A stretch of DNA of 64,000 nucleotides from a virus. Each line of letters starts with the position of its first letter. Position 1 is the first letter of the stretch. Positions 1 to 64,000 of this stretch are shown piece by piece. The notes beneath the pieces were generated by a model that was given only the letters and a program-made list of their open reading frames with translations, was not told where the DNA came from and did not search any database. The stretch covers positions 1-64,000 of the IMG/VR virus record IMGVR_UViG_3300043775_001610. The stretch is one strand, 5' to 3'. Position numbers and translations under genes: made by a program.

Positions 1-116
1 TTGTTTTTATTGTAGTGGTGACCGCAAAAAGCTAACTCACCATCTACTAGTTTAACTAGATACATTGCATCTGCTGATCCACATGCATCACATGGAATGA
101 ACTCTCTGTCTCTCAT
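1..116 (-). CDS. small actinobacterial-type Zn-finger protein (DUF7455-like), runs off window
   Basis: Manual translation from ATG 116: MRDREFIPCDACGSADAMYLVKLVDGELAFCGHHYNKN; CxxC...GEL.FCxHH resembles a conserved small actinobacterial protein. Confidence 0.65.
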   Translation of the reverse strand, partial: MRDREFIPCDACGSADAMYLVKLVDGELAFCGHHYNKN

Positions 117-259
117 AGAGAACCGCCCTCAATCATCTCAGAAAGACGGTCAAGAATCCAAGAATCAATATCGTTGATATCAATTTCTGATAACTTCTCC
201 ATTATTTCTTCACGGGCAAACTTATACCCGTCATCCCAGCCATCCTTATAGTCTGACAT
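113..259 (-). CDS. hypothetical protein (48 aa)
   Basis: Manual translation MSDYKDGWDDGYKFAREE...GGSL; AAGGAG RBS; ATGA overlap with next gene. Confidence 0.7.
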   Translation of the reverse strand: MSDYKDGWDDGYKFAREEIMEKLSEIDINDIDSWILDRLSEMIEGGSL

Positions 260-268
260 AATATCTCC

Positions 269-472
269 TTAGTAACCTGTAGTTTCGTAGTCTGATATGT
301 AAGACTCAGTTAAGTTGTACTTATCACGAATCCTACTTACCTTCTCAATACTACCAGTTCCAATGTTGAATGTCAACGGAGACATTACCTGTGGGTCGAG
401 CCCTGTGATTTGTGCATCCCAATAGGCCATCTCCATGGATAGCCTATTAGGAGCAGTTAACTCAAAGTACAT
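269..472 (-). CDS. hypothetical protein
   Basis: ORF track; TAATG-coupled to upstream gene. Confidence 0.7.
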   Translation of the reverse strand: MYFELTAPNRLSMEMAYWDAQITGLDPQVMSPLTFNIGTGSIEKVSRIRDKYNLTESYISDYETTGY

Positions 473-1089
473 TAGTTAACCTCAACTGAATCTACAGATG
501 ATGACATATATGTAATAGGTTCATCATATGATACTGTGTCAAAGTCTGTTTCATGAATTGCATTGATAGCAGACTCCTCGTCACGAGCATTAACTGTAAC
601 TGAGTATTGAACTGTAACTTCTAACTCAAATTCTTGTGTTAGTTCAAAGCCACAGATGCTTGCAATCTCTTCTGCTTGAAACTCAGTCAATGAGTCATCA
701 TCAAGGCCCTCTAATGTAAAGACCTTCATGTTATCACGCAACTGATTTAGAACGCTTGCAGTATTGTAATCTCGTTGGGTTACACGCTGGATGTGCTCTT
801 CTAACTGTGTAATGCGGGCCTTGTTGTCAACTAACTGTGACTCAAGGAATTCTCGTGTCATATAGTGATTATCTGTTGTTGTTTCCATTTTATCCTCTTT
901 CGTTGTTGTTGGTGTAATTGTAGCATGCTCCACTGACAATAATGTGGTCTTGCGTCCGCATGGGCATGTGAGTTCTGTCACACCTGAAGGAAAGCCAAAT
1001 CCATCAGATGATGTTAGTTCTATTAATGAATCGCATTCATCTGGGTCACAGACAAATGTATACTTGCTTGATACTAGTTCGTTGGTCAT
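472..1089 (-). CDS. hypothetical protein with N-terminal Cys-rich segment and coiled coil; second in-frame start at 888
   Basis: ATG 1089 lies 7 nt after TATAAT (leaderless); internal ATG 888 has its own promoter (917-938) and AAAGAGG RBS. Confidence 0.65.
   Translation of the reverse strand: MTNELVSSKYTFVCDPDECDSLIELTSSDGFGFPSGVTELTCPCGRKTTLLSVEHATITPTTTKEDKMETTTDNHYMTREFLESQLVDNKARITQLEEHIQRVTQRDYNTASVLNQLRDNMKVFTLEGLDDDSLTEFQAEEIASICGFELTQEFELEVTVQYSVTVNARDEESAINAIHETDFDTVSYDEPITYMSSSVDSVEVN
917..938 (-). promoter_or_regulatory. TGTCAG-N10-TACAAT promoter (PafBC/RecA-NDp-like)
   Basis: Minus strand TGTCAG TGGAGCATGC TACAAT. Confidence 0.75.
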
Positions 1090-1096
1090 GAAGAGA

Positions 1097-1118
1097 ATTA
1101 TACAGGATCCGACTGACA
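1097..1118 (-). promoter_or_regulatory. TGTCAG-N10-TATAAT promoter, leaderless
   Basis: TGTCAG TCGGATCCTG TATAAT TCTCTTC ATG; near-CRP site TGTGA-N6-ACACA at 1146-1161. Confidence 0.75.
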
Positions 1119-1190
1119 TTATCAAGGATTTCCAGGGAATATTTATGTGAGTCGTAACACACTTTTTGCCCCCTTAGCTTTGAGGGCGCT

Positions 1191-1267
1191 TGGCGATCCA
1201 TAACGGACTTGAACCGTCGACCTCTACCGTGACAGGGTAGCGCTCTAACCAACTGAGCTAATGGACC
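1191..1267 (-). tRNA. tRNA-Asp(GTC)
   Basis: GGTCCATTAGCTCAGTTGGTTAGAGCGCTACCCTGTCACGGTAGAGGTCGACGGTTCAAGTCCGTTATGGATCGCCA: cloverleaf, GTC anticodon, encoded CCA. Confidence 0.95.
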
Positions 1268-1315
1268 TAGAAAAAATTGTGAGCAGTTTTTATTCATGCT
1301 CAGGAATTTATTTAT

Positions 1316-2323
1316 TTAGAACGCAGAAATTAATTTCTTAATTTTATTTTTTTCTGCGGTTAGAATTGGGTCAAACCCTGATGCACCCGCCATGAGTGTT
1401 TCAGAATTTCCACGACCTGAACGATAGTAATCAAGGCGTTCAGTAAGTGCATTGAATGCACCCCACTTTGTTCCCTTGATGTTAGCGTTAGTTGGTGAGT
1501 TGTGATACAACTCGTCAAGCAACACGACTTTGTTTTCCCACTTAGTCAATGCAACTTTAGCAGCATCCTTATCAGGCTTAGGATAAATTGTCTGAATTAA
1601 CTTTGAGAATTCAGCATCAGTGATTGATTGAGAATAAAGAGCCTGAGCCTCTTTCTCGAATTCATCAAAGTACCCAAGAGCAAGCCCAAGAGTTTCACGA
1701 GCAACTTGGATGCGACCTTCAACAGATTGCGTGTGGCGAATCTTGAAAGATTGCTTAGCATTCTTCATTGCAAGGTTAAGAGTGTTTTGGCATACAACAC
1801 GAACAGGAGTAACAGCAGCCTGAACAGCAACTGAGCCATCGTGTGAAGTCCAAACAATTAGATACAACTTTGTTGCATCGTTTGCGCCTTGTGGGTCAAG
1901 CACCATTGTGCGAGGAATATCCACTGTACCGAATACAACCTTACCGCTACGAAGTGAGCCAGCAGATTCCCAACGGCAATCTGCATTCGCATCGTGAATT
2001 GCATCGGCGAATGCGAATAGTTCCTCATTCTGCACAGGCTTGTAACGCTTTCCAACAGTTGCAAGAACATCAGTTCCATTGTTGAATGGGTTGTCACGAA
2101 TAACTAATTGAGCATTAGATACATCGTTCCATGTTTCGGAGATATGGTCAGTTAGTGGAGACAAGCGAACATTCCAGTTGGAAAGTTTTGCCTCATCTAA
2201 CATCATTTGAGTTGTAACATCTTCATCTTGTGTAAAGATGCGATTTGCAAGGTTGTGCCATGCAGGTGCGCCACGAAGTGCGAATGCAACTTCGCCATTT
2301 TCCATTTCTAGATTATGAGCCAT
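1316..2323 (-). CDS. DUF932 domain protein (phage/plasmid-like TIGR03299 family)
   Basis: MAH..E, PAWH, Y.PVQN.E.F.F, ESAGSL..G..VF, TSHDGS, TPVRVVCQNTL, RHT motifs. Confidence 0.9.
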   Translation of the reverse strand: MAHNLEMENGEVAFALRGAPAWHNLANRIFTQDEDVTTQMMLDEAKLSNWNVRLSPLTDHISETWNDVSNAQLVIRDNPFNNGTDVLATVGKRYKPVQNEELFAFADAIHDANADCRWESAGSLRSGKVVFGTVDIPRTMVLDPQGANDATKLYLIVWTSHDGSVAVQAAVTPVRVVCQNTLNLAMKNAKQSFKIRHTQSVEGRIQVARETLGLALGYFDEFEKEAQALYSQSITDAEFSKLIQTIYPKPDKDAAKVALTKWENKVVLLDELYHNSPTNANIKGTKWGAFNALTERLDYYRSGRGNSETLMAGASGFDPILTAEKNKIKKLISAF

Positions 2324-2354
2324 TTTTTACCTTTCGTTTGTTTGATTAGTTGTA

Positions 2355-2376
2355 AGTATAACAGACCCCACTGACA
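2355..2376 (-). promoter_or_regulatory. TGTCAG-N10-TATACT promoter
   Basis: TGTCAG TGGGGTCTGT TATACT upstream of the DUF932 gene. Confidence 0.75.
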
Positions 2377-2414
2377 TTGTCTACGATTAATTACAATATG
2401 TCCGAATTGATCCA

Positions 2415-2510
2415 TGTGATTAATCTCACAAAATTCCAGGGTTATCCACAAGTGGTCGTAACCCTGTGGATAACCCCTTAGCTTTGCGGGCCAGCTGCAT
2501 ATGCAGCTGG
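2415..2510. promoter_or_regulatory. cassette: CRP-type site, two DnaA boxes, palindrome
   Basis: TGTGA-TTAATC-TCACA 2415-2430; TTATCCACA 2442-2450; TGTGGATAA 2465-2473; CCAGCTGCATATGCAGCTGG 2491-2510. Confidence 0.75.
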
Positions 2511-2520
2511 TGTTGGATCT

Positions 2521-2775
2521 TTACAGACCTAACTCATCCCTGGTTAGTTTTGGATTGCGATTGAAGTTAATAACTTCGGACGGGAGGTAAAGAGCAGTAG
2601 TCTTAGTCTTCTTCAATGTATCATACACATAAGCACGAACATCACCAAAGAAGTTACGGCGATTAGAAAATGCTAACTCAGTTAAGTATTCCTTATCAAC
2701 GCCTTGCTCTGAATAAATTGTTACATCATTTGCTTTGTTTGCATCATAGATTTCTACTCTGAAACGATTTTTCAT
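2521..2775 (-). CDS. hypothetical protein
   Basis: ORF track; AAAGG RBS. Confidence 0.7.
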   Translation of the reverse strand: MKNRFRVEIYDANKANDVTIYSEQGVDKEYLTELAFSNRRNFFGDVRAYVYDTLKKTKTTALYLPSEVINFNRNPKLTRDELGL

Positions 2776-2846
2776 TTTGTTGCCTTTGTTAGTAGTTGTC
2801 CCAAAAGGGAGAGCAGTTTGGCGACATACTCAGGTCGTTGGATTAT

Positions 2847-3269
2847 TTAGAGATAACGAGCAATAGCATTGTAAGTGCTTGTGCTTACTGTTTCCTCATC
2901 TGTCATCTTTAGAATACGAATTGCGTTTTCCAATTCCTCTTTCATCTCATTGTATGAGTGGCGGTGGAGAACTTCGTAGTCCTTCTCAGGCTCTTTAGGA
3001 AAGTCTGACTCATTAACTGTTAAATCAAAATCAACATTAAGTGTCTTGTTCCATGAGCGATAGTTTGTGCGTAGGTTTTCTGCCTTAGCAAAATTAGCCA
3101 TAGCAAACTTTGCTACTTCTTTGCGCCACTTTTCTAAAGCCTTTTCGTGCTTTGCTTCGTTGGCTTCTTGTGATGCGTAATCGGCATTTAACTTTGTCAA
3201 GCGAGTTTCTAGTGCCTTGATTACCTTTGGTGTTGCGATTTTTACGCTAATTGCTTTCTGTCGTGCCAT
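2847..3269 (-). CDS. hypothetical coiled-coil protein
   Basis: ORF track; AAGGAA RBS; own promoter. Confidence 0.8.
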   Translation of the reverse strand: MARQKAISVKIATPKVIKALETRLTKLNADYASQEANEAKHEKALEKWRKEVAKFAMANFAKAENLRTNYRSWNKTLNVDFDLTVNESDFPKEPEKDYEVLHRHSYNEMKEELENAIRILKMTDEETVSTSTYNAIARYL

Positions 3270-3308
3270 TTGTTTCCTTCTTTCGTTGTGGGTTGGGTTG
3301 ATGAAGTA

Positions 3309-3330
3309 ATTATAGCAGGGGGGTCTGACA
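3309..3330 (-). promoter_or_regulatory. TGTCAG-N10-TATAAT promoter
   Basis: TGTCAG ACCCCCCTGC TATAAT. Confidence 0.75.
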
Positions 3331-3355
3331 TTTCTGCGACCCCCCTCCCATTAAA

Positions 3356-3538
3356 TTAAACGCCTAGTAGTGTTTGAGCGGATACGGAAGTCCAACGAGT
3401 TTCCTTGTTGGGCATTTCCAATAGCACACGCACCGAGCCAGATGTTTGTGGGTGGATTTCTTTAATCACACCTGTTTTCTTTGACTTAAGGGTAGTGAAT
3501 AAATCGCCTACCTGATACAACTTGTCGTTGATTGTCAT
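3356..3538 (-). CDS. hypothetical protein (SH3/KOW-like small beta protein)
   Basis: YQVGD...K.TGVIKEI pattern; AGAGG RBS. Confidence 0.65.
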   Translation of the reverse strand: MTINDKLYQVGDLFTTLKSKKTGVIKEIHPQTSGSVRVLLEMPNKETRWTSVSAQTLLGV

Positions 3539-3567
3539 TTATTGCCTCTTTTCTTTGTTAGGGTTGT

Positions 3568-3589
3568 AGTATAGCATTGGGGTCTGACA
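3568..3589 (-). promoter_or_regulatory. TGTCAG-N10-TATACT promoter
   Basis: TGTCAG ACCCCAATGC TATACT; near-CRP site TGTGA-N6-TCACT at 3628-3643. Confidence 0.75.
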
Positions 3590-3634
3590 TTAGTCTAGCC
3601 CTGTCTCAGTATTTGAGAAAGTTATTGTGTGACC

Positions 3635-3898
3635 TTAGTCACTTTCAGGTAGCCAAGCGTGGAGATGGTGCTGCTCGATGATCGCCCACACTGGCGCACA
3701 TGTCTGCCCCTTGTAAGTAATTCCATCAGGCATTTCGATGGTTTCATCCCACATGTCATCATGAGCAAAATCTATTGCTTCGATACACACTGGAACCATA
3801 GAAAGTGGAACGGGTGGGTAATGATTACCCTGTAAGTGATAACCTAGTGCTACCTCTAAATCTAATTCAGTTAAATCTAATGCTGTATTGTATCCCAT
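3635..3898 (-). CDS. hypothetical protein
   Basis: ORF track; HLQGNHYPPVP...EQHHL; coupled to upstream gene. Confidence 0.75.
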   Translation of the reverse strand: MGYNTALDLTELDLEVALGYHLQGNHYPPVPLSMVPVCIEAIDFAHDDMWDETIEMPDGITYKGQTCAPVWAIIEQHHLHAWLPESD

Positions 3899-4101
3899 TA
3901 TTCTGCCACCTTTAGTATTGCGTAAGAGCCGTTAGCATTTATTTCATCAAGAATTGGTTGTAGGCGTGGTGCTACTAAATCTTTTAGCATAGACTCTAGC
4001 ATAAAGATACGAGTGGTTTCATCAAGTGCCATAACCTGTTGAGTTACTGGATGATTGTCTGCAAACTCTGTTACAAACTTTAGATTGTGTTCTACTATCA
4101 T
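3898..4101 (-). CDS. hypothetical protein
   Basis: ORF track; AACGAAAGG leader. Confidence 0.75.
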   Translation of the reverse strand: MIVEHNLKFVTEFADNHPVTQQVMALDETTRIFMLESMLKDLVAPRLQPILDEINANGSYAILKVAE

Positions 4102-4130
4102 TTTTTGCCTTTCGTTGTTGGTATAAGAGT

Positions 4131-4152
4131 ATTATAGCCTATGCCACTGACA
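4131..4152 (-). promoter_or_regulatory. TGTCAG-N10-TATAAT promoter
   Basis: TGTCAG TGGCATAGGC TATAAT. Confidence 0.75.
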
Positions 4153-4189
4153 AATTGTGCAACACGCCCAAGCTTTATCTAATTTATTT

Positions 4190-4265
4190 TGTGATTAATC
4201 TCACAAATTCCAGGGGGTTGTGGATAACCCCCGTAACCCTGTGGATAACCCCGCAGTATTGCGGG
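4190..4265. promoter_or_regulatory. cassette: CRP-type site, two DnaA boxes, CCCGC/GCGGG hairpin
   Basis: TGTGA-TTAATC-TCACA 4190-4205; TGTGGATAA 4219-4227 and 4240-4248. Confidence 0.75.
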
Positions 4266-4387
4266 CCTGCATAGCTATGCATCACTCTGTATATTTATTT
4301 TTATGTTTGATCTTTCGAAAATATTTTTTCTTATTACGAACAGGTTGCGCCGCATTACTGCGGCGCAATTCCTGAATTCGTTTTACT

Positions 4388-4579
4388 TTATCTCGAAGTG
4401 AATTTTGGGACATGATACCCACTCGCTTCGTGAAATCTATTTACATCAAATCGTTCATTATCTTTTGCGAACATTTCCGCAAAATCATTTACCATTTTAG
4501 AAAATAACGCTGGGTGTGCTTTATCGCTTGCGAACTTTAAAATTTCTGCTACTGCGACATAATCTTTTCGTGTCATCAT
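4388..4579 (-). CDS. hypothetical phage protein (MTRKDY..A/DN.RF..F..A type)
   Basis: ORF track; pattern typical of small phage early proteins. Confidence 0.75.
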   Translation of the reverse strand: MMTRKDYVAVAEILKFASDKAHPALFSKMVNDFAEMFAKDNERFDVNRFHEASGYHVPKFTSR

Positions 4580-4779
4580 TTAACTGATACCATTCCTGTT
4601 CTATAAAAAACTTTTGTATAGCATTTGCCTGTTGGCGTGTAAATATTTACAGTTGAGTATTCGTTAGCAAATCCCCAATCGGTGAATAAGAAAAAGTTTT
4701 CCCAAGCACCCAATTCGCTTTCGTATTCTGCTGACCAATGAGGAGCGTGTCCGTCATAAGCACAAGTTAATTTATACAT
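4576..4779 (-). CDS. hypothetical protein
   Basis: ORF track; overlapping stop/start coupling. Confidence 0.7.
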   Translation of the reverse strand: MYKLTCAYDGHAPHWSAEYESELGAWENFFLFTDWGFANEYSTVNIYTPTGKCYTKVFYRTGMVSVK

Positions 4780-4922
4780 TAGTCATTTTCTCCGTTCCAA
4801 AATAGTGAGCCATCATCTACGCAATCGCAAGGTTCGCAATCAAAATCATTATCATCACCAAAAAAGATTACTCCGTGTCCGTGGCAATCTTGGCAATCTA
4901 TTGTTAATACTGAGTTAATCAT
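4779..4922 (-). CDS. small CxxCxGxG/CxxC Zn-binding protein (47 aa)
   Basis: Manual translation MINSVLTIDCQDCHGHGVIFFGDDNDFDCEPCDC...; TAATG coupling at both ends. Confidence 0.65.
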   Translation of the reverse strand: MINSVLTIDCQDCHGHGVIFFGDDNDFDCEPCDCVDDGSLFWNGEND

Positions 4923-5086
4923 TAGTGTTGTTCCTCGCAATCTTTGTCATAGTCAAATCCGCAAAAGTAGCAACCCATAAATTCTAGGTGTTCGATACAG
5001 TAATACTTAAATTGACTTTCATCACAACAAAAATGTTGCTCGTCTGCGATTTCATAGAAATCGGTTTTGTCGATTATGTTTAACAT
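4922..5086 (-). CDS. small Cys-rich protein (54 aa)
   Basis: Manual translation MLNIIDK...HFCCDE...YCIEH...CYFCGF...; AACGAAAGG leader. Confidence 0.65.
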   Translation of the reverse strand: MLNIIDKTDFYEIADEQHFCCDESQFKYYCIEHLEFMGCYFCGFDYDKDCEEQH

Positions 5087-5114
5087 AGTTTTCCTTTCGT
5101 TTGTTTATTTAGTT

Positions 5115-5136
5115 ATTGTATCAGTTAGCACTGACA
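5115..5136 (-). promoter_or_regulatory. TGTCAG-N10-TACAAT promoter
   Basis: TGTCAG TGCTAACTGA TACAAT. Confidence 0.75.
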
Positions 5137-5207
5137 AATTTTGTGAGGGTTCTTACTTACGACATTGGGCGAGGACTCCCTCTAAACTGCCCCTGTTTCG
5201 ATTTTAT

Positions 5208-5420
5208 TTAATCGGAAGTTTTTACGGCTAAATAGCGATAAGTATCTTTTAAATTTAGCGGTGCTGAGTAATGAGGTCTAACCTGAACCTTATAAGTTTC
5301 GCAATCCGCATACCATACGGAATTATCTTTTTCCGCTGAGATGATTTCACCCTTTAATGATTTTGAGTGATAGGTTTTTCCTACAAGTAGGCTTTCGATT
5401 GTATAGACATTTGCTGACAT
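5208..5420 (-). CDS. hypothetical protein
   Basis: Likely start MSANVY at 5420 after AACGAAAGG. Confidence 0.7.
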   Translation of the reverse strand: MSANVYTIESLLVGKTYHSKSLKGEIISAEKDNSVWYADCETYKVQVRPHYSAPLNLKDTYRYLAVKTSD

Positions 5421-5452
5421 TTGAGTCCGCCTTTCGTTTGTTGATAGTAGCA

Positions 5453-5474
5453 ATTATAGCCTATGGCACTGACA
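5453..5474 (-). promoter_or_regulatory. TGTCAG-N10-TATAAT promoter
   Basis: TGTCAG TGCCATAGGC TATAAT. Confidence 0.75.
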
Positions 5475-5522
5475 TTTTCTAATTACTAGCCAGTAATTCC
5501 AAATAATGAGACGCTCAAGCCG

Positions 5523-5648
5523 TGTGATAAAAATCACAAAATCTCGGGCGTGTCGGAAAATTCCAGGGGGTTGTGGATAACCCCCGTAACCCTGTGGATA
5601 ACCCCGCTCTTTTGCGGGCGCATCAACTTTTGTCAAGTCGACACGCCG
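5523..5648. promoter_or_regulatory. cassette: CRP-type site, GACAC motifs, two DnaA boxes
   Basis: TGTGA-TAAAAA-TCACA 5523-5538; GGCGTGTC ~5547; TGTGGATAA 5572-5580 and 5593-5601; GACACGCC ~5640. Confidence 0.75.
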
Positions 5649-5747
5649 TTACTTATTCGAAATCTTTAAAAATTTCTTCAAGCTTTAAGATTTGCTCATC
5701 TGTTAAATGATCAATTTGAATTGATTTTTCAAATCCAAAAAAATCTG

Positions 5748-5963
5748 TCATTCGCTCATCAACCTTTCTAAATCGTCTGCGTTATCTTTCATGTAATTAT
5801 CTTGAAAATCTAAAAGTGCCTCATTGTAAGCAATCGGGTCACAATCTTTTAGAATTTGGGAGGGATAAAAAACAGCGTTACCCATTTCATAGACGGGATA
5901 ACAATCATCAAGCATTTCATCAAATAATTGTTTAATCGCAAAAGTAATTTCGAAATCTAGCAT
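5748..5963 (-). CDS. hypothetical phage protein (FDEMLD..Y...PS.IL..CDPIAY type)
   Basis: ORF track; acidic small early protein. Confidence 0.75.
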   Translation of the reverse strand: MLDFEITFAIKQLFDEMLDDCYPVYEMGNAVFYPSQILKDCDPIAYNEALLDFQDNYMKDNADDLERLMSE

Positions 5964-6124
5964 TATGCGTTTTCCTTATCTTTTAGTATTCCTAGAATAA
6001 TCTCTAATTGTTTAGTAGAAAGAAGTGCTTGAGCACAACCCCACTTAAAGGCTAAATCCATTTCGCCATAGTGTTTTTTAGCAAGGTCGGTTATTTCTTG
6101 CGTTACCTCAAAATTACTTTTCAT
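5963..6124 (-). CDS. hypothetical protein (53 aa)
   Basis: Manual translation MKSNFEVTQE...KENA; coupled to both neighbours. Confidence 0.6.
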   Translation of the reverse strand: MKSNFEVTQEITDLAKKHYGEMDLAFKWGCAQALLSTKQLEIILGILKDKENA

Positions 6125-6294
6125 TTAGTTAAACTCCAATCTGTCCAAAATGGTAAGCGGTCATAGTCATCATAGATGTAAAATCTATCTATGTTCATTT
6201 CGCAAGTTTCGCAAAATGTGTATTGGAAATCTCCGACATTAGAAATGGACTCCATGTGTGGAGTATGTGTATGTGTATTTGTTAGTGTAGTCAT
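6121..6294 (-). CDS. small His/CxxC protein
   Basis: HTHTPH...FCETCE; AAAGGTGG RBS. Confidence 0.65.
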   Translation of the reverse strand: MTTLTNTHTHTPHMESISNVGDFQYTFCETCEMNIDRFYIYDDYDRLPFWTDWSLTK

Positions 6295-6325
6295 TTTGAC
6301 CACCTTTCTTTTTCGTTATAGTGGA

Positions 6326-6347
6326 ATTGTAGCATGGGGGTCTGACA
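6326..6347 (-). promoter_or_regulatory. TGTCAG-N10-TACAAT promoter
   Basis: TGTCAG ACCCCCATGC TACAAT. Confidence 0.75.
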
Positions 6348-6396
6348 TTTCTCTACTTACTAGCCAGTAATTCCAAGATGTGAGACGCTCAGCCTA

Positions 6397-6529
6397 TGTG
6401 ATAAATATCACAAAAATTCTGGGGTTTTCCACAGATGCCCGTAACCCTGTGGATAACTCCCGCAAGATTGCGGGCCAGCTCGACATTGTCAAGCCGACAC
6501 GCCGTTAGGCTAGTGTGACTCTTGCCACA
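6397..6529. promoter_or_regulatory. cassette: CRP-type site, DnaA boxes, GACAC
   Basis: TGTGA-TAAATA-TCACA 6397-6412; TTTTCCACA 6425-6433 (1 mismatch); TGTGGATAA 6448-6456; GACACGCC 6496-6503; near-CRP 6514-6529. Confidence 0.7.
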
Positions 6530-6632
6530 TCTCTCTCATCTCTGCTTTAAAGTCATGCCACACGATCCTCGCCATGTATAGGGCGGGGAGGGCAAGGGAT
6601 AACTGCACTAGTGTAGTAAGTAGTCTATTCAT
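6510..6632 (-). CDS. small membrane peptide (40 aa)
   Basis: Manual translation MNRLLTTLVQLSLALPALYMARIVWHDF... Confidence 0.5.
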   Translation of the reverse strand: MNRLLTTLVQLSLALPALYMARIVWHDFKAEMREMWQESH

Positions 6633-6801
6633 TACGCATTAACCTTATCTCTTAGTGATTGCATAGCGCTATCTATTTGATTATACGCATTAGCGCATGA
6701 GTAGCAATAGGTTTCGGTAATGATACCGCCTAATAGCATGGCATCTATTCCGCTATAAACTAAATCGGTATTGTTGCAGTTAATTACTTTACATTCTTTC
6801 A

Positions 6802-6969
6802 TTATGCGGTCACCTTTATGTCCATTACATTAGCGGTAAACTTTTTACCCTTGCCTAGTTCGCTATCATTAAGCGCATTTATTAGATTGTCGATTGCTTT
6901 TACATCTGTTGCGACATTGTCAATAGAGATTAGTTTAGAGCCTTGCCAAATTGAGTAAGTGATAGTCAT
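6802..6969 (-). CDS. hypothetical protein
   Basis: Likely start MTITYSIWQG after GGGAG. Confidence 0.65.
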   Translation of the reverse strand: MTITYSIWQGSKLISIDNVATDVKAIDNLINALNDSELGKGKKFTANVMDIKVTA

Positions 6970-6971
6970 TA

Positions 6972-7154
6972 TTAGTTCTCCCATGTTAGTTCGTATAGTT
7001 TTGCTAGTGCCTCATCATCTGAGTCATCAAATTCATCTAGTGGAGGTTGTTCCTCATCTACCTCATCAAGGTATGCGTATGCGTCTGCGACATCTGATTG
7101 GATAGTGTCCCACTTAGACACGCTGTTAGTTTCGTATGAGTATGCGTATGACAT
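6972..7154 (-). CDS. small acidic protein
   Basis: ORF track; very D/E-rich. Confidence 0.7.
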   Translation of the reverse strand: MSYAYSYETNSVSKWDTIQSDVADAYAYLDEVDEEQPPLDEFDDSDDEALAKLYELTWEN

Positions 7155-7267
7155 TATTTATTCATCTCCTCTGAGATAGCCTTAGACTTAGTTAGTGCCT
7201 CTAGGGCGATTGCTAGGGAGGCAAGGCGTTGAGCCTCTACCATTTGCTTGTATTCATCTAGTGTCAT
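7154..7267 (-). CDS. small helical protein (37 aa)
   Basis: Manual translation MTLDEYKQMVEAQRLASLAIALEALTKS...; AACGAAAGG leader; own promoter. Confidence 0.6.
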   Translation of the reverse strand: MTLDEYKQMVEAQRLASLAIALEALTKSKAISEEMNK

Positions 7268-7299
7268 TTATTCTGACCTTTCGTTGTTGTTATGTTGTA

Positions 7300-7321
7300 A
7301 GTGTAGCATGGGGGTCTGACA
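7300..7321 (-). promoter_or_regulatory. TGTCAG-N10-TACACT promoter
   Basis: TGTCAG ACCCCCATGC TACACT; perfect CRP-type site at 7350-7365. Confidence 0.75.
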
Positions 7322-7356
7322 AATTGGGGAGGTTAGCCTATCGTGTCGGTGTGATA

Positions 7357-7572
7357 CTAGTCACACTCTCCACAAGGGCATTGAGGAAACTCTCGCTCTT
7401 GCTTGATACGATTAGCAAGAGTCATGACCTTGTTATAGGTCTCGGCACTAGCACCACGGAAGGAAACTAGTTCGCCATTGGCAACCATTTCAGCACCTAA
7501 GCGAATTCGTTGCTCTAGGTCAAGATGACCAAAGCGAGAGTGTTTAATTGTATTTTTATCTAGTGTAGTCAT
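7357..7572 (-). CDS. hypothetical protein with C-terminal CPCxxC
   Basis: Likely start MTTLDKN after AAAGGTGG. Confidence 0.65.
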   Translation of the reverse strand: MTTLDKNTIKHSRFGHLDLEQRIRLGAEMVANGELVSFRGASAETYNKVMTLANRIKQEREFPQCPCGECD

Positions 7573-7613
7573 TTGAGACCACCTTTCTTTAATTTGTTTT
7601 TCTTTATACCTTA

Positions 7614-7710
7614 AGCATAACATGGGGGTCTGACAAATTGCAACTTATAAATGCGTACAATTCGGACATTGTGAGGTAAGTCACAAAAAAATCGTGTGAG
7701 ATAGGTCACA
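7614..7710 (-). promoter_or_regulatory. TGTCAG-N10-TATGCT promoter plus two CRP-type sites at the divergence point
   Basis: TGTCAG ACCCCCATGT TATGCT 7614-7635; TGTGA-N6-TCACA at 7670-7685 and 7695-7710. Confidence 0.7.
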
Positions 7711-7816
7711 AATGACCATTCATTATGGGCGCACTATCCGAAATGTCCGTTTTGCCCAAATCGTGTATCATACATGTAAAAAATATATTAACATTTTCTT
7801 AAATCTGAAAAAGCAG

Positions 7817-7844
7817 TTGACTAGAATATATGGCGGTGTATAAT
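7817..7844 (+). promoter_or_regulatory. sigma70-type promoter, leaderless
   Basis: TTGACT-N16-TATAAT, ATG 6 nt downstream at 7851. Confidence 0.65.
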
Positions 7845-7850
7845 AAGAGC

Positions 7851-8579
7851 ATGGAACCATATGCATCTATAGTTAAAAATCAGATTGATCAAATTCTAGA
7901 AAAAGAACCTAATGCGGTTCTAATTGAAGATAACATAGTTGTATTAAAAAACTGGCTATCAGATGATCTTTGCGACAAACTAGTAAGCCATGTAGAATCA
8001 TTTGGAGAAGATATCTGGTGGGACAGAAATAAAAGAGAATGGTGGCATGGCAAGTTCTTTTTTATAGAAGATCCAGAACTTGATGAAGAGCTAAAACATA
8101 TGCGTATAAGGCTACAGGAGCTCTTTAGACAGGAGCTTTGGGTCGAAAGCATGAACTCTGTTCATAGAATGACCAAGGGGCAGTCTATGTTCTTACATGC
8201 TGATAATTTGTCGGAATCACTAGGTATGGATAATAAATGCGTATTTGGTGTAACACACTATCTAAGCAATTTTGACGGTGGTGAAATATCCTATCCAAAT
8301 GTTAAGTTTATGTATAAACCTGAAAAGGGAGATTTGCTGCTACATCCTGGATTTGAAAAATATGCACACTATACAGAAGAAGTAAAAGGTGATAGGGTTA
8401 GATATATTGTAGCTGGATTTGCTTCACTTCCAGAAGCGCAAGCATTAAGAGAAAATGACCAGCTATATGAGGGTATTAATGCAATTAAAATGTCTAGTGC
8501 TATAACTGGAGAATATGGCGAAAATGATTTGCCAAAGAATTTCTACACTTTGCCATTTGAACATTCGGAAAAAAAATAA
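7851..8579 (+). CDS. 2OG-Fe(II) oxygenase (prolyl 4-hydroxylase-like)
   Basis: HAD...FDGGEI.YP...KPEKGDLLLHPG...H...V.G..RY. Confidence 0.85.
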   Translation: MEPYASIVKNQIDQILEKEPNAVLIEDNIVVLKNWLSDDLCDKLVSHVESFGEDIWWDRNKREWWHGKFFFIEDPELDEELKHMRIRLQELFRQELWVESMNSVHRMTKGQSMFLHADNLSESLGMDNKCVFGVTHYLSNFDGGEISYPNVKFMYKPEKGDLLLHPGFEKYAHYTEEVKGDRVRYIVAGFASLPEAQALRENDQLYEGINAIKMSSAITGEYGENDLPKNFYTLPFEHSEKK

Positions 8580-8812
8580 ATTTAAGTATTGACTTCAATA
8601 AAAGTTAAATGCTACACTTAGTTTGCTTTGTGGGGGCTTACCCTGAAACTCAATATGTACCAGATATAATCTGTGGGTATTTCAGGACTGCTTCTCTATC
8701 TTTCCAAAAAGTTAAAATTTGGGGGGTAGGGGGGCTTTCCTAAAATCTAATATCCCCAGATAAATCATTAAAAAACATAAAGAAAATACATAAGAAAAGG
8801 CGGGATAGAAAG

Positions 8813-8890
8813 ATGAAGAATCTTATTGCAGTAGCCATAATAACTGTCATTACTTTTATCCTTGGCATACTCATACAGATAATAGGCTAA
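8813..8890 (+). CDS. 25-aa hydrophobic peptide
   Basis: MKNLIAVAIITVITFILGILIQIIG; ends just before the tRNA. Confidence 0.4.
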   Translation: MKNLIAVAIITVITFILGILIQIIG

Positions 8891-8895
8891 TATAA

Positions 8896-8970
8896 GGGCC
8901 TATAGCTTAATCTGGTTAAAGCAATTGTCTTATATGCAATCGACTTTGGGTTCAAATCCCAATAGGCCTA
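8896..8970 (+). tRNA. tRNA-Ile(TAT)
   Basis: GGGCCTA/TAGGCCT acceptor stem, TAGCTTAATCTGGTTAAAGC D arm, ATTGT-CTTATAT-GCAAT anticodon arm, GGGTTCAAATCCC T arm; no encoded CCA. Confidence 0.85.
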
Positions 8971-9006
8971 CTTGGTTTCTCATTTAATAAGGAGTATAAT
9001 ACTTAT

Positions 9007-9159
9007 ATGCTAGCTTATGATGTCCCTCTTTCCGCCCTCCTTTTTGTGATATGGGCTGGGTTACCAGCAGAATACACAGATCAGCCTACTGAGGAAGAAA
9101 TCCTGGCATATATCCAGATGTTGAAGAATATCATAGATAATGAAAATAATGGTCTCTAA
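9007..9159 (+). CDS. small leaderless protein (50 aa)
   Basis: TATAAT 6 nt before ATG; MLAYDVPLSALLFVIWAG...NNGL. Confidence 0.55.
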   Translation: MLAYDVPLSALLFVIWAGLPAEYTDQPTEEEILAYIQMLKNIIDNENNGL

Positions 9160-9210
9160 TTTTCGGCTCACTTTTCGCCGCACTTTCTGAAATCAATAAG
9201 GAGATATGTT

Positions 9211-9963
9211 ATGTCTATAGAAGTTGAAATATACAACGATAAAATTTTTTATTTTAAAAATGCAATACCTAATTCTAAAGAAATTCTAAAGTATATAGAA
9301 TCTACGTCAAATGATATTATTACCGATTGGCTACCATGGGGAAATAAATATGCGTTTTCATTAGAGCAAAAAAAAGATTGGGAAGAATTAGGAATTACTC
9401 CAGAAGACTTTGGGTTAGCTAAATGTATATATGACCCAAACTGGTTTGACCCACATAAAAAAGATACTGAAAGTCATTGGGTATTTGAATCTATTAATAA
9501 AGCTGTTATAGATTGCTCAGATAAGTATGCAAATTATTTAGGGATAGACACTACCTTGAATCCTAGAATCCCATCGCCTGGGTATGTTATTGGTAAATAC
9601 AACTCTATGCAATCTAGAGGACTGCACACAGACTGCCCCTATGATGACCTAGAGCACTCCTTTGTCATATATTACAATGATGATTATTCTGATGGATATT
9701 TATATTTTCCAAACTATAATTTACAAATAAAACCAGAATCTGGAAGCATCATCATGTTTAAATCTTCGGATCTAGATAATGAACATGAAGCTGTTCCTAA
9801 TATAGGTTTTAAGTACATAACCCCACATTTTTGGAGAATGGGTCCATCACAAGGGTTTGTACCTTGGGGATTCAAAGATGTTAAATTACCAGAAGACATA
9901 ACTAATGATTTTTATAACTTAGAAACAGTAGAAAGAAATAAAAAACGGATATTTGGTGAATGA
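9211..9963 (+). CDS. 2OG-Fe(II) oxygenase
   Basis: HTD...YYNDDYSDG.LYFP...KPESGSIIMF...HEA...KY. Confidence 0.85.
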   Translation: MSIEVEIYNDKIFYFKNAIPNSKEILKYIESTSNDIITDWLPWGNKYAFSLEQKKDWEELGITPEDFGLAKCIYDPNWFDPHKKDTESHWVFESINKAVIDCSDKYANYLGIDTTLNPRIPSPGYVIGKYNSMQSRGLHTDCPYDDLEHSFVIYYNDDYSDGYLYFPNYNLQIKPESGSIIMFKSSDLDNEHEAVPNIGFKYITPHFWRMGPSQGFVPWGFKDVKLPEDITNDFYNLETVERNKKRIFGE

Positions 9964-10556
9964 TGGATAAAGTATACTTAGATGAAAACATATTTTATAT
10001 AGAAGATTTTATATCTAAAGAAGATATTGCCAAAATTCAAAAATCTATAAAGTCTAATTCTTACATTGAAGATTATGGACATTTAGCTCACACATCTTTA
10101 ATTTTAACAGAAAAAAGTTTAGTTGAAACTTGGAATTTTTATTTATCTAAATTAGAGGATATTTTTAATAACTCAACCGAATGGTTAGTACGTCCATATA
10201 CAGACTTTATCTCATTAATTAAATATAGAAATATTGATTTTTTATCAAAAGACACTCCTATAGAGTTTTTAAACTCGGAATATATAATGCCACCGCATGC
10301 AGATGACGTTTCATACGATCTATCTGAAAAAGATTTAAATGAAAGAAAGTCTTTTGTATCAAAAGGTTTAGTTATATTTATTAATGATGATTTTGATGAC
10401 GGTGAAATTGTTTATGTTAATAAAGGCATATCTGTAAAGCCAAAATCTGGAACTCTAATTTGTCACCCTGGCACAAAAGAATACTCCCATGCAGTAAATA
10501 GATTTTATAATGGAGATAGAGTCATAGCGTCAATGTTTGTTCACAAAAAAATTTAA
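9960..10556 (+). CDS. 2OG-Fe(II) oxygenase
   Basis: PHAD...INDDFDDGEI...KPKSGTLI.HPG..YSHAV...R. Confidence 0.85.
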   Translation: MMDKVYLDENIFYIEDFISKEDIAKIQKSIKSNSYIEDYGHLAHTSLILTEKSLVETWNFYLSKLEDIFNNSTEWLVRPYTDFISLIKYRNIDFLSKDTPIEFLNSEYIMPPHADDVSYDLSEKDLNERKSFVSKGLVIFINDDFDDGEIVYVNKGISVKPKSGTLICHPGTKEYSHAVNRFYNGDRVIASMFVHKKI

Positions 10557-10573
10557 TTATATAGATAAAAATA

Positions 10574-10607
10574 AAACCCCAATCAGAGGCGGATCCGATT
10601 GGGGTTT
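10574..10607. terminator. intrinsic terminator between convergent blocks
   Basis: AAACCCCAATC...GATTGGGGTTT hairpin with flanking A/T runs. Confidence 0.65.
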
Positions 10608-10819
10608 AGCACTTACGTGCATACGTAAGGAGTATTATCTCAACTTACGTAATTTTATTTTTTTCTTCTTATGCTAAAAAATCTAATAAAAAGATTTTCT
10701 ATTCTACATTCAAAACATTTACAAAGTGACAAAACCTGGTTATCCATTCTAAAGTATGGAGTTTTCATGACTTGGCTAAAATGTTTAGGTGACATAAACT
10801 AATTATATCACTTTTATAA

Positions 10820-11017
10820 TTATTGCTGAGCTAGTATATCATTTTCATCAAGCTTATTGTATATTTCAGACATAAAATAAACCATAGCTGGACGTGCTTC
10901 ATTTGTTTTTGATTCTACTTCTTCTTCAGTCATTCCAGACATCAAAGCCATTTTTGTATTTATAGTCTCATATACTGCAACCATAAGCTCTACTACTGAT
11001 TCTTTATCCTTATTCAT
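10820..11017 (-). CDS. hypothetical protein
   Basis: Likely start MNKDKES; part of a coupled minus-strand block. Confidence 0.65.
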   Translation of the reverse strand: MNKDKESVVELMVAVYETINTKMALMSGMTEEEVESKTNEARPAMVYFMSEIYNKLDENDILAQQ

Positions 11018-11213
11018 TCTTTTCATCTTCCGCTCTAAATGCTGGGGAAGGTCCCAGCAAAAATCCATCTTCATGATATTTTACCATTTTTTCAATCTCA
11101 TTACTACCCCCATTTAATTTAGCTATTAGGCATAATACATCATATATCCTATGGAGCATTATGTAGTTAACCATAGGGAGATTGTCTTCTAAATTATTAC
11201 TCGGATTTTCCAT
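11010..11213 (-). CDS. hypothetical protein
   Basis: LEDNLPMVNYIMLHRIYD...H..G.LLGP.P; overlaps neighbours. Confidence 0.7.
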   Translation of the reverse strand: MENPSNNLEDNLPMVNYIMLHRIYDVLCLIAKLNGGSNEIEKMVKYHEDGFLLGPSPAFRAEDEKNE

Positions 11214-11400
11214 CTTTTACTTTCATATCTTCAAGCAATTCATCTATAGTTGTTAAGCCTCTAGATTTAGCTTCTTCAGCATATTCTTTAACTACAATAA
11301 GTGCTTTTTCTGCAAGAAGCAAACCAGGCATATGCATACATGGTATATTCCTTGCTACCTTAGCTCTTAAAGCCTCATCAAATTCGTTATTTAGCGGCAT
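11197..11400 (-). CDS. hypothetical protein
   Basis: ORF track; overlapping coupling. Confidence 0.65.
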   Translation of the reverse strand: MPLNNEFDEALRAKVARNIPCMHMPGLLLAEKALIVVKEYAEEAKSRGLTTIDELLEDMKVKDGKSE

Positions 11401-11584
11401 TACTTACACTCTCCAGCATTTTTGAATAAACAGCACTTCCAATATAATTTTTATATTGGCAAGAAATACAGTATACAAATATTTTTTCTTTTTCGTCTTG
11501 ATTAGAAAAGAGAAGACCTTGGTCTAATGGACAAACCATCTCTGACACAAGGCCTTCCCTTGACAGAGCTAAATACTTAGACAC
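11387..11584 (-). CDS. small Zn-ribbon protein
   Basis: CPxD...YCISC; true start may lie slightly upstream. Confidence 0.65.
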   Translation of the reverse strand: MSKYLALSREGLVSEMVCPLDQGLLFSNQDEKEKIFVYCISCQYKNYIGSAVYSKMLESVSNAAK

Positions 11585-11608
11585 TACTTGTATCTTAATA
11601 TTAACCCC

Positions 11609-12187
11609 TTACTCTTTTTTAGATGGAAACTTGTCTAACCACTCTTTTGTTCGAGGAGTTAAACCTTTCCATGACGACCAATCTTGACCGCCATTGGTCA
11701 TATAATACGTTATCTCTGCGTTGATTGCTGGATCGAATAACGAGTAGTTACTATCCAGTTTGAATTTTTCTTTACGATCATCACCTAGGTTTCCCAACAT
11801 GTTGATCTGAAAAATTCCATAGGAACTGTCTCCAGTTTTCCTGTTGCCGTTATAAGCCATTGGGCGTCCATTAGACTCCTTTTTAGCTACAGCCCACGCC
11901 ATTTTAAGGGCGCTACCCTCAAAGCCTACAGCCTTGAGAAGTTCAACCAATTCTTTGTCTGTTAAAGACTCTGATGGTTTCCACACAGTATTGCTGAATT
12001 GCTCCAGCTTTTCCTTGTTAAGTTGTGCTTCGGTTTTTACTTCTGGTTTTACAACCAGTGCAGATGCTGATTGAATTATTTCTGGTTGACCAGTAAATAA
12101 AAACAGTACAGCTACTGCTATTGCAACATAGTGATGTAAAACATCGCTAAGTTTTTGTTTTATATTCTCCATAGGCATTTCCTCCAA
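11609..12187 (-). CDS. lytic transglycosylase (lysozyme-like fold) with N-terminal hydrophobic anchor
   Basis: A.KESNG.P.A.N...GDSSYGIFQIN...LFDP.INA...Y......W..W; TM/signal segment YVAIAVAVLFLF. Confidence 0.85.
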   Translation of the reverse strand: MEEMPMENIKQKLSDVLHHYVAIAVAVLFLFTGQPEIIQSASALVVKPEVKTEAQLNKEKLEQFSNTVWKPSESLTDKELVELLKAVGFEGSALKMAWAVAKKESNGRPMAYNGNRKTGDSSYGIFQINMLGNLGDDRKEKFKLDSNYSLFDPAINAEITYYMTNGGQDWSSWKGLTPRTKEWLDKFPSKKE

Positions 12188-12380
12188 TAGAGATAACGAA
12201 CTATAAGAATACCATTAAACTTTACAATATGTCAACCTAAAAATATGATTTTATTTATTCTAGTTAACTAATAATAGTGATTGTTTTAAAATTATTTTTT
12301 ACCCTTCCTTTCTATAAAGAACTTTGGTAGAATAGGACTCTTACTAAATTTTATGTGCCATATGGCGGAAAAGAGACAAA

Positions 12381-14471
12381 ATGACAAAAATAAAAAACTT
12401 TAATCAATCCTCAGACTACTTTGAGGAAAAGCCAATGGTAATGCTTCAGCCAAATTCTGATAGTGCATTGATAAATAACCCATATGAAAACTTTATAGCT
12501 ATTTCTAGATATGCAAGATGGATACCAGATCTTAATAGAAGAGAAACATGGAAAGAAACTGTAGATAGATACTTTGACTTTATGCTTAATAACTTGAAAG
12601 AAAATTTTAACTATACTCCAGATGATATATTGCTTTCTAATCTTAAGGATGCTGTATATAAGAGAAATGTAATGCCTTCTATGAGAGCTGTCATGACTTC
12701 TGGTCCCGCCTTAGAAAGAGATAATGTTGCTGGCTATAACTGTTCTTATTTGCCAGTAGATCACCCAAGAGCATTTGACGAAACCATGTATATCTTGATG
12801 TGTGGTTCTGGAGTTGGTTTCTCGGTAGAATATAAATATATTAATAAGCTCCCGTCTATTCCACAATCTTTAGAAAAAGTCTCTGATGTTATTGTTGTAG
12901 AAGATTCTAAAACTGGATGGGCAACAGCATATAAGCTACTATTGAAGAATTTGTGGGATGGAAAGATTCCATCTTTTGATGTTACAAAAGTTAGACCAGC
13001 AGGAGCCAGACTTAAAACTATGGGTGGAAGATCTTCTGGACCTCAACCGCTAGTTAACCTTTTTGATTTTACAATTGCAAAATTTAAGACTGCAGCTGGA
13101 AGACAGCTTAAGCCAATTGAAGCCCATGACATAATGTGTAAGATTGGCGAGGTTGTTGTTGTTGGAGGAGTTCGTAGATCAGCTATGATCTCCTTGTCTA
13201 ATATCAATGACATAGAGATGGCGCAAGCAAAGTCTGGAAACTGGTGGGAAAACAATCCTCAACGTGCTCTTTCAAACAACTCAGTAGCGTATTCTAGAAA
13301 ACCAGACATGGAGCAGTTTATATCTGAATGGAAGTCTTTGTATGATTCAAAGTCTGGAGAAAGAGGAATCTATAACGTTGCTGCAGCACAAAAACAAGCT
13401 GCATTAAGTGGAAGAGATCCAGAAATACATTATGGCACTAACCCATGCTCAGAAATCATATTGAGACCTAATCAGTTCTGTAATTTGTCAGAAGTTGTTA
13501 TTCGTGAAGATGATAATGAAGAGTCAGTTTCTTTAAAAGTTGAGCTTGCTTCAGTTCTTGGAACATGGCAATCAACATTGACAAACTTTAAGTACATCAG
13601 AGAGGTTTGGAAAAAGAATACAGAAGAAGAAAGACTTCTTGGTGTATCTCTAACTGGACAGTTTGGAAATTCTTATTTTTCTGGTAAGTATCAGGCACAC
13701 AAGCCAGAAGGCTACACATGCAGATATAGCTGTGAAGGAAATTGCAAAAATAAAGATCATATTAAAGAAGATGATCACCTACGTCTTGAGCATGCTCTAC
13801 AAAGACTTAAGGTCAGAGCCAAAGAAGCAAATGTTAAGGAAGCGTCAAATATAGGAATTAACCCATCAGCTTCAGTTACATGTGTAAAGCCTTCTGGAAC
13901 AGTTTCTCAACTTACTGGAGTTTCTTCTGGCATGCACCCTTGGCATTCTGAGTATTACATTAGAACTGTTCGTGGGTCTAAGGGAGATCCTATTTCAATT
14001 TTTCTTAAAGAGATTGGAATTCCAGTAGAAGACGATGTAATGAAGCCTAACGAAACTTATGTTTTTTCTTTCCCAGTAAAAGCACCAAATGGAGCAACAT
14101 TAAGAAAAGATCTCACTGCCATAGAGCACCTAGAGCTTTGGATGATTTATCAGAAGGCTTGGTGTGACCATAAGCCATCTATTACAGTTTCTGTTAAAGA
14201 TGATGAATGGATGGAGGTTGGTGCTTGGGTTTACAAAAACTTTGATGATCTTTCTGGAATCTCTTTCCTTCCATATTCTGATCATTCTTACAAGCAAGCT
14301 CCATATCAAGAAGTTGGTAAGGAAGAGTATGACGAGCTGGTGTCAAGAATGCCTAAAAGCATTAGATGGGAAGATTTATCTTTTTATGAAACAGAAGATG
14401 GTACCTCTATAAATGCTACACTTGCCTGTAGCTCTGATGGTAATTGTGAATTGGTAGATATTAGCGCATAG
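12381..14471 (+). CDS. nrdJ: class II (adenosylcobalamin-dependent) ribonucleoside-triphosphate reductase
   Basis: SRYARW...RETW, MPSMRA, YNCSY, G.GVGFSVE, GGVRRSA, TNPCSEI, CVKPSGTVSQL, HKPSITV; C-terminal CxxxxxC. Confidence 0.93.
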   Translation: MTKIKNFNQSSDYFEEKPMVMLQPNSDSALINNPYENFIAISRYARWIPDLNRRETWKETVDRYFDFMLNNLKENFNYTPDDILLSNLKDAVYKRNVMPSMRAVMTSGPALERDNVAGYNCSYLPVDHPRAFDETMYILMCGSGVGFSVEYKYINKLPSIPQSLEKVSDVIVVEDSKTGWATAYKLLLKNLWDGKIPSFDVTKVRPAGARLKTMGGRSSGPQPLVNLFDFTIAKFKTAAGRQLKPIEAHDIMCKIGEVVVVGGVRRSAMISLSNINDIEMAQAKSGNWWENNPQRALSNNSVAYSRKPDMEQFISEWKSLYDSKSGERGIYNVAAAQKQAALSGRDPEIHYGTNPCSEIILRPNQFCNLSEVVIREDDNEESVSLKVELASVLGTWQSTLTNFKYIREVWKKNTEEERLLGVSLTGQFGNSYFSGKYQAHKPEGYTCRYSCEGNCKNKDHIKEDDHLRLEHALQRLKVRAKEANVKEASNIGINPSASVTCVKPSGTVSQLTGVSSGMHPWHSEYYIRTVRGSKGDPISIFLKEIGIPVEDDVMKPNETYVFSFPVKAPNGATLRKDLTAIEHLELWMIYQKAWCDHKPSITVSVKDDEWMEVGAWVYKNFDDLSGISFLPYSDHSYKQAPYQEVGKEEYDELVSRMPKSIRWEDLSFYETEDGTSINATLACSSDGNCELVDISA

Positions 14472-14542
14472 TGGTACAATTATATAATTGGGCTTAGGCT
14501 CAAAATTCCTGGGCACACCGCCTAGAAATAAGGAGGATCAAA

Positions 14543-14776
14543 ATGGCAAAAGCTAAAGAAGATCTTAATGGAGATGGAAAGGTTACAATGCAAGAGAAGA
14601 TTCTAGCAGCACTAGCAAGTTATGGACGTCATTTTCTAGGAGCGGCAATCGCCCTATATATGACAGGCAACACCAGCCCAAGAGACCTACTACTTGGCGG
14701 ATTCGCTGCCACAGCACCCGTAATTTTGAAAGCACTAAACCCTAATGAACCATCATTTGGGTTTACCAACAAGTAA
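14543..14776 (+). CDS. holin-like small membrane protein
   Basis: ASYGR.FL.A.IALY..G...L....A...PVILKALNP.E..FG; two hydrophobic segments. Confidence 0.6.
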   Translation: MAKAKEDLNGDGKVTMQEKILAALASYGRHFLGAAIALYMTGNTSPRDLLLGGFAATAPVILKALNPNEPSFGFTNK

Positions 14777-14796
14777 ACAAAAAATAGTCGATTAGA

Positions 14797-14830
14797 AATA
14801 CTCCTGTGCTAAAATTAGTACAGGAGTATT
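14797..14830 (+). terminator. hairpin, probable terminator
   Basis: AATACTCCTGTGCTAA-AA-TTAGTACAGGAGTATT. Confidence 0.5.
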
Positions 14831-14852
14831 CCTATTTAGGAGACTATGGCAA

Positions 14853-15200
14853 ATGGCAGGACAAAAGAATTTCGAAGTAGATCAAAATGCAACATTTAGT
14901 TTTATAGTAGAATATAAAGACGAAAATGACGATGCGATTGATCTTACTGGTGCATCTGCAAAGATGCAGGTGCGTGATACAAAAGGCGGCAGCAAGTTAG
15001 CTGTTACATTAACATCACCATCTGGCGGAATTACAATTGATGGACCTAATGGTAAATTAACTGTAAAAATGACACCAACACAAACAAGCAAAATCTTTTA
15101 TCCTAAATCATCTTATGATGTTATGGTTGTAGATTCTAATGGGAATAAGATAAAGCTCCTTGAAGGGTTTATGACCCTAAATAGATCGGTAACTATTTAA
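14853..15200 (+). CDS. virion beta-sandwich adaptor protein
   Basis: DQNATF...IDLTG.SAKMQVR...YD......LLEG pattern common in fibre-attachment proteins. Confidence 0.7.
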   Translation: MAGQKNFEVDQNATFSFIVEYKDENDDAIDLTGASAKMQVRDTKGGSKLAVTLTSPSGGITIDGPNGKLTVKMTPTQTSKIFYPKSSYDVMVVDSNGNKIKLLEGFMTLNRSVTI

Positions 15201-15640
15201 TGACTGAATCCGTAGTTGTTCGAGAGCAAATAAATAAAGTAGTAATTTCTTCTCCAGGTCCACAAGGACCAAGAGGAAGAACCATTCTAAATGGAAATGG
15301 AGACCCAGCAGCAAATTTGGGTCTTACTGGAGATTTTTACTTTGATATGCTTTCAGCTGCATTTCACGGACCAAAGCTTTCTGATTTAAATTGGTCAGGA
15401 GCAAGCAAAATATTTTTAACAAATAATACACTAGCGTATCCTTGGGAATTAACCCAAGTTACTGGTCCTTTATCTGGAGTGTATTCTGTTGTTATTAATC
15501 ATGGACTAGGATATCAACCAAACGTAACAGTTAAGTCTAGTGCAGGGGATATTTTGGAAACTGGAATAGACTACAATAGTACTAATCAAATAACACTGAC
15601 TATGGCTCAACCATTTTCAGGGACAGCATACCTGTCATAA
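15200..15640 (+). CDS. minor virion protein with short collagen-like stretch
   Basis: PGPQGPRG..ILNG.G.P...G..GDFY.D; NHGLGY.PNVTV. Confidence 0.75.
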   Translation: MTESVVVREQINKVVISSPGPQGPRGRTILNGNGDPAANLGLTGDFYFDMLSAAFHGPKLSDLNWSGASKIFLTNNTLAYPWELTQVTGPLSGVYSVVINHGLGYQPNVTVKSSAGDILETGIDYNSTNQITLTMAQPFSGTAYLS

Positions 15641-15651
15641 GGAGATAGCAA

Positions 15652-16932
15652 ATGGCAAGAAAATTTTTAGTTAGCGTTGATCTCAACAAGAATGAGTTGC
15701 TCAATGCTAGAATCCAAAACTTAGGCTCAGCGCCTTCAAATCCAGTATCTGGTCAAATATACTACAATACTGGCACAAATATTCTTTACTTCTACAATGG
15801 AACAGAGTGGACACCCGCATCTGGTTCTACAGAAGTAATTCAAGACATTATTGGTTCGTCCGTATTAGCAGGAACAGCTTTAACCGCAACATACGACGAT
15901 ACCGCAGGCACAACAACATTAAAACTTAATGATACAGCAGTAACTGCTGGATCTTATGGGTCAGCAACAGCAATTCCGACATTTACAGTTGACTCCCAAG
16001 GTCGTTTGACTGCAGCAGGAACAGTAAACGTAGCAACCAATCTTTCAGTTGCTGGAGACACTGGAACAGACACAGTTGACCTTCTTACAGACACACTCAC
16101 AGTTGCTGGCGGAGAAGGAATTGATGTAGCCGTAACGAATAACACAATTACAGTATCTGCAGAAGATGCAACATACACAAATAAAGGTGTTGCTTCATTT
16201 AGCTCAACAGACTTTACAGTCACAGCAGGAGCAGTATCTCTTAATAAAGATCCAGTAATTACACTTTCAGGAGATGTAACTGGTTCTGCAACAATGACCA
16301 ATTTGGGTGATGTAACAATATCAACAACAATTGAGCCAAACTCAGTTGTTCTTGGAACAGACACAACTGGAAGTTACATTTCAACAATTGCTGGAACATC
16401 TGGAGAAATTACAGTTTCAGGATCTGGATCAGAATCAGCAGCAGTAACTATTGGATTGCCAGATGATGTAACAGTTACTGGTAACTTAACCATTGGTGGA
16501 AACCTTGATGTTCAAGGATCTATTAACTCTATAAGCACAACAGAAGTTAATATTGTTGATAATAAAGTTGTTCTTAATACAAATGTTACTGGAGCCCCAT
16601 CAGCAGATGCTGGTCTTAAGGTAAACCGTGGAACCTCTGCAGATGTAGAAGTTTTATGGAATGAGGCGGCAGACCAATGGACATTAACAAATGACGGTAC
16701 AAATTATCATGAGATAACAAGAAAGTATAAGACAACTCTCAATACATCAGCAACATCTTATACAGTAACTCACAATTTAGCAACAAAAGATGTTGTAGTT
16801 TCTATATATGAAGTTGCAGCACCATATGCAGAGATTCTTACAGATATTGAGCATACATCAGACTCAGCAGTAACTATTAAGTTTGCAGTTGCACCAGCAT
16901 CTGGAGAATATAGAGTAGTTGTAATAGGCTAA
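15652..16932 (+). CDS. tail fibre-like virion protein
   Basis: APSNPVSGQIYYNT, AGSYGSATAIPTFTVD..GRLTAA, THNL.TKDVVV; Thr/Gly-rich. Confidence 0.75.
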   Translation: MARKFLVSVDLNKNELLNARIQNLGSAPSNPVSGQIYYNTGTNILYFYNGTEWTPASGSTEVIQDIIGSSVLAGTALTATYDDTAGTTTLKLNDTAVTAGSYGSATAIPTFTVDSQGRLTAAGTVNVATNLSVAGDTGTDTVDLLTDTLTVAGGEGIDVAVTNNTITVSAEDATYTNKGVASFSSTDFTVTAGAVSLNKDPVITLSGDVTGSATMTNLGDVTISTTIEPNSVVLGTDTTGSYISTIAGTSGEITVSGSGSESAAVTIGLPDDVTVTGNLTIGGNLDVQGSINSISTTEVNIVDNKVVLNTNVTGAPSADAGLKVNRGTSADVEVLWNEAADQWTLTNDGTNYHEITRKYKTTLNTSATSYTVTHNLATKDVVVSIYEVAAPYAEILTDIEHTSDSAVTIKFAVAPASGEYRVVVIG

Positions 16933-16939
16933 GTCAAAA

Positions 16940-17404
16940 ATGAAACTTAAGTCTTCGTTAAACCTTCTAACGCTTGCAGAGAATCCATCTGCAGCTTTAG
17001 AAGGTGACGTATACTTTAACATTTTAACAAAAAATATTAGAATATACAATGGAGCAGTTTGGGTAGACATTACTCCTAAAAGCGATGACCCTACTCCATT
17101 TTATATGCACACTCACGCATATGATGGTTCAGTACATACAGTTAATACACAAAATCCTATTAATTTTAAAAATACTAATACAGCACAAAGCGTTTTAGAG
17201 ACTACCCCGCTTGTTTTAGGATTTGACGGTGGTGGACCAGGTGATGAAGTAGATTTTCCTAGGTTTGAAAATCTATCATTACTTTCAGGAGGAGCACCAG
17301 ATTCTTTATACTATCCCGAATCTGATAGTATTGTAATTAATGGTGGGGACTCTTCTGATCAATATTCACCAGTAATAAATGGAGGGGATTCAAGTGGCAA
17401 CTAG
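16940..17404 (+). CDS. minor virion protein
   Basis: P....EGDVYFN......IYNG..W; repeated (D/N)GG motifs. Confidence 0.65.
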   Translation: MKLKSSLNLLTLAENPSAALEGDVYFNILTKNIRIYNGAVWVDITPKSDDPTPFYMHTHAYDGSVHTVNTQNPINFKNTNTAQSVLETTPLVLGFDGGGPGDEVDFPRFENLSLLSGGAPDSLYYPESDSIVINGGDSSDQYSPVINGGDSSGN

Positions 17405-19148
17405 AATTCAATTAAGAAGAGATGTAGAAGATGATTGGTTTAGAGATAACCCAATATTAAGATCTGGAGAAATTGGAATATCTTTAGATTTAAATACATT
17501 TAAAATTGGAGACGGACAAACTCCTTGGAGAGATCTTGATTACGCCTTGGCTGGCACAATTGATGAATATATTCCGTTAAATCAAAAATCAGTTCCTGGT
17601 GGAGTTGCAGCACTAGATTCTGCTGGCAAAGTACCAGATTCTCAAATTCCAGCAGGAATTGCAAGAGATTCAGAAGTATCTTTAGCAATTTCTACAGAGG
17701 TTGAAAATAGAAATTCAGCTATTACAAATGCTATATCAAACCTTATAGATACAGCACCTGATGCATTAAATACTTTAAATGAAATTGCCGCTGCAATTAA
17801 TGATGATGCTTCATACGCTGCAACTATAACAACAGCACTAGGAACAAAAGCTAATTTATCTGATGTTACAGCAGCAACTGCAGCAGCAGCAGCAGATGCT
17901 ACAACAAAGGCTAACGCAGCGCAAGCAGCCGCCGCATCAGATGCTACATCTAAAGCTAGCGCAGCGCAAGCCGCAGCAACTGCTGCAGCCGCATCAGATG
18001 CTACATCTAAAGCTAGCGCAGCTCAAGCAGCAGCTATCTCAGCAGCAGAAACAGATGCTACAACAAAAGCCAACGCAGCTCAAGCAGCAGCTATCTCAGC
18101 AGCAGCAACAGATGCTACAACAAAATCCAGCGCAGCTCAAGCAGCAGCAATATCTGCAGCAGCAACAGATGCTACAACAAAGGCTAACGCAGCACAAGCA
18201 GCAGCAATAACTGCAGCAGGAACAGACGCTACAACTAAGGTAGAAGCAGAAGCAGCACTAAGAGTATCAGGAGATGCAGCTTCAGTATCTACAGCAGCAG
18301 CAGATGCTACAACAAAGGCCAACGCCGCTCAAGCAGCAGCTATCTCAGCAGCAGCAGCAGATGCTACAACAAAGGCTAACGCCGCTCAAGCAGCAGCAAG
18401 CTCTGCGGCAGACACAAAGGTATCATCTGCAATAGCAGCACTTACAAAATCTTCAGTTGGGCTTGCAAATGTTGATAATACAGCAGATGCTTCAAAGCCA
18501 GTGTCTGCAGCACAAGCTACTGCAATCGCAACTGCTAAGTCAGAAGCAATTGCAGATGCAACAGCTCAGGTAAATGCAGTAATCGCATCAGCGCCAGCAG
18601 CACTTAATACTCTAGACGAGCTTGCAGCAGCACTTGGAGACGACGCAAGTTTTGCCGCTACAGTAACAGCTAATCTTTCATCTAAAGCCCCAATTGCCTC
18701 ACCAACATTTACTGGTACAGTATCAGGAATTACAAAGACTATGGTTGGGCTTGGTAATGTTGACAATACTTCTGATACCAACAAACCAATTTCTTCATTA
18801 ACTCAAACTGCTTTAAATGCAAAATCTGATAACTTAATATCTACAGCTGGAACAACAAGTACAAGCTATTCAATAACATCTTCTGATCTTTATAAAAGAA
18901 TAGAGTTTAATTCGGCATCACCAATTACGGTTACTATACCAGCAGATATTACTTTAAACCTACCAATTGGCTCTAGTATTGAATTGCTTCAAGCAAATAC
19001 TGGAAAGATAACTGTTCAGGGAGAGAGTGTATCTGTTTTAATTTATGGACCAGACAATCAATTTAAATCCAGAGTACAGTGGTCATCAATATTTATTGAA
19101 AAAAGAGCAGCAAACAGCTGGTTGGTAACTGGCGATACGGAAGCCTAA
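17394..19148 (+). CDS. tail fibre protein with Mtd-N-like N-terminus and Ala-rich repeats
   Basis: GTG start after GGAGG; TRIQLRR....W...NPIL..GEIG...D...FKIGDG..W; ADATTKANAAQAAA repeats; AP..LNTL.E.A..L.DD. Confidence 0.8.
   Translation: MATRIQLRRDVEDDWFRDNPILRSGEIGISLDLNTFKIGDGQTPWRDLDYALAGTIDEYIPLNQKSVPGGVAALDSAGKVPDSQIPAGIARDSEVSLAISTEVENRNSAITNAISNLIDTAPDALNTLNEIAAAINDDASYAATITTALGTKANLSDVTAATAAAAADATTKANAAQAAAASDATSKASAAQAAATAAAASDATSKASAAQAAAISAAETDATTKANAAQAAAISAAATDATTKSSAAQAAAISAAATDATTKANAAQAAAITAAGTDATTKVEAEAALRVSGDAASVSTAAADATTKANAAQAAAISAAAADATTKANAAQAAASSAADTKVSSAIAALTKSSVGLANVDNTADASKPVSAAQATAIATAKSEAIADATAQVNAVIASAPAALNTLDELAAALGDDASFAATVTANLSSKAPIASPTFTGTVSGITKTMVGLGNVDNTSDTNKPISSLTQTALNAKSDNLISTAGTTSTSYSITSSDLYKRIEFNSASPITVTIPADITLNLPIGSSIELLQANTGKITVQGESVSVLIYGPDNQFKSRVQWSSIFIEKRAANSWLVTGDTEA
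17870..18420 (+). repeat. degenerate tandem repeat encoding (A)DATTKANAAQAAAISAA
   Basis: GATGCTACAACAAA(A/G)GC(T/C)AACGC units; also present in 23040-23900. Confidence 0.85.
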
Positions 19149-20731
19149 TGAGAAGTGCTAAAAAGAAAAGGGTTGTTAACTCTAAGCTTAAAGCATATCA
19201 GCAGTTTTTAGATAGTTTTGGCGGTGTAACATTAAAAGCTGGATGGAAGTCTTACAGGGGATCCTGGGTTCTAGGTACTGGAGTTGCTATAAGTAGCTCA
19301 GACCCATCTACATATGCAATATCTGGAGTTAAGCTTTCGCTTCCAAATCTTACTGCATCTGCTGGAGTTACTGGTGGAACGGGATTAACATATTGGGTAT
19401 CAGATGCTAATAGCTGGGTTGCTTCTGTTTCTTACAATACTACATCTACAAGCTATCCATGCAATACTGGTTTAGTAACTAATGGAAGTAATCCACCATC
19501 TGCAAATTGTTGTGGAGGCGTTTCAACAATAGCTGGATCTGCTCCATATCAGTATGCAGCACAATTAAACCCTGCTTATTCTTTTTCATATTCAGCGGAA
19601 TTAAATCCTGCTTATTCATTTTCATATTCAGCGCAATTAAATCCCGCTTATTCATTTTCATATTCAGCGCAACTTAGCCCTTCTTATTCTTTTTCTTACG
19701 GTGCTGCATACCAGAATCCTTCTTCATCTAGCTACGCAGCATACAATCAGCCAGCATCAAGTTTTACATATAGCGCAAGCAGTTCTTACACAGCCGAAAC
19801 AAGGTGTTGTGGAGTTTTTAATATTTCTAAGGATTTTTATCAAAGAACAAATGGAATACCTTTATGTTCTCAATGCAGCGGGCCATGTGAAGAAACATAT
19901 TCTTTTAGCCAATGTTGTCCTTCAGGTACAACAAAATCAGGTGCAACATGTTATTACCCAGCCTCAGTTACACTGTCTTGCCCTTCTGGAGGAACCTTGT
20001 CTGGAAGTACTTGTACTGTAAGTACGCCAGCATCAACCACCTGTCCTTCAGGAGGAACTTTATCTGGAAATAATTGCATAGTTGATGTGCCTGGATACTA
20101 CTATTGCCCTTCAGGTGGAAACCTAAGTGGGTCTACTTGCACTGTTTCTGTAGCTGCTAGCTACAGCTGCCCTTCAGGCGGTAGCCTAAGTGGGTCTACT
20201 TGCACTGTTTCTGTACCTGCTAGCTACAGCTGCCCTTCAGGTGGTAGCCTAAGTGGGTCTACTTGCACTGTTTCTGTACCTGCTAGCTACAGCTGCCCTT
20301 CAGGTGGTAGCCTAAGTGGGTCTACTTGCACTGTTTCTGTACCTGCTAGCTACAGCTGCCCTTCAGGTGGCTCTTTGTCTGGCACAACATGCTATGTTGG
20401 CCCTGGACCAACTCAGTACAGCTGTTACACTCAAACAACAACGCAAACAAATTATAATTATTATTTAAATGTAATAAAATCAATCGGAGGAGTAGTAAGC
20501 TCAGTCGGTACAGATGTTGCATTGCCTTCACAGCCACTAGCAATAAAAGTTATTATTTCAGGAACAAATGTAAGATCTATTGCATATTCTACAATAGGAA
20601 TGACTAATTCTATAGGAGAAAGATCAGACACAATTACTTCACCGAATAGGACAGGCGTGGTTGGAATAATAAAATCTCCGTCTCCATATAATCAAGGCTC
20701 GACAGTTTCTAACTTTTCTGCTACAATATAA
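19148..20731 (+). CDS. Cys-rich repeat virion/adhesin-like protein
   Basis: 36-bp YxAQLNPAYSFS repeats, central Cys cluster, eight CPSG..LSG.TC units, beta-rich flanks. Confidence 0.75.
   Translation: MRSAKKKRVVNSKLKAYQQFLDSFGGVTLKAGWKSYRGSWVLGTGVAISSSDPSTYAISGVKLSLPNLTASAGVTGGTGLTYWVSDANSWVASVSYNTTSTSYPCNTGLVTNGSNPPSANCCGGVSTIAGSAPYQYAAQLNPAYSFSYSAELNPAYSFSYSAQLNPAYSFSYSAQLSPSYSFSYGAAYQNPSSSSYAAYNQPASSFTYSASSSYTAETRCCGVFNISKDFYQRTNGIPLCSQCSGPCEETYSFSQCCPSGTTKSGATCYYPASVTLSCPSGGTLSGSTCTVSTPASTTCPSGGTLSGNNCIVDVPGYYYCPSGGNLSGSTCTVSVAASYSCPSGGSLSGSTCTVSVPASYSCPSGGSLSGSTCTVSVPASYSCPSGGSLSGSTCTVSVPASYSCPSGGSLSGTTCYVGPGPTQYSCYTQTTTQTNYNYYLNVIKSIGGVVSSVGTDVALPSQPLAIKVIISGTNVRSIAYSTIGMTNSIGERSDTITSPNRTGVVGIIKSPSPYNQGSTVSNFSATI
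19553..19696 (+). repeat. 4 x 36-bp tandem repeat
   Basis: TATTCAGCGCAATTAAATCCCGCTTATTCATTTTCA-like units. Confidence 0.9.
19977..20395 (+). repeat. 63-bp tandem repeat (CPSGGSLSGSTCTVSVPASYS)
   Basis: Seven units, last ones near-identical (CTACAGCTGC at 20161, 20224, 20287, 20350). Confidence 0.9.
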
Positions 20732-20753
20732 ATATAAACAGAAAGAGATAATA

Positions 20754-21002
20754 ATGAAAAATCCATACATGAGGGGTGCCAGACCCTGGGATCTTTTTAA
20801 TAAAGAGCTTGGAAGGGTAGATGAAGATTTAGCCCAAGAGCGACTTGAGATATGTAAAGTTTGTCCAGAGCTTATTAAAGCAACATCTCAGTGTAAAAAG
20901 TGTGGATGTATCATGAATCTAAAAACAAAATTACCAAACGCCAGTTGCCCCCTAGGTAAGTGGTCTGCAGTTAATCCAGATGAAAATGAGGAAATTATAT
21001 AA
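20754..21002 (+). CDS. small Cys-rich protein (DUF6171-like)
   Basis: RPWD...R..IC..CP......QCKKCGC.M..KTKL....CP..KW. Confidence 0.75.
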   Translation: MKNPYMRGARPWDLFNKELGRVDEDLAQERLEICKVCPELIKATSQCKKCGCIMNLKTKLPNASCPLGKWSAVNPDENEEII

Positions 21003-21280
21003 TGGAAAATCCACCAATTAAAGTTGCTTTTGTTATTGATGGCAAAGTTGTAGACGTTTTACACACAGATGAAAGACTCGCTTCAATATTTTTGAGTGAC
21101 CCAGTAGTTATAGATGTAACTGAAATTTATGCCAACGGAGGAGTTGGTATTAATATGACAAACTGGGATTGGGATGGAGAGAATTTTTCATACCCAGCAT
21201 CATCATCAATTGGCTCACCAACAGAAGAAGAGCTCTTAGCAGAAGATTTAGCAATAGAAGAAGCAGACAAGCAACTTTAA
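21002..21280 (+). CDS. small acidic protein (IDG.V...W.WDG..F..P)
   Basis: ORF track; resembles 28521-28967. Confidence 0.7.
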   Translation: MENPPIKVAFVIDGKVVDVLHTDERLASIFLSDPVVIDVTEIYANGGVGINMTNWDWDGENFSYPASSSIGSPTEEELLAEDLAIEEADKQL

Positions 21281-21299
21281 TTATTTAGAAGGGTCGGAT

Positions 21300-21983
21300 A
21301 TGAAGAAAAAAATTCTTAAGTTTGCTATGTACGATGAAGTCTTTAGTCCGATAGTTCCAATAAAATCTTTAGTTCCTGACTGGTATAAGTCTATAGATAA
21401 GTTTAAAGATGGAGCAAAGCAGTATAGCCTTAACCCACCAAATGTAACGGTAAAAGTTTGTGGTCCATATATGGATTCAATGCTTACTGGTTATGCTTTA
21501 ACTGCACCTATAGATTTTTTAGTTGAAATAGAAGATGGAAAGCCAAAGATTAGACATAGGCTAGATGGACGTTTTTTTGGAGAAAGATCTGCAAACCAAG
21601 AAGTTCCAGCTCCTCCAGGATTTTATAGTCAGCAGTTTGCTTGGGAGTCAAAAGTTGCAATCAGCATACCAGAAGGTTATAGTTTTTTGTTTACCCATCC
21701 TTTAAATAGGGTTGACCTTCCATTCTATACCCTTTCTGGAATAGTAGATGGGCCGTATGACATGCAGCCAGGAAACTTCCCATTCTACATAAGAAAAGGA
21801 TTCTCTGGGGTAATTGAGGCTGGCACACCAATAGCTCAAATTATACCAATTAAAAGAGAGCCCTGGAAAGCTATTTCAGATTTAGATATCATTAAGGATG
21901 CAGAAAGAAACCATAAGCTTTCCAATAAGTCTATGATTGGCTGGTACAAGCAGAATATATGGCAAAGAAAGAGCTACGAGTAA
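21300..21983 (+). CDS. DUF6065-related / dUTPase-like beta protein
   Basis: PDWYK...TVK.C.P..D.M.TGY...P.D...P.GYS.LFTHP.NR...G.VD...GTPIAQIIP.KRE.W; paralog of 30611-31330. Confidence 0.7.
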   Translation: MKKKILKFAMYDEVFSPIVPIKSLVPDWYKSIDKFKDGAKQYSLNPPNVTVKVCGPYMDSMLTGYALTAPIDFLVEIEDGKPKIRHRLDGRFFGERSANQEVPAPPGFYSQQFAWESKVAISIPEGYSFLFTHPLNRVDLPFYTLSGIVDGPYDMQPGNFPFYIRKGFSGVIEAGTPIAQIIPIKREPWKAISDLDIIKDAERNHKLSNKSMIGWYKQNIWQRKSYE

Positions 21984-22083
21984 TACAAGCTTTTATAAGC
22001 CCCTTCTTAAAAATAAAAAATATTTAAATTATAATTTTTTATAATGTATAATTAAACCATAAGCAACACTGCCTGGAGGCAAA

Positions 22084-22635
22084 ATGGCAACAAGTTACCC
22101 AACATCAAAAGACAATTTTACTAATCCTGCCGCAACTGAATCAATGGAAGGCCATGCAACGTTGCACGGCAACGTCAATGATGCAATTGAGGCAATTGAA
22201 AACAAGCTTGGCGTAAACGGATCAACAGATGTAAACTCGATAGACTACAAGGTTTCTCAGCTAGAAACAAGCTTAGCTACTCTTGATGCAGAAAACGCTT
22301 CAGAACTTTTGGGGCTAGATGGAAACAACGATCTAACTATAGACGGAATAGAAAACAAAACAGCTATAGATTCATTCTCAAAGACGGTATATAAGACAGT
22401 TAGATACTCCCTGCAGATTGATAAGTCTGTTGGAAACTTAACACACACTTCAACTATTGTACTGCTTAACGATGGAACCAATGTTTACATTTCAGAATCA
22501 GACATAGTGTCAAACACAGATTTATCTTTAGCTACAGTTACTTTTGAAGAAAATAGCGGTATAATAAGTTTGTGCGTAACTCCTGTTTCAGGATCAGTAA
22601 AAGTAAGATATTTTAGAACAGCATTAAAAGCATAA
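22084..22635 (+). CDS. minor virion protein
   Basis: MAT.YP.S.D.F.NP......HA..H.N.NDAIEAIE.KLG; C-terminal IDSF....Y....Y..Q domain. Confidence 0.7.
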   Translation: MATSYPTSKDNFTNPAATESMEGHATLHGNVNDAIEAIENKLGVNGSTDVNSIDYKVSQLETSLATLDAENASELLGLDGNNDLTIDGIENKTAIDSFSKTVYKTVRYSLQIDKSVGNLTHTSTIVLLNDGTNVYISESDIVSNTDLSLATVTFEENSGIISLCVTPVSGSVKVRYFRTALKA

Positions 22636-22661
22636 AAAAGCAGTAAAAGGGAGTCATATCA

Positions 22662-24260
22662 ATGGCAACAGTAAATAAAAACTTTAGAATTAAAAATGGG
22701 CTTATCGTTGAGGGTGGCACAGCTACCGTTAACGGTTTTGGTGTATTAACCAAGGCCCAAGCAGACCAAGACTACATTGTTGGTATTATTGGTGGTACAG
22801 CAACTTCAGCCAATACAGCAAATACAGTAGTAAAACGCGATGCCAATGGCAATTTTGCCGCAGGAACAATTACTGCTACATTTGTTGGTAACCTTACTGG
22901 TGATGTAACAGGTACAGTTTCAAGTCTTTCAAATCATGACACAGCAGACCTTGCAGAAAATCCAGCAAACAAATATTTTACAGATGCTCGTGCATTGTCA
23001 GCAACAGCCGCAGCATACGATGCAGCAGGCTCAGCAGCAGCAGCACAGTCAGCAGCAATTACTGCAGCAGCAACAGATGCTACAACTAAGGTAGCAGCAG
23101 AAGCAGCACTTAGAGTATCAGGCGACGCAGCTTCAGTATCAACTGCAGCAGCAGATGCAACATCTAAGGCTAACGCAGCTCAAGCAGCAGCAGAAGCAAC
23201 CGCAGCAGCAGATGCAACATCTAAGGCTAACGCAGCTCAAGCAGCAGCTATCTCAGCAGCAGCAGCAGATGCTACTACAAAAGCCAACGCAGCACAGTCT
23301 GCAGCAGCAACAGATGCTACTACAAAAGCCAACGCCGCTCAAGCAGCAGCCGAAGCAACAGCAGCAGCAGCGCTTTCATCTGCAATCTCAACAGAGGTTT
23401 CAAACCGTAACTCAGCAATTTCAACTGCAGTAGATTCATTAGTGGATGGCGCACCATCACTTCTTAACACATTAAATGAATTAGCAGCAGCAATCAATGA
23501 TGATGCTAATTACACAACAACTATAACAACAGCCCTTGGAACAAAGGCTAACTCAGCTCAAGTAACAACAGATATCGCGGCAGCAGTTTCAACAGCCGCA
23601 TCAGATGCTACTACAAAAGCTAACGCAGCTCAAGCAGCAGCAGAAGCAACCGCAGCAGCAGATGCAACATCTAAGGCTAACGCAGCTCAAGCAGCAGCAG
23701 AAGCAACAGCAGCAGCAGCGCTTTCAACACACAGCGCAGATACAACAAACATTCACGGAATTGCAGATACTTCACTTCTAGCAACTACAGCAAATGTAGC
23801 AACAGCAGTCTCAACAGCCGCATCAGATGCTACTACAAAAGCTAACGCAGCTCAAGCAGCAGCAGAAGCAACAGCAGCAGCAGCTAATGCAGCTCAGCAA
23901 AATGGAACTACATCATTTACAGCAATTAATTACAATGATGTTGCTAAGCAGGTTGCAGCAACAACTGGAAATATTGCGGTGGCAGCAGAAACAACAGCTA
24001 TCTCATGGGTAGCAGCAGACTACAGAAGCGCTAAGTTTGTAGTAAAAGTAAAAAATGGTGTACATACTCAGGTTTCAGACCTAGTAGTAACCCTTGATAC
24101 TGCAAATAACGTAGCAGTTTCTGAATATGGAATTACATATTCAAACGGAACAGAATTGGCTGCAGTTTCAGCAGATTATTCTGGATCAGATGTAAGAATT
24201 AGAGTAACACCAGCAAACGCTAACACAGAAGTTGTGGTTGTTGGAACGCTAATTAAATAA
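22662..24260 (+). CDS. tail fibre protein with Ala-rich repeats
   Basis: KNF.IKNGL.V, ATSANTA..VV.RD..GNF.AGTITA, ADATTKANAAQAAA repeats, YRSAKF C-terminal domain. Confidence 0.8.
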   Translation: MATVNKNFRIKNGLIVEGGTATVNGFGVLTKAQADQDYIVGIIGGTATSANTANTVVKRDANGNFAAGTITATFVGNLTGDVTGTVSSLSNHDTADLAENPANKYFTDARALSATAAAYDAAGSAAAAQSAAITAAATDATTKVAAEAALRVSGDAASVSTAAADATSKANAAQAAAEATAAADATSKANAAQAAAISAAAADATTKANAAQSAAATDATTKANAAQAAAEATAAAALSSAISTEVSNRNSAISTAVDSLVDGAPSLLNTLNELAAAINDDANYTTTITTALGTKANSAQVTTDIAAAVSTAASDATTKANAAQAAAEATAAADATSKANAAQAAAEATAAAALSTHSADTTNIHGIADTSLLATTANVATAVSTAASDATTKANAAQAAAEATAAAANAAQQNGTTSFTAINYNDVAKQVAATTGNIAVAAETTAISWVAADYRSAKFVVKVKNGVHTQVSDLVVTLDTANNVAVSEYGITYSNGTELAAVSADYSGSDVRIRVTPANANTEVVVVGTLIK

Positions 24261-24274
24261 TTAAATAAAGGTTT

Positions 24275-24299
24275 TGGGGGATTCCTTAAAAATCCCCCA
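24275..24299 (+). terminator. GC hairpin
   Basis: TGGGGGATT...AATCCCCCA after the fibre gene. Confidence 0.5.
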
Positions 24300-24329
24300 C
24301 AAAAACAATTAGGGGATATGTGAACTTAA

Positions 24330-24695
24330 ATGGCAACAGTAGATAAAAATTTTAAAGTAAAAAATGGACTCAATGTAGCAGGCACTGCCACATTTGGGTC
24401 TAACGTCGTTTTAGGCGAAACACCCCTTAGATTTGATACAGCAACAAGCAAGCTACAAATACAGCTAAATGGAACATGGGTTCCAATAGCTTTCAATTCA
24501 GATATTCCAGATACAAGTACAACAATTAGTTTTATGGATATTGGATTAGCCATTGATTATAATGGTCAGCCAATATATACAGTACAGGCAAATGGAGTTA
24601 CTCCTGAAGCAACAAGCAAGTTTGTAGATGGCGGATCGCCATCATCTACAGATGCCGATGTTTCTATGGTTTTTGACTCTGGATCTATATCTTAA
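24330..24695 (+). CDS. minor virion protein
   Basis: MATVDKNFKVKNGL.V N-terminus shared with 22662. Confidence 0.7.
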   Translation: MATVDKNFKVKNGLNVAGTATFGSNVVLGETPLRFDTATSKLQIQLNGTWVPIAFNSDIPDTSTTISFMDIGLAIDYNGQPIYTVQANGVTPEATSKFVDGGSPSSTDADVSMVFDSGSIS

Positions 24696-24748
24696 AGCAA
24701 TAAATGATACAATAAGCAGTATAAATAAAATATATAAGGGGTAACAAA

Positions 24749-27361
24749 ATGGCAACAGTAAGATTACAGTTAAGAAGAGGTACAGAAGCTCAATGGGTGG
24801 CAGCAAACCCAACCCTAGCAGCTGGAGAAATTGGTATTGAAACAGATACTAATACATTTAAATTTGGAGATGGAAGCACTGCTTGGAACTCACTAAGTTA
24901 TGCTCTCTCACAAACAGTAGACGATTATATTCTTCTAAGCACTAAGGGGGTTGCCAATGGAGTTGCTTCATTAGACTCATCAGGATTTATCCCATCATCT
25001 CAACTTCCACCGCTTGCTAAAGTAACCGTAAGCGCTGTTGCAAACCAAGCAGCAAGACTAGCATTGACAGCAGAAGCTGGAGATATTGCTATTCAGTCAG
25101 ATAACGGACAGTCATATGTTCTTTCTGCATCACCTGCATCAACAGATGCAAACTGGAAAGCACTAGTTGGTTCAGAAGCTGTAGTCGATACCGTAGAAAC
25201 AGCATTAGTAGCTGGAACAGGATTAGACAAGACATATAATGATGAAGCAGGAACAATTACAATTGATATTGATTCAACAGTTGCAACACTAACTGGTACA
25301 CAAACACTTACAAATAAAACTTTAACATCTCCAGTTATTAATACACCAACTGGAATTACTAAGTCAGACGTTGGTCTTGCAAATGTTGATAATACAGCAG
25401 ACTCAGCAAAACCAGTATCAACAGCACAAGCATCAGCAATTGCAACTGCCAAGTCAGAAGCTCAAGGATATGCTGATGAGCAAATTGGATTAGTACTTGG
25501 TGCTGCACCAGCAGCGCTAAATACTCTTAACGAGTTAGCAACAGCACTTGGTAATGACGCAAACTTTTCAGGAACTATTACATCAAGCCTTGCAACAAAA
25601 GCTCCAATAAATGCACCAACATTTACTGGTTCTGTAACACTTCCTTCTACAACAACCATTGGCGATGTAAGCAATGTAGAGCTAGGTTATGTAAACGGAG
25701 TAACTTCTGGTATTCAGGTTCAGCTCGATGCAAAAGCACCACTAGCCTCACCAACACTTACTGGTACAGTAACTCTACCAGAATCAACTTCAATCGGTGA
25801 CGTTAGCAATCTAGAAATTGGTTATCTCAACGGCGTTACATCTTCAGTTCAAGGACAAATTGATGCTAAGTTAGCATCAGCAACTGCCGCAACAACTTAC
25901 GCACCACTAGCCTCACCAACACTTACTGGTACAGTAACTCTTCCAGCATCAACTTCAATCGGTGACGTTAGCAATCTAGAAATTGGTTATCTCAACGGCG
26001 TTACATCTTCAGTTCAAGGACAAATTGATGCTAAGTTAGCATCAGCAACTGCCGCAACAACTTACGCAACACTTGTAGCACCAACATTTACTGGAAATGT
26101 AACTCTTCCAGAATCAACTTCAATCGGTGATGTTAGCAACCTAGAAATAGGTTACCTAAACGGAGTAACATCTGGTATTCAAATACAACTAGATGCCAAG
26201 CAGGCAGTTGTTGCTAACGTTTCAGATGTTGAAATTGGCTACCTTGATGGAGTAACATCAGCAATTCAAACTCAATTAAATACCAAGCAGCCAGTTGTTG
26301 CCAACGTTTCAGATGTTGAAATCGGTTACCTTGATGGAGTAACATCATCTATTCAGACTCAAATTGATACTAAAGCACCACTTGCTTCCCCAACATTTAC
26401 AGGAACAGTAACACTTCCTGCAAATACAATTACTCAATCAATGATGTCAGATGATTCAGTTGGAACTGCAGAAATTATTGCAGCATCGGTAACTAGCTCA
26501 GAACTTGCAGTTGATTCAGTAACTGAATCAAAGATTGCAGATGGCGCAGTAACTTCAGCTAAAATTGCAAACGGAACAATCGTAGATGCAGACATTAATG
26601 CTTCTGCAGCAATTGCAACATCTAAGATTTCAGGACTCGATACAGCTCTTGGACTAAAAGCACCACTTGCCTCACCAACATTTACAGGCACAGTATCAGG
26701 AATTACAAAGACTATGGTTGGGCTTGGATCTGTTGATAATACAGCAGACTTAGCAAAGCCAGTATCAACAGCACAGGCTACTGCAATCGCAACTGCTAAG
26801 TCAGAAGCAATTGCAGATGCAACAGCACAGGTAAATGCAGTAATTGCATCTGCTCCAGCAGCACTCAACACACTTGATGAACTTGCTGCAGCACTTGGTG
26901 ATGACGCAAACTTTGCATCGACAGTTACAACTAATTTAGCAGCAAAAGCACCACTTGCTTCCCCAACATTTACTGGTACAGTAACAGTTGCAGCAGCAGG
27001 AGTAGCATTTACAGATGGCACTCAAACAAAAGCTGGTGTCCCATCACTTACAACAATTGGAACTGAAATCTCAGCAGCATATAACCTGTCAACAGGTGGC
27101 CTTGCCCTAAGAGATCAACTTATCCCAGTTGCAGGAACACAGGCAATTACAATACCAACAAATGCAACAACAGCTTTTCCGATTGGTACATCAATTGATT
27201 TTTACCAAGCATCAGGAACTGGCGCAAACTTTGTAGCAGCAGATGGTACAGTTACAATTCTTCGTACACCAGGATTAAAACTAAGAACAACACATTCATC
27301 AGCAACACTTACCAAGGTAGCAGTAAACACTTGGTTGCTAGCTGGAGACTTGACAGCATAA
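24749..27361 (+). CDS. tail fibre protein with Mtd-N-like N-terminus
   Basis: RLQLRRGT.AQW...NP.LA.GEIG.ETDT..FK.GDG.TAW; repeated EIGYL.GVTS.IQ.Q and KAPLASPTFTG; ends W...GDL. Confidence 0.8.
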   Translation: MATVRLQLRRGTEAQWVAANPTLAAGEIGIETDTNTFKFGDGSTAWNSLSYALSQTVDDYILLSTKGVANGVASLDSSGFIPSSQLPPLAKVTVSAVANQAARLALTAEAGDIAIQSDNGQSYVLSASPASTDANWKALVGSEAVVDTVETALVAGTGLDKTYNDEAGTITIDIDSTVATLTGTQTLTNKTLTSPVINTPTGITKSDVGLANVDNTADSAKPVSTAQASAIATAKSEAQGYADEQIGLVLGAAPAALNTLNELATALGNDANFSGTITSSLATKAPINAPTFTGSVTLPSTTTIGDVSNVELGYVNGVTSGIQVQLDAKAPLASPTLTGTVTLPESTSIGDVSNLEIGYLNGVTSSVQGQIDAKLASATAATTYAPLASPTLTGTVTLPASTSIGDVSNLEIGYLNGVTSSVQGQIDAKLASATAATTYATLVAPTFTGNVTLPESTSIGDVSNLEIGYLNGVTSGIQIQLDAKQAVVANVSDVEIGYLDGVTSAIQTQLNTKQPVVANVSDVEIGYLDGVTSSIQTQIDTKAPLASPTFTGTVTLPANTITQSMMSDDSVGTAEIIAASVTSSELAVDSVTESKIADGAVTSAKIANGTIVDADINASAAIATSKISGLDTALGLKAPLASPTFTGTVSGITKTMVGLGSVDNTADLAKPVSTAQATAIATAKSEAIADATAQVNAVIASAPAALNTLDELAAALGDDANFASTVTTNLAAKAPLASPTFTGTVTVAAAGVAFTDGTQTKAGVPSLTTIGTEISAAYNLSTGGLALRDQLIPVAGTQAITIPTNATTAFPIGTSIDFYQASGTGANFVAADGTVTILRTPGLKLRTTHSSATLTKVAVNTWLLAGDLTA

Positions 27362-27390
27362 TTAAAAAAATAAAGATAGGGGCTAAATAA

Positions 27391-28434
27391 ATGGCAAATA
27401 AGAGAATAGGTAGAAAATCCTCAGCGCAGGATAACTTCTTAGAACCAAGTGCAGTTACTTCCTTAACTGCAACAAATGTGGGTACTGGGCGGGCATATAA
27501 TAATGGCGCAGCATCTCTTACATGGTCTTTGCCAGCCGCATCACCCCCAGCAACACTTTATACCATTACATCAACCCCAGCAACAACAACACAAACTACT
27601 TCTAGCACTAGTTATACATTTACTGGATTAGCAAGTGCCACGGCTTATACTTTTACAGTTGTTGCTTCAAACGCTGCGGGATCATCTCAGCCAACAACAT
27701 CAGGATCAATAACTGCTACAACAGTTCCGCAAGCTCCAAACGCATCTGTTTCAACAAGTGCCGCTGGGCCAACCCCAGTCCCAGCTTCTGGCTTTGACAG
27801 AATTACTTTTTCTGCAAACGCTACAGGTGGAAGCGCAATAACTACTTTTCAAATTACTTCTAGCATTCGTGGATCTTTGTCTGCTTCTGCAACATCTCCA
27901 TTTGATACAGCATCTCCAAACTCTGAAACTTATACTGTTTACGCAACGAATGCAAATGGACAGTCTGCTGGCACGACAACTGGAACTGTAGAAACTTTTA
28001 CGCCACCACACTTCCCACCGTTCTTCCCACCGTTCTTCCCACCACATTTCCCACCATTCTTCCCACCTTTCTTCCCACCACACTTCCCACCGTTCTTCCC
28101 ACCACACTTCCCACCGTTCTTCCCACCGTTCTTCCCACCACATTTCCCACCATTCTTCCCACCACACTTCCCACCATTCTTCCCACCATTCTTCCCACCG
28201 TTCTTCCCACCGTTCTTCCCACCACACTTCCCACCGTTCTTCCCACCACACTTCCCACCGTTCTTCCCACCGTTCTTCCCACCGTTCTTCCCACCGTTCT
28301 TCCCACCTTACTTCCCACCGTTCTTCCCACCACACTTCCCACCGTTCTTCCCACCGTTCTTCCCGCCACACTTTGTAGGAGGATCCTACTTCTGCCCATG
28401 GTGTGATTGCGCAGGGTCTAACTGGTACTGCTAA
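27391..28434 (+). CDS. FN3-domain virion protein with (PPxF)31 tract and C-terminal Cys cluster
   Basis: LTW..P......Y......FTGL...T.YTFTV.A.N..G.S FN3 signature; PPHF/PPFF repeats; [13 protein letters not shown]. Confidence 0.8.
28003..28374 (+). repeat. 31 x 12-bp tandem repeat CCACC(A/G)(TTC/CAC)TTC
   Basis: 372 nt encoding 20 PPFF, 10 PPHF and 1 PPYF. Confidence 0.95.
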
Positions 28435-28444
28435 TTAATACTAA

Positions 28445-28470
28445 CTGGGGCAATAGAAATATTGCCCCAG
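28445..28470 (+). terminator. perfect hairpin after the PPxF gene
   Basis: CTGGGGCAATA-GAAA-TATTGCCCCAG. Confidence 0.6.
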
Positions 28471-28520
28471 GGTATTGATAAAAAATAAAAAATATTGTAC
28501 AATTATTAAAAGGAGATATA

Positions 28521-28967
28521 ATGCCATACTTTGGATATGTAAGAGACGGAATAGTCAAATACGTTCAGCTTGTAACAAGCTCTACCCCCGCACAGTCAAA
28601 ATGGATAGCGCTAAATAGATCAGGAGTTATCTTAAAAGACTCAAGTAATTACGATGTAATGCCAGGAGACTTGTTTACTGATGGTAAATTTTATAAAAAA
28701 GACGCCGAAACTAATAATACAACTTTACTAGAAGATGGTGCATTTACTCTCCCAAACGCAATAAGAGTTGCTGGAATTGTTGATGGCGAAATAGTCGGAC
28801 AATGGGGAATGGGAACAGAACTCTTTGAAAACATAGAAGAAGCTCATCAGTTTATTGATGATATAGTTAACTCTCAAATAGTTGAAATAGAACAAGAGCA
28901 GCAGTTTTTAGTTGAAAAAGGTTGGCTTTATGATGGAGTCAATTTTACTAACCCAGACAATGCTTGA
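28521..28967 (+). CDS. hypothetical protein (two V.DG.V...G...DG..F units)
   Basis: ORF track; resembles 21002-21280. Confidence 0.7.
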   Translation: MPYFGYVRDGIVKYVQLVTSSTPAQSKWIALNRSGVILKDSSNYDVMPGDLFTDGKFYKKDAETNNTTLLEDGAFTLPNAIRVAGIVDGEIVGQWGMGTELFENIEEAHQFIDDIVNSQIVEIEQEQQFLVEKGWLYDGVNFTNPDNA

Positions 28968-29221
28968 TGAGCAGCGATAGCAAAAAAAGTGCTTGGGAAA
29001 AGTATAAAGAAAGTCTAGGAGACTCCAGACCTTGGGATTTTTTAGATCCAAATACAAAATATGTAGATAAATCTGTATCTGAAAAAAGATACAGTATTTG
29101 TCTATCTTGTCCAGAATTTATAAAAACAACAAAACAGTGTAAAAAATGTGGCTGTGTAATGACTTTAAAAACTAAACTTAGTAACGCTGAGTGTCCAATA
29201 GAAAAATGGGGAAAAGAATGA
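28964..29221 (+). CDS. small Cys-rich protein (DUF6171-like)
   Basis: RPWD...ICLSCP......QCKKCGCVM..KTKL....CP..KW; paralog of 20754. Confidence 0.75.
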   Translation: MMSSDSKKSAWEKYKESLGDSRPWDFLDPNTKYVDKSVSEKRYSICLSCPEFIKTTKQCKKCGCVMTLKTKLSNAECPIEKWGKE

Positions 29222-29880
29222 TGTATGAAAAAGAAGAGCTATTTCCAGGACTTTGGGTATATAGAAACGTAATTACTCCAGAGATGGATATAATTAATAG
29301 GCTAGAAAACGCTATAAGTAATTCCAAAGGTATGCATACTTGGAAAGAAGCAACAGTCGGATACAGAGAAAAAATGCCTGACTATAGAGATTGCGTAGAC
29401 TTTAAATGGAAAAAGTTCGATGATGATTTTGGAAACAAATACAATACCGAAGTGAATTCAGTATGGCAAGATGTATATGATGTTCAGGCTGTTGCACTAA
29501 ATGATTACTCTTCTTTTTACAATATTGAGTTAAAGTATTGGGAAGCAATGAATTTTATTAAATATGGAGAAGGTCAACATTTTTCTTACCATTCAGATCA
29601 TGGTTGGTCATATATATCAACAGTATCAATGGTTGCATATATTAACGATGATTATGAAGAGGGCGGACTAAGATTTGATAAGCTTGATTTAACAATAAAA
29701 CCAAAAGCTGGAGACCTATACATATTCCCATCTACATATTTATTTTCACACGCTGCTCTTCCAGTAAAATCTGGTATTAAATATTCAATTGTTACAATGA
29801 CAGATTATAATGATGCTACACATACAGAATCTTTTTATAGACAATTTATGTCTGAAAAGTCAATGAAAGATGGGTACTGA
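29218..29880 (+). CDS. 2OG-Fe(II) oxygenase (prolyl 4-hydroxylase-like)
   Basis: KYGEGQHF..HSD...YINDDYEEGGL.F...KPKAGD..IFPS..LFSHA..PVKSG.KYSIV. Confidence 0.9.
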   Translation: MMYEKEELFPGLWVYRNVITPEMDIINRLENAISNSKGMHTWKEATVGYREKMPDYRDCVDFKWKKFDDDFGNKYNTEVNSVWQDVYDVQAVALNDYSSFYNIELKYWEAMNFIKYGEGQHFSYHSDHGWSYISTVSMVAYINDDYEEGGLRFDKLDLTIKPKAGDLYIFPSTYLFSHAALPVKSGIKYSIVTMTDYNDATHTESFYRQFMSEKSMKDGY

Positions 29881-30614
29881 TGAACTTTGATGTTTATAAA
29901 GTTTATCCAAATCAATCAGCAAATATCCAGCCTTTAGGTGTAAAAAGAGAATGGATGGATGAGACATCTGATAAGCATGCTTATCATTGTTTTCCAGTAA
30001 GCTTATCAAATACTTTAGGTTGGGGAATTTCTTTTCCAGTTGATATTGAATTTATTTGGGACGGTATATCAGATTCAACGGATACTCATGTTAAGGTTTT
30101 AAAGGGTCACGAGTATGTTTCAACCTCAAGGGCTAATGCAACCATTAGCTTTAATACAAATTTGGTAATAAGAAGCGAAGAAAATGTAAGTATGCTGGCT
30201 ATGCCGACACCAAACTGGCCAATAGATGGCGTTTGGCCTTTTACAACGTTAATAAGCACTTCATTTTTTAAAGGAACATTTCCTGTTGCATGGAGAATAA
30301 CAAAGGCTAACGAAGTTATTACTATACCAGCTAACACGCCAGTAGCATCAGTAATTCCTATATCTTTATCTAACTTAAACAATTCAGTAGCAACAATAAA
30401 AGGATACAAAGACTTGCCTATAGACTTTTTCCCAAAAGAAGACTACGGTAAAATTGTTAGCGATATTAATAAATCTGGAAAATGGACTGACTTCTATAGA
30501 AATGCTGTAGACCATAAGAATAATAAAATTGGATCTCATGAGGTAAAATCTTTAAGATTAAAAAATGATGAAACTTTCATAGATGGTCCAGAAGGCTGCG
30601 GTATACCAAAATGA
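29880..30614 (+). CDS. DUF6065 family protein
   Basis: I.P....R.WMD.T...HAY.C.P....N..GW.I..P.D....WDG. Confidence 0.75.
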   Translation: MNFDVYKVYPNQSANIQPLGVKREWMDETSDKHAYHCFPVSLSNTLGWGISFPVDIEFIWDGISDSTDTHVKVLKGHEYVSTSRANATISFNTNLVIRSEENVSMLAMPTPNWPIDGVWPFTTLISTSFFKGTFPVAWRITKANEVITIPANTPVASVIPISLSNLNNSVATIKGYKDLPIDFFPKEDYGKIVSDINKSGKWTDFYRNAVDHKNNKIGSHEVKSLRLKNDETFIDGPEGCGIPK

Positions 30615-31330
30615 ACAAGATAACATTTCATTCTAACAAGCATTATAATGATACAGAAACAGCACCCTGCCCAACTGCAAAAGTTATACCAAAATGGTGG
30701 CATGATGCTGATATTTATATAAAAGATTTTTATGGCAATCCAGTTTCTAATGCAAATAAAGACGGCGGTAAGATGCTAAACTTTAAAGCATGTCCAGCTA
30801 TGCTTGATACATTTACAACAGGATACACACTTGTTACACCTTGTGATATAGAATTTTATGAAAAAAATAATAGAATCAAAGCAAAAGTTCCATTAAAGTT
30901 TGATGATTTTGTTGGAGAGAGGCCAGCATCTGATGGATTCCAAGTTCCTTTTGGCTATGATAAGAATCATTTTCATTGGTATGCTAATTGGGCTCCACAG
31001 CTACCAGAAGGGTACAGCTCTTTGTATGTTCAGCCTATAAATCATTTTGATTTACCATGGCTTACTGTTGGTGGTATAATAGATAGTGATAAGGTTACAA
31101 CCTCTGGGCTGATACCGTTTTTTATACAAAATGGATTTACTGGCGTTGTTCCAGCAGGGACACCATATTTACAAATAATACCATTTAAAAGAGAAGATTG
31201 GGAATCAGATTTTATTTTTCATAAGCCAATTGATATTATGCAAAAAGCTATGAAGACGTCAGAGACTTTTAGAACACCAGAGGGTGGAGTCTATAAGAAG
31301 AAATTTTGGACTAGAAGGAGATATAAGTAA
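30611..31330 (+). CDS. DUF6065-related protein
   Basis: IP.WW...FKACPA.LD...TGY...TPCD...P.GYS.L...P.N...G.IDSD...GTP..QIIPFKRE.W; paralog of 21300. Confidence 0.7.
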   Translation: MNKITFHSNKHYNDTETAPCPTAKVIPKWWHDADIYIKDFYGNPVSNANKDGGKMLNFKACPAMLDTFTTGYTLVTPCDIEFYEKNNRIKAKVPLKFDDFVGERPASDGFQVPFGYDKNHFHWYANWAPQLPEGYSSLYVQPINHFDLPWLTVGGIIDSDKVTTSGLIPFFIQNGFTGVVPAGTPYLQIIPFKREDWESDFIFHKPIDIMQKAMKTSETFRTPEGGVYKKKFWTRRRYK

Positions 31331-32020
31331 ATGGAAAAAAGATTAAATACCAATAAAACTCACGACTACAGGTCTTTGGGATCTATAACTCCATCTGGAT
31401 TCTTTGGCGCAGGACCTGAAAATATTGTAGAGTTAAAAAACTTTTTAACAGATGAAGAAAGAGTAAGACTCACCCACTTTGCTAAAAACAATACAACTTG
31501 GGATATTACAGATTCTCACGTAAATGAAAATGGAACTGTGATATATGATGCTAACGCTTGGCACGACAGAGTTTGCACTCGTAGATCTATGGAAATTTCT
31601 GCTGACCCACATATTGTAGATGTTGTAGACAACCTAATATCCAGACTGCAGGTAGAGGTAGAAAAATTTTTTAACGTTAAGGTACAAGCAACAGGCCCAG
31701 CTATTGTTAGATGGCCAATAGGGTCAAGACAGGATCCACACGCAGACAAAGAGCTTCACGAAGGTCCAGATGCAGGAACTCCAAACGATTTTCCACATTA
31801 CGATATAGCTTCATTATTTTATTTTAACGATGACTACGAAGGCGGAGAATTGTTTTTCCCTGTTCAAGGAATAGAATTTAAACCTGTTGGGGGATCAGCA
31901 TATTTTTTCCCAGGAGATAAAAATTATATTCATGGAGTAAGACCAATTATCGCAGGAGGAAGATACACCTCACCATTCTTTTGGCAGATACTTGAGCACA
32001 CTGGTGACATAAAGCCATGA
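31331..32020 (+). CDS. 2OG-Fe(II) oxygenase
   Basis: RWP.G..Q.PHAD...YFNDDYEGGELFFP...FFPGD..YIHGV....GGRYT. Confidence 0.9.
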   Translation: MEKRLNTNKTHDYRSLGSITPSGFFGAGPENIVELKNFLTDEERVRLTHFAKNNTTWDITDSHVNENGTVIYDANAWHDRVCTRRSMEISADPHIVDVVDNLISRLQVEVEKFFNVKVQATGPAIVRWPIGSRQDPHADKELHEGPDAGTPNDFPHYDIASLFYFNDDYEGGELFFPVQGIEFKPVGGSAYFFPGDKNYIHGVRPIIAGGRYTSPFFWQILEHTGDIKP

Positions 32021-32871
32021 CCCTTGAATATAAAGAGATATATCCAAAGATATGGGTATTTAAAAATCCATGGAAAGACATAGACCTATTAACAAAAACA
32101 ATAATTGATTCGGAACAAAACCCAGAAGGCTCTGCTTTAAATTGGCATGGCTGGTACACCTTTGGAAAAGAAGCTGATCAGTTTAACCATTCAATTGAAT
32201 CATCTGAAAGAACTGAATTAGAAAAACGTTTCTGGGATGAAATAATTGAGGTTTTTAATAAAACAACAAGTCAGTATGCGGATACTTTTAGCGTACCACT
32301 TGATAGAGACGCAATAGTTTTTAACGAAGAAACTGGAAACGATGATCCTATGTGGAAAAGAATGGGACCTTCAATATGTAAGTATGAAGTCGATGGAGGA
32401 ATTGAAGATTCCGACCTTGCAATGCATGTACATACAGACTACCAAAGAGACTATCATGATTTTAGAGGATATAAGTTTACGTTTACCTGCACCATGTATT
32501 TAAATGGAGACTATGAAGGCGGAGGACTTACTTTTTTGGTAGACAATAAAACTCTTTATTACAAACCAGAAAAGGGCGACATTTTGTTATTCCCAGCAGG
32601 AGACCCAGATTTTCTTTCCGATGCTGGACAATTTTATATGCATGGAGTTGAAAAAGTTAAGGGCACCCCTAAGTATTTTGTAAGAAACCATTGGGTTAGA
32701 TTTTATCCTGGATCGCCAGAATGGCTAGAAAACGAAAAACTTTATGGAAAAGAAATATGGAAAGAAATGGAAATTGCCAGAACTAAAGAAGAAAGAAAGT
32801 CTGGAGCTTATCAAACAATAAACTATGATGAACTTAAAAAGCTAGAAAGGATTAATTTAAATGACATTTAA
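32017..32871 (+). CDS. 2OG-Fe(II) oxygenase
   Basis: HTD...YLNGDYEGGGL.F...YKPEKGD...FP...HGV......KY. Confidence 0.88.
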   Translation: MTLEYKEIYPKIWVFKNPWKDIDLLTKTIIDSEQNPEGSALNWHGWYTFGKEADQFNHSIESSERTELEKRFWDEIIEVFNKTTSQYADTFSVPLDRDAIVFNEETGNDDPMWKRMGPSICKYEVDGGIEDSDLAMHVHTDYQRDYHDFRGYKFTFTCTMYLNGDYEGGGLTFLVDNKTLYYKPEKGDILLFPAGDPDFLSDAGQFYMHGVEKVKGTPKYFVRNHWVRFYPGSPEWLENEKLYGKEIWKEMEIARTKEERKSGAYQTINYDELKKLERINLNDI

Positions 32872-33613
32872 TTTAGAAAATCAGAATAGAGTTAAAGAAG
32901 ACATAGTGTTTTTTGAAAATTTTCTTAGTCCAGAAGATTGCGAAAAAGTTATTAAATATTGGGAGCATTCTGTAGAAAAAGGAACTCTTCCATGGGCACC
33001 AATATCATTCTACGATTCCTTTGCTTCAAATTTACCAGACGATGAAGACAAGGAAAAGTTTGGCCTTCCTTCTGATTTTTTTACTAAGCTTCAAGATAAA
33101 ATACAAGAGGCTACAGAAATATGTAGAGGCGATAAGGTTAGACTAGTTAGCTATCACGCACAGAAATGGGTAGAGGGAGCTTATGCAGGTTACCATTCAG
33201 ACAATACCCCAATAGATTCTCCAGAATACAACTCTTTTGAAAGAAGCAAGTGGGCAGCATTCCTTTACTTAAATGATGATTTTGAAGGTGGCGTTTTAAA
33301 CTTTAGGGATCATGATATTTCTTTGCAGCCAAAAACTGGAATGCTAGCAGCATTTGCTGGAGGTCATCACAATATACATGAAGTACAAATGATTACTAAG
33401 GGAACAAGAATAACTATAGGATCATTTTGGGATAATGAAGAGGCTGTTTATAGCGAAGAAAAGCAGGCTATGTGGGAAACCGATATAGCAGATCAAAGAA
33501 AAAGACAGGCAGAGGACGCAGAGCTTTGGGCAGAACTTAAAGCAAGAGGTGAAAGACTAAAGCCTGGACCAGATCAAACTGCTAAAAAAGAAGTAGCATT
33601 GGAGATAGAATGA
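32861..33613 (+). CDS. 2OG-Fe(II) oxygenase
   Basis: HSDN...LYLNDDFEGG.L.F...PK.G....F.G...N.HEV..I..G.R. Confidence 0.88.
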   Translation: MTFNLENQNRVKEDIVFFENFLSPEDCEKVIKYWEHSVEKGTLPWAPISFYDSFASNLPDDEDKEKFGLPSDFFTKLQDKIQEATEICRGDKVRLVSYHAQKWVEGAYAGYHSDNTPIDSPEYNSFERSKWAAFLYLNDDFEGGVLNFRDHDISLQPKTGMLAAFAGGHHNIHEVQMITKGTRITIGSFWDNEEAVYSEEKQAMWETDIADQRKRQAEDAELWAELKARGERLKPGPDQTAKKEVALEIE

Positions 33614-34419
33614 TAAAAACGACTGTATTAGAAAACGGAATGATTAGAGAAGAGCTTCACCCGCAAGTTTATTATTATAGAAATGCTATCCCTAATGTAA
33701 AAGAATGGCTAGATCTTGTAAATGATTCTGAAAATCATGAAGACCTTTATTCGATTATCACACCATGGAACACATGGGATGTAGATGAAAACAGAGCTTT
33801 TGGAAACCCTTATGTTTACGGATATAAAAAATTATGTTTGTTAAATAGTGTTTTTAATATAGATAAAGACGTCACAGAAGAAACAAAAGAGTTCTTTATT
33901 AAAATTAGAGATCCACTTTTTAATGCAATTAAGGCAGTTTGTGAAGATTATAAAGAGTCTCAAGGAATTAAAGAAGATATTATATTGCTAGAGCAATTTG
34001 GAGTTCATAGATATAGGTCTGGTAACTTTATGGGAGTTCATCATGATTCACAAGAAGGTGACACTAGACTTCTTTATTCCATGGTAGTTTGGCCTAATGA
34101 TGACTATGAAGGTGGAGAACTATCTTTTTCTATAAAAGACGGAGTTCTTACTAGCACAGAGCTTTCTTTGCAGGGCGATCTTTTTGATCCTAAAAATGAA
34201 GGCTTGTATGATTTTTATATTAAGCCAGAAGCGGGGAGCATAGTAATATTCCCTTCACCTTCTCCATTTAGCCATACAGCACATGTTGTTAAATCTGGAT
34301 GGAAGTATATGTTACCAATGTTTTGGATAGACCCTAATGGAGAAGATGCATTGTTTAAGCAAGATCCAGAGTGGCGGCCAGAGTTTGTTTACCCAGATAA
34401 AGAAGATTTATTTAAGTAA
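33610..34419 (+). CDS. 2OG-Fe(II) oxygenase
   Basis: MG.HHD...NDDYEGGELSF...KP.AGS.VIFPS..P..HTAH.V..G.KY. Confidence 0.88.
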   Translation: MIKTTVLENGMIREELHPQVYYYRNAIPNVKEWLDLVNDSENHEDLYSIITPWNTWDVDENRAFGNPYVYGYKKLCLLNSVFNIDKDVTEETKEFFIKIRDPLFNAIKAVCEDYKESQGIKEDIILLEQFGVHRYRSGNFMGVHHDSQEGDTRLLYSMVVWPNDDYEGGELSFSIKDGVLTSTELSLQGDLFDPKNEGLYDFYIKPEAGSIVIFPSPSPFSHTAHVVKSGWKYMLPMFWIDPNGEDALFKQDPEWRPEFVYPDKEDLFK

Positions 34420-34464
34420 AAATATCTGGTACAATTATTACAAAAGTTATAAATAGGAGGAAGT

Positions 34465-35181
34465 ATGAAAAGCGAAGAATTATTTGATAAGGTGTATTAC
34501 TACACGGATGTTATAAAGGAGCCTAAAAAGCTTGTTGATTTAATCGAATCAACAGAATCTGATAAATACTCAAGCTTCATCACCCCCTGGGAAGAGTGGG
34601 GTGCATGTAGTGGACAAATGTACATTTATGGATCACACAAAAGAATAAAGTGTTTGTCTTCTGAAGATATAGAAAAAAATATATCCGAAGATGTTATAGA
34701 TGATTGCAACTATATTTTCAATGAGATATTTGATGGTATGAAAAATGTCTGTGAAGATTATGCTTCAAAAATCGGTGATGATGCTGAGATAATTTTAATG
34801 ACAGATACAGCAATTAAGAAATACATGCCTGGAACTTTTATGGGATCCCACTTTGATCAGCAGGAGGGGGATAGAAGACTTAGGTATTCTATGGTAATGT
34901 ATTTAAATGATGATTACGAAGGCGGAGAAATATCTTTTAATGTAAAAGATGGAGTATTGACTTCTACAGATGATGCCGCTGCAGAAGATTTTGATAGCCC
35001 ACTTAATCATGATAGAATTATGTTTCACGTTAAGCCGAAGGCTGGAAGCGTAATAATCTTTCCTTCAACAGATCCATATAGTCATACAGCACACCTTATA
35101 AAAGGCGGATCTAAGTATATGGTCCCTTCGTTTTGGCTTAACACTGGTAAATTCGTAGATGGCGTTTTTATTCCAAACTAG
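34465..35181 (+). CDS. 2OG-Fe(II) oxygenase
   Basis: MG.HFD...YLNDDYEGGEISF...KPKAGS.IIFPS..PY.HTAH...G.KY; close paralog of 33610. Confidence 0.88.
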   Translation: MKSEELFDKVYYYTDVIKEPKKLVDLIESTESDKYSSFITPWEEWGACSGQMYIYGSHKRIKCLSSEDIEKNISEDVIDDCNYIFNEIFDGMKNVCEDYASKIGDDAEIILMTDTAIKKYMPGTFMGSHFDQQEGDRRLRYSMVMYLNDDYEGGEISFNVKDGVLTSTDDAAAEDFDSPLNHDRIMFHVKPKAGSVIIFPSTDPYSHTAHLIKGGSKYMVPSFWLNTGKFVDGVFIPN

Positions 35182-35193
35182 AAAGAGTTAATT

Positions 35194-35739
35194 ATGGCAA
35201 TGTACGTTTTTCAAGAAATTGCACCAAAGACATTTTATTTTACATATTGTCTTCAAGAGATTGGGAACTATATAAGCTTCCTTGAAGAAAGCGAAAAGAA
35301 TCCAAGTAATTTAATTAGTCAGTGGCAAGACACAGAGTATGGATATGAGAAGAAGGTATCTTCTGATTTTTCTAACGAGTCTGGTCCAGTAGACACTCGT
35401 AGCCTTTTTATTATTAATAACTTGAAGGCGACATTCCATCACTGTTTTAGTCAGTATAAGATATTTAACAATATAGAAGAAGAAGTTAATCTAAGCACCG
35501 ACTATTTTGTAAGAAAACATAATGAAGGACAAGTAAAAAATAATTGTGGAGCAAAGGGCAAGTATACTGCTAGACTATATATTAACGATTCTTTTTCTGG
35601 TGGAGAAATTTCAATACCTGGAAAGCCTAAGTTTAAGCCAGAGGCAGGCAGCATAATTATCTCTCCATCAGATGTACAGGTGACAGCAGAACCAGCAAAT
35701 GGTAATTCAAGATACATTGCAATAGGTCATTGGGTTTAA
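35194..35739 (+). CDS. degenerate 2OG-Fe(II) oxygenase-fold protein lacking metal ligands
   Basis: LYINDSFSGGEI...FKPEAGSIII.PS...RY retained; no HxD or distal His. Confidence 0.7.
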   Translation: MAMYVFQEIAPKTFYFTYCLQEIGNYISFLEESEKNPSNLISQWQDTEYGYEKKVSSDFSNESGPVDTRSLFIINNLKATFHHCFSQYKIFNNIEEEVNLSTDYFVRKHNEGQVKNNCGAKGKYTARLYINDSFSGGEISIPGKPKFKPEAGSIIISPSDVQVTAEPANGNSRYIAIGHWV

Positions 35740-35765
35740 TTCCCACCCTCTGATATAATTAAAAG

Positions 35766-37526
35766 ATGTCATACTACCTAGATGTAATAAAAGATTCTCC
35801 GATTGGCTTGTGGAAGTTAGATGAGCTTTCTGGGTCTATTGCTTATGATATTTCTGGTTGCGACAATCATGCATCTTACGTAGGTCAGATAGTTAAATTT
35901 GGAATGCCAATCGTATCGGGTGGAAACCATTCAAATAAAATTGATAGTTCTAATTATATACAGTTTACTATATCAAAAGACTTTTCTGGGACAAATGGAA
36001 CTGGAGGATTTGCAACATCGGATACTTACGATAATGATTTCTCCCTTGAAGCATGGATTCATCCCAAAACATTAACATCTCTTACGCCAATTTTAGCAGA
36101 TTCTTCTGGGATTGGATTATATTGGGATAACGGAAATGTTGTATTTAAATTAGAATCCGAAAGAATTGATTATTCTGTGCCTAATCCAAATAGAGTTATT
36201 CATGTCGTTGGAGTTTACTCTATAAGATCAATGAGTCTTTATGTAGATGGGCTACTTGTAGCAACGCAAAGTGTATCTAATAAATTTACAAATACCAGCG
36301 TTACTCTTTTATCTGGACCGACTACTGCTGGTCAATATTTCTTAATCGACAGTCCAGCTGTGTACAGGTACGCCTTGTCTAACAAATCTATATCTTCACA
36401 CTATAATAATTTGTTTTTAGACAAAGATGAGCAAATTGTTGTCCCAGATTTTGGTCAGCTACTTGTTGTTTCAGAAAAACATTACAATCCAGAAACAGAA
36501 TATCTTTATCCAGAAAGAGAAAGTTGGAGGTCCCTATCTTTTGATAGTACCAACCTTTCTTACAATGAAAAAAATAATAGTTTATGCTTAAGCTCTGGAT
36601 CTTCTGGAGAAATGATAAAAGTTTTAGGTTTAAATATTATAAAGCCTTATGTGTCTTCAAAGATTGATTGGGTTGCCTCTACTGGAGTTTCTATTTATGT
36701 TTCAGATGTTTCTGAGGCTGGGCCATGGAGCATATGTACAAATGGATCCTCTATACCAGGATTTACACAAGGGTCTAACTTTTCTACAAAAAAAATTCTA
36801 TATTTTAAAATTCAATTTGCTTCTTCAAATTTAAATATTTATATGCCAGAGTTATACTCCTTAAAAATTTCTTTTTACAATGAGAAAAAGGTGTTTGCAC
36901 ATAATGGGGGCAATATCCTATCGGTGCCACAGCCAACATCTGGATCCACTTGGGATGTAGATTTGTCAAGCAATAGCTATCCAGTAAGAACTAAAAATTA
37001 TTATAATGGAGTTAGGCCTAAATCCTCAGTGTTTTGCGTAAGCTTATCAGAAGAAGCAAAAAGCTTAGAGATGATATTTACCCCCAAGTCCCTGTCTAGC
37101 GGATTTCTTTTATTTAATAAAACTGGTCTAGTTGAAACCTACCTATCCTGGTCGGCTAACGGCGACATAACAAAATCAAATATTAGTAGCATATATATAA
37201 ATGGGCAAGATATATCCTCAGCAACTAACATTTCTTCTTATCTATATTTAGATGATCCAAACTATATATTTATTAAGGCCTCCTCTTTGTTTTCTGGAGA
37301 ATTATGGTTAAACGGCAAACAATTATTAGGGGTAAGGTCTGGAGTTCTAGACGACAACTTATACCAAAATATTGCCACCTATCTGTCAGACACGATCAAC
37401 CCATCTGAGCATTATAATCTTTATATTGGAAAATCAGCAGCAATTGGCCAGGGTTCGTCTATATCGATGACAGAAGAGTCTGTTTCTACGTACTCTAGAG
37501 ACAGGGTTGTGTTCCAAATCATATAA
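35766..37526 (+). CDS. LamG/concanavalin-A-like domain virion protein
   Basis: D.P.GLW.LDE.SG..A.D.SG..N; FSLEAWI; HVVGVY.....LYVDG; D..AVY..AL; leaderless start. Confidence 0.75.
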   Translation: MSYYLDVIKDSPIGLWKLDELSGSIAYDISGCDNHASYVGQIVKFGMPIVSGGNHSNKIDSSNYIQFTISKDFSGTNGTGGFATSDTYDNDFSLEAWIHPKTLTSLTPILADSSGIGLYWDNGNVVFKLESERIDYSVPNPNRVIHVVGVYSIRSMSLYVDGLLVATQSVSNKFTNTSVTLLSGPTTAGQYFLIDSPAVYRYALSNKSISSHYNNLFLDKDEQIVVPDFGQLLVVSEKHYNPETEYLYPERESWRSLSFDSTNLSYNEKNNSLCLSSGSSGEMIKVLGLNIIKPYVSSKIDWVASTGVSIYVSDVSEAGPWSICTNGSSIPGFTQGSNFSTKKILYFKIQFASSNLNIYMPELYSLKISFYNEKKVFAHNGGNILSVPQPTSGSTWDVDLSSNSYPVRTKNYYNGVRPKSSVFCVSLSEEAKSLEMIFTPKSLSSGFLLFNKTGLVETYLSWSANGDITKSNISSIYINGQDISSATNISSYLYLDDPNYIFIKASSLFSGELWLNGKQLLGVRSGVLDDNLYQNIATYLSDTINPSEHYNLYIGKSAAIGQGSSISMTEESVSTYSRDRVVFQII

Positions 37527-37589
37527 TTTTGTCAGGCTAGATGACAAAAAGCTGGACTTATGTCTACAAAGATGGTAAAATAATTAACT

Positions 37590-37934
37590 ATGGATATAAA
37601 AAGAATTAATGCTCAAATGAAGTCTGGTGAAACCAGGCTTGGGGTTTATGTATGGGAAATGCCTGACGGACGTTGGGTTGGCGACGAAGACAATAACTTT
37701 TTATCCATACAATCAATGATAGGTAATAAAGAGAGAATTGCCCTTTTAGCTTCAGCTGTAGCACACTATGGAATTGATGTTGGTCAGCCTAAGTTTATTG
37801 AAGGAAGCCGACAAATTGATGAAGAAGAATTCGAGTACCAAAAGCAAAGATTAAGATGGGGATTGACTCCAGATCCATTAGACATTGGTGTTCATAAAGA
37901 AGAGATGGCTAGACTGAATGGTGGTAAAAAATGA
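37590..37934 (+). CDS. phage protein upstream of portal
   Basis: G.YVWEMPDG.W.GD...FL.I...Q..R..WGL.PDP.D; leaderless start. Confidence 0.75.
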   Translation: MDIKRINAQMKSGETRLGVYVWEMPDGRWVGDEDNNFLSIQSMIGNKERIALLASAVAHYGIDVGQPKFIEGSRQIDEEEFEYQKQRLRWGLTPDPLDIGVHKEEMARLNGGKK

Positions 37935-39511
37935 AAGAATATGAAGAGAATTTAGTTTCTAACAATGTAGAGATATCTAATGTTGCGGATTGGATGAGAT
38001 TTAGCAATCCTACAACACAAAAATCTGACGACTTGTTTGATATAGATGCCGAAGAAGTTTTAAAGCTATCGGGCCTTGGGGCATCATTTAGAAGAAAAGT
38101 ATCTAGAGATATTCAGAAAGCATTTACTGGTAAAGATGGATCTGTAAGCCAGCAACTTCAGCACCAACAAGCAGTTAGCGGATACGCGACCTTTGACTTA
38201 ATTCAGCCAGAATACAACCTTGACTATTTGTCAACAATTTATGAAATTTCTCCATATAACTATGCAGCCATAAATGCAAAAGTTGCAAATATTGTCGGAC
38301 TAGGATTTGATTTTATCGAGTCAAAAAAGACAACAGATGCACTAGACGAAATTACCGATGAGAAGCAATTAGAAAGAGCACGTAAAAAGCTAAATAGAAT
38401 TAAGCAAGACTTGCACAGATGGCTTGAAGATTGCAATGAAGATGAAACTTTCAAGGAAACTCTTATCAAGTTCTACACCGACATAGAGGCTACTGGTAAT
38501 GGCTATCTGGAGGTCGGTAGAACGACAACTGGTAAGATTGGGTACATCGGCCATATCCCTTCAAAGACAATGCGTGTAAGACGCCTTAGAGACGGTTTTA
38601 TACAGCTTCTTTATGGCAAGGCGGTATACTTTAGAAACTTCGGGGACACAGAAACAATAAACCCTATAGCAGGTCAAGAAGATAGACCTAATGAAATTAT
38701 TCACTTGAAGAAGTACACCCCAAAGAATAACTATTACGGAATCCCAGATATTATTGCTGCACAAAATGCAATGGCTGGAAATGAATTTGCTGGTAAATAT
38801 AACCTAGACTATTTTGAAAATAAGGCAGTCCCACGATATATCATTACAGTTAAGGGAGCAAAGCTTTCTACAGAATCTGAAAGAAAACTACTTGAATTTT
38901 TCCAGGTTGGGCTAAAGGGCAAAAACCACAGATCTTTGTATATCCCTCTGCCACCAGACTCTCCAGACTCAAAAACTGAATTTAAAATGGAGCCAATTGA
39001 GGCAGGAGCGCAAGAAGGCTCATTTGAAAAATATAGAAATTCAAATAGAGATGAAATCCTAATGGCTCATAGAGTTCCAATTAATAAAATTGGAACTCCA
39101 GCTGGAATAAACTTAGCCGCAGCTAGAGATGCAGACAAGACATTTAAGGAGCAGGTTTGCCTTCCAGCACAACAAAATCTAGAAAAGAAATTAAATAAAA
39201 TAATTCAAGAAATGACTGATGCCTTGGAGCTTAAGTTCAACGAGCTTTCCTTGACCGATGCAGATACTCAGTCTAAGATCGATGAAAGATATCTTAGATT
39301 CCAGGTAATTACTCCAAATGAAATTAGGGTAAGAATGGGAATGGTTCCAAGAGAAGGCGGGGATGTCCCAGTAGATCTTGCAGCCCAAGCAGCCGAAGTT
39401 AAGGCTCAGGCAAATCAAAGCAGAGCTCGTGACCAAGAAAGGTCAGCAAATTCTCCAGATAAATCGGGTGAAGGCAGAAATGCTAAGGGAGATGGAAGAC
39501 AAGTCAACTAG
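37931..39511 (+). CDS. portal protein (PBSX-like)
   Basis: D.E.TGNGYLE.GR; NEIIH.K......YYG.PD; YF.N.AVP; EIL.AH.VP..K; TPNE.R. Confidence 0.92.
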   Translation: MKEYEENLVSNNVEISNVADWMRFSNPTTQKSDDLFDIDAEEVLKLSGLGASFRRKVSRDIQKAFTGKDGSVSQQLQHQQAVSGYATFDLIQPEYNLDYLSTIYEISPYNYAAINAKVANIVGLGFDFIESKKTTDALDEITDEKQLERARKKLNRIKQDLHRWLEDCNEDETFKETLIKFYTDIEATGNGYLEVGRTTTGKIGYIGHIPSKTMRVRRLRDGFIQLLYGKAVYFRNFGDTETINPIAGQEDRPNEIIHLKKYTPKNNYYGIPDIIAAQNAMAGNEFAGKYNLDYFENKAVPRYIITVKGAKLSTESERKLLEFFQVGLKGKNHRSLYIPLPPDSPDSKTEFKMEPIEAGAQEGSFEKYRNSNRDEILMAHRVPINKIGTPAGINLAAARDADKTFKEQVCLPAQQNLEKKLNKIIQEMTDALELKFNELSLTDADTQSKIDERYLRFQVITPNEIRVRMGMVPREGGDVPVDLAAQAAEVKAQANQSRARDQERSANSPDKSGEGRNAKGDGRQVN

Positions 39512-39567
39512 TCCTACTCAACTAGTTATTTGCCTTTTGATACAACAATCTCTATAATATATAACAT

Positions 39568-40881
39568 ATGATCATAGAAAAGTCACATTGGTCTTCTAAT
39601 GGAAATGCTATTAATTTATCAGTTCCTTTTACGAAGGTCAACAGAGAAAAAAGAACAGTCTCAGGTTTTGCAACATTAGATAACCTGGATCAGACTGGTG
39701 ATGTCGTTACCCAAGAAGCTAGCATGAAAGCGTTTGAAAGCTTTAGAGGTAATCTAAGAGAGATGCATCAACCTCTTGCAGTTGGTAAGGTTGCATCATT
39801 CAGACCAGAAACCTTTTATGATCCAACAACAAAAGAGTTTTACAATGGAGTTTATGTAGACGCTTATATCTCAAAAGGCGCACAAGACACATGGGAAAAA
39901 GTTTTGGACGGGACCTTAACAGGATTTTCAATCGGCGGAAAGATTCTTGATTCAGAAAACGAAGTAAACAAATCAACAGGAGCATCAGTAAGATTTATTA
40001 AAGATTACGCACTAGTTGAATTATCAATCGTTGATTCACCAGCAAATGAACTATGTAACATTCTATCTATTGAAAAAGTAAACGGACAAATGATTTTTAA
40101 AGGCATCGCAGCAGATGTTAAAATGGAAAATATTTTTTATTGTGCAGATAGTGATTCTGTTTTTATGTCAACAGAATCAGAATACCTTTCTCCAGTTACT
40201 GGTAAAAAAACAGAACTAATTGGATGGGTAGAATCAAACGACGTAAACAAAGCAAAAGAAATAGAGAAGATTCTTGATTCACGTAGATCAAGATTGCAAA
40301 CATTGCCTGACAACACAAACATAAATATGGCAATTGCAGAAGGAGGAAATGAAGTGGAAAAGCTTAATGTAACAGAAGCAACTCCAGTAGTAGAAGAAGC
40401 AGTTGTAGAAACACCTGCAGAAATTATTGAAGAAGTTGCACCAGTAGAACAAGAGTCTGCTGAAGTTGTAGCTGAAGTAACTTCTGCCGAAGTTCTGGAA
40501 AAATCAGCAGAACTAACAGAACAGGAATCACCTGACTTTGTTAAGATGCTAGGCGACCTTAAGGGTTTCTTCTCAGAGACTTTGGAAAAGGCCTCTGAGG
40601 CAAACGCTGCTCAGGTTTCAACAATCAAGGAGACAGTCGAAGCTTTTAGCAAGAATGTTGATTTGAGAATTTCAGAATTAGCAGAGAAGCACACAGAACT
40701 CTCAACAGCAGTTGATTCAATTAAGTCCATCATGGACACAGTTGAAAAAAGAGTAGACGCAGTAGAATCAGACACTGCAATTAAGAAGTCCTCTGACCTT
40801 GGCGGGTCAACAGGAGTAACAATCAAAAAATCAAAATGGAACGGCACTTTCCTCGGTTCCGTTAGCGAATTAACAAAATAA
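39568..40881 (+). CDS. prohead protease with C-terminal scaffold region
   Basis: R.VSGFAT.D..D..GD; REMH; G.LTGFSIGG; ELS.VD.PAN; acidic coiled-coil tail. Confidence 0.88.
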   Translation: MIIEKSHWSSNGNAINLSVPFTKVNREKRTVSGFATLDNLDQTGDVVTQEASMKAFESFRGNLREMHQPLAVGKVASFRPETFYDPTTKEFYNGVYVDAYISKGAQDTWEKVLDGTLTGFSIGGKILDSENEVNKSTGASVRFIKDYALVELSIVDSPANELCNILSIEKVNGQMIFKGIAADVKMENIFYCADSDSVFMSTESEYLSPVTGKKTELIGWVESNDVNKAKEIEKILDSRRSRLQTLPDNTNINMAIAEGGNEVEKLNVTEATPVVEEAVVETPAEIIEEVAPVEQESAEVVAEVTSAEVLEKSAELTEQESPDFVKMLGDLKGFFSETLEKASEANAAQVSTIKETVEAFSKNVDLRISELAEKHTELSTAVDSIKSIMDTVEKRVDAVESDTAIKKSSDLGGSTGVTIKKSKWNGTFLGSVSELTK

Positions 40882-40899
40882 GGGTATGGTGAAAAACTA

Positions 40900-41949
40900 A
40901 TGAGTAATGAACTATTAGCAAAAGCAGCTGAAGCAGGCACAACACTAACAGGTGGAATGACTGGCGCAGCAAACCCTACCGACGGAATTCACGTAGGTTC
41001 CGAGGGTAAGGGAGGCTTGCTCAATCCTGAGCAATCCGCAAGATTCCTAGATTACATGTTCGATGCAACAGTAATCGGTAAGGTAGCACGTACAGTTCGA
41101 ATGAGAGCTGACACTACAGAGATTGATCGTATCGGCGTCGGAGAGAAGCTTATGAAGCTTGCATCCGAAGCAGAGAACACTGGCTCAAACGCAGCAGTAC
41201 AGTTCTCAAAGATTTCTCTCACAACAAAGAAGCTTCGCCTAGATTGGGAACTTTCAACTGAGTCTCTAGAAGACAACATTGAAGGTGCAGATCTAGAAGA
41301 TCACATTGCAAGACTGATGGCAACACAGGCTGGTAATGACCTAGAGGACGTAGTCCTTAACGGTAACACAGCTCTATCTTCAGATAACCTATACAAGGCA
41401 TTTGATGGTATTGTCAAGATTGCAAAGACAAATGGTCGTGTAGTAGCTGGAGCGGGCGCAAACGTGTCTCGTGACATCTTCAACAAGGCACTAAAGGCTA
41501 TGCCACGTAAGTACAAGCAGCGTCGTCCAGACCTACGCTTCCTTGCAGGCTCAAACCTAATTCAAGACTACTTGTACTCAACATCACAGAACATCCAGAA
41601 CGTTAACCCACAAGATATTGCTTCAAGCATTATCCGTGGAGACCAGGGTGGTCTAGGTGGTCCAGCAGGATATGTGGCACCATTCGCATTTGGTATTCCA
41701 ATTGTTGAAGTTCCACTACTTAAGGAAACACAGACAGGTTCATATGCAACACCAACAGGAGAGCACGGAGACGTCCACTTGACATTCCCAAATAACGTTG
41801 TTATTGGTATCAAGCGTGATGTAACTGTTTACCGCTTCTTCTGGCCAAAGAAGGACTCAATCGAATATACAATGTATACTCGTGTGGGTACCCAAATTGA
41901 GCAGGCAGATGCATGGGTAGTCGTAAAAGACGTTAAGGTTGCTTCTTAA
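40900..41949 (+). CDS. major capsid protein (HK97 fold)
   Basis: GGLL.PEQ..RF.D; L.TKK.RL.WE.S.E.LEDNIEG; D.ED...NG; position after protease. Confidence 0.92.
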   Translation: MSNELLAKAAEAGTTLTGGMTGAANPTDGIHVGSEGKGGLLNPEQSARFLDYMFDATVIGKVARTVRMRADTTEIDRIGVGEKLMKLASEAENTGSNAAVQFSKISLTTKKLRLDWELSTESLEDNIEGADLEDHIARLMATQAGNDLEDVVLNGNTALSSDNLYKAFDGIVKIAKTNGRVVAGAGANVSRDIFNKALKAMPRKYKQRRPDLRFLAGSNLIQDYLYSTSQNIQNVNPQDIASSIIRGDQGGLGGPAGYVAPFAFGIPIVEVPLLKETQTGSYATPTGEHGDVHLTFPNNVVIGIKRDVTVYRFFWPKKDSIEYTMYTRVGTQIEQADAWVVVKDVKVAS

Positions 41950-41971
41950 TTAAATAAGAAATAACTACCGA

Positions 41972-42000
41972 AAGGCCCCCAATTAATTTTGGGGGCTTTT
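41972..42000 (+). terminator. rho-independent terminator after capsid gene
   Basis: GCCCCCAA-TTAATT-TTGGGGGC-TTTT. Confidence 0.8.
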
Positions 42001-42052
42001 CATTTTAATTTTATAGTGCTATAATTTATATACATACCAAAGGAGTATACAC

Positions 42053-42451
42053 ATGTCATTTGACACACTTAAGGTCAAAGATCTAAAGACATTAGCAGCG
42101 GACTTCGCAGTTGATGTTGATGGACTAAAAAATAAAGCAGATGTTATTGCAGCCCTAACAGAAGAAGGAGTAACTTGGTCAGTTTATCAAGGTACACTCA
42201 AAAACATAGAGAACGCAAAAGAAGATGCAGATGAAATTCTTCCTAGACTTGATCCAAATCAAAAGCTTGATGAAGATATGGTTCTTGTAAAGATGGATCG
42301 ACCAAACTACAGATATGATGCACTTGGATTTACATTCACGATTGAGCACCCATTTGTAGCAATGAAGCCAGATTTGGCTCAAGAAATTTTTGATAAGGAG
42401 GAAGGGTTTAGATTGGCTACACCTAGAGAAGTACAGGAGTACTACAACTAA
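42053..42451 (+). CDS. head-region protein with N-terminal HeH/Rho-N-like motif
   Basis: LKVKDLK.LA....V.....K.DVI.AL; F.LATP.EV.EYY. Confidence 0.65.
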   Translation: MSFDTLKVKDLKTLAADFAVDVDGLKNKADVIAALTEEGVTWSVYQGTLKNIENAKEDADEILPRLDPNQKLDEDMVLVKMDRPNYRYDALGFTFTIEHPFVAMKPDLAQEIFDKEEGFRLATPREVQEYYN

Positions 42452-42460
42452 GCCTAATAC

Positions 42461-43444
42461 ATGGCAGAGATATACATAAACACAAGCACGGCAGCAACAA
42501 CAAAACTTTACGTAAAAGGTGAAGCTGTAACGCCAACATCATCAGTAGTTGTAAAATTCTATGACATAACTGGAGATCCGCTTGTTTCACCACAAATTAG
42601 CCCCTCATCGATTGTTGCAACTGTAACAGCAGAAGCAAGCGAAGTTGATCAAGGATCCTTTAGTGCTTATCTGCCAGTGCAGCATGCAACAAGAAATAGA
42701 AAGTTTAAGTTAGTATGGGATTGGCAGTTCAACTCAGTTGAATACTCCACTACAACTTACCTAGATGTTGTTACTCCATACGTTGATATTCAAGAGGCAG
42801 CTCAAGAGATGGGTCTTGGTTCAGATGCAAATGATCCAAGTCATAAAACATACCAGGAATTAAAGCTAGCGGAAAGATATGCTAGAAACATAATTGATGG
42901 ACATACTGGGCAAAAGTTTTATTTGCATGATGATAGCTTTTTTACGATAGGAAGTGATTCAGATACACTTTCAATGCCTAAAAAAATAAATCGGCTACAT
43001 ACGCTACATGCCAATGATGAATTGCTTATAGACAATATCAATAACATTAATAATGTTGGAATATCTGTTGAAAATACAGTAAGCGGTTTTGGAATAAGAG
43101 CAAGCCATACATCATTATTAGACAATGATGTATATATTGCAAATGGAATGGTTCCGCCATCTATCAATGATTTATCTCCAAATATTTTTAGAAGATCAAA
43201 GTCGTACAAGGTTTATGCAAGATTTGGTTGGGACTATGTACCAAATGAAATTAGAGATGCAGCAGTTGAACTAATGAAGATGTACTTTGCAAAAGATCGT
43301 ATATGGAGAGAAAGATATGTTAAAAAGATATCTACAACAGACTGGGATTTTGAATATTCTTCAGAGGCGTTTGGCGGAACTGGATCTTCTTACGCAGATA
43401 AACTTCTAGCAGATTATGTTATAACACAAATGGTATTGGTATAA
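42461..43444 (+). CDS. head-to-tail adaptor
   Basis: AE.YAR..I..HTGQ.F; FGWD.VP..I..AA..L; position. Confidence 0.75.
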   Translation: MAEIYINTSTAATTKLYVKGEAVTPTSSVVVKFYDITGDPLVSPQISPSSIVATVTAEASEVDQGSFSAYLPVQHATRNRKFKLVWDWQFNSVEYSTTTYLDVVTPYVDIQEAAQEMGLGSDANDPSHKTYQELKLAERYARNIIDGHTGQKFYLHDDSFFTIGSDSDTLSMPKKINRLHTLHANDELLIDNINNINNVGISVENTVSGFGIRASHTSLLDNDVYIANGMVPPSINDLSPNIFRRSKSYKVYARFGWDYVPNEIRDAAVELMKMYFAKDRIWRERYVKKISTTDWDFEYSSEAFGGTGSSYADKLLADYVITQMVLV

Positions 43445-43869
43445 TGTTTGAAATAGTTGATGGTTTAATGACCATGAAAATGGATGTCTATCGTCAATCT
43501 GAACGGCAAGATCCAAATACTGGTGCAATGGTTAGAGAGTTTTCTTATATAAAAACAATAGACTGCTATGCTAGAGGAGTAATTACAGAAAGCCGAAATA
43601 GATCTAACGATAGCCAAAAGTTTTCAAACAAGTATTCAAATAACCAATATATAGAGGTCAGAACATCTGAAAGGCTAACTGCCAGAGATAAGGTTAAAAA
43701 TATTGTTGATGTTAATGGTAAACCAATTTGGTATGAGTTAAACTATCCAAACGATACCGACACAGTGTTTGATGTTATAGGAACAACTCCAATAGCAGAA
43801 CCATTTGGAAATGTCGTTGGGTATAACTCATCACTACAAAGAGCGGAGAATCAGCAAATTGGCATCTGA
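43444..43869 (+). CDS. head-to-tail stopper/closure protein
   Basis: Size, position, QD..TGA..R....KTI.C. Confidence 0.65.
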   Translation: MFEIVDGLMTMKMDVYRQSERQDPNTGAMVREFSYIKTIDCYARGVITESRNRSNDSQKFSNKYSNNQYIEVRTSERLTARDKVKNIVDVNGKPIWYELNYPNDTDTVFDVIGTTPIAEPFGNVVGYNSSLQRAENQQIGI

Positions 43870-44650
43870 AATTTTAGCTATTAAAGCAGCAAGCGGTCTA
43901 GTTAGCTTAATGTCTAACAAGCCCGCAAGCGGTGCTATAAAAGATAGCACAGTAGCTCAGATATCTGCAGCATTATTTTATAAAACAAATGTTATGGCAA
44001 AGCTAGCATCAAATCCTCAATTTCAATCTGCATTTAGAAATATAATTTTTGATCAGTTGCAAGTTGATTTTGGAGACTACATTGATGCAAAATCAAGAAC
44101 TTCACCAAAGTCTTTTCACCACGTTTATGAGTGGGGTAGAATTGGCGAAGATGAAGCAAGACTATTTAAACTAAAAAAGCTACCAGCAGATGGACTATCT
44201 CTAAAAGTTAATTATGAATTGACTGACTCTAAATCTTTTGTACCATCTGAAAATTCTAATAATAAACATGTCTTTGTAAAAAAGGCTGAAATAATGGAGC
44301 AGGGAAAGACTGTAGTTATTGCTCCAAGATTTTCAGAAAGACTTGTTTTTGATATAGATGGATATACTGTATTCATGCCAAAGGGACAATCGGTTACTGT
44401 TAGAAAGCCAGGCGGAGCGGCAACTAAAAATGCATTTTTTGCACAGTATAGGTATTTCTTTACTGGACAGCTAGTCAACATGTCAATAAAAAAATCGGGA
44501 TTTCAAAGATTATTTAACTCATCATTATCTAGAGCATTAGGTGTTCCAGCACAAGTTAGAACAGTTAAATATAGCTTCTCGCCAAATCAGCTGGCAAATG
44601 AAGCAGAAGCTGCCACATCAGCAGCATTTGCGAGGTTCGTAAATGGCTAA
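43859..44650 (+). CDS. neck/tail completion protein
   Basis: Likely TTG start 43859; HHVYEW...G...ARLF; F..KA..ME.G. Confidence 0.65.
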   Translation: MASEILAIKAASGLVSLMSNKPASGAIKDSTVAQISAALFYKTNVMAKLASNPQFQSAFRNIIFDQLQVDFGDYIDAKSRTSPKSFHHVYEWGRIGEDEARLFKLKKLPADGLSLKVNYELTDSKSFVPSENSNNKHVFVKKAEIMEQGKTVVIAPRFSERLVFDIDGYTVFMPKGQSVTVRKPGGAATKNAFFAQYRYFFTGQLVNMSIKKSGFQRLFNSSLSRALGVPAQVRTVKYSFSPNQLANEAEAATSAAFARFVNG

Positions 44651-45152
44651 TTATAAATTAGATTCAATGTTTGAAATAAGAAAGTTTTTATGGAACAGAC
44701 TAACTTGGCTTGGCATATTTGACGAGAATGATTATTATTCAGACAACCTAGGCGAAGCCCTTATCCCAATAGTACCAGTTCAACAACAGCCAGAAATGAA
44801 TCAATTCTTAAGCGGCAAGAAGCACATAGTCTACGACAAGGTAGGAATGTCCTATGAGAATAACTGGATGATATGTTGCGAGCAAATCCTATTAACCCTA
44901 TATTCACCAGACATCTTGGATATTGTTGAAATAAGAAACTTCCTAACTGATGAATTTAGAAGAATGGATGAGTCTGCCAGAGATGTCAATAAATGGACGG
45001 GATTATCAGATAAGTTCAAGTTTCATAGCATCCAGGTAGCAGACATATCATCTACATCACCATCAGAAGAGATCCAAGGATTCTATGCAGCAGATGTAGT
45101 ATTGGAGATAAAATACTCCAGAATACTGGATGGCAAAGGCAGGTTTGCCTAG
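44643..45152 (+). CDS. tail terminator
   Basis: Position before tail tube; PI.PVQQ.PE. Confidence 0.65.
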   Translation: MANYKLDSMFEIRKFLWNRLTWLGIFDENDYYSDNLGEALIPIVPVQQQPEMNQFLSGKKHIVYDKVGMSYENNWMICCEQILLTLYSPDILDIVEIRNFLTDEFRRMDESARDVNKWTGLSDKFKFHSIQVADISSTSPSEEIQGFYAADVVLEIKYSRILDGKGRFA

Positions 45153-45255
45153 TTTGCCTTTTATAAGCTAGTAGAGTAAAATTAGAACAGAGGAAAGGGC
45201 CTAGCCAGCCAAATATATATATTAATTTCATATGAAATCAGGAGGAAATACAATT

Positions 45256-46038
45256 ATGGCATATCAAAATACAGGTGACGCTAAGAATATTCTTGTTGGC
45301 GCATCACCACTATTTTTGTCAGTAGAAGACTCAACAACATCAGGTTACAACACAAACATGGAAGCGGGACTAGCGAAAGCTTTCGTTGCAGATAAAAACC
45401 GTCTTGTACCAGCATTTGTAGAAGCAGAGTCTTATACTACAACACTAAACAAAGTTTTACCAGTTACAGCAGCTACACAACAGACAACACCAACAGAGGC
45501 AAACCCTCTAAAGGGTGCAGCATACCGTAACGTTGGTTACACAAATAACGGTCTTCAGATCAGTTACCAACCAACATACGATTCTGTAACAGTTGATCAG
45601 CTTCTAGATACAGCTAAGCTATTTAAATCTGCAATGCAGGTTCAAATTTCAACTGAAATGGCAGAAGGAACCCTAGAAAATATTCTTGCAGTATTTGGAC
45701 AGAAGTCAGATACACTAAAGCCAAAGAAGGGTGGAACTCCAGAAGCAGTCCTAACAGGACTAGCAGCAGAAGATCACCTTGGCCTAGAAGCAGGTGCACT
45801 TGGTTCAGCTCCAACAGAGCGTCAACTAATTGCAATTGGACAGGCTCCAACATCAGAAGCAGCAGAAACTGAGCGTGTATACTATGCACGTCGTGTTTTG
45901 TCTGTTGAGCAGTCACAGTTCTCTTTGGCTCGTACAGCAGCAACAACATTCCCAGTAACATTCCGTCTTCTACCAGACGGTAATTATGCTGGTTCAGAAT
46001 ACGGTAAGATTATTGACCGTGTACTAAGACTAAACTAA
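45256..46038 (+). CDS. major tail (tube) protein
   Basis: NILVGA; VGYT.NGL...Y.P....V.VDQLLD; AE.TLEN; PVTFRLLP; start after GGAGG. Confidence 0.85.
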   Translation: MAYQNTGDAKNILVGASPLFLSVEDSTTSGYNTNMEAGLAKAFVADKNRLVPAFVEAESYTTTLNKVLPVTAATQQTTPTEANPLKGAAYRNVGYTNNGLQISYQPTYDSVTVDQLLDTAKLFKSAMQVQISTEMAEGTLENILAVFGQKSDTLKPKKGGTPEAVLTGLAAEDHLGLEAGALGSAPTERQLIAIGQAPTSEAAETERVYYARRVLSVEQSQFSLARTAATTFPVTFRLLPDGNYAGSEYGKIIDRVLRLN

Positions 46039-46055
46039 TTATATAAATAATTATA

Positions 46056-46087
46056 AGTAAAGCCTCCAAGAAATTGGGGGCTTTACT
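46056..46087 (+). terminator. terminator hairpin after tail tube gene
   Basis: AGTAAAGCCTCCAA-GAAA-TTGGGGGCTTTACT. Confidence 0.7.
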
Positions 46088-46145
46088 GTTGTATCCGTAT
46101 AATGGTTATGCTATAATAATTTAGACGATCCTTAAGGAGGATAAA

Positions 46146-46478
46146 TTGGCAACAACAGTATATGATGTAGAAGAGATTGAACTACAAAGCGGAGCTAAAG
46201 TAAAGCTCAAGCCATTATCAATCAAGCAACTGCGTAAGTTTATGGAAGTAATCAAGAAGGTTCAAGATGCGGAAGATGAAGCTGCTACTCTTGGAATTTT
46301 AGTTGAAGCATGCGGAGTTGCACTAGAAGTTCAGCTGCCAGATCTTGTTCAAGATATCGATAAGCTTGAAGAAGCATTAGATGTTCCAACAATTAATCGC
46401 ATCCTTGAAGTTTGCGGAGGAATTAAGATGGACGACCCAAACCTAATAGCGGCAGCGGTACTGGCTGGTCAGAACTAG
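46146..46478 (+). CDS. tail assembly chaperone (G)
   Basis: TTG start after AGGAGG; between tail tube and TMP. Confidence 0.85.
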   Translation: MATTVYDVEEIELQSGAKVKLKPLSIKQLRKFMEVIKKVQDAEDEAATLGILVEACGVALEVQLPDLVQDIDKLEEALDVPTINRILEVCGGIKMDDPNLIAAAVLAGQN

Positions 46479-46813
46479 ATTTAGCCGCTTTAGAAGGCCA
46501 AGTTTTTCTTTTAGGTCACTGGAAGAATTACGAAGAGCTAGAAGAAAATTTATCGATGCCAGAATTGGTTCAAACCATAACAGCGATAAATGAAAAAGAG
46601 CATAACCAAAGAAGATTCGCAGCATCTCTAAAAGGAATACAATTAGATGATGATGTAGAAGAAAAAGAAAAAGGTTCTACCTTTGAGGATATCCAAAGAA
46701 GAGCTCTTGGAATTAAAGCATCAGCAGATGATGTTGTTGGTTTACAAGGTCCCTTCGCAGCGCAAGCTGGATTTGGAATTGGCGCAGGGTTAGGATACTC
46801 TAGGAGTAATTAG
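46146..46813 (+). CDS. tail assembly chaperone G-T product via -1 frameshift
   Basis: Slippery C CCA AAC at 46436-46442; -1 frame open for 38 codons into ORF 46556-46813. Confidence 0.8.
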
Positions 46814-49800
46814 TGGCTGACGAACAAATCGTAACCAGTATAGTCGCCAAAGCCGACTTGTCTAGCCTTGTGTCTGAAGTACACAGGGCTAGCGCTAGTC
46901 TACAACAATTACAAAGAGAGCTTCTTTCTTCAAACAGAGCAATAGCTGCTTCAACAAAGTTAGCAAATAACTTATTTAGAGATACACTGACTGGTAGTGG
47001 ACAATACTCCAGCCACTTTGTAAACCTTAATTCTGATGTAGATAAGTTTGGTAAAAACTTAGACGCTGGTAGATTAAAACTTAAAAACTATTTTTCAACA
47101 TTTAGAGAGCATGCTACAACACAAAAGGGCATGATCAGGGAGCTTGCCAAAGAGCAGGTAATGCTTCAGAATGCAGTACTTCAACCATTGGGTAGAAATG
47201 CTCAAGGTTTAATGCAGTACAATGTTATGATTCCTAGAGGTTTAGATGCTGTAAGAAATAGCGCACAACTAGCTCGAATGGAAATGCAGATAATGAATCG
47301 TGCATTGTCTGAAGGAGCAGGATCTTTAATTAACTGGGGTAAGAATACTCAGTGGGCAGGTAGACAGCTAACAGTTGGATTAACCGTTCCACTTACAATG
47401 TTTGGAGCGGCAGCTGGTAAAGCATTTAGAGAAGCAGATGCTGAATTAGTAAGATTAACAAAGGTTTACGGAGGACTAGCATCAACATCTGCACAAGATC
47501 TCAAAGCAATTAGAGAAGAAGTTGTGCAAACAGCAAAGTCTTTATCCCAAACAATGGGAGCCTCATTTAAAGATACAATTGCATTGGGTGCTGATATTGC
47601 AGCGACTGGAAAGATGGGCAACGATCTTTTAGAGTCAATTTCAGAAACTACTAGACTTTCTATTTTGGGTGAAGTTGACAGACAAGATGCTATGAAAGCA
47701 ACTCTATCAATTCAAACAGCATTTAAACAGAATACAGAAGAGCTTACAGAATCAATTAACTTTTTAAACGCAGTTGAAAACCAGACATCAACTACACTTG
47801 CGGATTTAGTAGAAGCAATTCCAAAAGCAGGTCCAGTAATTCAGCAACTAGGCGGAGATGTCAAAGACTTAGCTCTTTATTTGACAGCAATGCGAGAAGG
47901 TGGAATTAATGCATCAGAAGGTGCTAACGCATTAAAGTCTGGACTTGCATCTCTTATAAACCCAACAAAACAAACTGTCGGTATGATGTCAGACTTTGGC
48001 ATAGATGTTATGGGTATGGTTGCAAAAAATACTGGAGACACAACAGGCTTATTAACAGACTTACAAAAAGCTTTAGACAGCCTTGACCCGTTAAGCAAAG
48101 CAAGGGCAATGGAGCAAATGTTTGGAAAGTTTCAGTTTGCAAGAATGAGCGCCTTGCTTAATAACCTAGGCAAAGAAGGTAGCCAGACACTTCAGGTTAT
48201 GGAATTGATGAAAGCAAGCACTTCAGATTTAGCAGGAATTGCTGAGCGAGAATTAGGAATGATAACGGAATCCGCTTCTGGAAAATATAGAAGAGCTATG
48301 GAATCCCTAAAAGCATCTCTGGCAGATATTGGAGAAGATTTCCTACCAGTTGCAACAAAGCTTGTAAATGCAGCAGCAAAGATATTAGACTTCTTTAGTA
48401 ATTTACCATCCCCAATTAAAAAAGCAGTTACTTTCTTAGCAGGATTTACCGCATTAGTTGGACCACTTATTATGTTAACTGGTGTTCTTGCTAACTTCTT
48501 TGGATACATAACTAAGGGTATTGTTCAACTAAGAGCATTCTTTATGAAAGCTAATGGATGGAAGATGCTTACTCCAGAAATTATTGCCGCTCAAAAAGCA
48601 GCAGAAATGGTGGAGAACGCATTTTATTCAGATGCAGCAGCAGCTCAAGTTCTTCACAATGCATTACAAAAACTTGTTTTAGATTATCAAAATTTGCAAG
48701 CAGCTTCGATGAAAAATGCTGTTCCTGTAAACCCAGGAGTAAGTACAGTTGGCGGTGCACCAGTAATGGTTGCTGGAAGAAGAGTTGTTGACCCTAATGA
48801 TCCTTATGTAGGAGATGTTAACACTAGAGCAATGTCTCACATTAACCCTAGAGATCCTAATAATCCTGCAACAATATTTGGTGGTGTTCCTGGCGCAGTT
48901 CCAGTTAACAGAGGAATATCAAGAACCCCTCAAGTATACATGCATGATAGACTTCCAAATATTGAAGGACTAACAAGTATAAAAGGAATATCGACAGGAA
49001 TTGTTCCAGGAGAAGCAGCTAAATTTCACGCATTGATGGCAACACTTGGTATGCAAACCAAGCAAGAGGTTGCGGAATTAAAGAAAACAATTGCTATGGG
49101 TGGAACAGTAAGCAGAGAGCTACTAGACACATTTGATGACATATTGCCAATAACTCAAAGATTTGCAGATAGTGCAGCAACACAAGCAGCAGTAATTGTG
49201 CAGCAAATGAGAAATGCAGAAATAACAGTTGAGCAGGCAAAGGCAAGAATCTTAGCACTCAATGCACAAATAGAGGCAGACATGGGTACAGCGGTAAGCA
49301 TGTATGCTGCAGGCCGAGGAAGAACGCTAGATTTAACAAGAGCTCCGATGATGGATCAACCAGTTGTTGATGCAAATGGTCAGTTTACACTAAGAGATCT
49401 TTATAAGAAAAAAGCAAATGCTTCTGTGATGGAAGAGTTTGGAAGACTTCGTGGAGTAAGAACATTCGGCGCACCATATAGTATTCAAACAACAAGAATG
49501 CCTAGATTTAATACTGGAGGAGACGTAGAGTCGTTTGGCCCAAATAAAACTATGGTGTCTGGTCCATCTTCAATTAACTATGACGATAGGTTGGGAGAGG
49601 TCCCTCTCGGTGGATATGTTTTAAATCAGCAGGCTTCCATGGATCCAGCAAATGCTGATTTGGTTGCTATGGCTCCATCTACTTATTTGAATAATGGTGG
49701 AAGCATTACCGCAGCTCTTACCCCACGGGAGGTTGTCTTTGGTCCACAAATTCAAAGAATGCCTGAGCTTTATGCAGCCGTAGATGCAGCAAATAGTGGA

Positions 49801-52800
49801 TATAATTTCGGCGGGCAGATTATGGCTGGTATTACTGGATATGGAAAGAAAACATCTAATACTCCAGGAAGCAAAATGGATGAAAGACTGTTTAAAAAAC
49901 AGTACAAGGAATATTTAAGATTTATTAATAACCCACGATATGAAGATGACATGAGAGTAAGAATGATCATGTTGGACGCAGCAGAACTATCTTATACAGC
50001 AAAGATGCCTATGGATCAAGCTATAAAGACAGCAACATCTAATTTTGATTCTGCTAAAATACAATCTGGTGGATCTGATGAGAAATTTGTAAAGATAAGA
50101 ATTAAACAGGTACAAGATTTAGAAAAAAAGCATAAAGAGCTAAAAGTTAAAAATGCTAGAACTGCCGACACAAGCAGTAGCAAGGCTCTTAACTATAATT
50201 TAAACAAGGTCAGAGATGCAATGCTGGCTGACAAAAGCTTTGCTGCCGTCCATGATTTAATAAAAGATGTTTCCCCAACAACATTTAAAAATCGTAAAGG
50301 AATGCCAATCATCCAAGGATTGCATGATAGAGCACACTTTAGGCGTCGAGGTACACTTGGTTATATGACCAGCGGATACATGGGTCTTGCTGCAGTTATG
50401 CCTTCAGGAATAAATAATATAATGAGCAGGCTTGAAACTCTAGGACTATCAAGAGATGTTTTAAATTTAAATGCAGCAGATGCAAGAGAAAATTTTGCAT
50501 TAGCTTTAAAGAAAACAGGTATGGATAAGTTTGCAACAGTAGACGATCTTTATGCAGCAGTTATGGACGACGGTAAGTTTAAGACCAAGGCGCAAATAGA
50601 GTCTGGTAATGTTGTAAGAGCAAATAGAAAGCAGAGAGATTCTTGGAGCATGTTCTTACGAGCTGCAGCAACAAGACAGAAATGGATTCCAGGAAGACCA
50701 CCTAGACTTGTACCAGCTGGATACAACCTTGGCGGAATGATTCCAGGAGGGGCTATATCTAGAAATAGATTAAACTACGGCAACATCGCTCCGCTGCTTA
50801 GGTTATTAACACCAAGTCAACAGCTAAAGGTTTTAGGTCATGCCCGTGCAATGTCTTTTACAGGACGTTCTCCATACCCAAATACATCATATAGCCACAT
50901 AATATCGCCAAGCACAGGTCGTAGTTTCCCTGTACCTGGAGTTGGTGGAGTTTATGATGATGATCAAAAGAACAGAGTGTTTTTTAAAGCGGTTCCAAAT
51001 GAAAAAAGTTTAGTTGCAGAAACTCATGGAACAGCGATAGGAAGAATACTAAAAGTAATTACTCCAGTTCAAACTAGAAAAACAATTCCTAACCCACTAG
51101 ATCCAACTGGAAAATCAAAGTTCCTTGGTGCAGAATCACCTTATGATGAAGGATTTATTAATCCTAATACATCTATACCTGGAAAATTTAGTCAAGATGA
51201 AGTTTTAGATCAGCTTATTACATCTCTTATTTTTGGAAATAAAGATTTATCAAGAGCAAATGTTCATGGAAGACGACTAGCCGATGTTGGAAATGGAGGA
51301 GTATTAGCTAAGGCATCTATGAATGATGACTATGCAAAAACAATGCCTTCTATGGAAGAGATGGCAATGATCAATTTGCTGCAAGTTCGTGGAGGGGCTA
51401 GAAAAGATTTTGCTCATGACACCGCTCCTATTATTGCACAAATGACTCCAAAGCAGTATGGGGATGCCATAAGAGAAAAAATGAAAGCGGCTTATCCAGA
51501 ACTAAAGAAATATATACTTGCTATTCCTAAAAAAGAAAGAAAGCCTTACTTAGCTATGCTTGAAAGGTTTGAAACTGGCATGGATGTCGATTGGGCCAAA
51601 TATCATTCTATGCATGCTAATCCTAAATTTAATGCTGGAGGACCAGTTGGTGGAGGTCCAGTTCAAAGAAACAGATATGCTTATGGACGCAAAAAAGATG
51701 GATCAAGAAGACTAGGTAACCCAGCTGCAAGAGCAGCGCAAGAAAGAGCAAGAGCAGAGAGATCTGCAGCTTATAACCCAAGCAGCGGATCTTCATATAC
51801 AGCGACTGGAAATCCTCAGATGCAGGTAGCACGTGTTCCGTTTGTTGGAGGAACTGGAGTTCGTGGTAATGCTTACACTGGAGTTCCTACTGAATCTATG
51901 GCCAGAACAGTTGGTGTGATGAGACTTGCACAATTCCCTCATATGAATATGCCAACAATGCCAATGAATATTCCAGGAATAGGTAACACGTCAGCAATAA
52001 CAGCAGCATTTGCATCAATGGGAAATTCAATTAAAAGAGATTCAATGCAATTAGCAAAAGCTATAAAATTTAATGCACAATATATCTCTATGTCAACTAA
52101 AGAAAGTGCAATGTCTATTGTTAATAGAACAAAGTCTGCAGCAAATACAGTAATGACTTATACAAAAGCTATATCAAGTCAAGTTCTGGCTTCATCAAAA
52201 GCACAAGTTTCAAGACTTAAATCAGCTGGTTCAAGGTTTTATAATTCAATTGTAGCTGAGCAAAATGCTTACGCAGCAACAAGATATCCAGTTGGACAAG
52301 CCCCACCACAAGGATTTTTTGGCCCAGGCTATGTTGGTAAATATAAAGATTTAGGTGAGGGGCTACAGTCTAGAAAAGTAGGAAGCCTAGGTTTTAGAAG
52401 AACAGAGTATCTAGTTAATGGCGTAAGCATGACTGCAAAGCAGGCAAAAGCAGAGGGAGTTAGAATACCTCAAAGAGCCAATGGAATGAGCGTGGGTGCT
52501 CAAATGGGAATTGGTATGGCTGGATCAATGGGTGGCATGGCATTGATGCAACAAGAAAAGGTAAAGGTTTTTGGAACAGAGATGTCTGGAATGACTGCTG
52601 GAATGGGATTAATGGCTGCTACATCAATAATTCCAATGCTCCCTTTGGCAAAAATGCTTGCTGGAATTAAAGCTGGTGCAGCTTCAGCTAAAGCTGCAAT
52701 ACAGGGATTCTCAATGACAATGAAAGGCCTAAGAGCAGGAATTGCTTTACTAGCCAGATTTGCAAAAGGCTTTGGCCCAATTGGAATAGCTATAACAATA

Positions 52801-55800
52801 GCAACAGCAGGATTTAAAATTTATAAGGCAATTCAAGATGACTGGCAAGATGCCAGAATGGGTCTTTCAATGACTGCAAAAGCTGCAGAACAGGCAGGAG
52901 TGAAATACTTTAACTTGCAAGAAACAATGCAAGGCTATCTAGATAAGCAAAAAGCTGTAGCAGTTGCAGCTAAAGCATCACAATTTAATTCAATAGGAAT
53001 GCCTGGACTTCCTAAATCTGTAGAAGATGTAAAAAAGGCTAAAGAAGAAGGAAAGGCCTTAAAAGAAGTTATTGAGTCTATTAATAGATCAACTAGTACA
53101 GAAGAAACAAAGAGACTTCTATCAACTCAAAAGGCTCAATATATTGCAGGCGGAATGAGTGTTGAAGAAGCAAACAGAAAGCTATATGGGGCATTGCTTA
53201 ATAGTAATAAGGCTATGCAGGCATATGACATTCTAGGAAACAGTGCATTTGGAAAAATTGTAGACAAAGCAACGGCTGCAGAGTATGCTGTTGGAAACTT
53301 GATAAACACATTAAACAAAGGCTCAGGAACAGCTGATTGGTATAAAGAGGTTGCTGTAGGATTTGAAGGATTGATAAATACTTTCCAGGCAGCAACATCA
53401 AGCTTAATTGGAACAAAAGATGCAATGGGAAATGTTATAGATGATTATAAGGCTTATGACATGGTCATGTCTAGTTCAGAAAAAATGTATCCAGGGTTTA
53501 CTGCCCCAATTGGTGAAGAGGCATATGATAACCTTAGCAAGACAAACAAGCTGTTGGCTGGAATTGTAACTAAATCAGATAGCGTAAAAAGTATATTAGC
53601 AAAATGGAGTTTATTTACATCTGGAGTTAGTTATGATTTAAGTAAGATTGGTCCAGAGTTGGCAATTCAGTTAGCTGGATTTTCTGAAGCAGTTGGATCA
53701 GGAATTACTCAATTAACTAAGGCAGGTGGAGACGCTACTACTTTTGGAAAAGTTGGGTCTGCTTTAGAAAAATTGAAAAAGCAAGTAAATGCTGTTAGCG
53801 CCGCTTCTCAAAGGGCTGCAGCTGCAGCTCAAAGAAGCGCACAAGAAGAATTAAAGCTGCTTGATAAAAAACTTAAAGCTATTGATGATGAAAAAAATAA
53901 AAAACTAGAATCTTTAAGAGCAACTCAAGAGGCATCAAATTACGCATTAGAGTTACAGAAACTTCAGATTGAGTATGCTGATGCTGTTTCTCGTGGAGAT
54001 ATGGCAGCAGCAAATCGTGCCCAATTAGAAATAGACCAGCTTACTTTAAACAGACAGTCAGAACTTGCTCAAAAAGCAATTGAAGATGCAGCAAATAGGG
54101 CAAAAGCTCCTATAGAAAAATCTAAAAATGCTATACAAGATAAAGCTGACAGAGATAATAACGCTAATCAAAATGCTACAGATAATGCAGCACAAGCGGC
54201 AGAAGTTTCTGAAAAGCTAGTTGGCTTCCAGCAATCATATAATGAGTTAATTGAGCGTGGAATAAAGGCAAAGCTTATGCCAGACCCAGAAAGAATAAGA
54301 GAAGAAAAGAAAGTGCAGGAAGGTCTCCTTGCACTAGCCAAAGAACTTCAGACAGCTGGAACTGGAAACACAGCACTTGCTAAAGCAGTTCGTGAAGGAT
54401 TCCAAAAATTAAAACTATTTGATAAAGATGGAAATCCTGTAAGCCTTACAACAAAAGCGCCAGCAACAACTGGATCTGGAATGCCAAAAATTGGTCCAGA
54501 TGGAAAAGTTGTAACTCCATCTCCAATAATAAACCCAGATCTTCTTAAGCAATTTAGTAAAGATATGTTGGCAGTATCTGATATTGCAGAAAAAATAACT
54601 GGTGGTAAAACTAACTTAGATAGACTTAGAGTAGATTTGCTTCAAGCTTTAGGAGTTAATCCAGACAAATTATCAAAGACTGGTGTTGCTGGAAAAACTA
54701 CTGGAACAGGTTTGCCAGGAGATCCTAAAAAATATTTTGATTCATCTGGCAGAGAGATATCAGAAAAAGAATATAAGAGTCTACCAGTAGGAGCACCTAA
54801 AGGCGCAAATGGTGTATCTGGAGAAACTTATATAGTCCCTATAAAAGGTCTAAGCAATAGAGAGTTTACAGGATATCCCGATGTTAGCTTAAAATTTGCT
54901 AAAGCAAATGGTGGCAAACTTACTTTCCAGGATACAAACGGATACATTTACTATTCAAATGGTAAAGTTACGAAGGATGGAAAAACAGTTGGCGCATGGC
55001 TTGCTGCTCTACCAGGTGGAAACGGAAGATTAAAGTCTTACCATGAAGGCGGAAAAGTATTTGGCGAAGGAACTGCAACATCAGATTCTATTCCAGCAAT
55101 GCTTTCGGATGGAGAATATGTATTTAGTGCAAAGGCTGTAGACGCTGCTGGCGGACCAGATGTTGTTGACAACTGGCACAAAGCACTTAGAAGAGCAGAT
55201 GGCGGACCAATTTATCCTTTAGGTAAAAAACCAAAGTCTGCATACAACTCTAAGAATCAACCTACTGGAAGTCCTTACGGAAGATACTGGGGAGAATTAG
55301 AAAGACTATATCAAAGCTCACCAATCGGTTTTGATAAAAATGGAAAGCCTATATTTAATAATGCTGGAAAAGATCCATGGGGCGGAGTAGAGATACCAGG
55401 ACTTCCATTTAGTGGCAAGGTAGGACAATTCTCAGATTACTGGCATCAGCTAGCAGAGCAACCAAGAAAGTATAGCGGTCCTGGAATGGGTCTTGACAAG
55501 GATCCAATGCGTTACGCAGGCTCTGGAGCTTCTATGGGAGGCATTGGAAACGGTGCTTACGGAGTTGGTCCACTTATGTTCCACGCAGGTGGGGCAGTCG
55601 GTCATAAGCATGATGTAAATCCAATTACAAAGGCATTTAGGTTCTTTAAGAATGCAATGAATAATGGAACAAATCCAGCATCATCAATGATTATGGATAT
55701 TATAAATCAGGCAGGGTACTTAGGGCAAACTGGCCTAAGCAGCCTGACAAAGGGCATAGTTCCTAAGCCTACTAAAGTCCAAGATAAGGATTTCCAAGAG

Positions 55801-57357
55801 TTTACAGGAATACCTTCAATATATAGATCTGTCACTAATAAAACAGATGAGGGCCCAGTTGGACAAGTTGATCCTACTGCTGGAAAGATTGTAGATTACG
55901 CTGGGGCATTAACATTTTTAACTCCGTGGCGTTCATCTAGTCGTATGGCTGCAAATGCCGCAGCTTCTGCAGCACTACCAGCAGCTCCACCATTATCACC
56001 AATCGAAATGTTCAGAGGACAGTTTGATAGTTTTGATGTAAGTGGGTTACCAAAAGGCACTATGAGCACAGGACCAAGAGTAAAACCTTGGGAATATGAA
56101 ACATACAAAAAAATACTTGCAAGACATTATTTAGCGAAAAAACCAGACCCAAGAACATTGACTCAACACGAAGTCGCAGTTCTTGCACACCAGAAGGTTC
56201 CTGGCTTTGAAGGGTTAAGGGTTCATGACGAATACACTGCAGAGTCAATTGCCGACAGCTTAAAGTTAAGAGCTACCTTTAATTACACTTCTCCATTGAC
56301 GAAATCGGTATCCACAGTAGAAGAGCTTTTAAGCAAGTCTTTATTTCATGGTGGAAACCTACCAACGGTAGATGGAAAAATTGATTTAAAAAATAGAACT
56401 GGATTAAACAGCTGGTACGGCGGTCAGATGTTTGCCGCAGAAGATTACAAGCAGGCCTTAGCATACCTTATGAGATCTCCAGAGAATACAGTCTATTCTG
56501 TTACATCTGCATTAAAGAAAGAAGATGTAATAGACCTTAGACATAATGCAAACACGCTAGCTTCACAGCAGCCTTATGTATTTGCAAAATTACTAAGAGA
56601 CATAGAGTCTGGTAAAATTGCACTTCAAGACCATCAGTCAAAGGACTATGTTATACAAATGTTGATAGGTCAAGAGGGTGGAAGATATCCACGTGCTGCA
56701 GGCTCTGGAGCACTTAGAGATAGAATTTTCCAAAGATACTTCCAAGACATTTCTCCATGGTTAGCAGAAAACGGAATAAAGGCAATTATTCATAGAAATG
56801 GAACAAGAGTTGCTATCCCAGAAATAGGAAAATCCGTAGCAGATAACCCAACTAAGGTGCAAGATTTTAGCGAGCTAGGTACCGATGCAATAGCCTACAC
56901 CACGGTAGAAAATTCAATTGCACAAATACAAAAGCATACTATAACTGGCCAAATGGTTAAGGATCTTATTGAAAAAATGGGCAAGGGACAACTACCCTCC
57001 TCACTTGAGTCACAAATACTTGCAATGCTTAGAAATCCTACATTAGTACCTCATAAAGCATTAGGTGGATTAATTAAATCAACAGGAATGAGACTACCTA
57101 AATTTGAGGCGGGAATCAATATGGTTCCACAAGACATGCTAGCGTTAATTCATAAAAATGAAGCTGTGATCCCAGCCAATATGAATCCATTTAATCCAAA
57201 TGCTAAATCTTCAGCAGTAGCATCAGGATCAGTATATAATATTAATGTAGAGCTAAATGGAACTACAGTAACAGCAAAAGACGTTGCAATGGAAATACAT
57301 AGAGAAATGAGAATTAAAGAAATGGCATCTGGAGTAAATAGAAAGGTTGGTGGGTGA
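46813..57357 (+). CDS. tape measure protein (TP901-type core) with inserted accessory domains
   Basis: NWGKNTQWAGRQL.VG.T.P; RLTKVYG; FLNAVENQT...L.DL..AIP; GANALKSGL; 3514 aa; position after chaperones. Confidence 0.92.
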   Translation: MADEQIVTSIVAKADLSSLVSEVHRASASLQQLQRELLSSNRAIAASTKLANNLFRDTLTGSGQYSSHFVNLNSDVDKFGKNLDAGRLKLKNYFSTFREHATTQKGMIRELAKEQVMLQNAVLQPLGRNAQGLMQYNVMIPRGLDAVRNSAQLARMEMQIMNRALSEGAGSLINWGKNTQWAGRQLTVGLTVPLTMFGAAAGKAFREADAELVRLTKVYGGLASTSAQDLKAIREEVVQTAKSLSQTMGASFKDTIALGADIAATGKMGNDLLESISETTRLSILGEVDRQDAMKATLSIQTAFKQNTEELTESINFLNAVENQTSTTLADLVEAIPKAGPVIQQLGGDVKDLALYLTAMREGGINASEGANALKSGLASLINPTKQTVGMMSDFGIDVMGMVAKNTGDTTGLLTDLQKALDSLDPLSKARAMEQMFGKFQFARMSALLNNLGKEGSQTLQVMELMKASTSDLAGIAERELGMITESASGKYRRAMESLKASLADIGEDFLPVATKLVNAAAKILDFFSNLPSPIKKAVTFLAGFTALVGPLIMLTGVLANFFGYITKGIVQLRAFFMKANGWKMLTPEIIAAQKAAEMVENAFYSDAAAAQVLHNALQKLVLDYQNLQAASMKNAVPVNPGVSTVGGAPVMVAGRRVVDPNDPYVGDVNTRAMSHINPRDPNNPATIFGGVPGAVPVNRGISRTPQVYMHDRLPNIEGLTSIKGISTGIVPGEAAKFHALMATLGMQTKQEVAELKKTIAMGGTVSRELLDTFDDILPITQRFADSAATQAAVIVQQMRNAEITVEQAKARILALNAQIEADMGTAVSMYAAGRGRTLDLTRAPMMDQPVVDANGQFTLRDLYKKKANASVMEEFGRLRGVRTFGAPYSIQTTRMPRFNTGGDVESFGPNKTMVSGPSSINYDDRLGEVPLGGYVLNQQASMDPANADLVAMAPSTYLNNGGSITAALTPREVVFGPQIQRMPELYAAVDAANSGYNFGGQIMAGITGYGKKTSNTPGSKMDERLFKKQYKEYLRFINNPRYEDDMRVRMIMLDAAELSYTAKMPMDQAIKTATSNFDSAKIQSGGSDEKFVKIRIKQVQDLEKKHKELKVKNARTADTSSSKALNYNLNKVRDAMLADKSFAAVHDLIKDVSPTTFKNRKGMPIIQGLHDRAHFRRRGTLGYMTSGYMGLAAVMPSGINNIMSRLETLGLSRDVLNLNAADARENFALALKKTGMDKFATVDDLYAAVMDDGKFKTKAQIESGNVVRANRKQRDSWSMFLRAAATRQKWIPGRPPRLVPAGYNLGGMIPGGAISRNRLNYGNIAPLLRLLTPSQQLKVLGHARAMSFTGRSPYPNTSYSHIISPSTGRSFPVPGVGGVYDDDQKNRVFFKAVPNEKSLVAETHGTAIGRILKVITPVQTRKTIPNPLDPTGKSKFLGAESPYDEGFINPNTSIPGKFSQDEVLDQLITSLIFGNKDLSRANVHGRRLADVGNGGVLAKASMNDDYAKTMPSMEEMAMINLLQVRGGARKDFAHDTAPIIAQMTPKQYGDAIREKMKAAYPELKKYILAIPKKERKPYLAMLERFETGMDVDWAKYHSMHANPKFNAGGPVGGGPVQRNRYAYGRKKDGSRRLGNPAARAAQERARAERSAAYNPSSGSSYTATGNPQMQVARVPFVGGTGVRGNAYTGVPTESMARTVGVMRLAQFPHMNMPTMPMNIPGIGNTSAITAAFASMGNSIKRDSMQLAKAIKFNAQYISMSTKESAMSIVNRTKSAANTVMTYTKAISSQVLASSKAQVSRLKSAGSRFYNSIVAEQNAYAATRYPVGQAPPQGFFGPGYVGKYKDLGEGLQSRKVGSLGFRRTEYLVNGVSMTAKQAKAEGVRIPQRANGMSVGAQMGIGMAGSMGGMALMQQEKVKVFGTEMSGMTAGMGLMAATSIIPMLPLAKMLAGIKAGAASAKAAIQGFSMTMKGLRAGIALLARFAKGFGPIGIAITIATAGFKIYKAIQDDWQDARMGLSMTAKAAEQAGVKYFNLQETMQGYLDKQKAVAVAAKASQFNSIGMPGLPKSVEDVKKAKEEGKALKEVIESINRSTSTEETKRLLSTQKAQYIAGGMSVEEANRKLYGALLNSNKAMQAYDILGNSAFGKIVDKATAAEYAVGNLINTLNKGSGTADWYKEVAVGFEGLINTFQAATSSLIGTKDAMGNVIDDYKAYDMVMSSSEKMYPGFTAPIGEEAYDNLSKTNKLLAGIVTKSDSVKSILAKWSLFTSGVSYDLSKIGPELAIQLAGFSEAVGSGITQLTKAGGDATTFGKVGSALEKLKKQVNAVSAASQRAAAAAQRSAQEELKLLDKKLKAIDDEKNKKLESLRATQEASNYALELQKLQIEYADAVSRGDMAAANRAQLEIDQLTLNRQSELAQKAIEDAANRAKAPIEKSKNAIQDKADRDNNANQNATDNAAQAAEVSEKLVGFQQSYNELIERGIKAKLMPDPERIREEKKVQEGLLALAKELQTAGTGNTALAKAVREGFQKLKLFDKDGNPVSLTTKAPATTGSGMPKIGPDGKVVTPSPIINPDLLKQFSKDMLAVSDIAEKITGGKTNLDRLRVDLLQALGVNPDKLSKTGVAGKTTGTGLPGDPKKYFDSSGREISEKEYKSLPVGAPKGANGVSGETYIVPIKGLSNREFTGYPDVSLKFAKANGGKLTFQDTNGYIYYSNGKVTKDGKTVGAWLAALPGGNGRLKSYHEGGKVFGEGTATSDSIPAMLSDGEYVFSAKAVDAAGGPDVVDNWHKALRRADGGPIYPLGKKPKSAYNSKNQPTGSPYGRYWGELERLYQSSPIGFDKNGKPIFNNAGKDPWGGVEIPGLPFSGKVGQFSDYWHQLAEQPRKYSGPGMGLDKDPMRYAGSGASMGGIGNGAYGVGPLMFHAGGAVGHKHDVNPITKAFRFFKNAMNNGTNPASSMIMDIINQAGYLGQTGLSSLTKGIVPKPTKVQDKDFQEFTGIPSIYRSVTNKTDEGPVGQVDPTAGKIVDYAGALTFLTPWRSSSRMAANAAASAALPAAPPLSPIEMFRGQFDSFDVSGLPKGTMSTGPRVKPWEYETYKKILARHYLAKKPDPRTLTQHEVAVLAHQKVPGFEGLRVHDEYTAESIADSLKLRATFNYTSPLTKSVSTVEELLSKSLFHGGNLPTVDGKIDLKNRTGLNSWYGGQMFAAEDYKQALAYLMRSPENTVYSVTSALKKEDVIDLRHNANTLASQQPYVFAKLLRDIESGKIALQDHQSKDYVIQMLIGQEGGRYPRAAGSGALRDRIFQRYFQDISPWLAENGIKAIIHRNGTRVAIPEIGKSVADNPTKVQDFSELGTDAIAYTTVENSIAQIQKHTITGQMVKDLIEKMGKGQLPSSLESQILAMLRNPTLVPHKALGGLIKSTGMRLPKFEAGINMVPQDMLALIHKNEAVIPANMNPFNPNAKSSAVASGSVYNINVELNGTTVTAKDVAMEIHREMRIKEMASGVNRKVGG

Positions 57358-57950
57358 TGAGTTTTCAAAATCTATCTAAAGGGTCAATATTATACATAGA
57401 AGCACCAGACCCATTTGCAATTGATTCAGCTACTAACACATTTGACTACAAAGGAGCAACAGTAACTGCTCCAGGAAACACATATGATGCTACAACTGCA
57501 ACTAGAAACGGCCTTGCATATGCTAATAAAACAACTACGACAAAGTTTAGGAGAGTTACTGAGCACAATAGAGGCCCACTGACATTAGATAACACTAGAA
57601 TTGAGCAGTCAGCCAGAATGTCAAATGGAACTATGAGAAAGTATTTTATTGCAGACAAGATAAGTGTTAGCGCTTCTTGGGACATGCTTCCTTCTTTTAG
57701 AAACGAAACAGTTGATGGTGGCTGGGGAGCGGAAGATATAAAGAATTTTTATGAAAGCGCAGCTGGTAGAGGAGCATTTAAAATAAAGCTTAACCCAACC
57801 GTTTTTTCAACAGATCTTATAGAGCAATCAGACGGAGCTCTTGCAGATGACTACACTTATACCGTAATGTTTACATCTGCTGATTTTACAGTTGCAAAAA
57901 GAGGACTTCAGACTTATTGGGATGTAAGTATAACTTTGGAGCAGGTATGA
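57354..57950 (+). CDS. distal tail (Dit-like) protein
   Basis: EHNR..L......IE...RM.NGT.R...IA.K.....W..LP; ends LEQV; follows TMP. Confidence 0.7.
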   Translation: MMSFQNLSKGSILYIEAPDPFAIDSATNTFDYKGATVTAPGNTYDATTATRNGLAYANKTTTTKFRRVTEHNRGPLTLDNTRIEQSARMSNGTMRKYFIADKISVSASWDMLPSFRNETVDGGWGAEDIKNFYESAAGRGAFKIKLNPTVFSTDLIEQSDGALADDYTYTVMFTSADFTVAKRGLQTYWDVSITLEQV

Positions 57951-60900
57951 TATCCGTAACAACCGCTACAAGCGATTTGCTTAAAAAGGGATATTCAGTT
58001 TCAACATCAGCTGGTGCTACAATTGAGTATAATTTAAACACAATGGTGGAATATATAACTGCAACATCTGATGCAATGGAAAACAACTATACAGTTGCTT
58101 TCCAAAAGTTGTTTCCAATAGACACAATATATAAACCATTCAGGCCTTTATCTGCAGGCATTAAATATTTAGTTCATACAACTGGATACACAGATACTCC
58201 AGTAGATTCTTTTGAAAATCCTAGAGATATACAAATGGGAACAAAACCAAGACTCTACTATCCTGGCCCAGACATGGTATACAAATATTGGCTTGCCCCT
58301 AAGAATGAAGACATTAATATATCATTGCAATATTTTTCCGATGAGGCAAAAACTACAGCCAAGCTAATACCTACAAATAAAATTATTGCTAGGTTTGAAA
58401 TTAATCACGATACCCCAACTTCTTGGACCATAACTGGAGTAAAGGAAGATAATACAGCTATACCTTTAGCAACTGGTCCTGGCTCTGCGATTAACATAAT
58501 AACTGGTGAAGTAGCAATATATTATAATGGATCAACATGGTCAACTGACTCATCAACAATAAATTATACTAGTTCTCAAAAATTAAAAAAGATATCTTTG
58601 TCTGCAGTAAATTCTAATAATGACAAGCTAATTGGTGTTATTGAGCTTAGCCCTAGGTGGGTACTTTCCCTTGATTCAGACGTTGTTTCATTTTTAGTTA
58701 ATAAAGAAACTACGTCAGATGATACATCTGTTGTTCCAGTAGGAGTAATAACAGCAAACTATTTAAACTTATCTATAATAAAACCACACTCTACATCTAA
58801 ATCAATTATTGAGTATGATAGGTTTTCTACTACAATAGATGACACTAAAATTTACTTGTTTAAAAATGCTATTATCAGACCTTATGTAAATATAGGCGAA
58901 GGCTCTTCAAGTCAAAAGGTTTACCAAGGCCTATTTTATATAAACTCTTGGAGCCTTTCAGAATTTGGAGAAGCTTCAATAGATGCTACAGACTCAGCAA
59001 AAATATTACAAGATACTTTATGCCCACAATTGCTAGTTGAAGACTCACCAGTAACTTCAATTATTAAAAGAATACTAGACTCAGTTGGATTTTCTACTTA
59101 TAAAATTAATTTAAAAAGAGGGCTTTTGAATAAAGTTGATGATAACTCAATACCATCACTAGCATATTGGTGGTCAGATGGAGATAAAACAGTTTGGGAC
59201 GTGCTGCAAGAATTATGCAGAGATATTCAAATGAACGCTGTAGTTGATGAGAATAACATTTTAAACTTCTATAGTAGAGATTTTATGTATGATAAGAATA
59301 GATCTTCTGTTTGGACATTTACTAGTGAAGATATAAAATCTGGAACAAATTTATTATACGCACCAAACATACAGTCTTTATCAACAAAAGAACTTTTTTC
59401 TGCAAATCAAGTTAGAGTAAGGTATGCAACAGCATTTACATCTACAAATAATGAATCATCTTCACCATTATGGAAATCAGATACATCGTTTCTAGGAGCT
59501 GGGGCGCTTGCAAAACCAATAACACTTTCTAGTACAGACTTCGAGCTTAATCCAAATACGGTAATTGGCGCCAGAACAGATAGAATCATGGATCAGTTCA
59601 ACGGATATGTTTTAATTAATGGAGAAATTATTGAATATGATGGAGTATATTATCAATATGTGCCAAAGGGAGAAGATGAATTTGCACCTCCAGTTCTAAT
59701 TAAAACTCAGTCAGATATATGGAAATATTCATCATTAGCAAAACCAGGATATGAATTTTTTAAGCCAATAAATAAATACAATATTAAAACAAGAGGAGCA
59801 TTGAAAACTTCTCCAGATACACATGATCCAGCGCCAGATTCATATATAAATGAAAAACCACCTGCCACGCAATATCCAAACAAGTTTAACATGTTGGGTA
59901 TAACTTTGGCCACACCAGATACCGCTAAGTCTAAAAAAGAATCAGGAAATTATTATATTCCATCTGCACAAGAAGGAAGAAAGATTAAAAAGGGATTTTT
60001 GTCAATTCCTAATTTAGATAAAGACAAAAAAAGTTTTAGTATTGCTGTTAAAGAATTTAACTCAATTGACACATCTAAAAACTATTTTGCATTTGGAACA
60101 AGAATGTTTTTTGAAAGCCAGCTTAACACTATAGAGCAAGTAGGAGGAATAGGATTTTGTTTAAACTCTACTGGAACTAATGGATACTTTTTACTAGTAA
60201 GAACAACAGCATTTGCAGGATTACAGAAAAACATAATGATTGTAAGAGTTAATCAAAATGGAAAACTTACAGTTTTAAAAGATAGTCAGCAAATTTCTAC
60301 AAAAACAATGGGAGCAGTAGATCCTGGAGTAGAGTACGGAATCGACGTGTTTGTTAAAAAAACTAGCCCACTTAAAAATGAAATAACAGTTTTTATTAAT
60401 GGGTTTAAGATAACAGCAACCGATAGCGGATCAGATTCCCCAAGTACTTATATACCTCCAATAGCAATTACTAAAAATGTAGGACTTCACTGTGGTCAAG
60501 GAACTGCTTATTTTGAGTATGTTTATGCAGATGACATTACTGAAGAGGTATATGAAAAGAATAAAAGCCGTTCTGCTTATGAGCATAATGGTGTTTATTC
60601 AGACGATACCCTTTCAATGCTTTATGGAGATATCATTTATAATGATGGAGATACTAATTCGGATAATGCTGGACCAGTCTTTGAGTTTGGAACAACAGCT
60701 AGAGAAATTAAAAAAACAAAAATTTCATATGATGACAGGCCAGCAAAGCCTATTATGTTTAGAACATCTTTAAATAAATATGTAACTCTTTTAGACCAAA
60801 AATTGCAGCCATTTGGAGCAGAAGGATATGTTCTAAATAATAGCTCTGTAACAGTACCACTAGACGATAGCAACAACACAAGCTTTTACGTACTTGGAAA

Positions 60901-61231
60901 TTCAATTACTAGGTCTGGTTTTATAGATTACGATACAGATCAGTCAGAAGATTCTTCAAATAAAGAGCCAGTAATATTTCAATCAACCTGGATTCAATCA
61001 GAAGCAGACGCTAAAGCGCTAGCAGAATGGATAAAGGCAAGCGTATTGAACAAAGGAAGAGTTGTTGAGATGAGCGTGTTTGGCAATCCTTTAATATCTG
61101 CTGGAGATATGGTTAGCATAAGCTACCCAATATTGGGCATGACAGAATTAAACAATAAATATATAGTCACAAAATGCACACTAGAATATAGGGAAGGATT
61201 AACTACCTCAATTTCGTGTAGAGCAATCTAA
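57947..61231 (+). CDS. tail tip/baseplate hub protein
   Basis: TVW.VLQ.L..D.Q.....DE.N.L.F; WIQS...A..LA.W; FGNP.I..GD.V...Y. Confidence 0.75.
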   Translation: MISVTTATSDLLKKGYSVSTSAGATIEYNLNTMVEYITATSDAMENNYTVAFQKLFPIDTIYKPFRPLSAGIKYLVHTTGYTDTPVDSFENPRDIQMGTKPRLYYPGPDMVYKYWLAPKNEDINISLQYFSDEAKTTAKLIPTNKIIARFEINHDTPTSWTITGVKEDNTAIPLATGPGSAINIITGEVAIYYNGSTWSTDSSTINYTSSQKLKKISLSAVNSNNDKLIGVIELSPRWVLSLDSDVVSFLVNKETTSDDTSVVPVGVITANYLNLSIIKPHSTSKSIIEYDRFSTTIDDTKIYLFKNAIIRPYVNIGEGSSSQKVYQGLFYINSWSLSEFGEASIDATDSAKILQDTLCPQLLVEDSPVTSIIKRILDSVGFSTYKINLKRGLLNKVDDNSIPSLAYWWSDGDKTVWDVLQELCRDIQMNAVVDENNILNFYSRDFMYDKNRSSVWTFTSEDIKSGTNLLYAPNIQSLSTKELFSANQVRVRYATAFTSTNNESSSPLWKSDTSFLGAGALAKPITLSSTDFELNPNTVIGARTDRIMDQFNGYVLINGEIIEYDGVYYQYVPKGEDEFAPPVLIKTQSDIWKYSSLAKPGYEFFKPINKYNIKTRGALKTSPDTHDPAPDSYINEKPPATQYPNKFNMLGITLATPDTAKSKKESGNYYIPSAQEGRKIKKGFLSIPNLDKDKKSFSIAVKEFNSIDTSKNYFAFGTRMFFESQLNTIEQVGGIGFCLNSTGTNGYFLLVRTTAFAGLQKNIMIVRVNQNGKLTVLKDSQQISTKTMGAVDPGVEYGIDVFVKKTSPLKNEITVFINGFKITATDSGSDSPSTYIPPIAITKNVGLHCGQGTAYFEYVYADDITEEVYEKNKSRSAYEHNGVYSDDTLSMLYGDIIYNDGDTNSDNAGPVFEFGTTAREIKKTKISYDDRPAKPIMFRTSLNKYVTLLDQKLQPFGAEGYVLNNSSVTVPLDDSNNTSFYVLGNSITRSGFIDYDTDQSEDSSNKEPVIFQSTWIQSEADAKALAEWIKASVLNKGRVVEMSVFGNPLISAGDMVSISYPILGMTELNNKYIVTKCTLEYREGLTTSISCRAI

Positions 61232-61254
61232 TAGCGTAATGGTATAATAAATAA

Positions 61255-61578
61255 ATGGGAATTCAATCAGGAAAGATATCCGTAATATATGACGATGATC
61301 CACGCCTAGCCGATGTTTGGAAGGGTAATATTGGAGACACTAAATCTGTTGGAGAGTCAGATGGCTTTGGCGGAGGCGGGGGCGGAGATGATGGCCCAGG
61401 AGGCCCAGAAAGACCACAACTCAGCGATATAATTTTTAAAGGGTTTCTTCCTTATAGCGACTCTTCTAATGTACAAAGAATAAAAGCAAAATTTAGAATT
61501 TACAATTCAAGCAAAGAAGAGATAGATGGGTTCGCTCTTGCACTAACTAAGCCAGACACACAGGGAGGAAGACCGTGA
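61255..61578 (+). CDS. small tail protein
   Basis: ORF track; leaderless after TATAAT; Gly-rich linker. Confidence 0.6.
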   Translation: MGIQSGKISVIYDDDPRLADVWKGNIGDTKSVGESDGFGGGGGGDDGPGGPERPQLSDIIFKGFLPYSDSSNVQRIKAKFRIYNSSKEEIDGFALALTKPDTQGGRP

Positions 61579-62435
61579 TAACAAAATTTGGAAAAAGATT
61601 TTTAACTAGCTATATTGCAGGAACCTCCTCTCTGGATTCAAAAGAGATGGCTTTGGGTATTGCAACAAATTCTGAGTATCCAATATCTGATACAAACTCA
61701 AGATTAGGGTTTGAATTCTATAGGGTTCCAATTAGGCAAGGCGGAATTAATATTGATACAACAACATCTCCAACAACTTATACCGTAATTTTTTCTGCTA
61801 CTCTTCCTACAAACATATCTGGAAAAATTAATGAGATTGGTATATATTCTGGACAATCATATGCTAGACATCTTTATAGCAGCAAGTTTATTTCAAATTT
61901 CGAATTGCCTTATGAATGGACTCCAGAGCCAGCGCTAGATCAAGTTAACAGTAGAGTTTTAGATAGCTCTTTAACGTTTACTTCAAACTCTACATCCCCA
62001 CAAGAGTATACTTATCCACTGTCAAATTTAGATATTTCTGGGTATAACCCACTTGATACAATGTGCCTTTGCTATAAAGCAAATGATGCAAACCTGTCTT
62101 CTATAAAAGTTAGACTCTACAGTTCTGATTCAGACTATATACAGTTTACTTTTTCTGGTCATTCGGTAGGAGATAACATTAAGTCTGTATTTATGTCTAG
62201 CGGAGTAACAACAGGAACATTTAATCCAGAGAGCGTTAGTAAGGTTGGAGTAATAATTACACCAACATCAGCTCAAACATCTGTATCTATGGATGGCCTT
62301 AGAATAAATGACGAGGACACCTTTGACCCAGAATACGGATTAATTGCCAGATCGATACTTGACTCAACAATGATCAAGGTCCTTGGAAGAGAATCTAAGA
62401 TAGAGTTTAAACTAGATCTGTCGTTTGGAGTCTAG
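61575..62435 (+). CDS. minor tail protein
   Basis: MIT..GKR....Y.AG......A.G......D..L.FEF.R.P...I.E.G.Y. Confidence 0.7.
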   Translation: MITKFGKRFLTSYIAGTSSLDSKEMALGIATNSEYPISDTNSRLGFEFYRVPIRQGGINIDTTTSPTTYTVIFSATLPTNISGKINEIGIYSGQSYARHLYSSKFISNFELPYEWTPEPALDQVNSRVLDSSLTFTSNSTSPQEYTYPLSNLDISGYNPLDTMCLCYKANDANLSSIKVRLYSSDSDYIQFTFSGHSVGDNIKSVFMSSGVTTGTFNPESVSKVGVIITPTSAQTSVSMDGLRINDEDTFDPEYGLIARSILDSTMIKVLGRESKIEFKLDLSFGV

Positions 62436-62436
62436 T

Positions 62437-64000
62437 GTGACTGAACAGTATAAAGATTTAGGAAGAATTACCCAGAGTAAAGACGGAGACTACTGGGAGG
62501 TAGAGATATCCGATTTAGATTTTGATACTCAATACTCTCTAGAAGCAGCCTGGGTATTTTCAGATAAGACCAAAGGCACAAGCCCTTTTTCAGATCCATA
62601 TAATTTTACAACACCTGAACAAGAAGGCCTTCTGGCCCCACAGTTTAGAGAACAAGACTTAGATGCAATAAGCTCAATACTATACATCAACTGGAGCGGA
62701 TTAAACTCTAGCCTTGTTCCGTATGATTCTTCAATATTTAAACAAGTTAATGTCTGGATTAAAGGCGGAGATTTTGGAGAACAGTATGTACGCTATGCAT
62801 CATTTTTTACAAAGGCGGGAACGATACAGATCAATGCAACAAAAGTATCTACATACTGCGTAAAACTTCAGGCAGAAACTAAAGATGGAAAATTTTCACC
62901 ATTTTCAAATGAATTTTGTGTGACCCTATTAGAGCAGCCAGATCCAGTTTATGAAGTTAGACATGAATGGGTTAAAAGAGATTTGGTTTTATTTTGGAAA
63001 TTCCCTGTAAATTTGCCTAAAAACAGCATGGCTGACTCGTTTGCAGTTCAACTAATTGCGGATGGCAAAGACATTACTTTGTATACAAGTGTTGATAAAA
63101 CTAAAATTCCTCCATTAGAGCATAAAATTGTATTTACCGAAGGACGACTGGCAGCTATATTTGGTCAAGTAACTGCATTTCAAACAGACTATGACGCATT
63201 TATTTTTGTAAGAGATAAAAATCTGCAAACAAGCACAGTAGTTGGATACAATGTGACTGCATATGTAGATCCACTAACACCACCAGTTATTTCAGCAATA
63301 AAAGGTCCCATGTCCTATAGTGTTTCATTTACAAATAACTCTGAGTTTGATAGAATATATATAGAAGATAGCACAGACAACGGAGTTACTTGGGTAGATC
63401 AGGGCTCGTCTACTTCAAATCCAGTTTATGTTCAACCTACAAACTCTCTTACACGTCAAGTAAGAGCAAGATTTTCTAGAGTGCGTGGAGGGCTTACTGG
63501 GTATAGCAATATAGTTTCTGTCACTCCAGATAAAATTGATCCAACAGATGAAACTCCGCCAGCAGTACCCACAGTCAACTTCGTATCTTCAACATCATCA
63601 ACTATAACTGTTAATATTGTTAACTCAGATACAAGTACTAAAGCTCATAGATTAAGATTTAGAGAGAGTGGCGCTACCCTTTACCAAACAGACATTGTTC
63701 CGTATACAGCAGCAACTACCCCATATACTTTTGGCGGGCTAAAGCCAAATACAACCTACAATATATCAGCAGCATCATATGATAGCTTAAATAATTTGAG
63801 CGCATTTTCTTCAGATATAAATAGCGTAACGCAATCATTAGCGGCAAATCCTCCAAGTTCAGTTTCTTTAACTGCTGCAGCATCTGGAGTTCTAGGCTCA
63901 TGGACAGCGCCATCAGTTCAGCCAGCAAGAGTTGACAGGTATAAGATAGAGCTGTGGCAAGATTTATCAACTGATGTTTTAATTACTACACAATTTGCCT
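62437..64000 (+). CDS. FN3-repeat tail protein, truncated by window end
   Basis: GTG at 62437 (MTEQYKDLGRITQSKDGDYWEV...); DETPPAVP and GLKPNTTYNISAASYD FN3 signatures; absent from ORF track because no stop is seen in the window. Confidence 0.75.
   Translation, partial: MTEQYKDLGRITQSKDGDYWEVEISDLDFDTQYSLEAAWVFSDKTKGTSPFSDPYNFTTPEQEGLLAPQFREQDLDAISSILYINWSGLNSSLVPYDSSIFKQVNVWIKGGDFGEQYVRYASFFTKAGTIQINATKVSTYCVKLQAETKDGKFSPFSNEFCVTLLEQPDPVYEVRHEWVKRDLVLFWKFPVNLPKNSMADSFAVQLIADGKDITLYTSVDKTKIPPLEHKIVFTEGRLAAIFGQVTAFQTDYDAFIFVRDKNLQTSTVVGYNVTAYVDPLTPPVISAIKGPMSYSVSFTNNSEFDRIYIEDSTDNGVTWVDQGSSTSNPVYVQPTNSLTRQVRARFSRVRGGLTGYSNIVSVTPDKIDPTDETPPAVPTVNFVSSTSSTITVNIVNSDTSTKAHRLRFRESGATLYQTDIVPYTAATTPYTFGGLKPNTTYNISAASYDSLNNLSAFSSDINSVTQSLAANPPSSVSLTAAASGVLGSWTAPSVQPARVDRYKIELWQDLSTDVLITTQFA

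Follow-up and report, generated by a model that had tools for sequence, protein, structure and literature searches.

The stretch of DNA analysed here (the window) consists of 64,000 nucleotides from an uncultured phage, positions 1–64,000 of the IMG/VR record IMGVR_UViG_3300043775_001610, and includes a long tape measure protein (TMP) gene whose product we refer to as P0001 (Table 1). That P0001 is a genuine TMP is shown by profile matches and gene order alike: it is recognised by PhageMin_Tail (Pfam PF10145; 91 bits, cut-off 33) and TIGR01760 (NCBIfam; 102 bits, above cut-off), is matched by 13 TMP PHROGs, and lies in a gene order shared with Streptomyces phage Wofford (portal, protease, capsid, Ig-domain major tail, two chaperone ORFs, TMP and minor tail), whose TMP is 34% identical to P0001 over aa 100–669. 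The host of the phage is probably an actinobacterium, because its record includes a WhiB gene and the isolated phages closest to it infect Streptomyces. The middle third of P0001 contains the kinase-like domain described below; its neighbour genes are tail genes, and the domain itself is internal to the TMP.

Table 1. Features of the tape measure protein gene and of the predicted kinase-like domain within it (nucleotide positions are those of the window).
Feature	Residues (aa)	Position	Strand	Basis or remark
TMP gene P0001	3514 in total	46813..57357	+	Uninterrupted single ORF
Conserved N-terminal TMP core	192-551	47386..48465	+	TIGR01760 match
Strongly hydrophobic segment	537-566	48421..48510	+	Kyte-Doolittle scan
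Upstream bracket motif YNLGGMIPGGAISRNRLNYG	1304-1323	50722..50781	+	10/20 identical, in register, to downstream bracket
Helical lead-in	1324-1355	50782..50877	+	AF2 helices at model residues 22-27 and 31-44; moderate conservation
Predicted protein-kinase-like domain core	~1356-1603 (~250 residues)	50878..51621	+	Conserved stretch, AF2, VIA-align, Foldseek
Gly-rich loop GVGGVY	1376-1381	50938..50955	+	Just before/into model strand 76-79
Beta3 lysine K1392 (VFFK)	1392	50986..50988	+	133/133 rows; within model strand 85-91
Helix-C glutamate E1403	1403	51019..51021	+	136/136 rows; within model helix 94-109
Catalytic loop GNKDLSRAN (D1478, N1483)	1475-1483	51235..51261	+	After model helix 158-171, as in kinases
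DFG-like metal-binding motif D1491-V-G1493	1491-1493	51283..51291	+	D in 138/138, G in 134/138 domain pieces
Downstream bracket motif FNAGGPVGGGPVQRNRYAYG	1606-1625	51628..51687	+	Pairs with upstream bracket

Catalytic motifs and conservation

The domain carries the full phosphotransfer set of Gly-rich loop, β3 Lys, helix-C Glu, Asp-x4-Asn and Asp-x-Gly. The initial annotation of this DNA had claimed these motifs, and all were found inside the one 3514-aa TMP ORF, with GVGGVY...RVFFK...SLVAE located at 50938–51021 and GNKDLSRANVHGRRLADVG (51235–51291) spanning the catalytic loop through D-x-G; the boundaries claimed for the region were also correct, with YNLGG starting at 50722 and FNAGG at 51628.

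Homologues of the domain were found in 158 cluster representatives at E ≤ 1e-3 (the aligned stretch corresponds to query residues 52–300) and in at least 225 IMG/VR contigs. The proteins hosting it are at least 2000 aa long in 114 of the best 150 of the 158 representatives, and in 101 of these 114 long homologues a strongly hydrophobic segment precedes the kinase-like domain, the median separation being 204 residues (Kyte-Doolittle). Seventeen matches among the homologues are shorter than 1000 aa. At least one of these short matches, P0091, is probably truncated, as its sequence begins within LGMP, a conserved motif of the lead-in.

To assess conservation we aligned 138 pieces of the domain drawn from the 150 best of the 158 representatives, and the catalytic residues predicted from the single sequence proved to be kept in the homologues: all five (Lys, Glu, Asp, Asn and the second Asp) are present in 132 of the 133 rows covering all key columns. 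Median identity to the query among these 133 full-coverage homologues is 36%. Lys, Glu, Asn and the second Asp are invariant, D1478 is found in 137 and N1483 in all 138 pieces, and the spacing from N1483 to D1491 is always 8 (138/138). The Gly-rich loop follows the family pattern GxGGxY (G1379 in 133/133 and Y1381 in 129/133 rows), and an Ala-Ser pair at aa 1501–1502, after D-x-G, is also invariant. Comparison with two close relatives gave dN/dS values of 0.11 and 0.16, and the domain is thus under purifying selection. Seven members, the P0001 copy among them, form a subclade with FGNKDL in place of the family's LRGDKDL, the near-invariant R and first D of that motif being substituted, and this replacement could alter activity.

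The bracket motifs on either side of the domain are also paired in the close homologues P0002–P0006. No DNA-level repeat was found between the two copies in P0001, and BLASTP of the two brackets aligned RNRxxYG alone, and on these grounds we rejected a recent duplication as their origin. TMP N-core homologues were identified in 286 GenBank phages, none of which has the kinase-like domain; it is likewise missing from related Streptomyces phage TMPs, and the Wofford TMP (2084 aa) aligns to P0001 only at the N-core and C-terminus. By these comparisons, the domain is an optional cassette bracketed by repeated TMP motifs. A HAD phosphatase cassette was also found in 8 of 150 homologous TMPs, and because this and other swappable enzyme cassettes co-occur with it, the kinase-like cassette looks like cargo rather than assembly machinery.

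Predicted fold and family placement

A single-sequence AF2 model of the domain was unusable (pLDDT 35), whereas a 61-row alignment gave a model with pLDDT 79.1 and pTM 0.81. This has five strands with one helix (94–109) between the third and fourth, followed by helix 158–171, the catalytic loop, a short hairpin, D-x-G and a helical C-lobe, and the modelled order of secondary structure is that of a kinase. The model would place the five residues in one active site, as read from this order rather than from measured distances. When it was compared with 48,161 chains using VIA-align, all 50 listed rows were kinases and 13 chains had Z ≥ 8 (CotH 5jda, 11.4; MavQ, 10.4; CtkA, 9.9; PI4KIIα, 9.8; HipA, 9.4; Fam20C, 9.1). 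An independent Foldseek search of the PDB also listed kinases only, with CtkA on top and CotH among them, at borderline values (E 7e-4, TM 0.3–0.36). The nearest named ESM Atlas clusters were PI3_PI4_kinase, LepB_N and HipA_2, and matches in BFVD revealed domains of kinase fold within large actinophage proteins that bear ADP-ribosyltransferase or portal annotations. We conclude that aa ~1356–1603 very probably adopt a bilobal protein-kinase-like (PKL) fold with a β-rich N-lobe containing αC and a helical C-lobe, and the kinase fold proposed in the initial annotation is thus borne out by the top 50 VIA-align rows and the listed Foldseek PDB matches.

Placement within a family is another matter. 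Pfam searches of the whole TMP and of the domain segment matched the TMP core only, and searches of each of 61 members at E ≤ 10 gave scattered chance matches and no kinase family (HipA_C, PF00454 and CotH were absent). NCBIfam and PHROGs did not match the domain segment, nothing below E 0.2 was found in PDB sequence searches using the single sequence or a 61-row profile, and blastn and tblastn searches of 50,697 GenBank phage records did not match the domain. Searches of the whole phage record with the HipA_C (PF07804; E ≤ 1) and CotH (PF08757) profiles gave no match, and hhalign of the domain alignment with E. coli HipA returned a probability of 0.1. Control genomes for these two profiles provided no loci usable for profile–profile comparison.

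Membership is not supported for the HipA family (no profile match, and no HipB/HipS partner or HipA N-domain at the locus), the PI3/PI4-kinase family (no Pfam match; the domain's loop, NKDLSRAN in P0001 and DKDLxxxN across its homologues, contains no His) or the CotH family (no profile match, the likeness being one of fold only). The description of the domain as HipA/PI3-PI4-like holds as far as structure is concerned, as CtkA, HipA and PI3/PI4 kinases are among the nearest structures with CotH and MavQ slightly ahead, but is not supported as a statement of sequence-family membership, given the missing Pfam match, the hhalign result and the lack of a DRH histidine. Since it is matched by no sequence model from Pfam, NCBIfam, PHROG or the PDB and is carried by no GenBank phage, the domain is a new sequence family of the PKL fold and not a demonstrable HipA or PI3/4K member, and the kinase-like superfamily gains a sequence family missed by current domain libraries.

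The best structural match, Bacillus cereus CotH (5jda/5jd9; 220 residues aligned, rmsd 4.3), has an atypical protein-kinase-like fold and acts on structural proteins, but the two share only 9% identity, and CotH is a free spore-coat protein whereas the phage domain is a cassette built into a protein of the virion. CtkA, HipA and HipT (3akj, 4pu3 and 7ab3; Z 8.9–9.9) have the same order of Lys, Glu, D-x4-N and metal-binding Asp; in contrast to these, the phage domain has no HipA N-terminal domain or HipB-type partner, and its N-to-D spacing is 8 residues. PI4KIIα, Vps34 and the Legionella lipid kinase MavQ (Z 8–10.4) have a Gly loop and a D-x4-N loop of the same type as the GxGGxY and D-x4-N loops of the phage domain, but the phage catalytic loop is (D/N)KDLxxxN with no DRH histidine and there is no helical/FAT accessory domain. 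The kinases of phage polyvalent proteins are described as missing the whole C-terminal subdomain and having a His...Asp pair (Iyer et al. 2017, PMC5512222, in which tape measure proteins are not mentioned), whereas the domain in P0001 has a full helical C-lobe.

Candidate roles in infection and assembly

TMPs are carried in the virion and ejected at infection, and the enzyme modules known in them cut peptidoglycan. Those embedded in the TMPs of T5 (Pb2) and mycobacteriophage TM4 are muralytic domains used during entry, which hydrolyse peptidoglycan outside the membrane and do not need ATP. The domain in P0001 appears to be of another kind, an ATP/Mg-dependent phosphotransferase carried as optional TMP cargo, and its conservation makes it likely to be catalytically active. 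We propose that the TMP fills the tail tube and would leave the virion ahead of the DNA, with the cassette carried in a non-native, extended form and refolding on or within the cytoplasmic membrane of the host, with ATP available there. The siphovirus tail lumen is ~4 nm wide and several folded 28-kDa domains cannot fit side by side within it, and therefore non-native storage would be required, with refolding after ejection assumed. The target might be Ser/Thr of a host protein (cf. CotH, CtkA and HipA) or a membrane lipid head group (cf. PI4KII and MavQ), and phosphorylation would precede expression of any phage gene. The initial annotation had also proposed such an injected effector, and we regard the chances that the domain is an active kinase cargo acting on a host target before phage gene expression as evenly balanced; that it acts in the newly infected cell at all is at best an even proposition.

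Delivery into the host by injection is plausible by analogy with Thermus phage P23-45, where the N-terminal part of the TMP gp96 is a virion RNA polymerase transcribing pre-early genes (Chaban et al. 2024, PMC10770324). Like the protein proposed here, gp96 is a giant TMP with an enzyme acting in the cytoplasm at the very start of infection, but the enzyme is an RNA polymerase and not a kinase, and the phage lineage and host are unrelated. It is the only experimentally supported precedent we found for a TMP-delivered cytoplasmic enzyme, and a search of the literature for a kinase within a tape measure protein found none. For the phage polyvalent-protein kinases and T7 gp0.7, modification of host proteins in the early phase of infection has been proposed or demonstrated, though gp0.7 is expressed after entry and is not carried by the virion. 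The TMPs of hundreds of uncultured phages contain a conserved, apparently competent ATP-dependent kinase, and, if our proposal is true, siphovirus tails can deliver cytoplasm-acting enzymes within the ruler protein. The domain offers a concrete, testable case with five point-mutable residues, and bears on the first seconds of infection, before transcription.

Several other explanations need to be weighed against this. That the motifs are chance resemblances in a low-complexity coiled-coil region with no real domain might be argued from the lack of matches in Pfam, PHROGs, NCBIfam and PDB sequence searches and from the poor single-sequence model, but this is already refuted by the 158 representatives with invariant motifs, the confident alignment-based model, structural matches to kinases only and the signature of purifying selection, and its probability is negligible. 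Many kinase-fold proteins function without catalysis, and the domain might be a pseudokinase or nucleotide-binding structural module serving as a scaffold, plug or ATP sensor (e.g. signalling arrival in the cytoplasm) without phosphotransfer, for which the loss in this subclade of two near-invariant residues next to the catalytic Asp could be cited. In a typical pseudokinase one or more of Lys, catalytic Asp and DFG Asp are missing, however, and here 132/133 homologues retain all three at a fixed spacing, making this unlikely. The kinase fold also permits other chemistry such as AMPylation (SelO) or glutamylation (SidJ), but here the canonical Asp-x4-Asn and D-x-G are intact, and SelO and SidJ are absent among the top structural matches listed (not being listed is no proof against them), and we consider this highly improbable.

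A kinase active during assembly would work in the cell that produces the virions, with its ample ATP, phosphorylating the TMP or other virion proteins (e.g. keeping the giant TMP soluble or priming ejection) and leaving the next host unmodified. Structural or secreted proteins are the substrates of CotH and the Fam20 kinases, and the position of CotH as top structural match, together with the invariant Ala-Ser as a possible autophosphorylation site, is consistent with such a role, which also does not require refolding after ejection. However, the cassette is optional and related TMPs, including those of all GenBank relatives, build tails without it, and the co-occurring swappable cassettes such as the HAD phosphatase resemble cargo, so that we view an assembly role as fairly unlikely. 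Within the injected-cargo reading that we prefer, the cassette might more specifically be a lipid kinase, with the TMP entering the membrane, using cytoplasmic ATP and phosphorylating inositol lipids at the entry site. Phosphatidylinositol and its mannosides are abundant in the membranes of actinobacteria. We judge this version quite unlikely; if true, the activity could reshape the bilayer to accommodate the DNA channel or tag the cell as infected, and a phage lipid kinase delivered with the virion would be a first.

Conservation of the kinase-fold domain

Kinase-like motifs bounded by YNLGG at 50722 and FNAGG at 51628 had been recognised in the tail tape measure protein (TMP) by the initial annotation, and all of the strings it quoted were recovered at the places it gave. 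With aa 1304–1610 as query, a full HMMER search through 1.84 billion representatives returned 158 proteins at E≤1e-3 and 109 at E≤1e-30; 114 of the best 150 of these 158 are at least 2000 aa long, and the stretch common to the homologues corresponds to query residues ~52–300. Conservation was counted in matching pieces cut from the best 150 homologues, 138 of which were aligned. The β3-type Lys (K1392) and the second Gly of the Gly loop are each conserved in 133/133 aligned pieces and E1403 in 136/136, while the catalytic-loop residues D1478 and N1483 are conserved in 137/138 and 138/138, and the Asp (D1491) and Gly of the D-x-G motif in 138/138 and 134/138, respectively. All five catalytic residues occur together in 132 of the 133 rows covering the key columns, at a median identity to the query of 36%, so that the loss of these residues among homologues, which would have counted against the annotation, is not seen, and the spacing from N1483 to D1491 is 8 in every row. 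Compared with two IMG/VR sequences closely related to it (amino-acid identities of 96% and 88%), the domain shows dN/dS of 0.11 and 0.16. The number of homologues, the conserved residues and the dN/dS values together confirm that the kinase-motif observation is real and that the domain is under purifying selection.

The window copy forms a subclade with six other representatives, the homologous TMPs P0002–P0007, in which two positions of LRGDKDL that hardly vary in the family, the R and the first D, are both replaced, by F/L/M and N; these copies still retain the K, E, D, N and D. This paired replacement may change the regulation or activity of the predicted kinase and calls for caution.

Features of the tape measure gene (coordinates in the window)
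Feature	Position	Strand	Comment
TMP ORF	46813-57357	+	Uninterrupted, 3514 aa; kinase-fold domain inside
Bracket motifs (..NxGG..GG...RNR..YG, 20 residues)	50722-50781 and 51628-51687	+	Conserved on both sides in close homologues
GVGGVY...RVFFK...SLVAE	50938-51021		Quoted in the initial annotation
Paired replacement	51223-51246 (aa 1471-1478)		FGNKDL in the window; (L/M)(A/N)NKDL in P0002-P0007
GNKDLSRANVHGRRLADVG	51235-51291	+	Catalytic loop to D-x-G; quoted in the initial annotation, present
Gly/Met/Ala-rich stretch	52480-52800 (aa ~1890-1995)		3' of the kinase cassette; moderately hydrophobic
C-terminal block	55609-57057 (aa ~2933-3415)		~480 residues; not shared with P0002, P0003 and P0006
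Other [FY]NxGG-type motifs	49507, 49687, 49801, 55039, 55579		In the TMP

Predicted fold and family assignment

A single-sequence AlphaFold2 model was unusable (pLDDT 35). Scanning IMG/VR with a small seed alignment gave at least 225 confirmed contigs, of which 80 were retrieved, and the domain-only alignment A3 comprises 58 matched stretches from IMG/VR loci, two short database proteins (P0091 and P0126) and the query. With A3 the model reached a pLDDT of 79.1 and a pTM of 0.81. By model residue number, it has strands at 59–63, 76–79 and 85–91 (the last holding the Lys), a helix at 94–109 containing the Glu, strands at 118–123 and 133–140, and a helix at 158–171 followed by the D-x4-N loop, a short hairpin and D-x-G, with residues 211–299 as a helical C-lobe. 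As modelled, this is the element order of a protein kinase, and from their places in the secondary-structure order the five catalytic residues are predicted to form one site.

Structure searches agreed with the kinase-fold reading. Among the matches listed by Foldseek against the PDB there were kinases only, headed by CtkA (E 7e-4, probability 0.98) and followed by Fam20C, JNK3, Vps34, CotH and PI4KIIa, with TM-scores of only 0.3–0.36. VIA-align, which is independent of Foldseek and was run against 48,161 representative chains, placed kinases in all 50 rows listed, with 13 chains at Z≥8; CotH 5jda was best (Z 11.4, 220 aligned, rmsd 4.3), and MavQ (10.4), CtkA (9.9), PI4KIIa (9.8), HipA (9.4), Fam20C (9.1) and HipT (8.9) followed. 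When ESM Atlas was searched by features, none of the 30 closest clusters had a common Pfam family, and the closest ones that had such a family carried PI3_PI4_kinase, LepB_N or HipA_2.

Membership of the HipA or PI3/PI4-kinase families was not supported. No Pfam model recognised the segment, or any of 61 members at E≤10, nor did any NCBIfam or PHROGs model recognise the domain; PDB sequences gave no recognising match to the single sequence or the profile, the HipA_C and CotH profiles had no match in the whole phage record, and hhalign of A3 with E. coli HipA returned a probability of 0.1. The PI3/PI4-kinase loop DRHxxN has a His that is missing from the catalytic loop here, which reads DKDLxxxN across the family and NKDLSRAN in the window. 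Without a sequence-model match and without this His, the domain is, on sequence grounds, a new family of protein-kinase-like fold; its modelled shape is nearest to the atypical CotH, MavQ, PI4KII, CtkA/HipA and Fam20 group, and membership in none of these could be demonstrated.

The carrier protein and its cassettes

The ORF scores 91 bits against Pfam PhageMin_Tail (cut-off 33) and 102 bits with TIGR01760, and 13 PHROGs TMP families match its first ~650 residues. The gene order (portal, protease, major capsid, adaptor, Ig-domain major tail protein, two small chaperone ORFs, TMP and minor tail proteins) is the usual one for siphoviruses and agrees gene for gene with Streptomyces phage Wofford. 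By homology and position the ORF is thus identified as the tail tape measure protein. The Wofford TMP (2084 aa) aligns to it solely at the N-core (window aa 100–669) and over the last ~100 residues; 286 GenBank phages encode an N-core homologue, yet the kinase domain was found in none of 50,697 GenBank phage records.

The start of the domain falls at about residue 750 in most homologues, and its median distance from a strongly hydrophobic segment at ~540–570 is 204 residues; compared with these the window's TMP has ~550 extra residues inserted between segment and domain. Its subclade carries [FYLW]NxGG..GG...R.R..YG on both flanks of the domain, the window pair being identical at 10/20 positions in register; no DNA-level repeat was found between the two copies, so a recent duplication was rejected as their origin. 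Many homologues have the TMP motif ...PAMLSPGEAVIPA...KY...G.IPG[FY] in both flanks, where PAMLSPGEAVIPA plays the same bracketing role. The [FY]NxGG-type motifs, which recur along the window's TMP, may be recombination joints, cleavage sites or structural hairpins. A HAD-superfamily phosphatase module is present in 8/150 homologous TMPs and absent from the window's; it adjoins the 3' side of the kinase cassette in three of the eight, and in P0021 (aa 1002–1137) and P0031 (aa 1030–1154) it lies directly after the kinase and exceeds the Pfam cut-off for Acid_phosphat_B; HAD_PNKP gave a weak hit. At the C-terminal block the closest relatives have a replacement, although the flanks are 62–70% identical, and the block is thus probably another exchangeable cassette; PHROGs gave no match to 55594–57054. 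The absence of the domain from Wofford and GenBank relatives, the bracket motifs, the HAD modules and the block swap together depict a tape measure protein with interchangeable enzyme cassettes, the kinase domain being an optional one. The Gly/Met/Ala-rich stretch resembles glycine-zipper regions weakly detected by Pfam in P0031 and may be a second membrane-active segment.

Host, delivery and alternative functions

The window lies within a 110,252-bp IMG/VR virus record estimated to be 92% complete. The nearest isolates are ~130-kb Streptomyces phages (Stanwilliamsviridae), with 61–62% identity in the capsid protein and about 33% in the TMP N-core. Since the record also encodes a WhiB-family protein outside the window (G000:C1:96397-96570, locus L086; 47.5 bits, cut-off 23.6), a family found among 14 control genomes in Corynebacterium only, the host is likely an actinobacterium despite the window's G+C of about 38%. 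Among the matches listed for 185,579 species (one genome per species), two metagenome-assembled contigs have the domain (L083 and L084, in bins that bear the actinobacterial names Bifidobacterium sp. and Acidimicrobiaceae); instead of prophages, these could be phage contigs that were placed in the bins of their hosts.

In siphoviruses the TMP lies within the lumen of the tail and leaves before the DNA does. Folded, a 28-kDa domain is too large for several copies to pack abreast in a lumen ~4 nm wide, so the cassette would be kept non-native in the tail and refold after exit. Refolding would take place where the membrane faces the cytoplasm, with ATP present, and the cassette would then phosphorylate a host protein or lipid prior to phage transcription. 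For an enzyme that acts in the cytoplasm and is carried by a TMP, the sole experimental precedent we found is P23-45 gp96; towards its N-terminus this protein is a virion RNA polymerase, which transcribes pre-early genes (PMC10770324). By this analogy delivery into the host, as initially proposed, is plausible.

Alternatively, the kinase might modify virion proteins while still inside the cell that makes the phage, which we consider unlikely. A pseudokinase or nucleotide sensor seems slightly less likely again, with the paired replacement of the subclade to be set beside the five residues retained there, and some other chemistry on a kinase fold is improbable. A chance resemblance is refuted. 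Phosphorylation in the host remains our preferred reading, and we found no mention of a kinase in a TMP in the literature searched. Phage polyvalent-protein kinases (Iyer et al. 2017, PMC5512222) are of a different kind that has no C-terminal subdomain, and TMPs are nowhere mentioned in that paper. For actinobacterial contractile injection systems, modular effectors related to TMPs are on record, kinases not among them (PMC13277306). BFVD contains kinase-fold domains within large actinophage proteins whose annotation is ADP-ribosyltransferase or portal.
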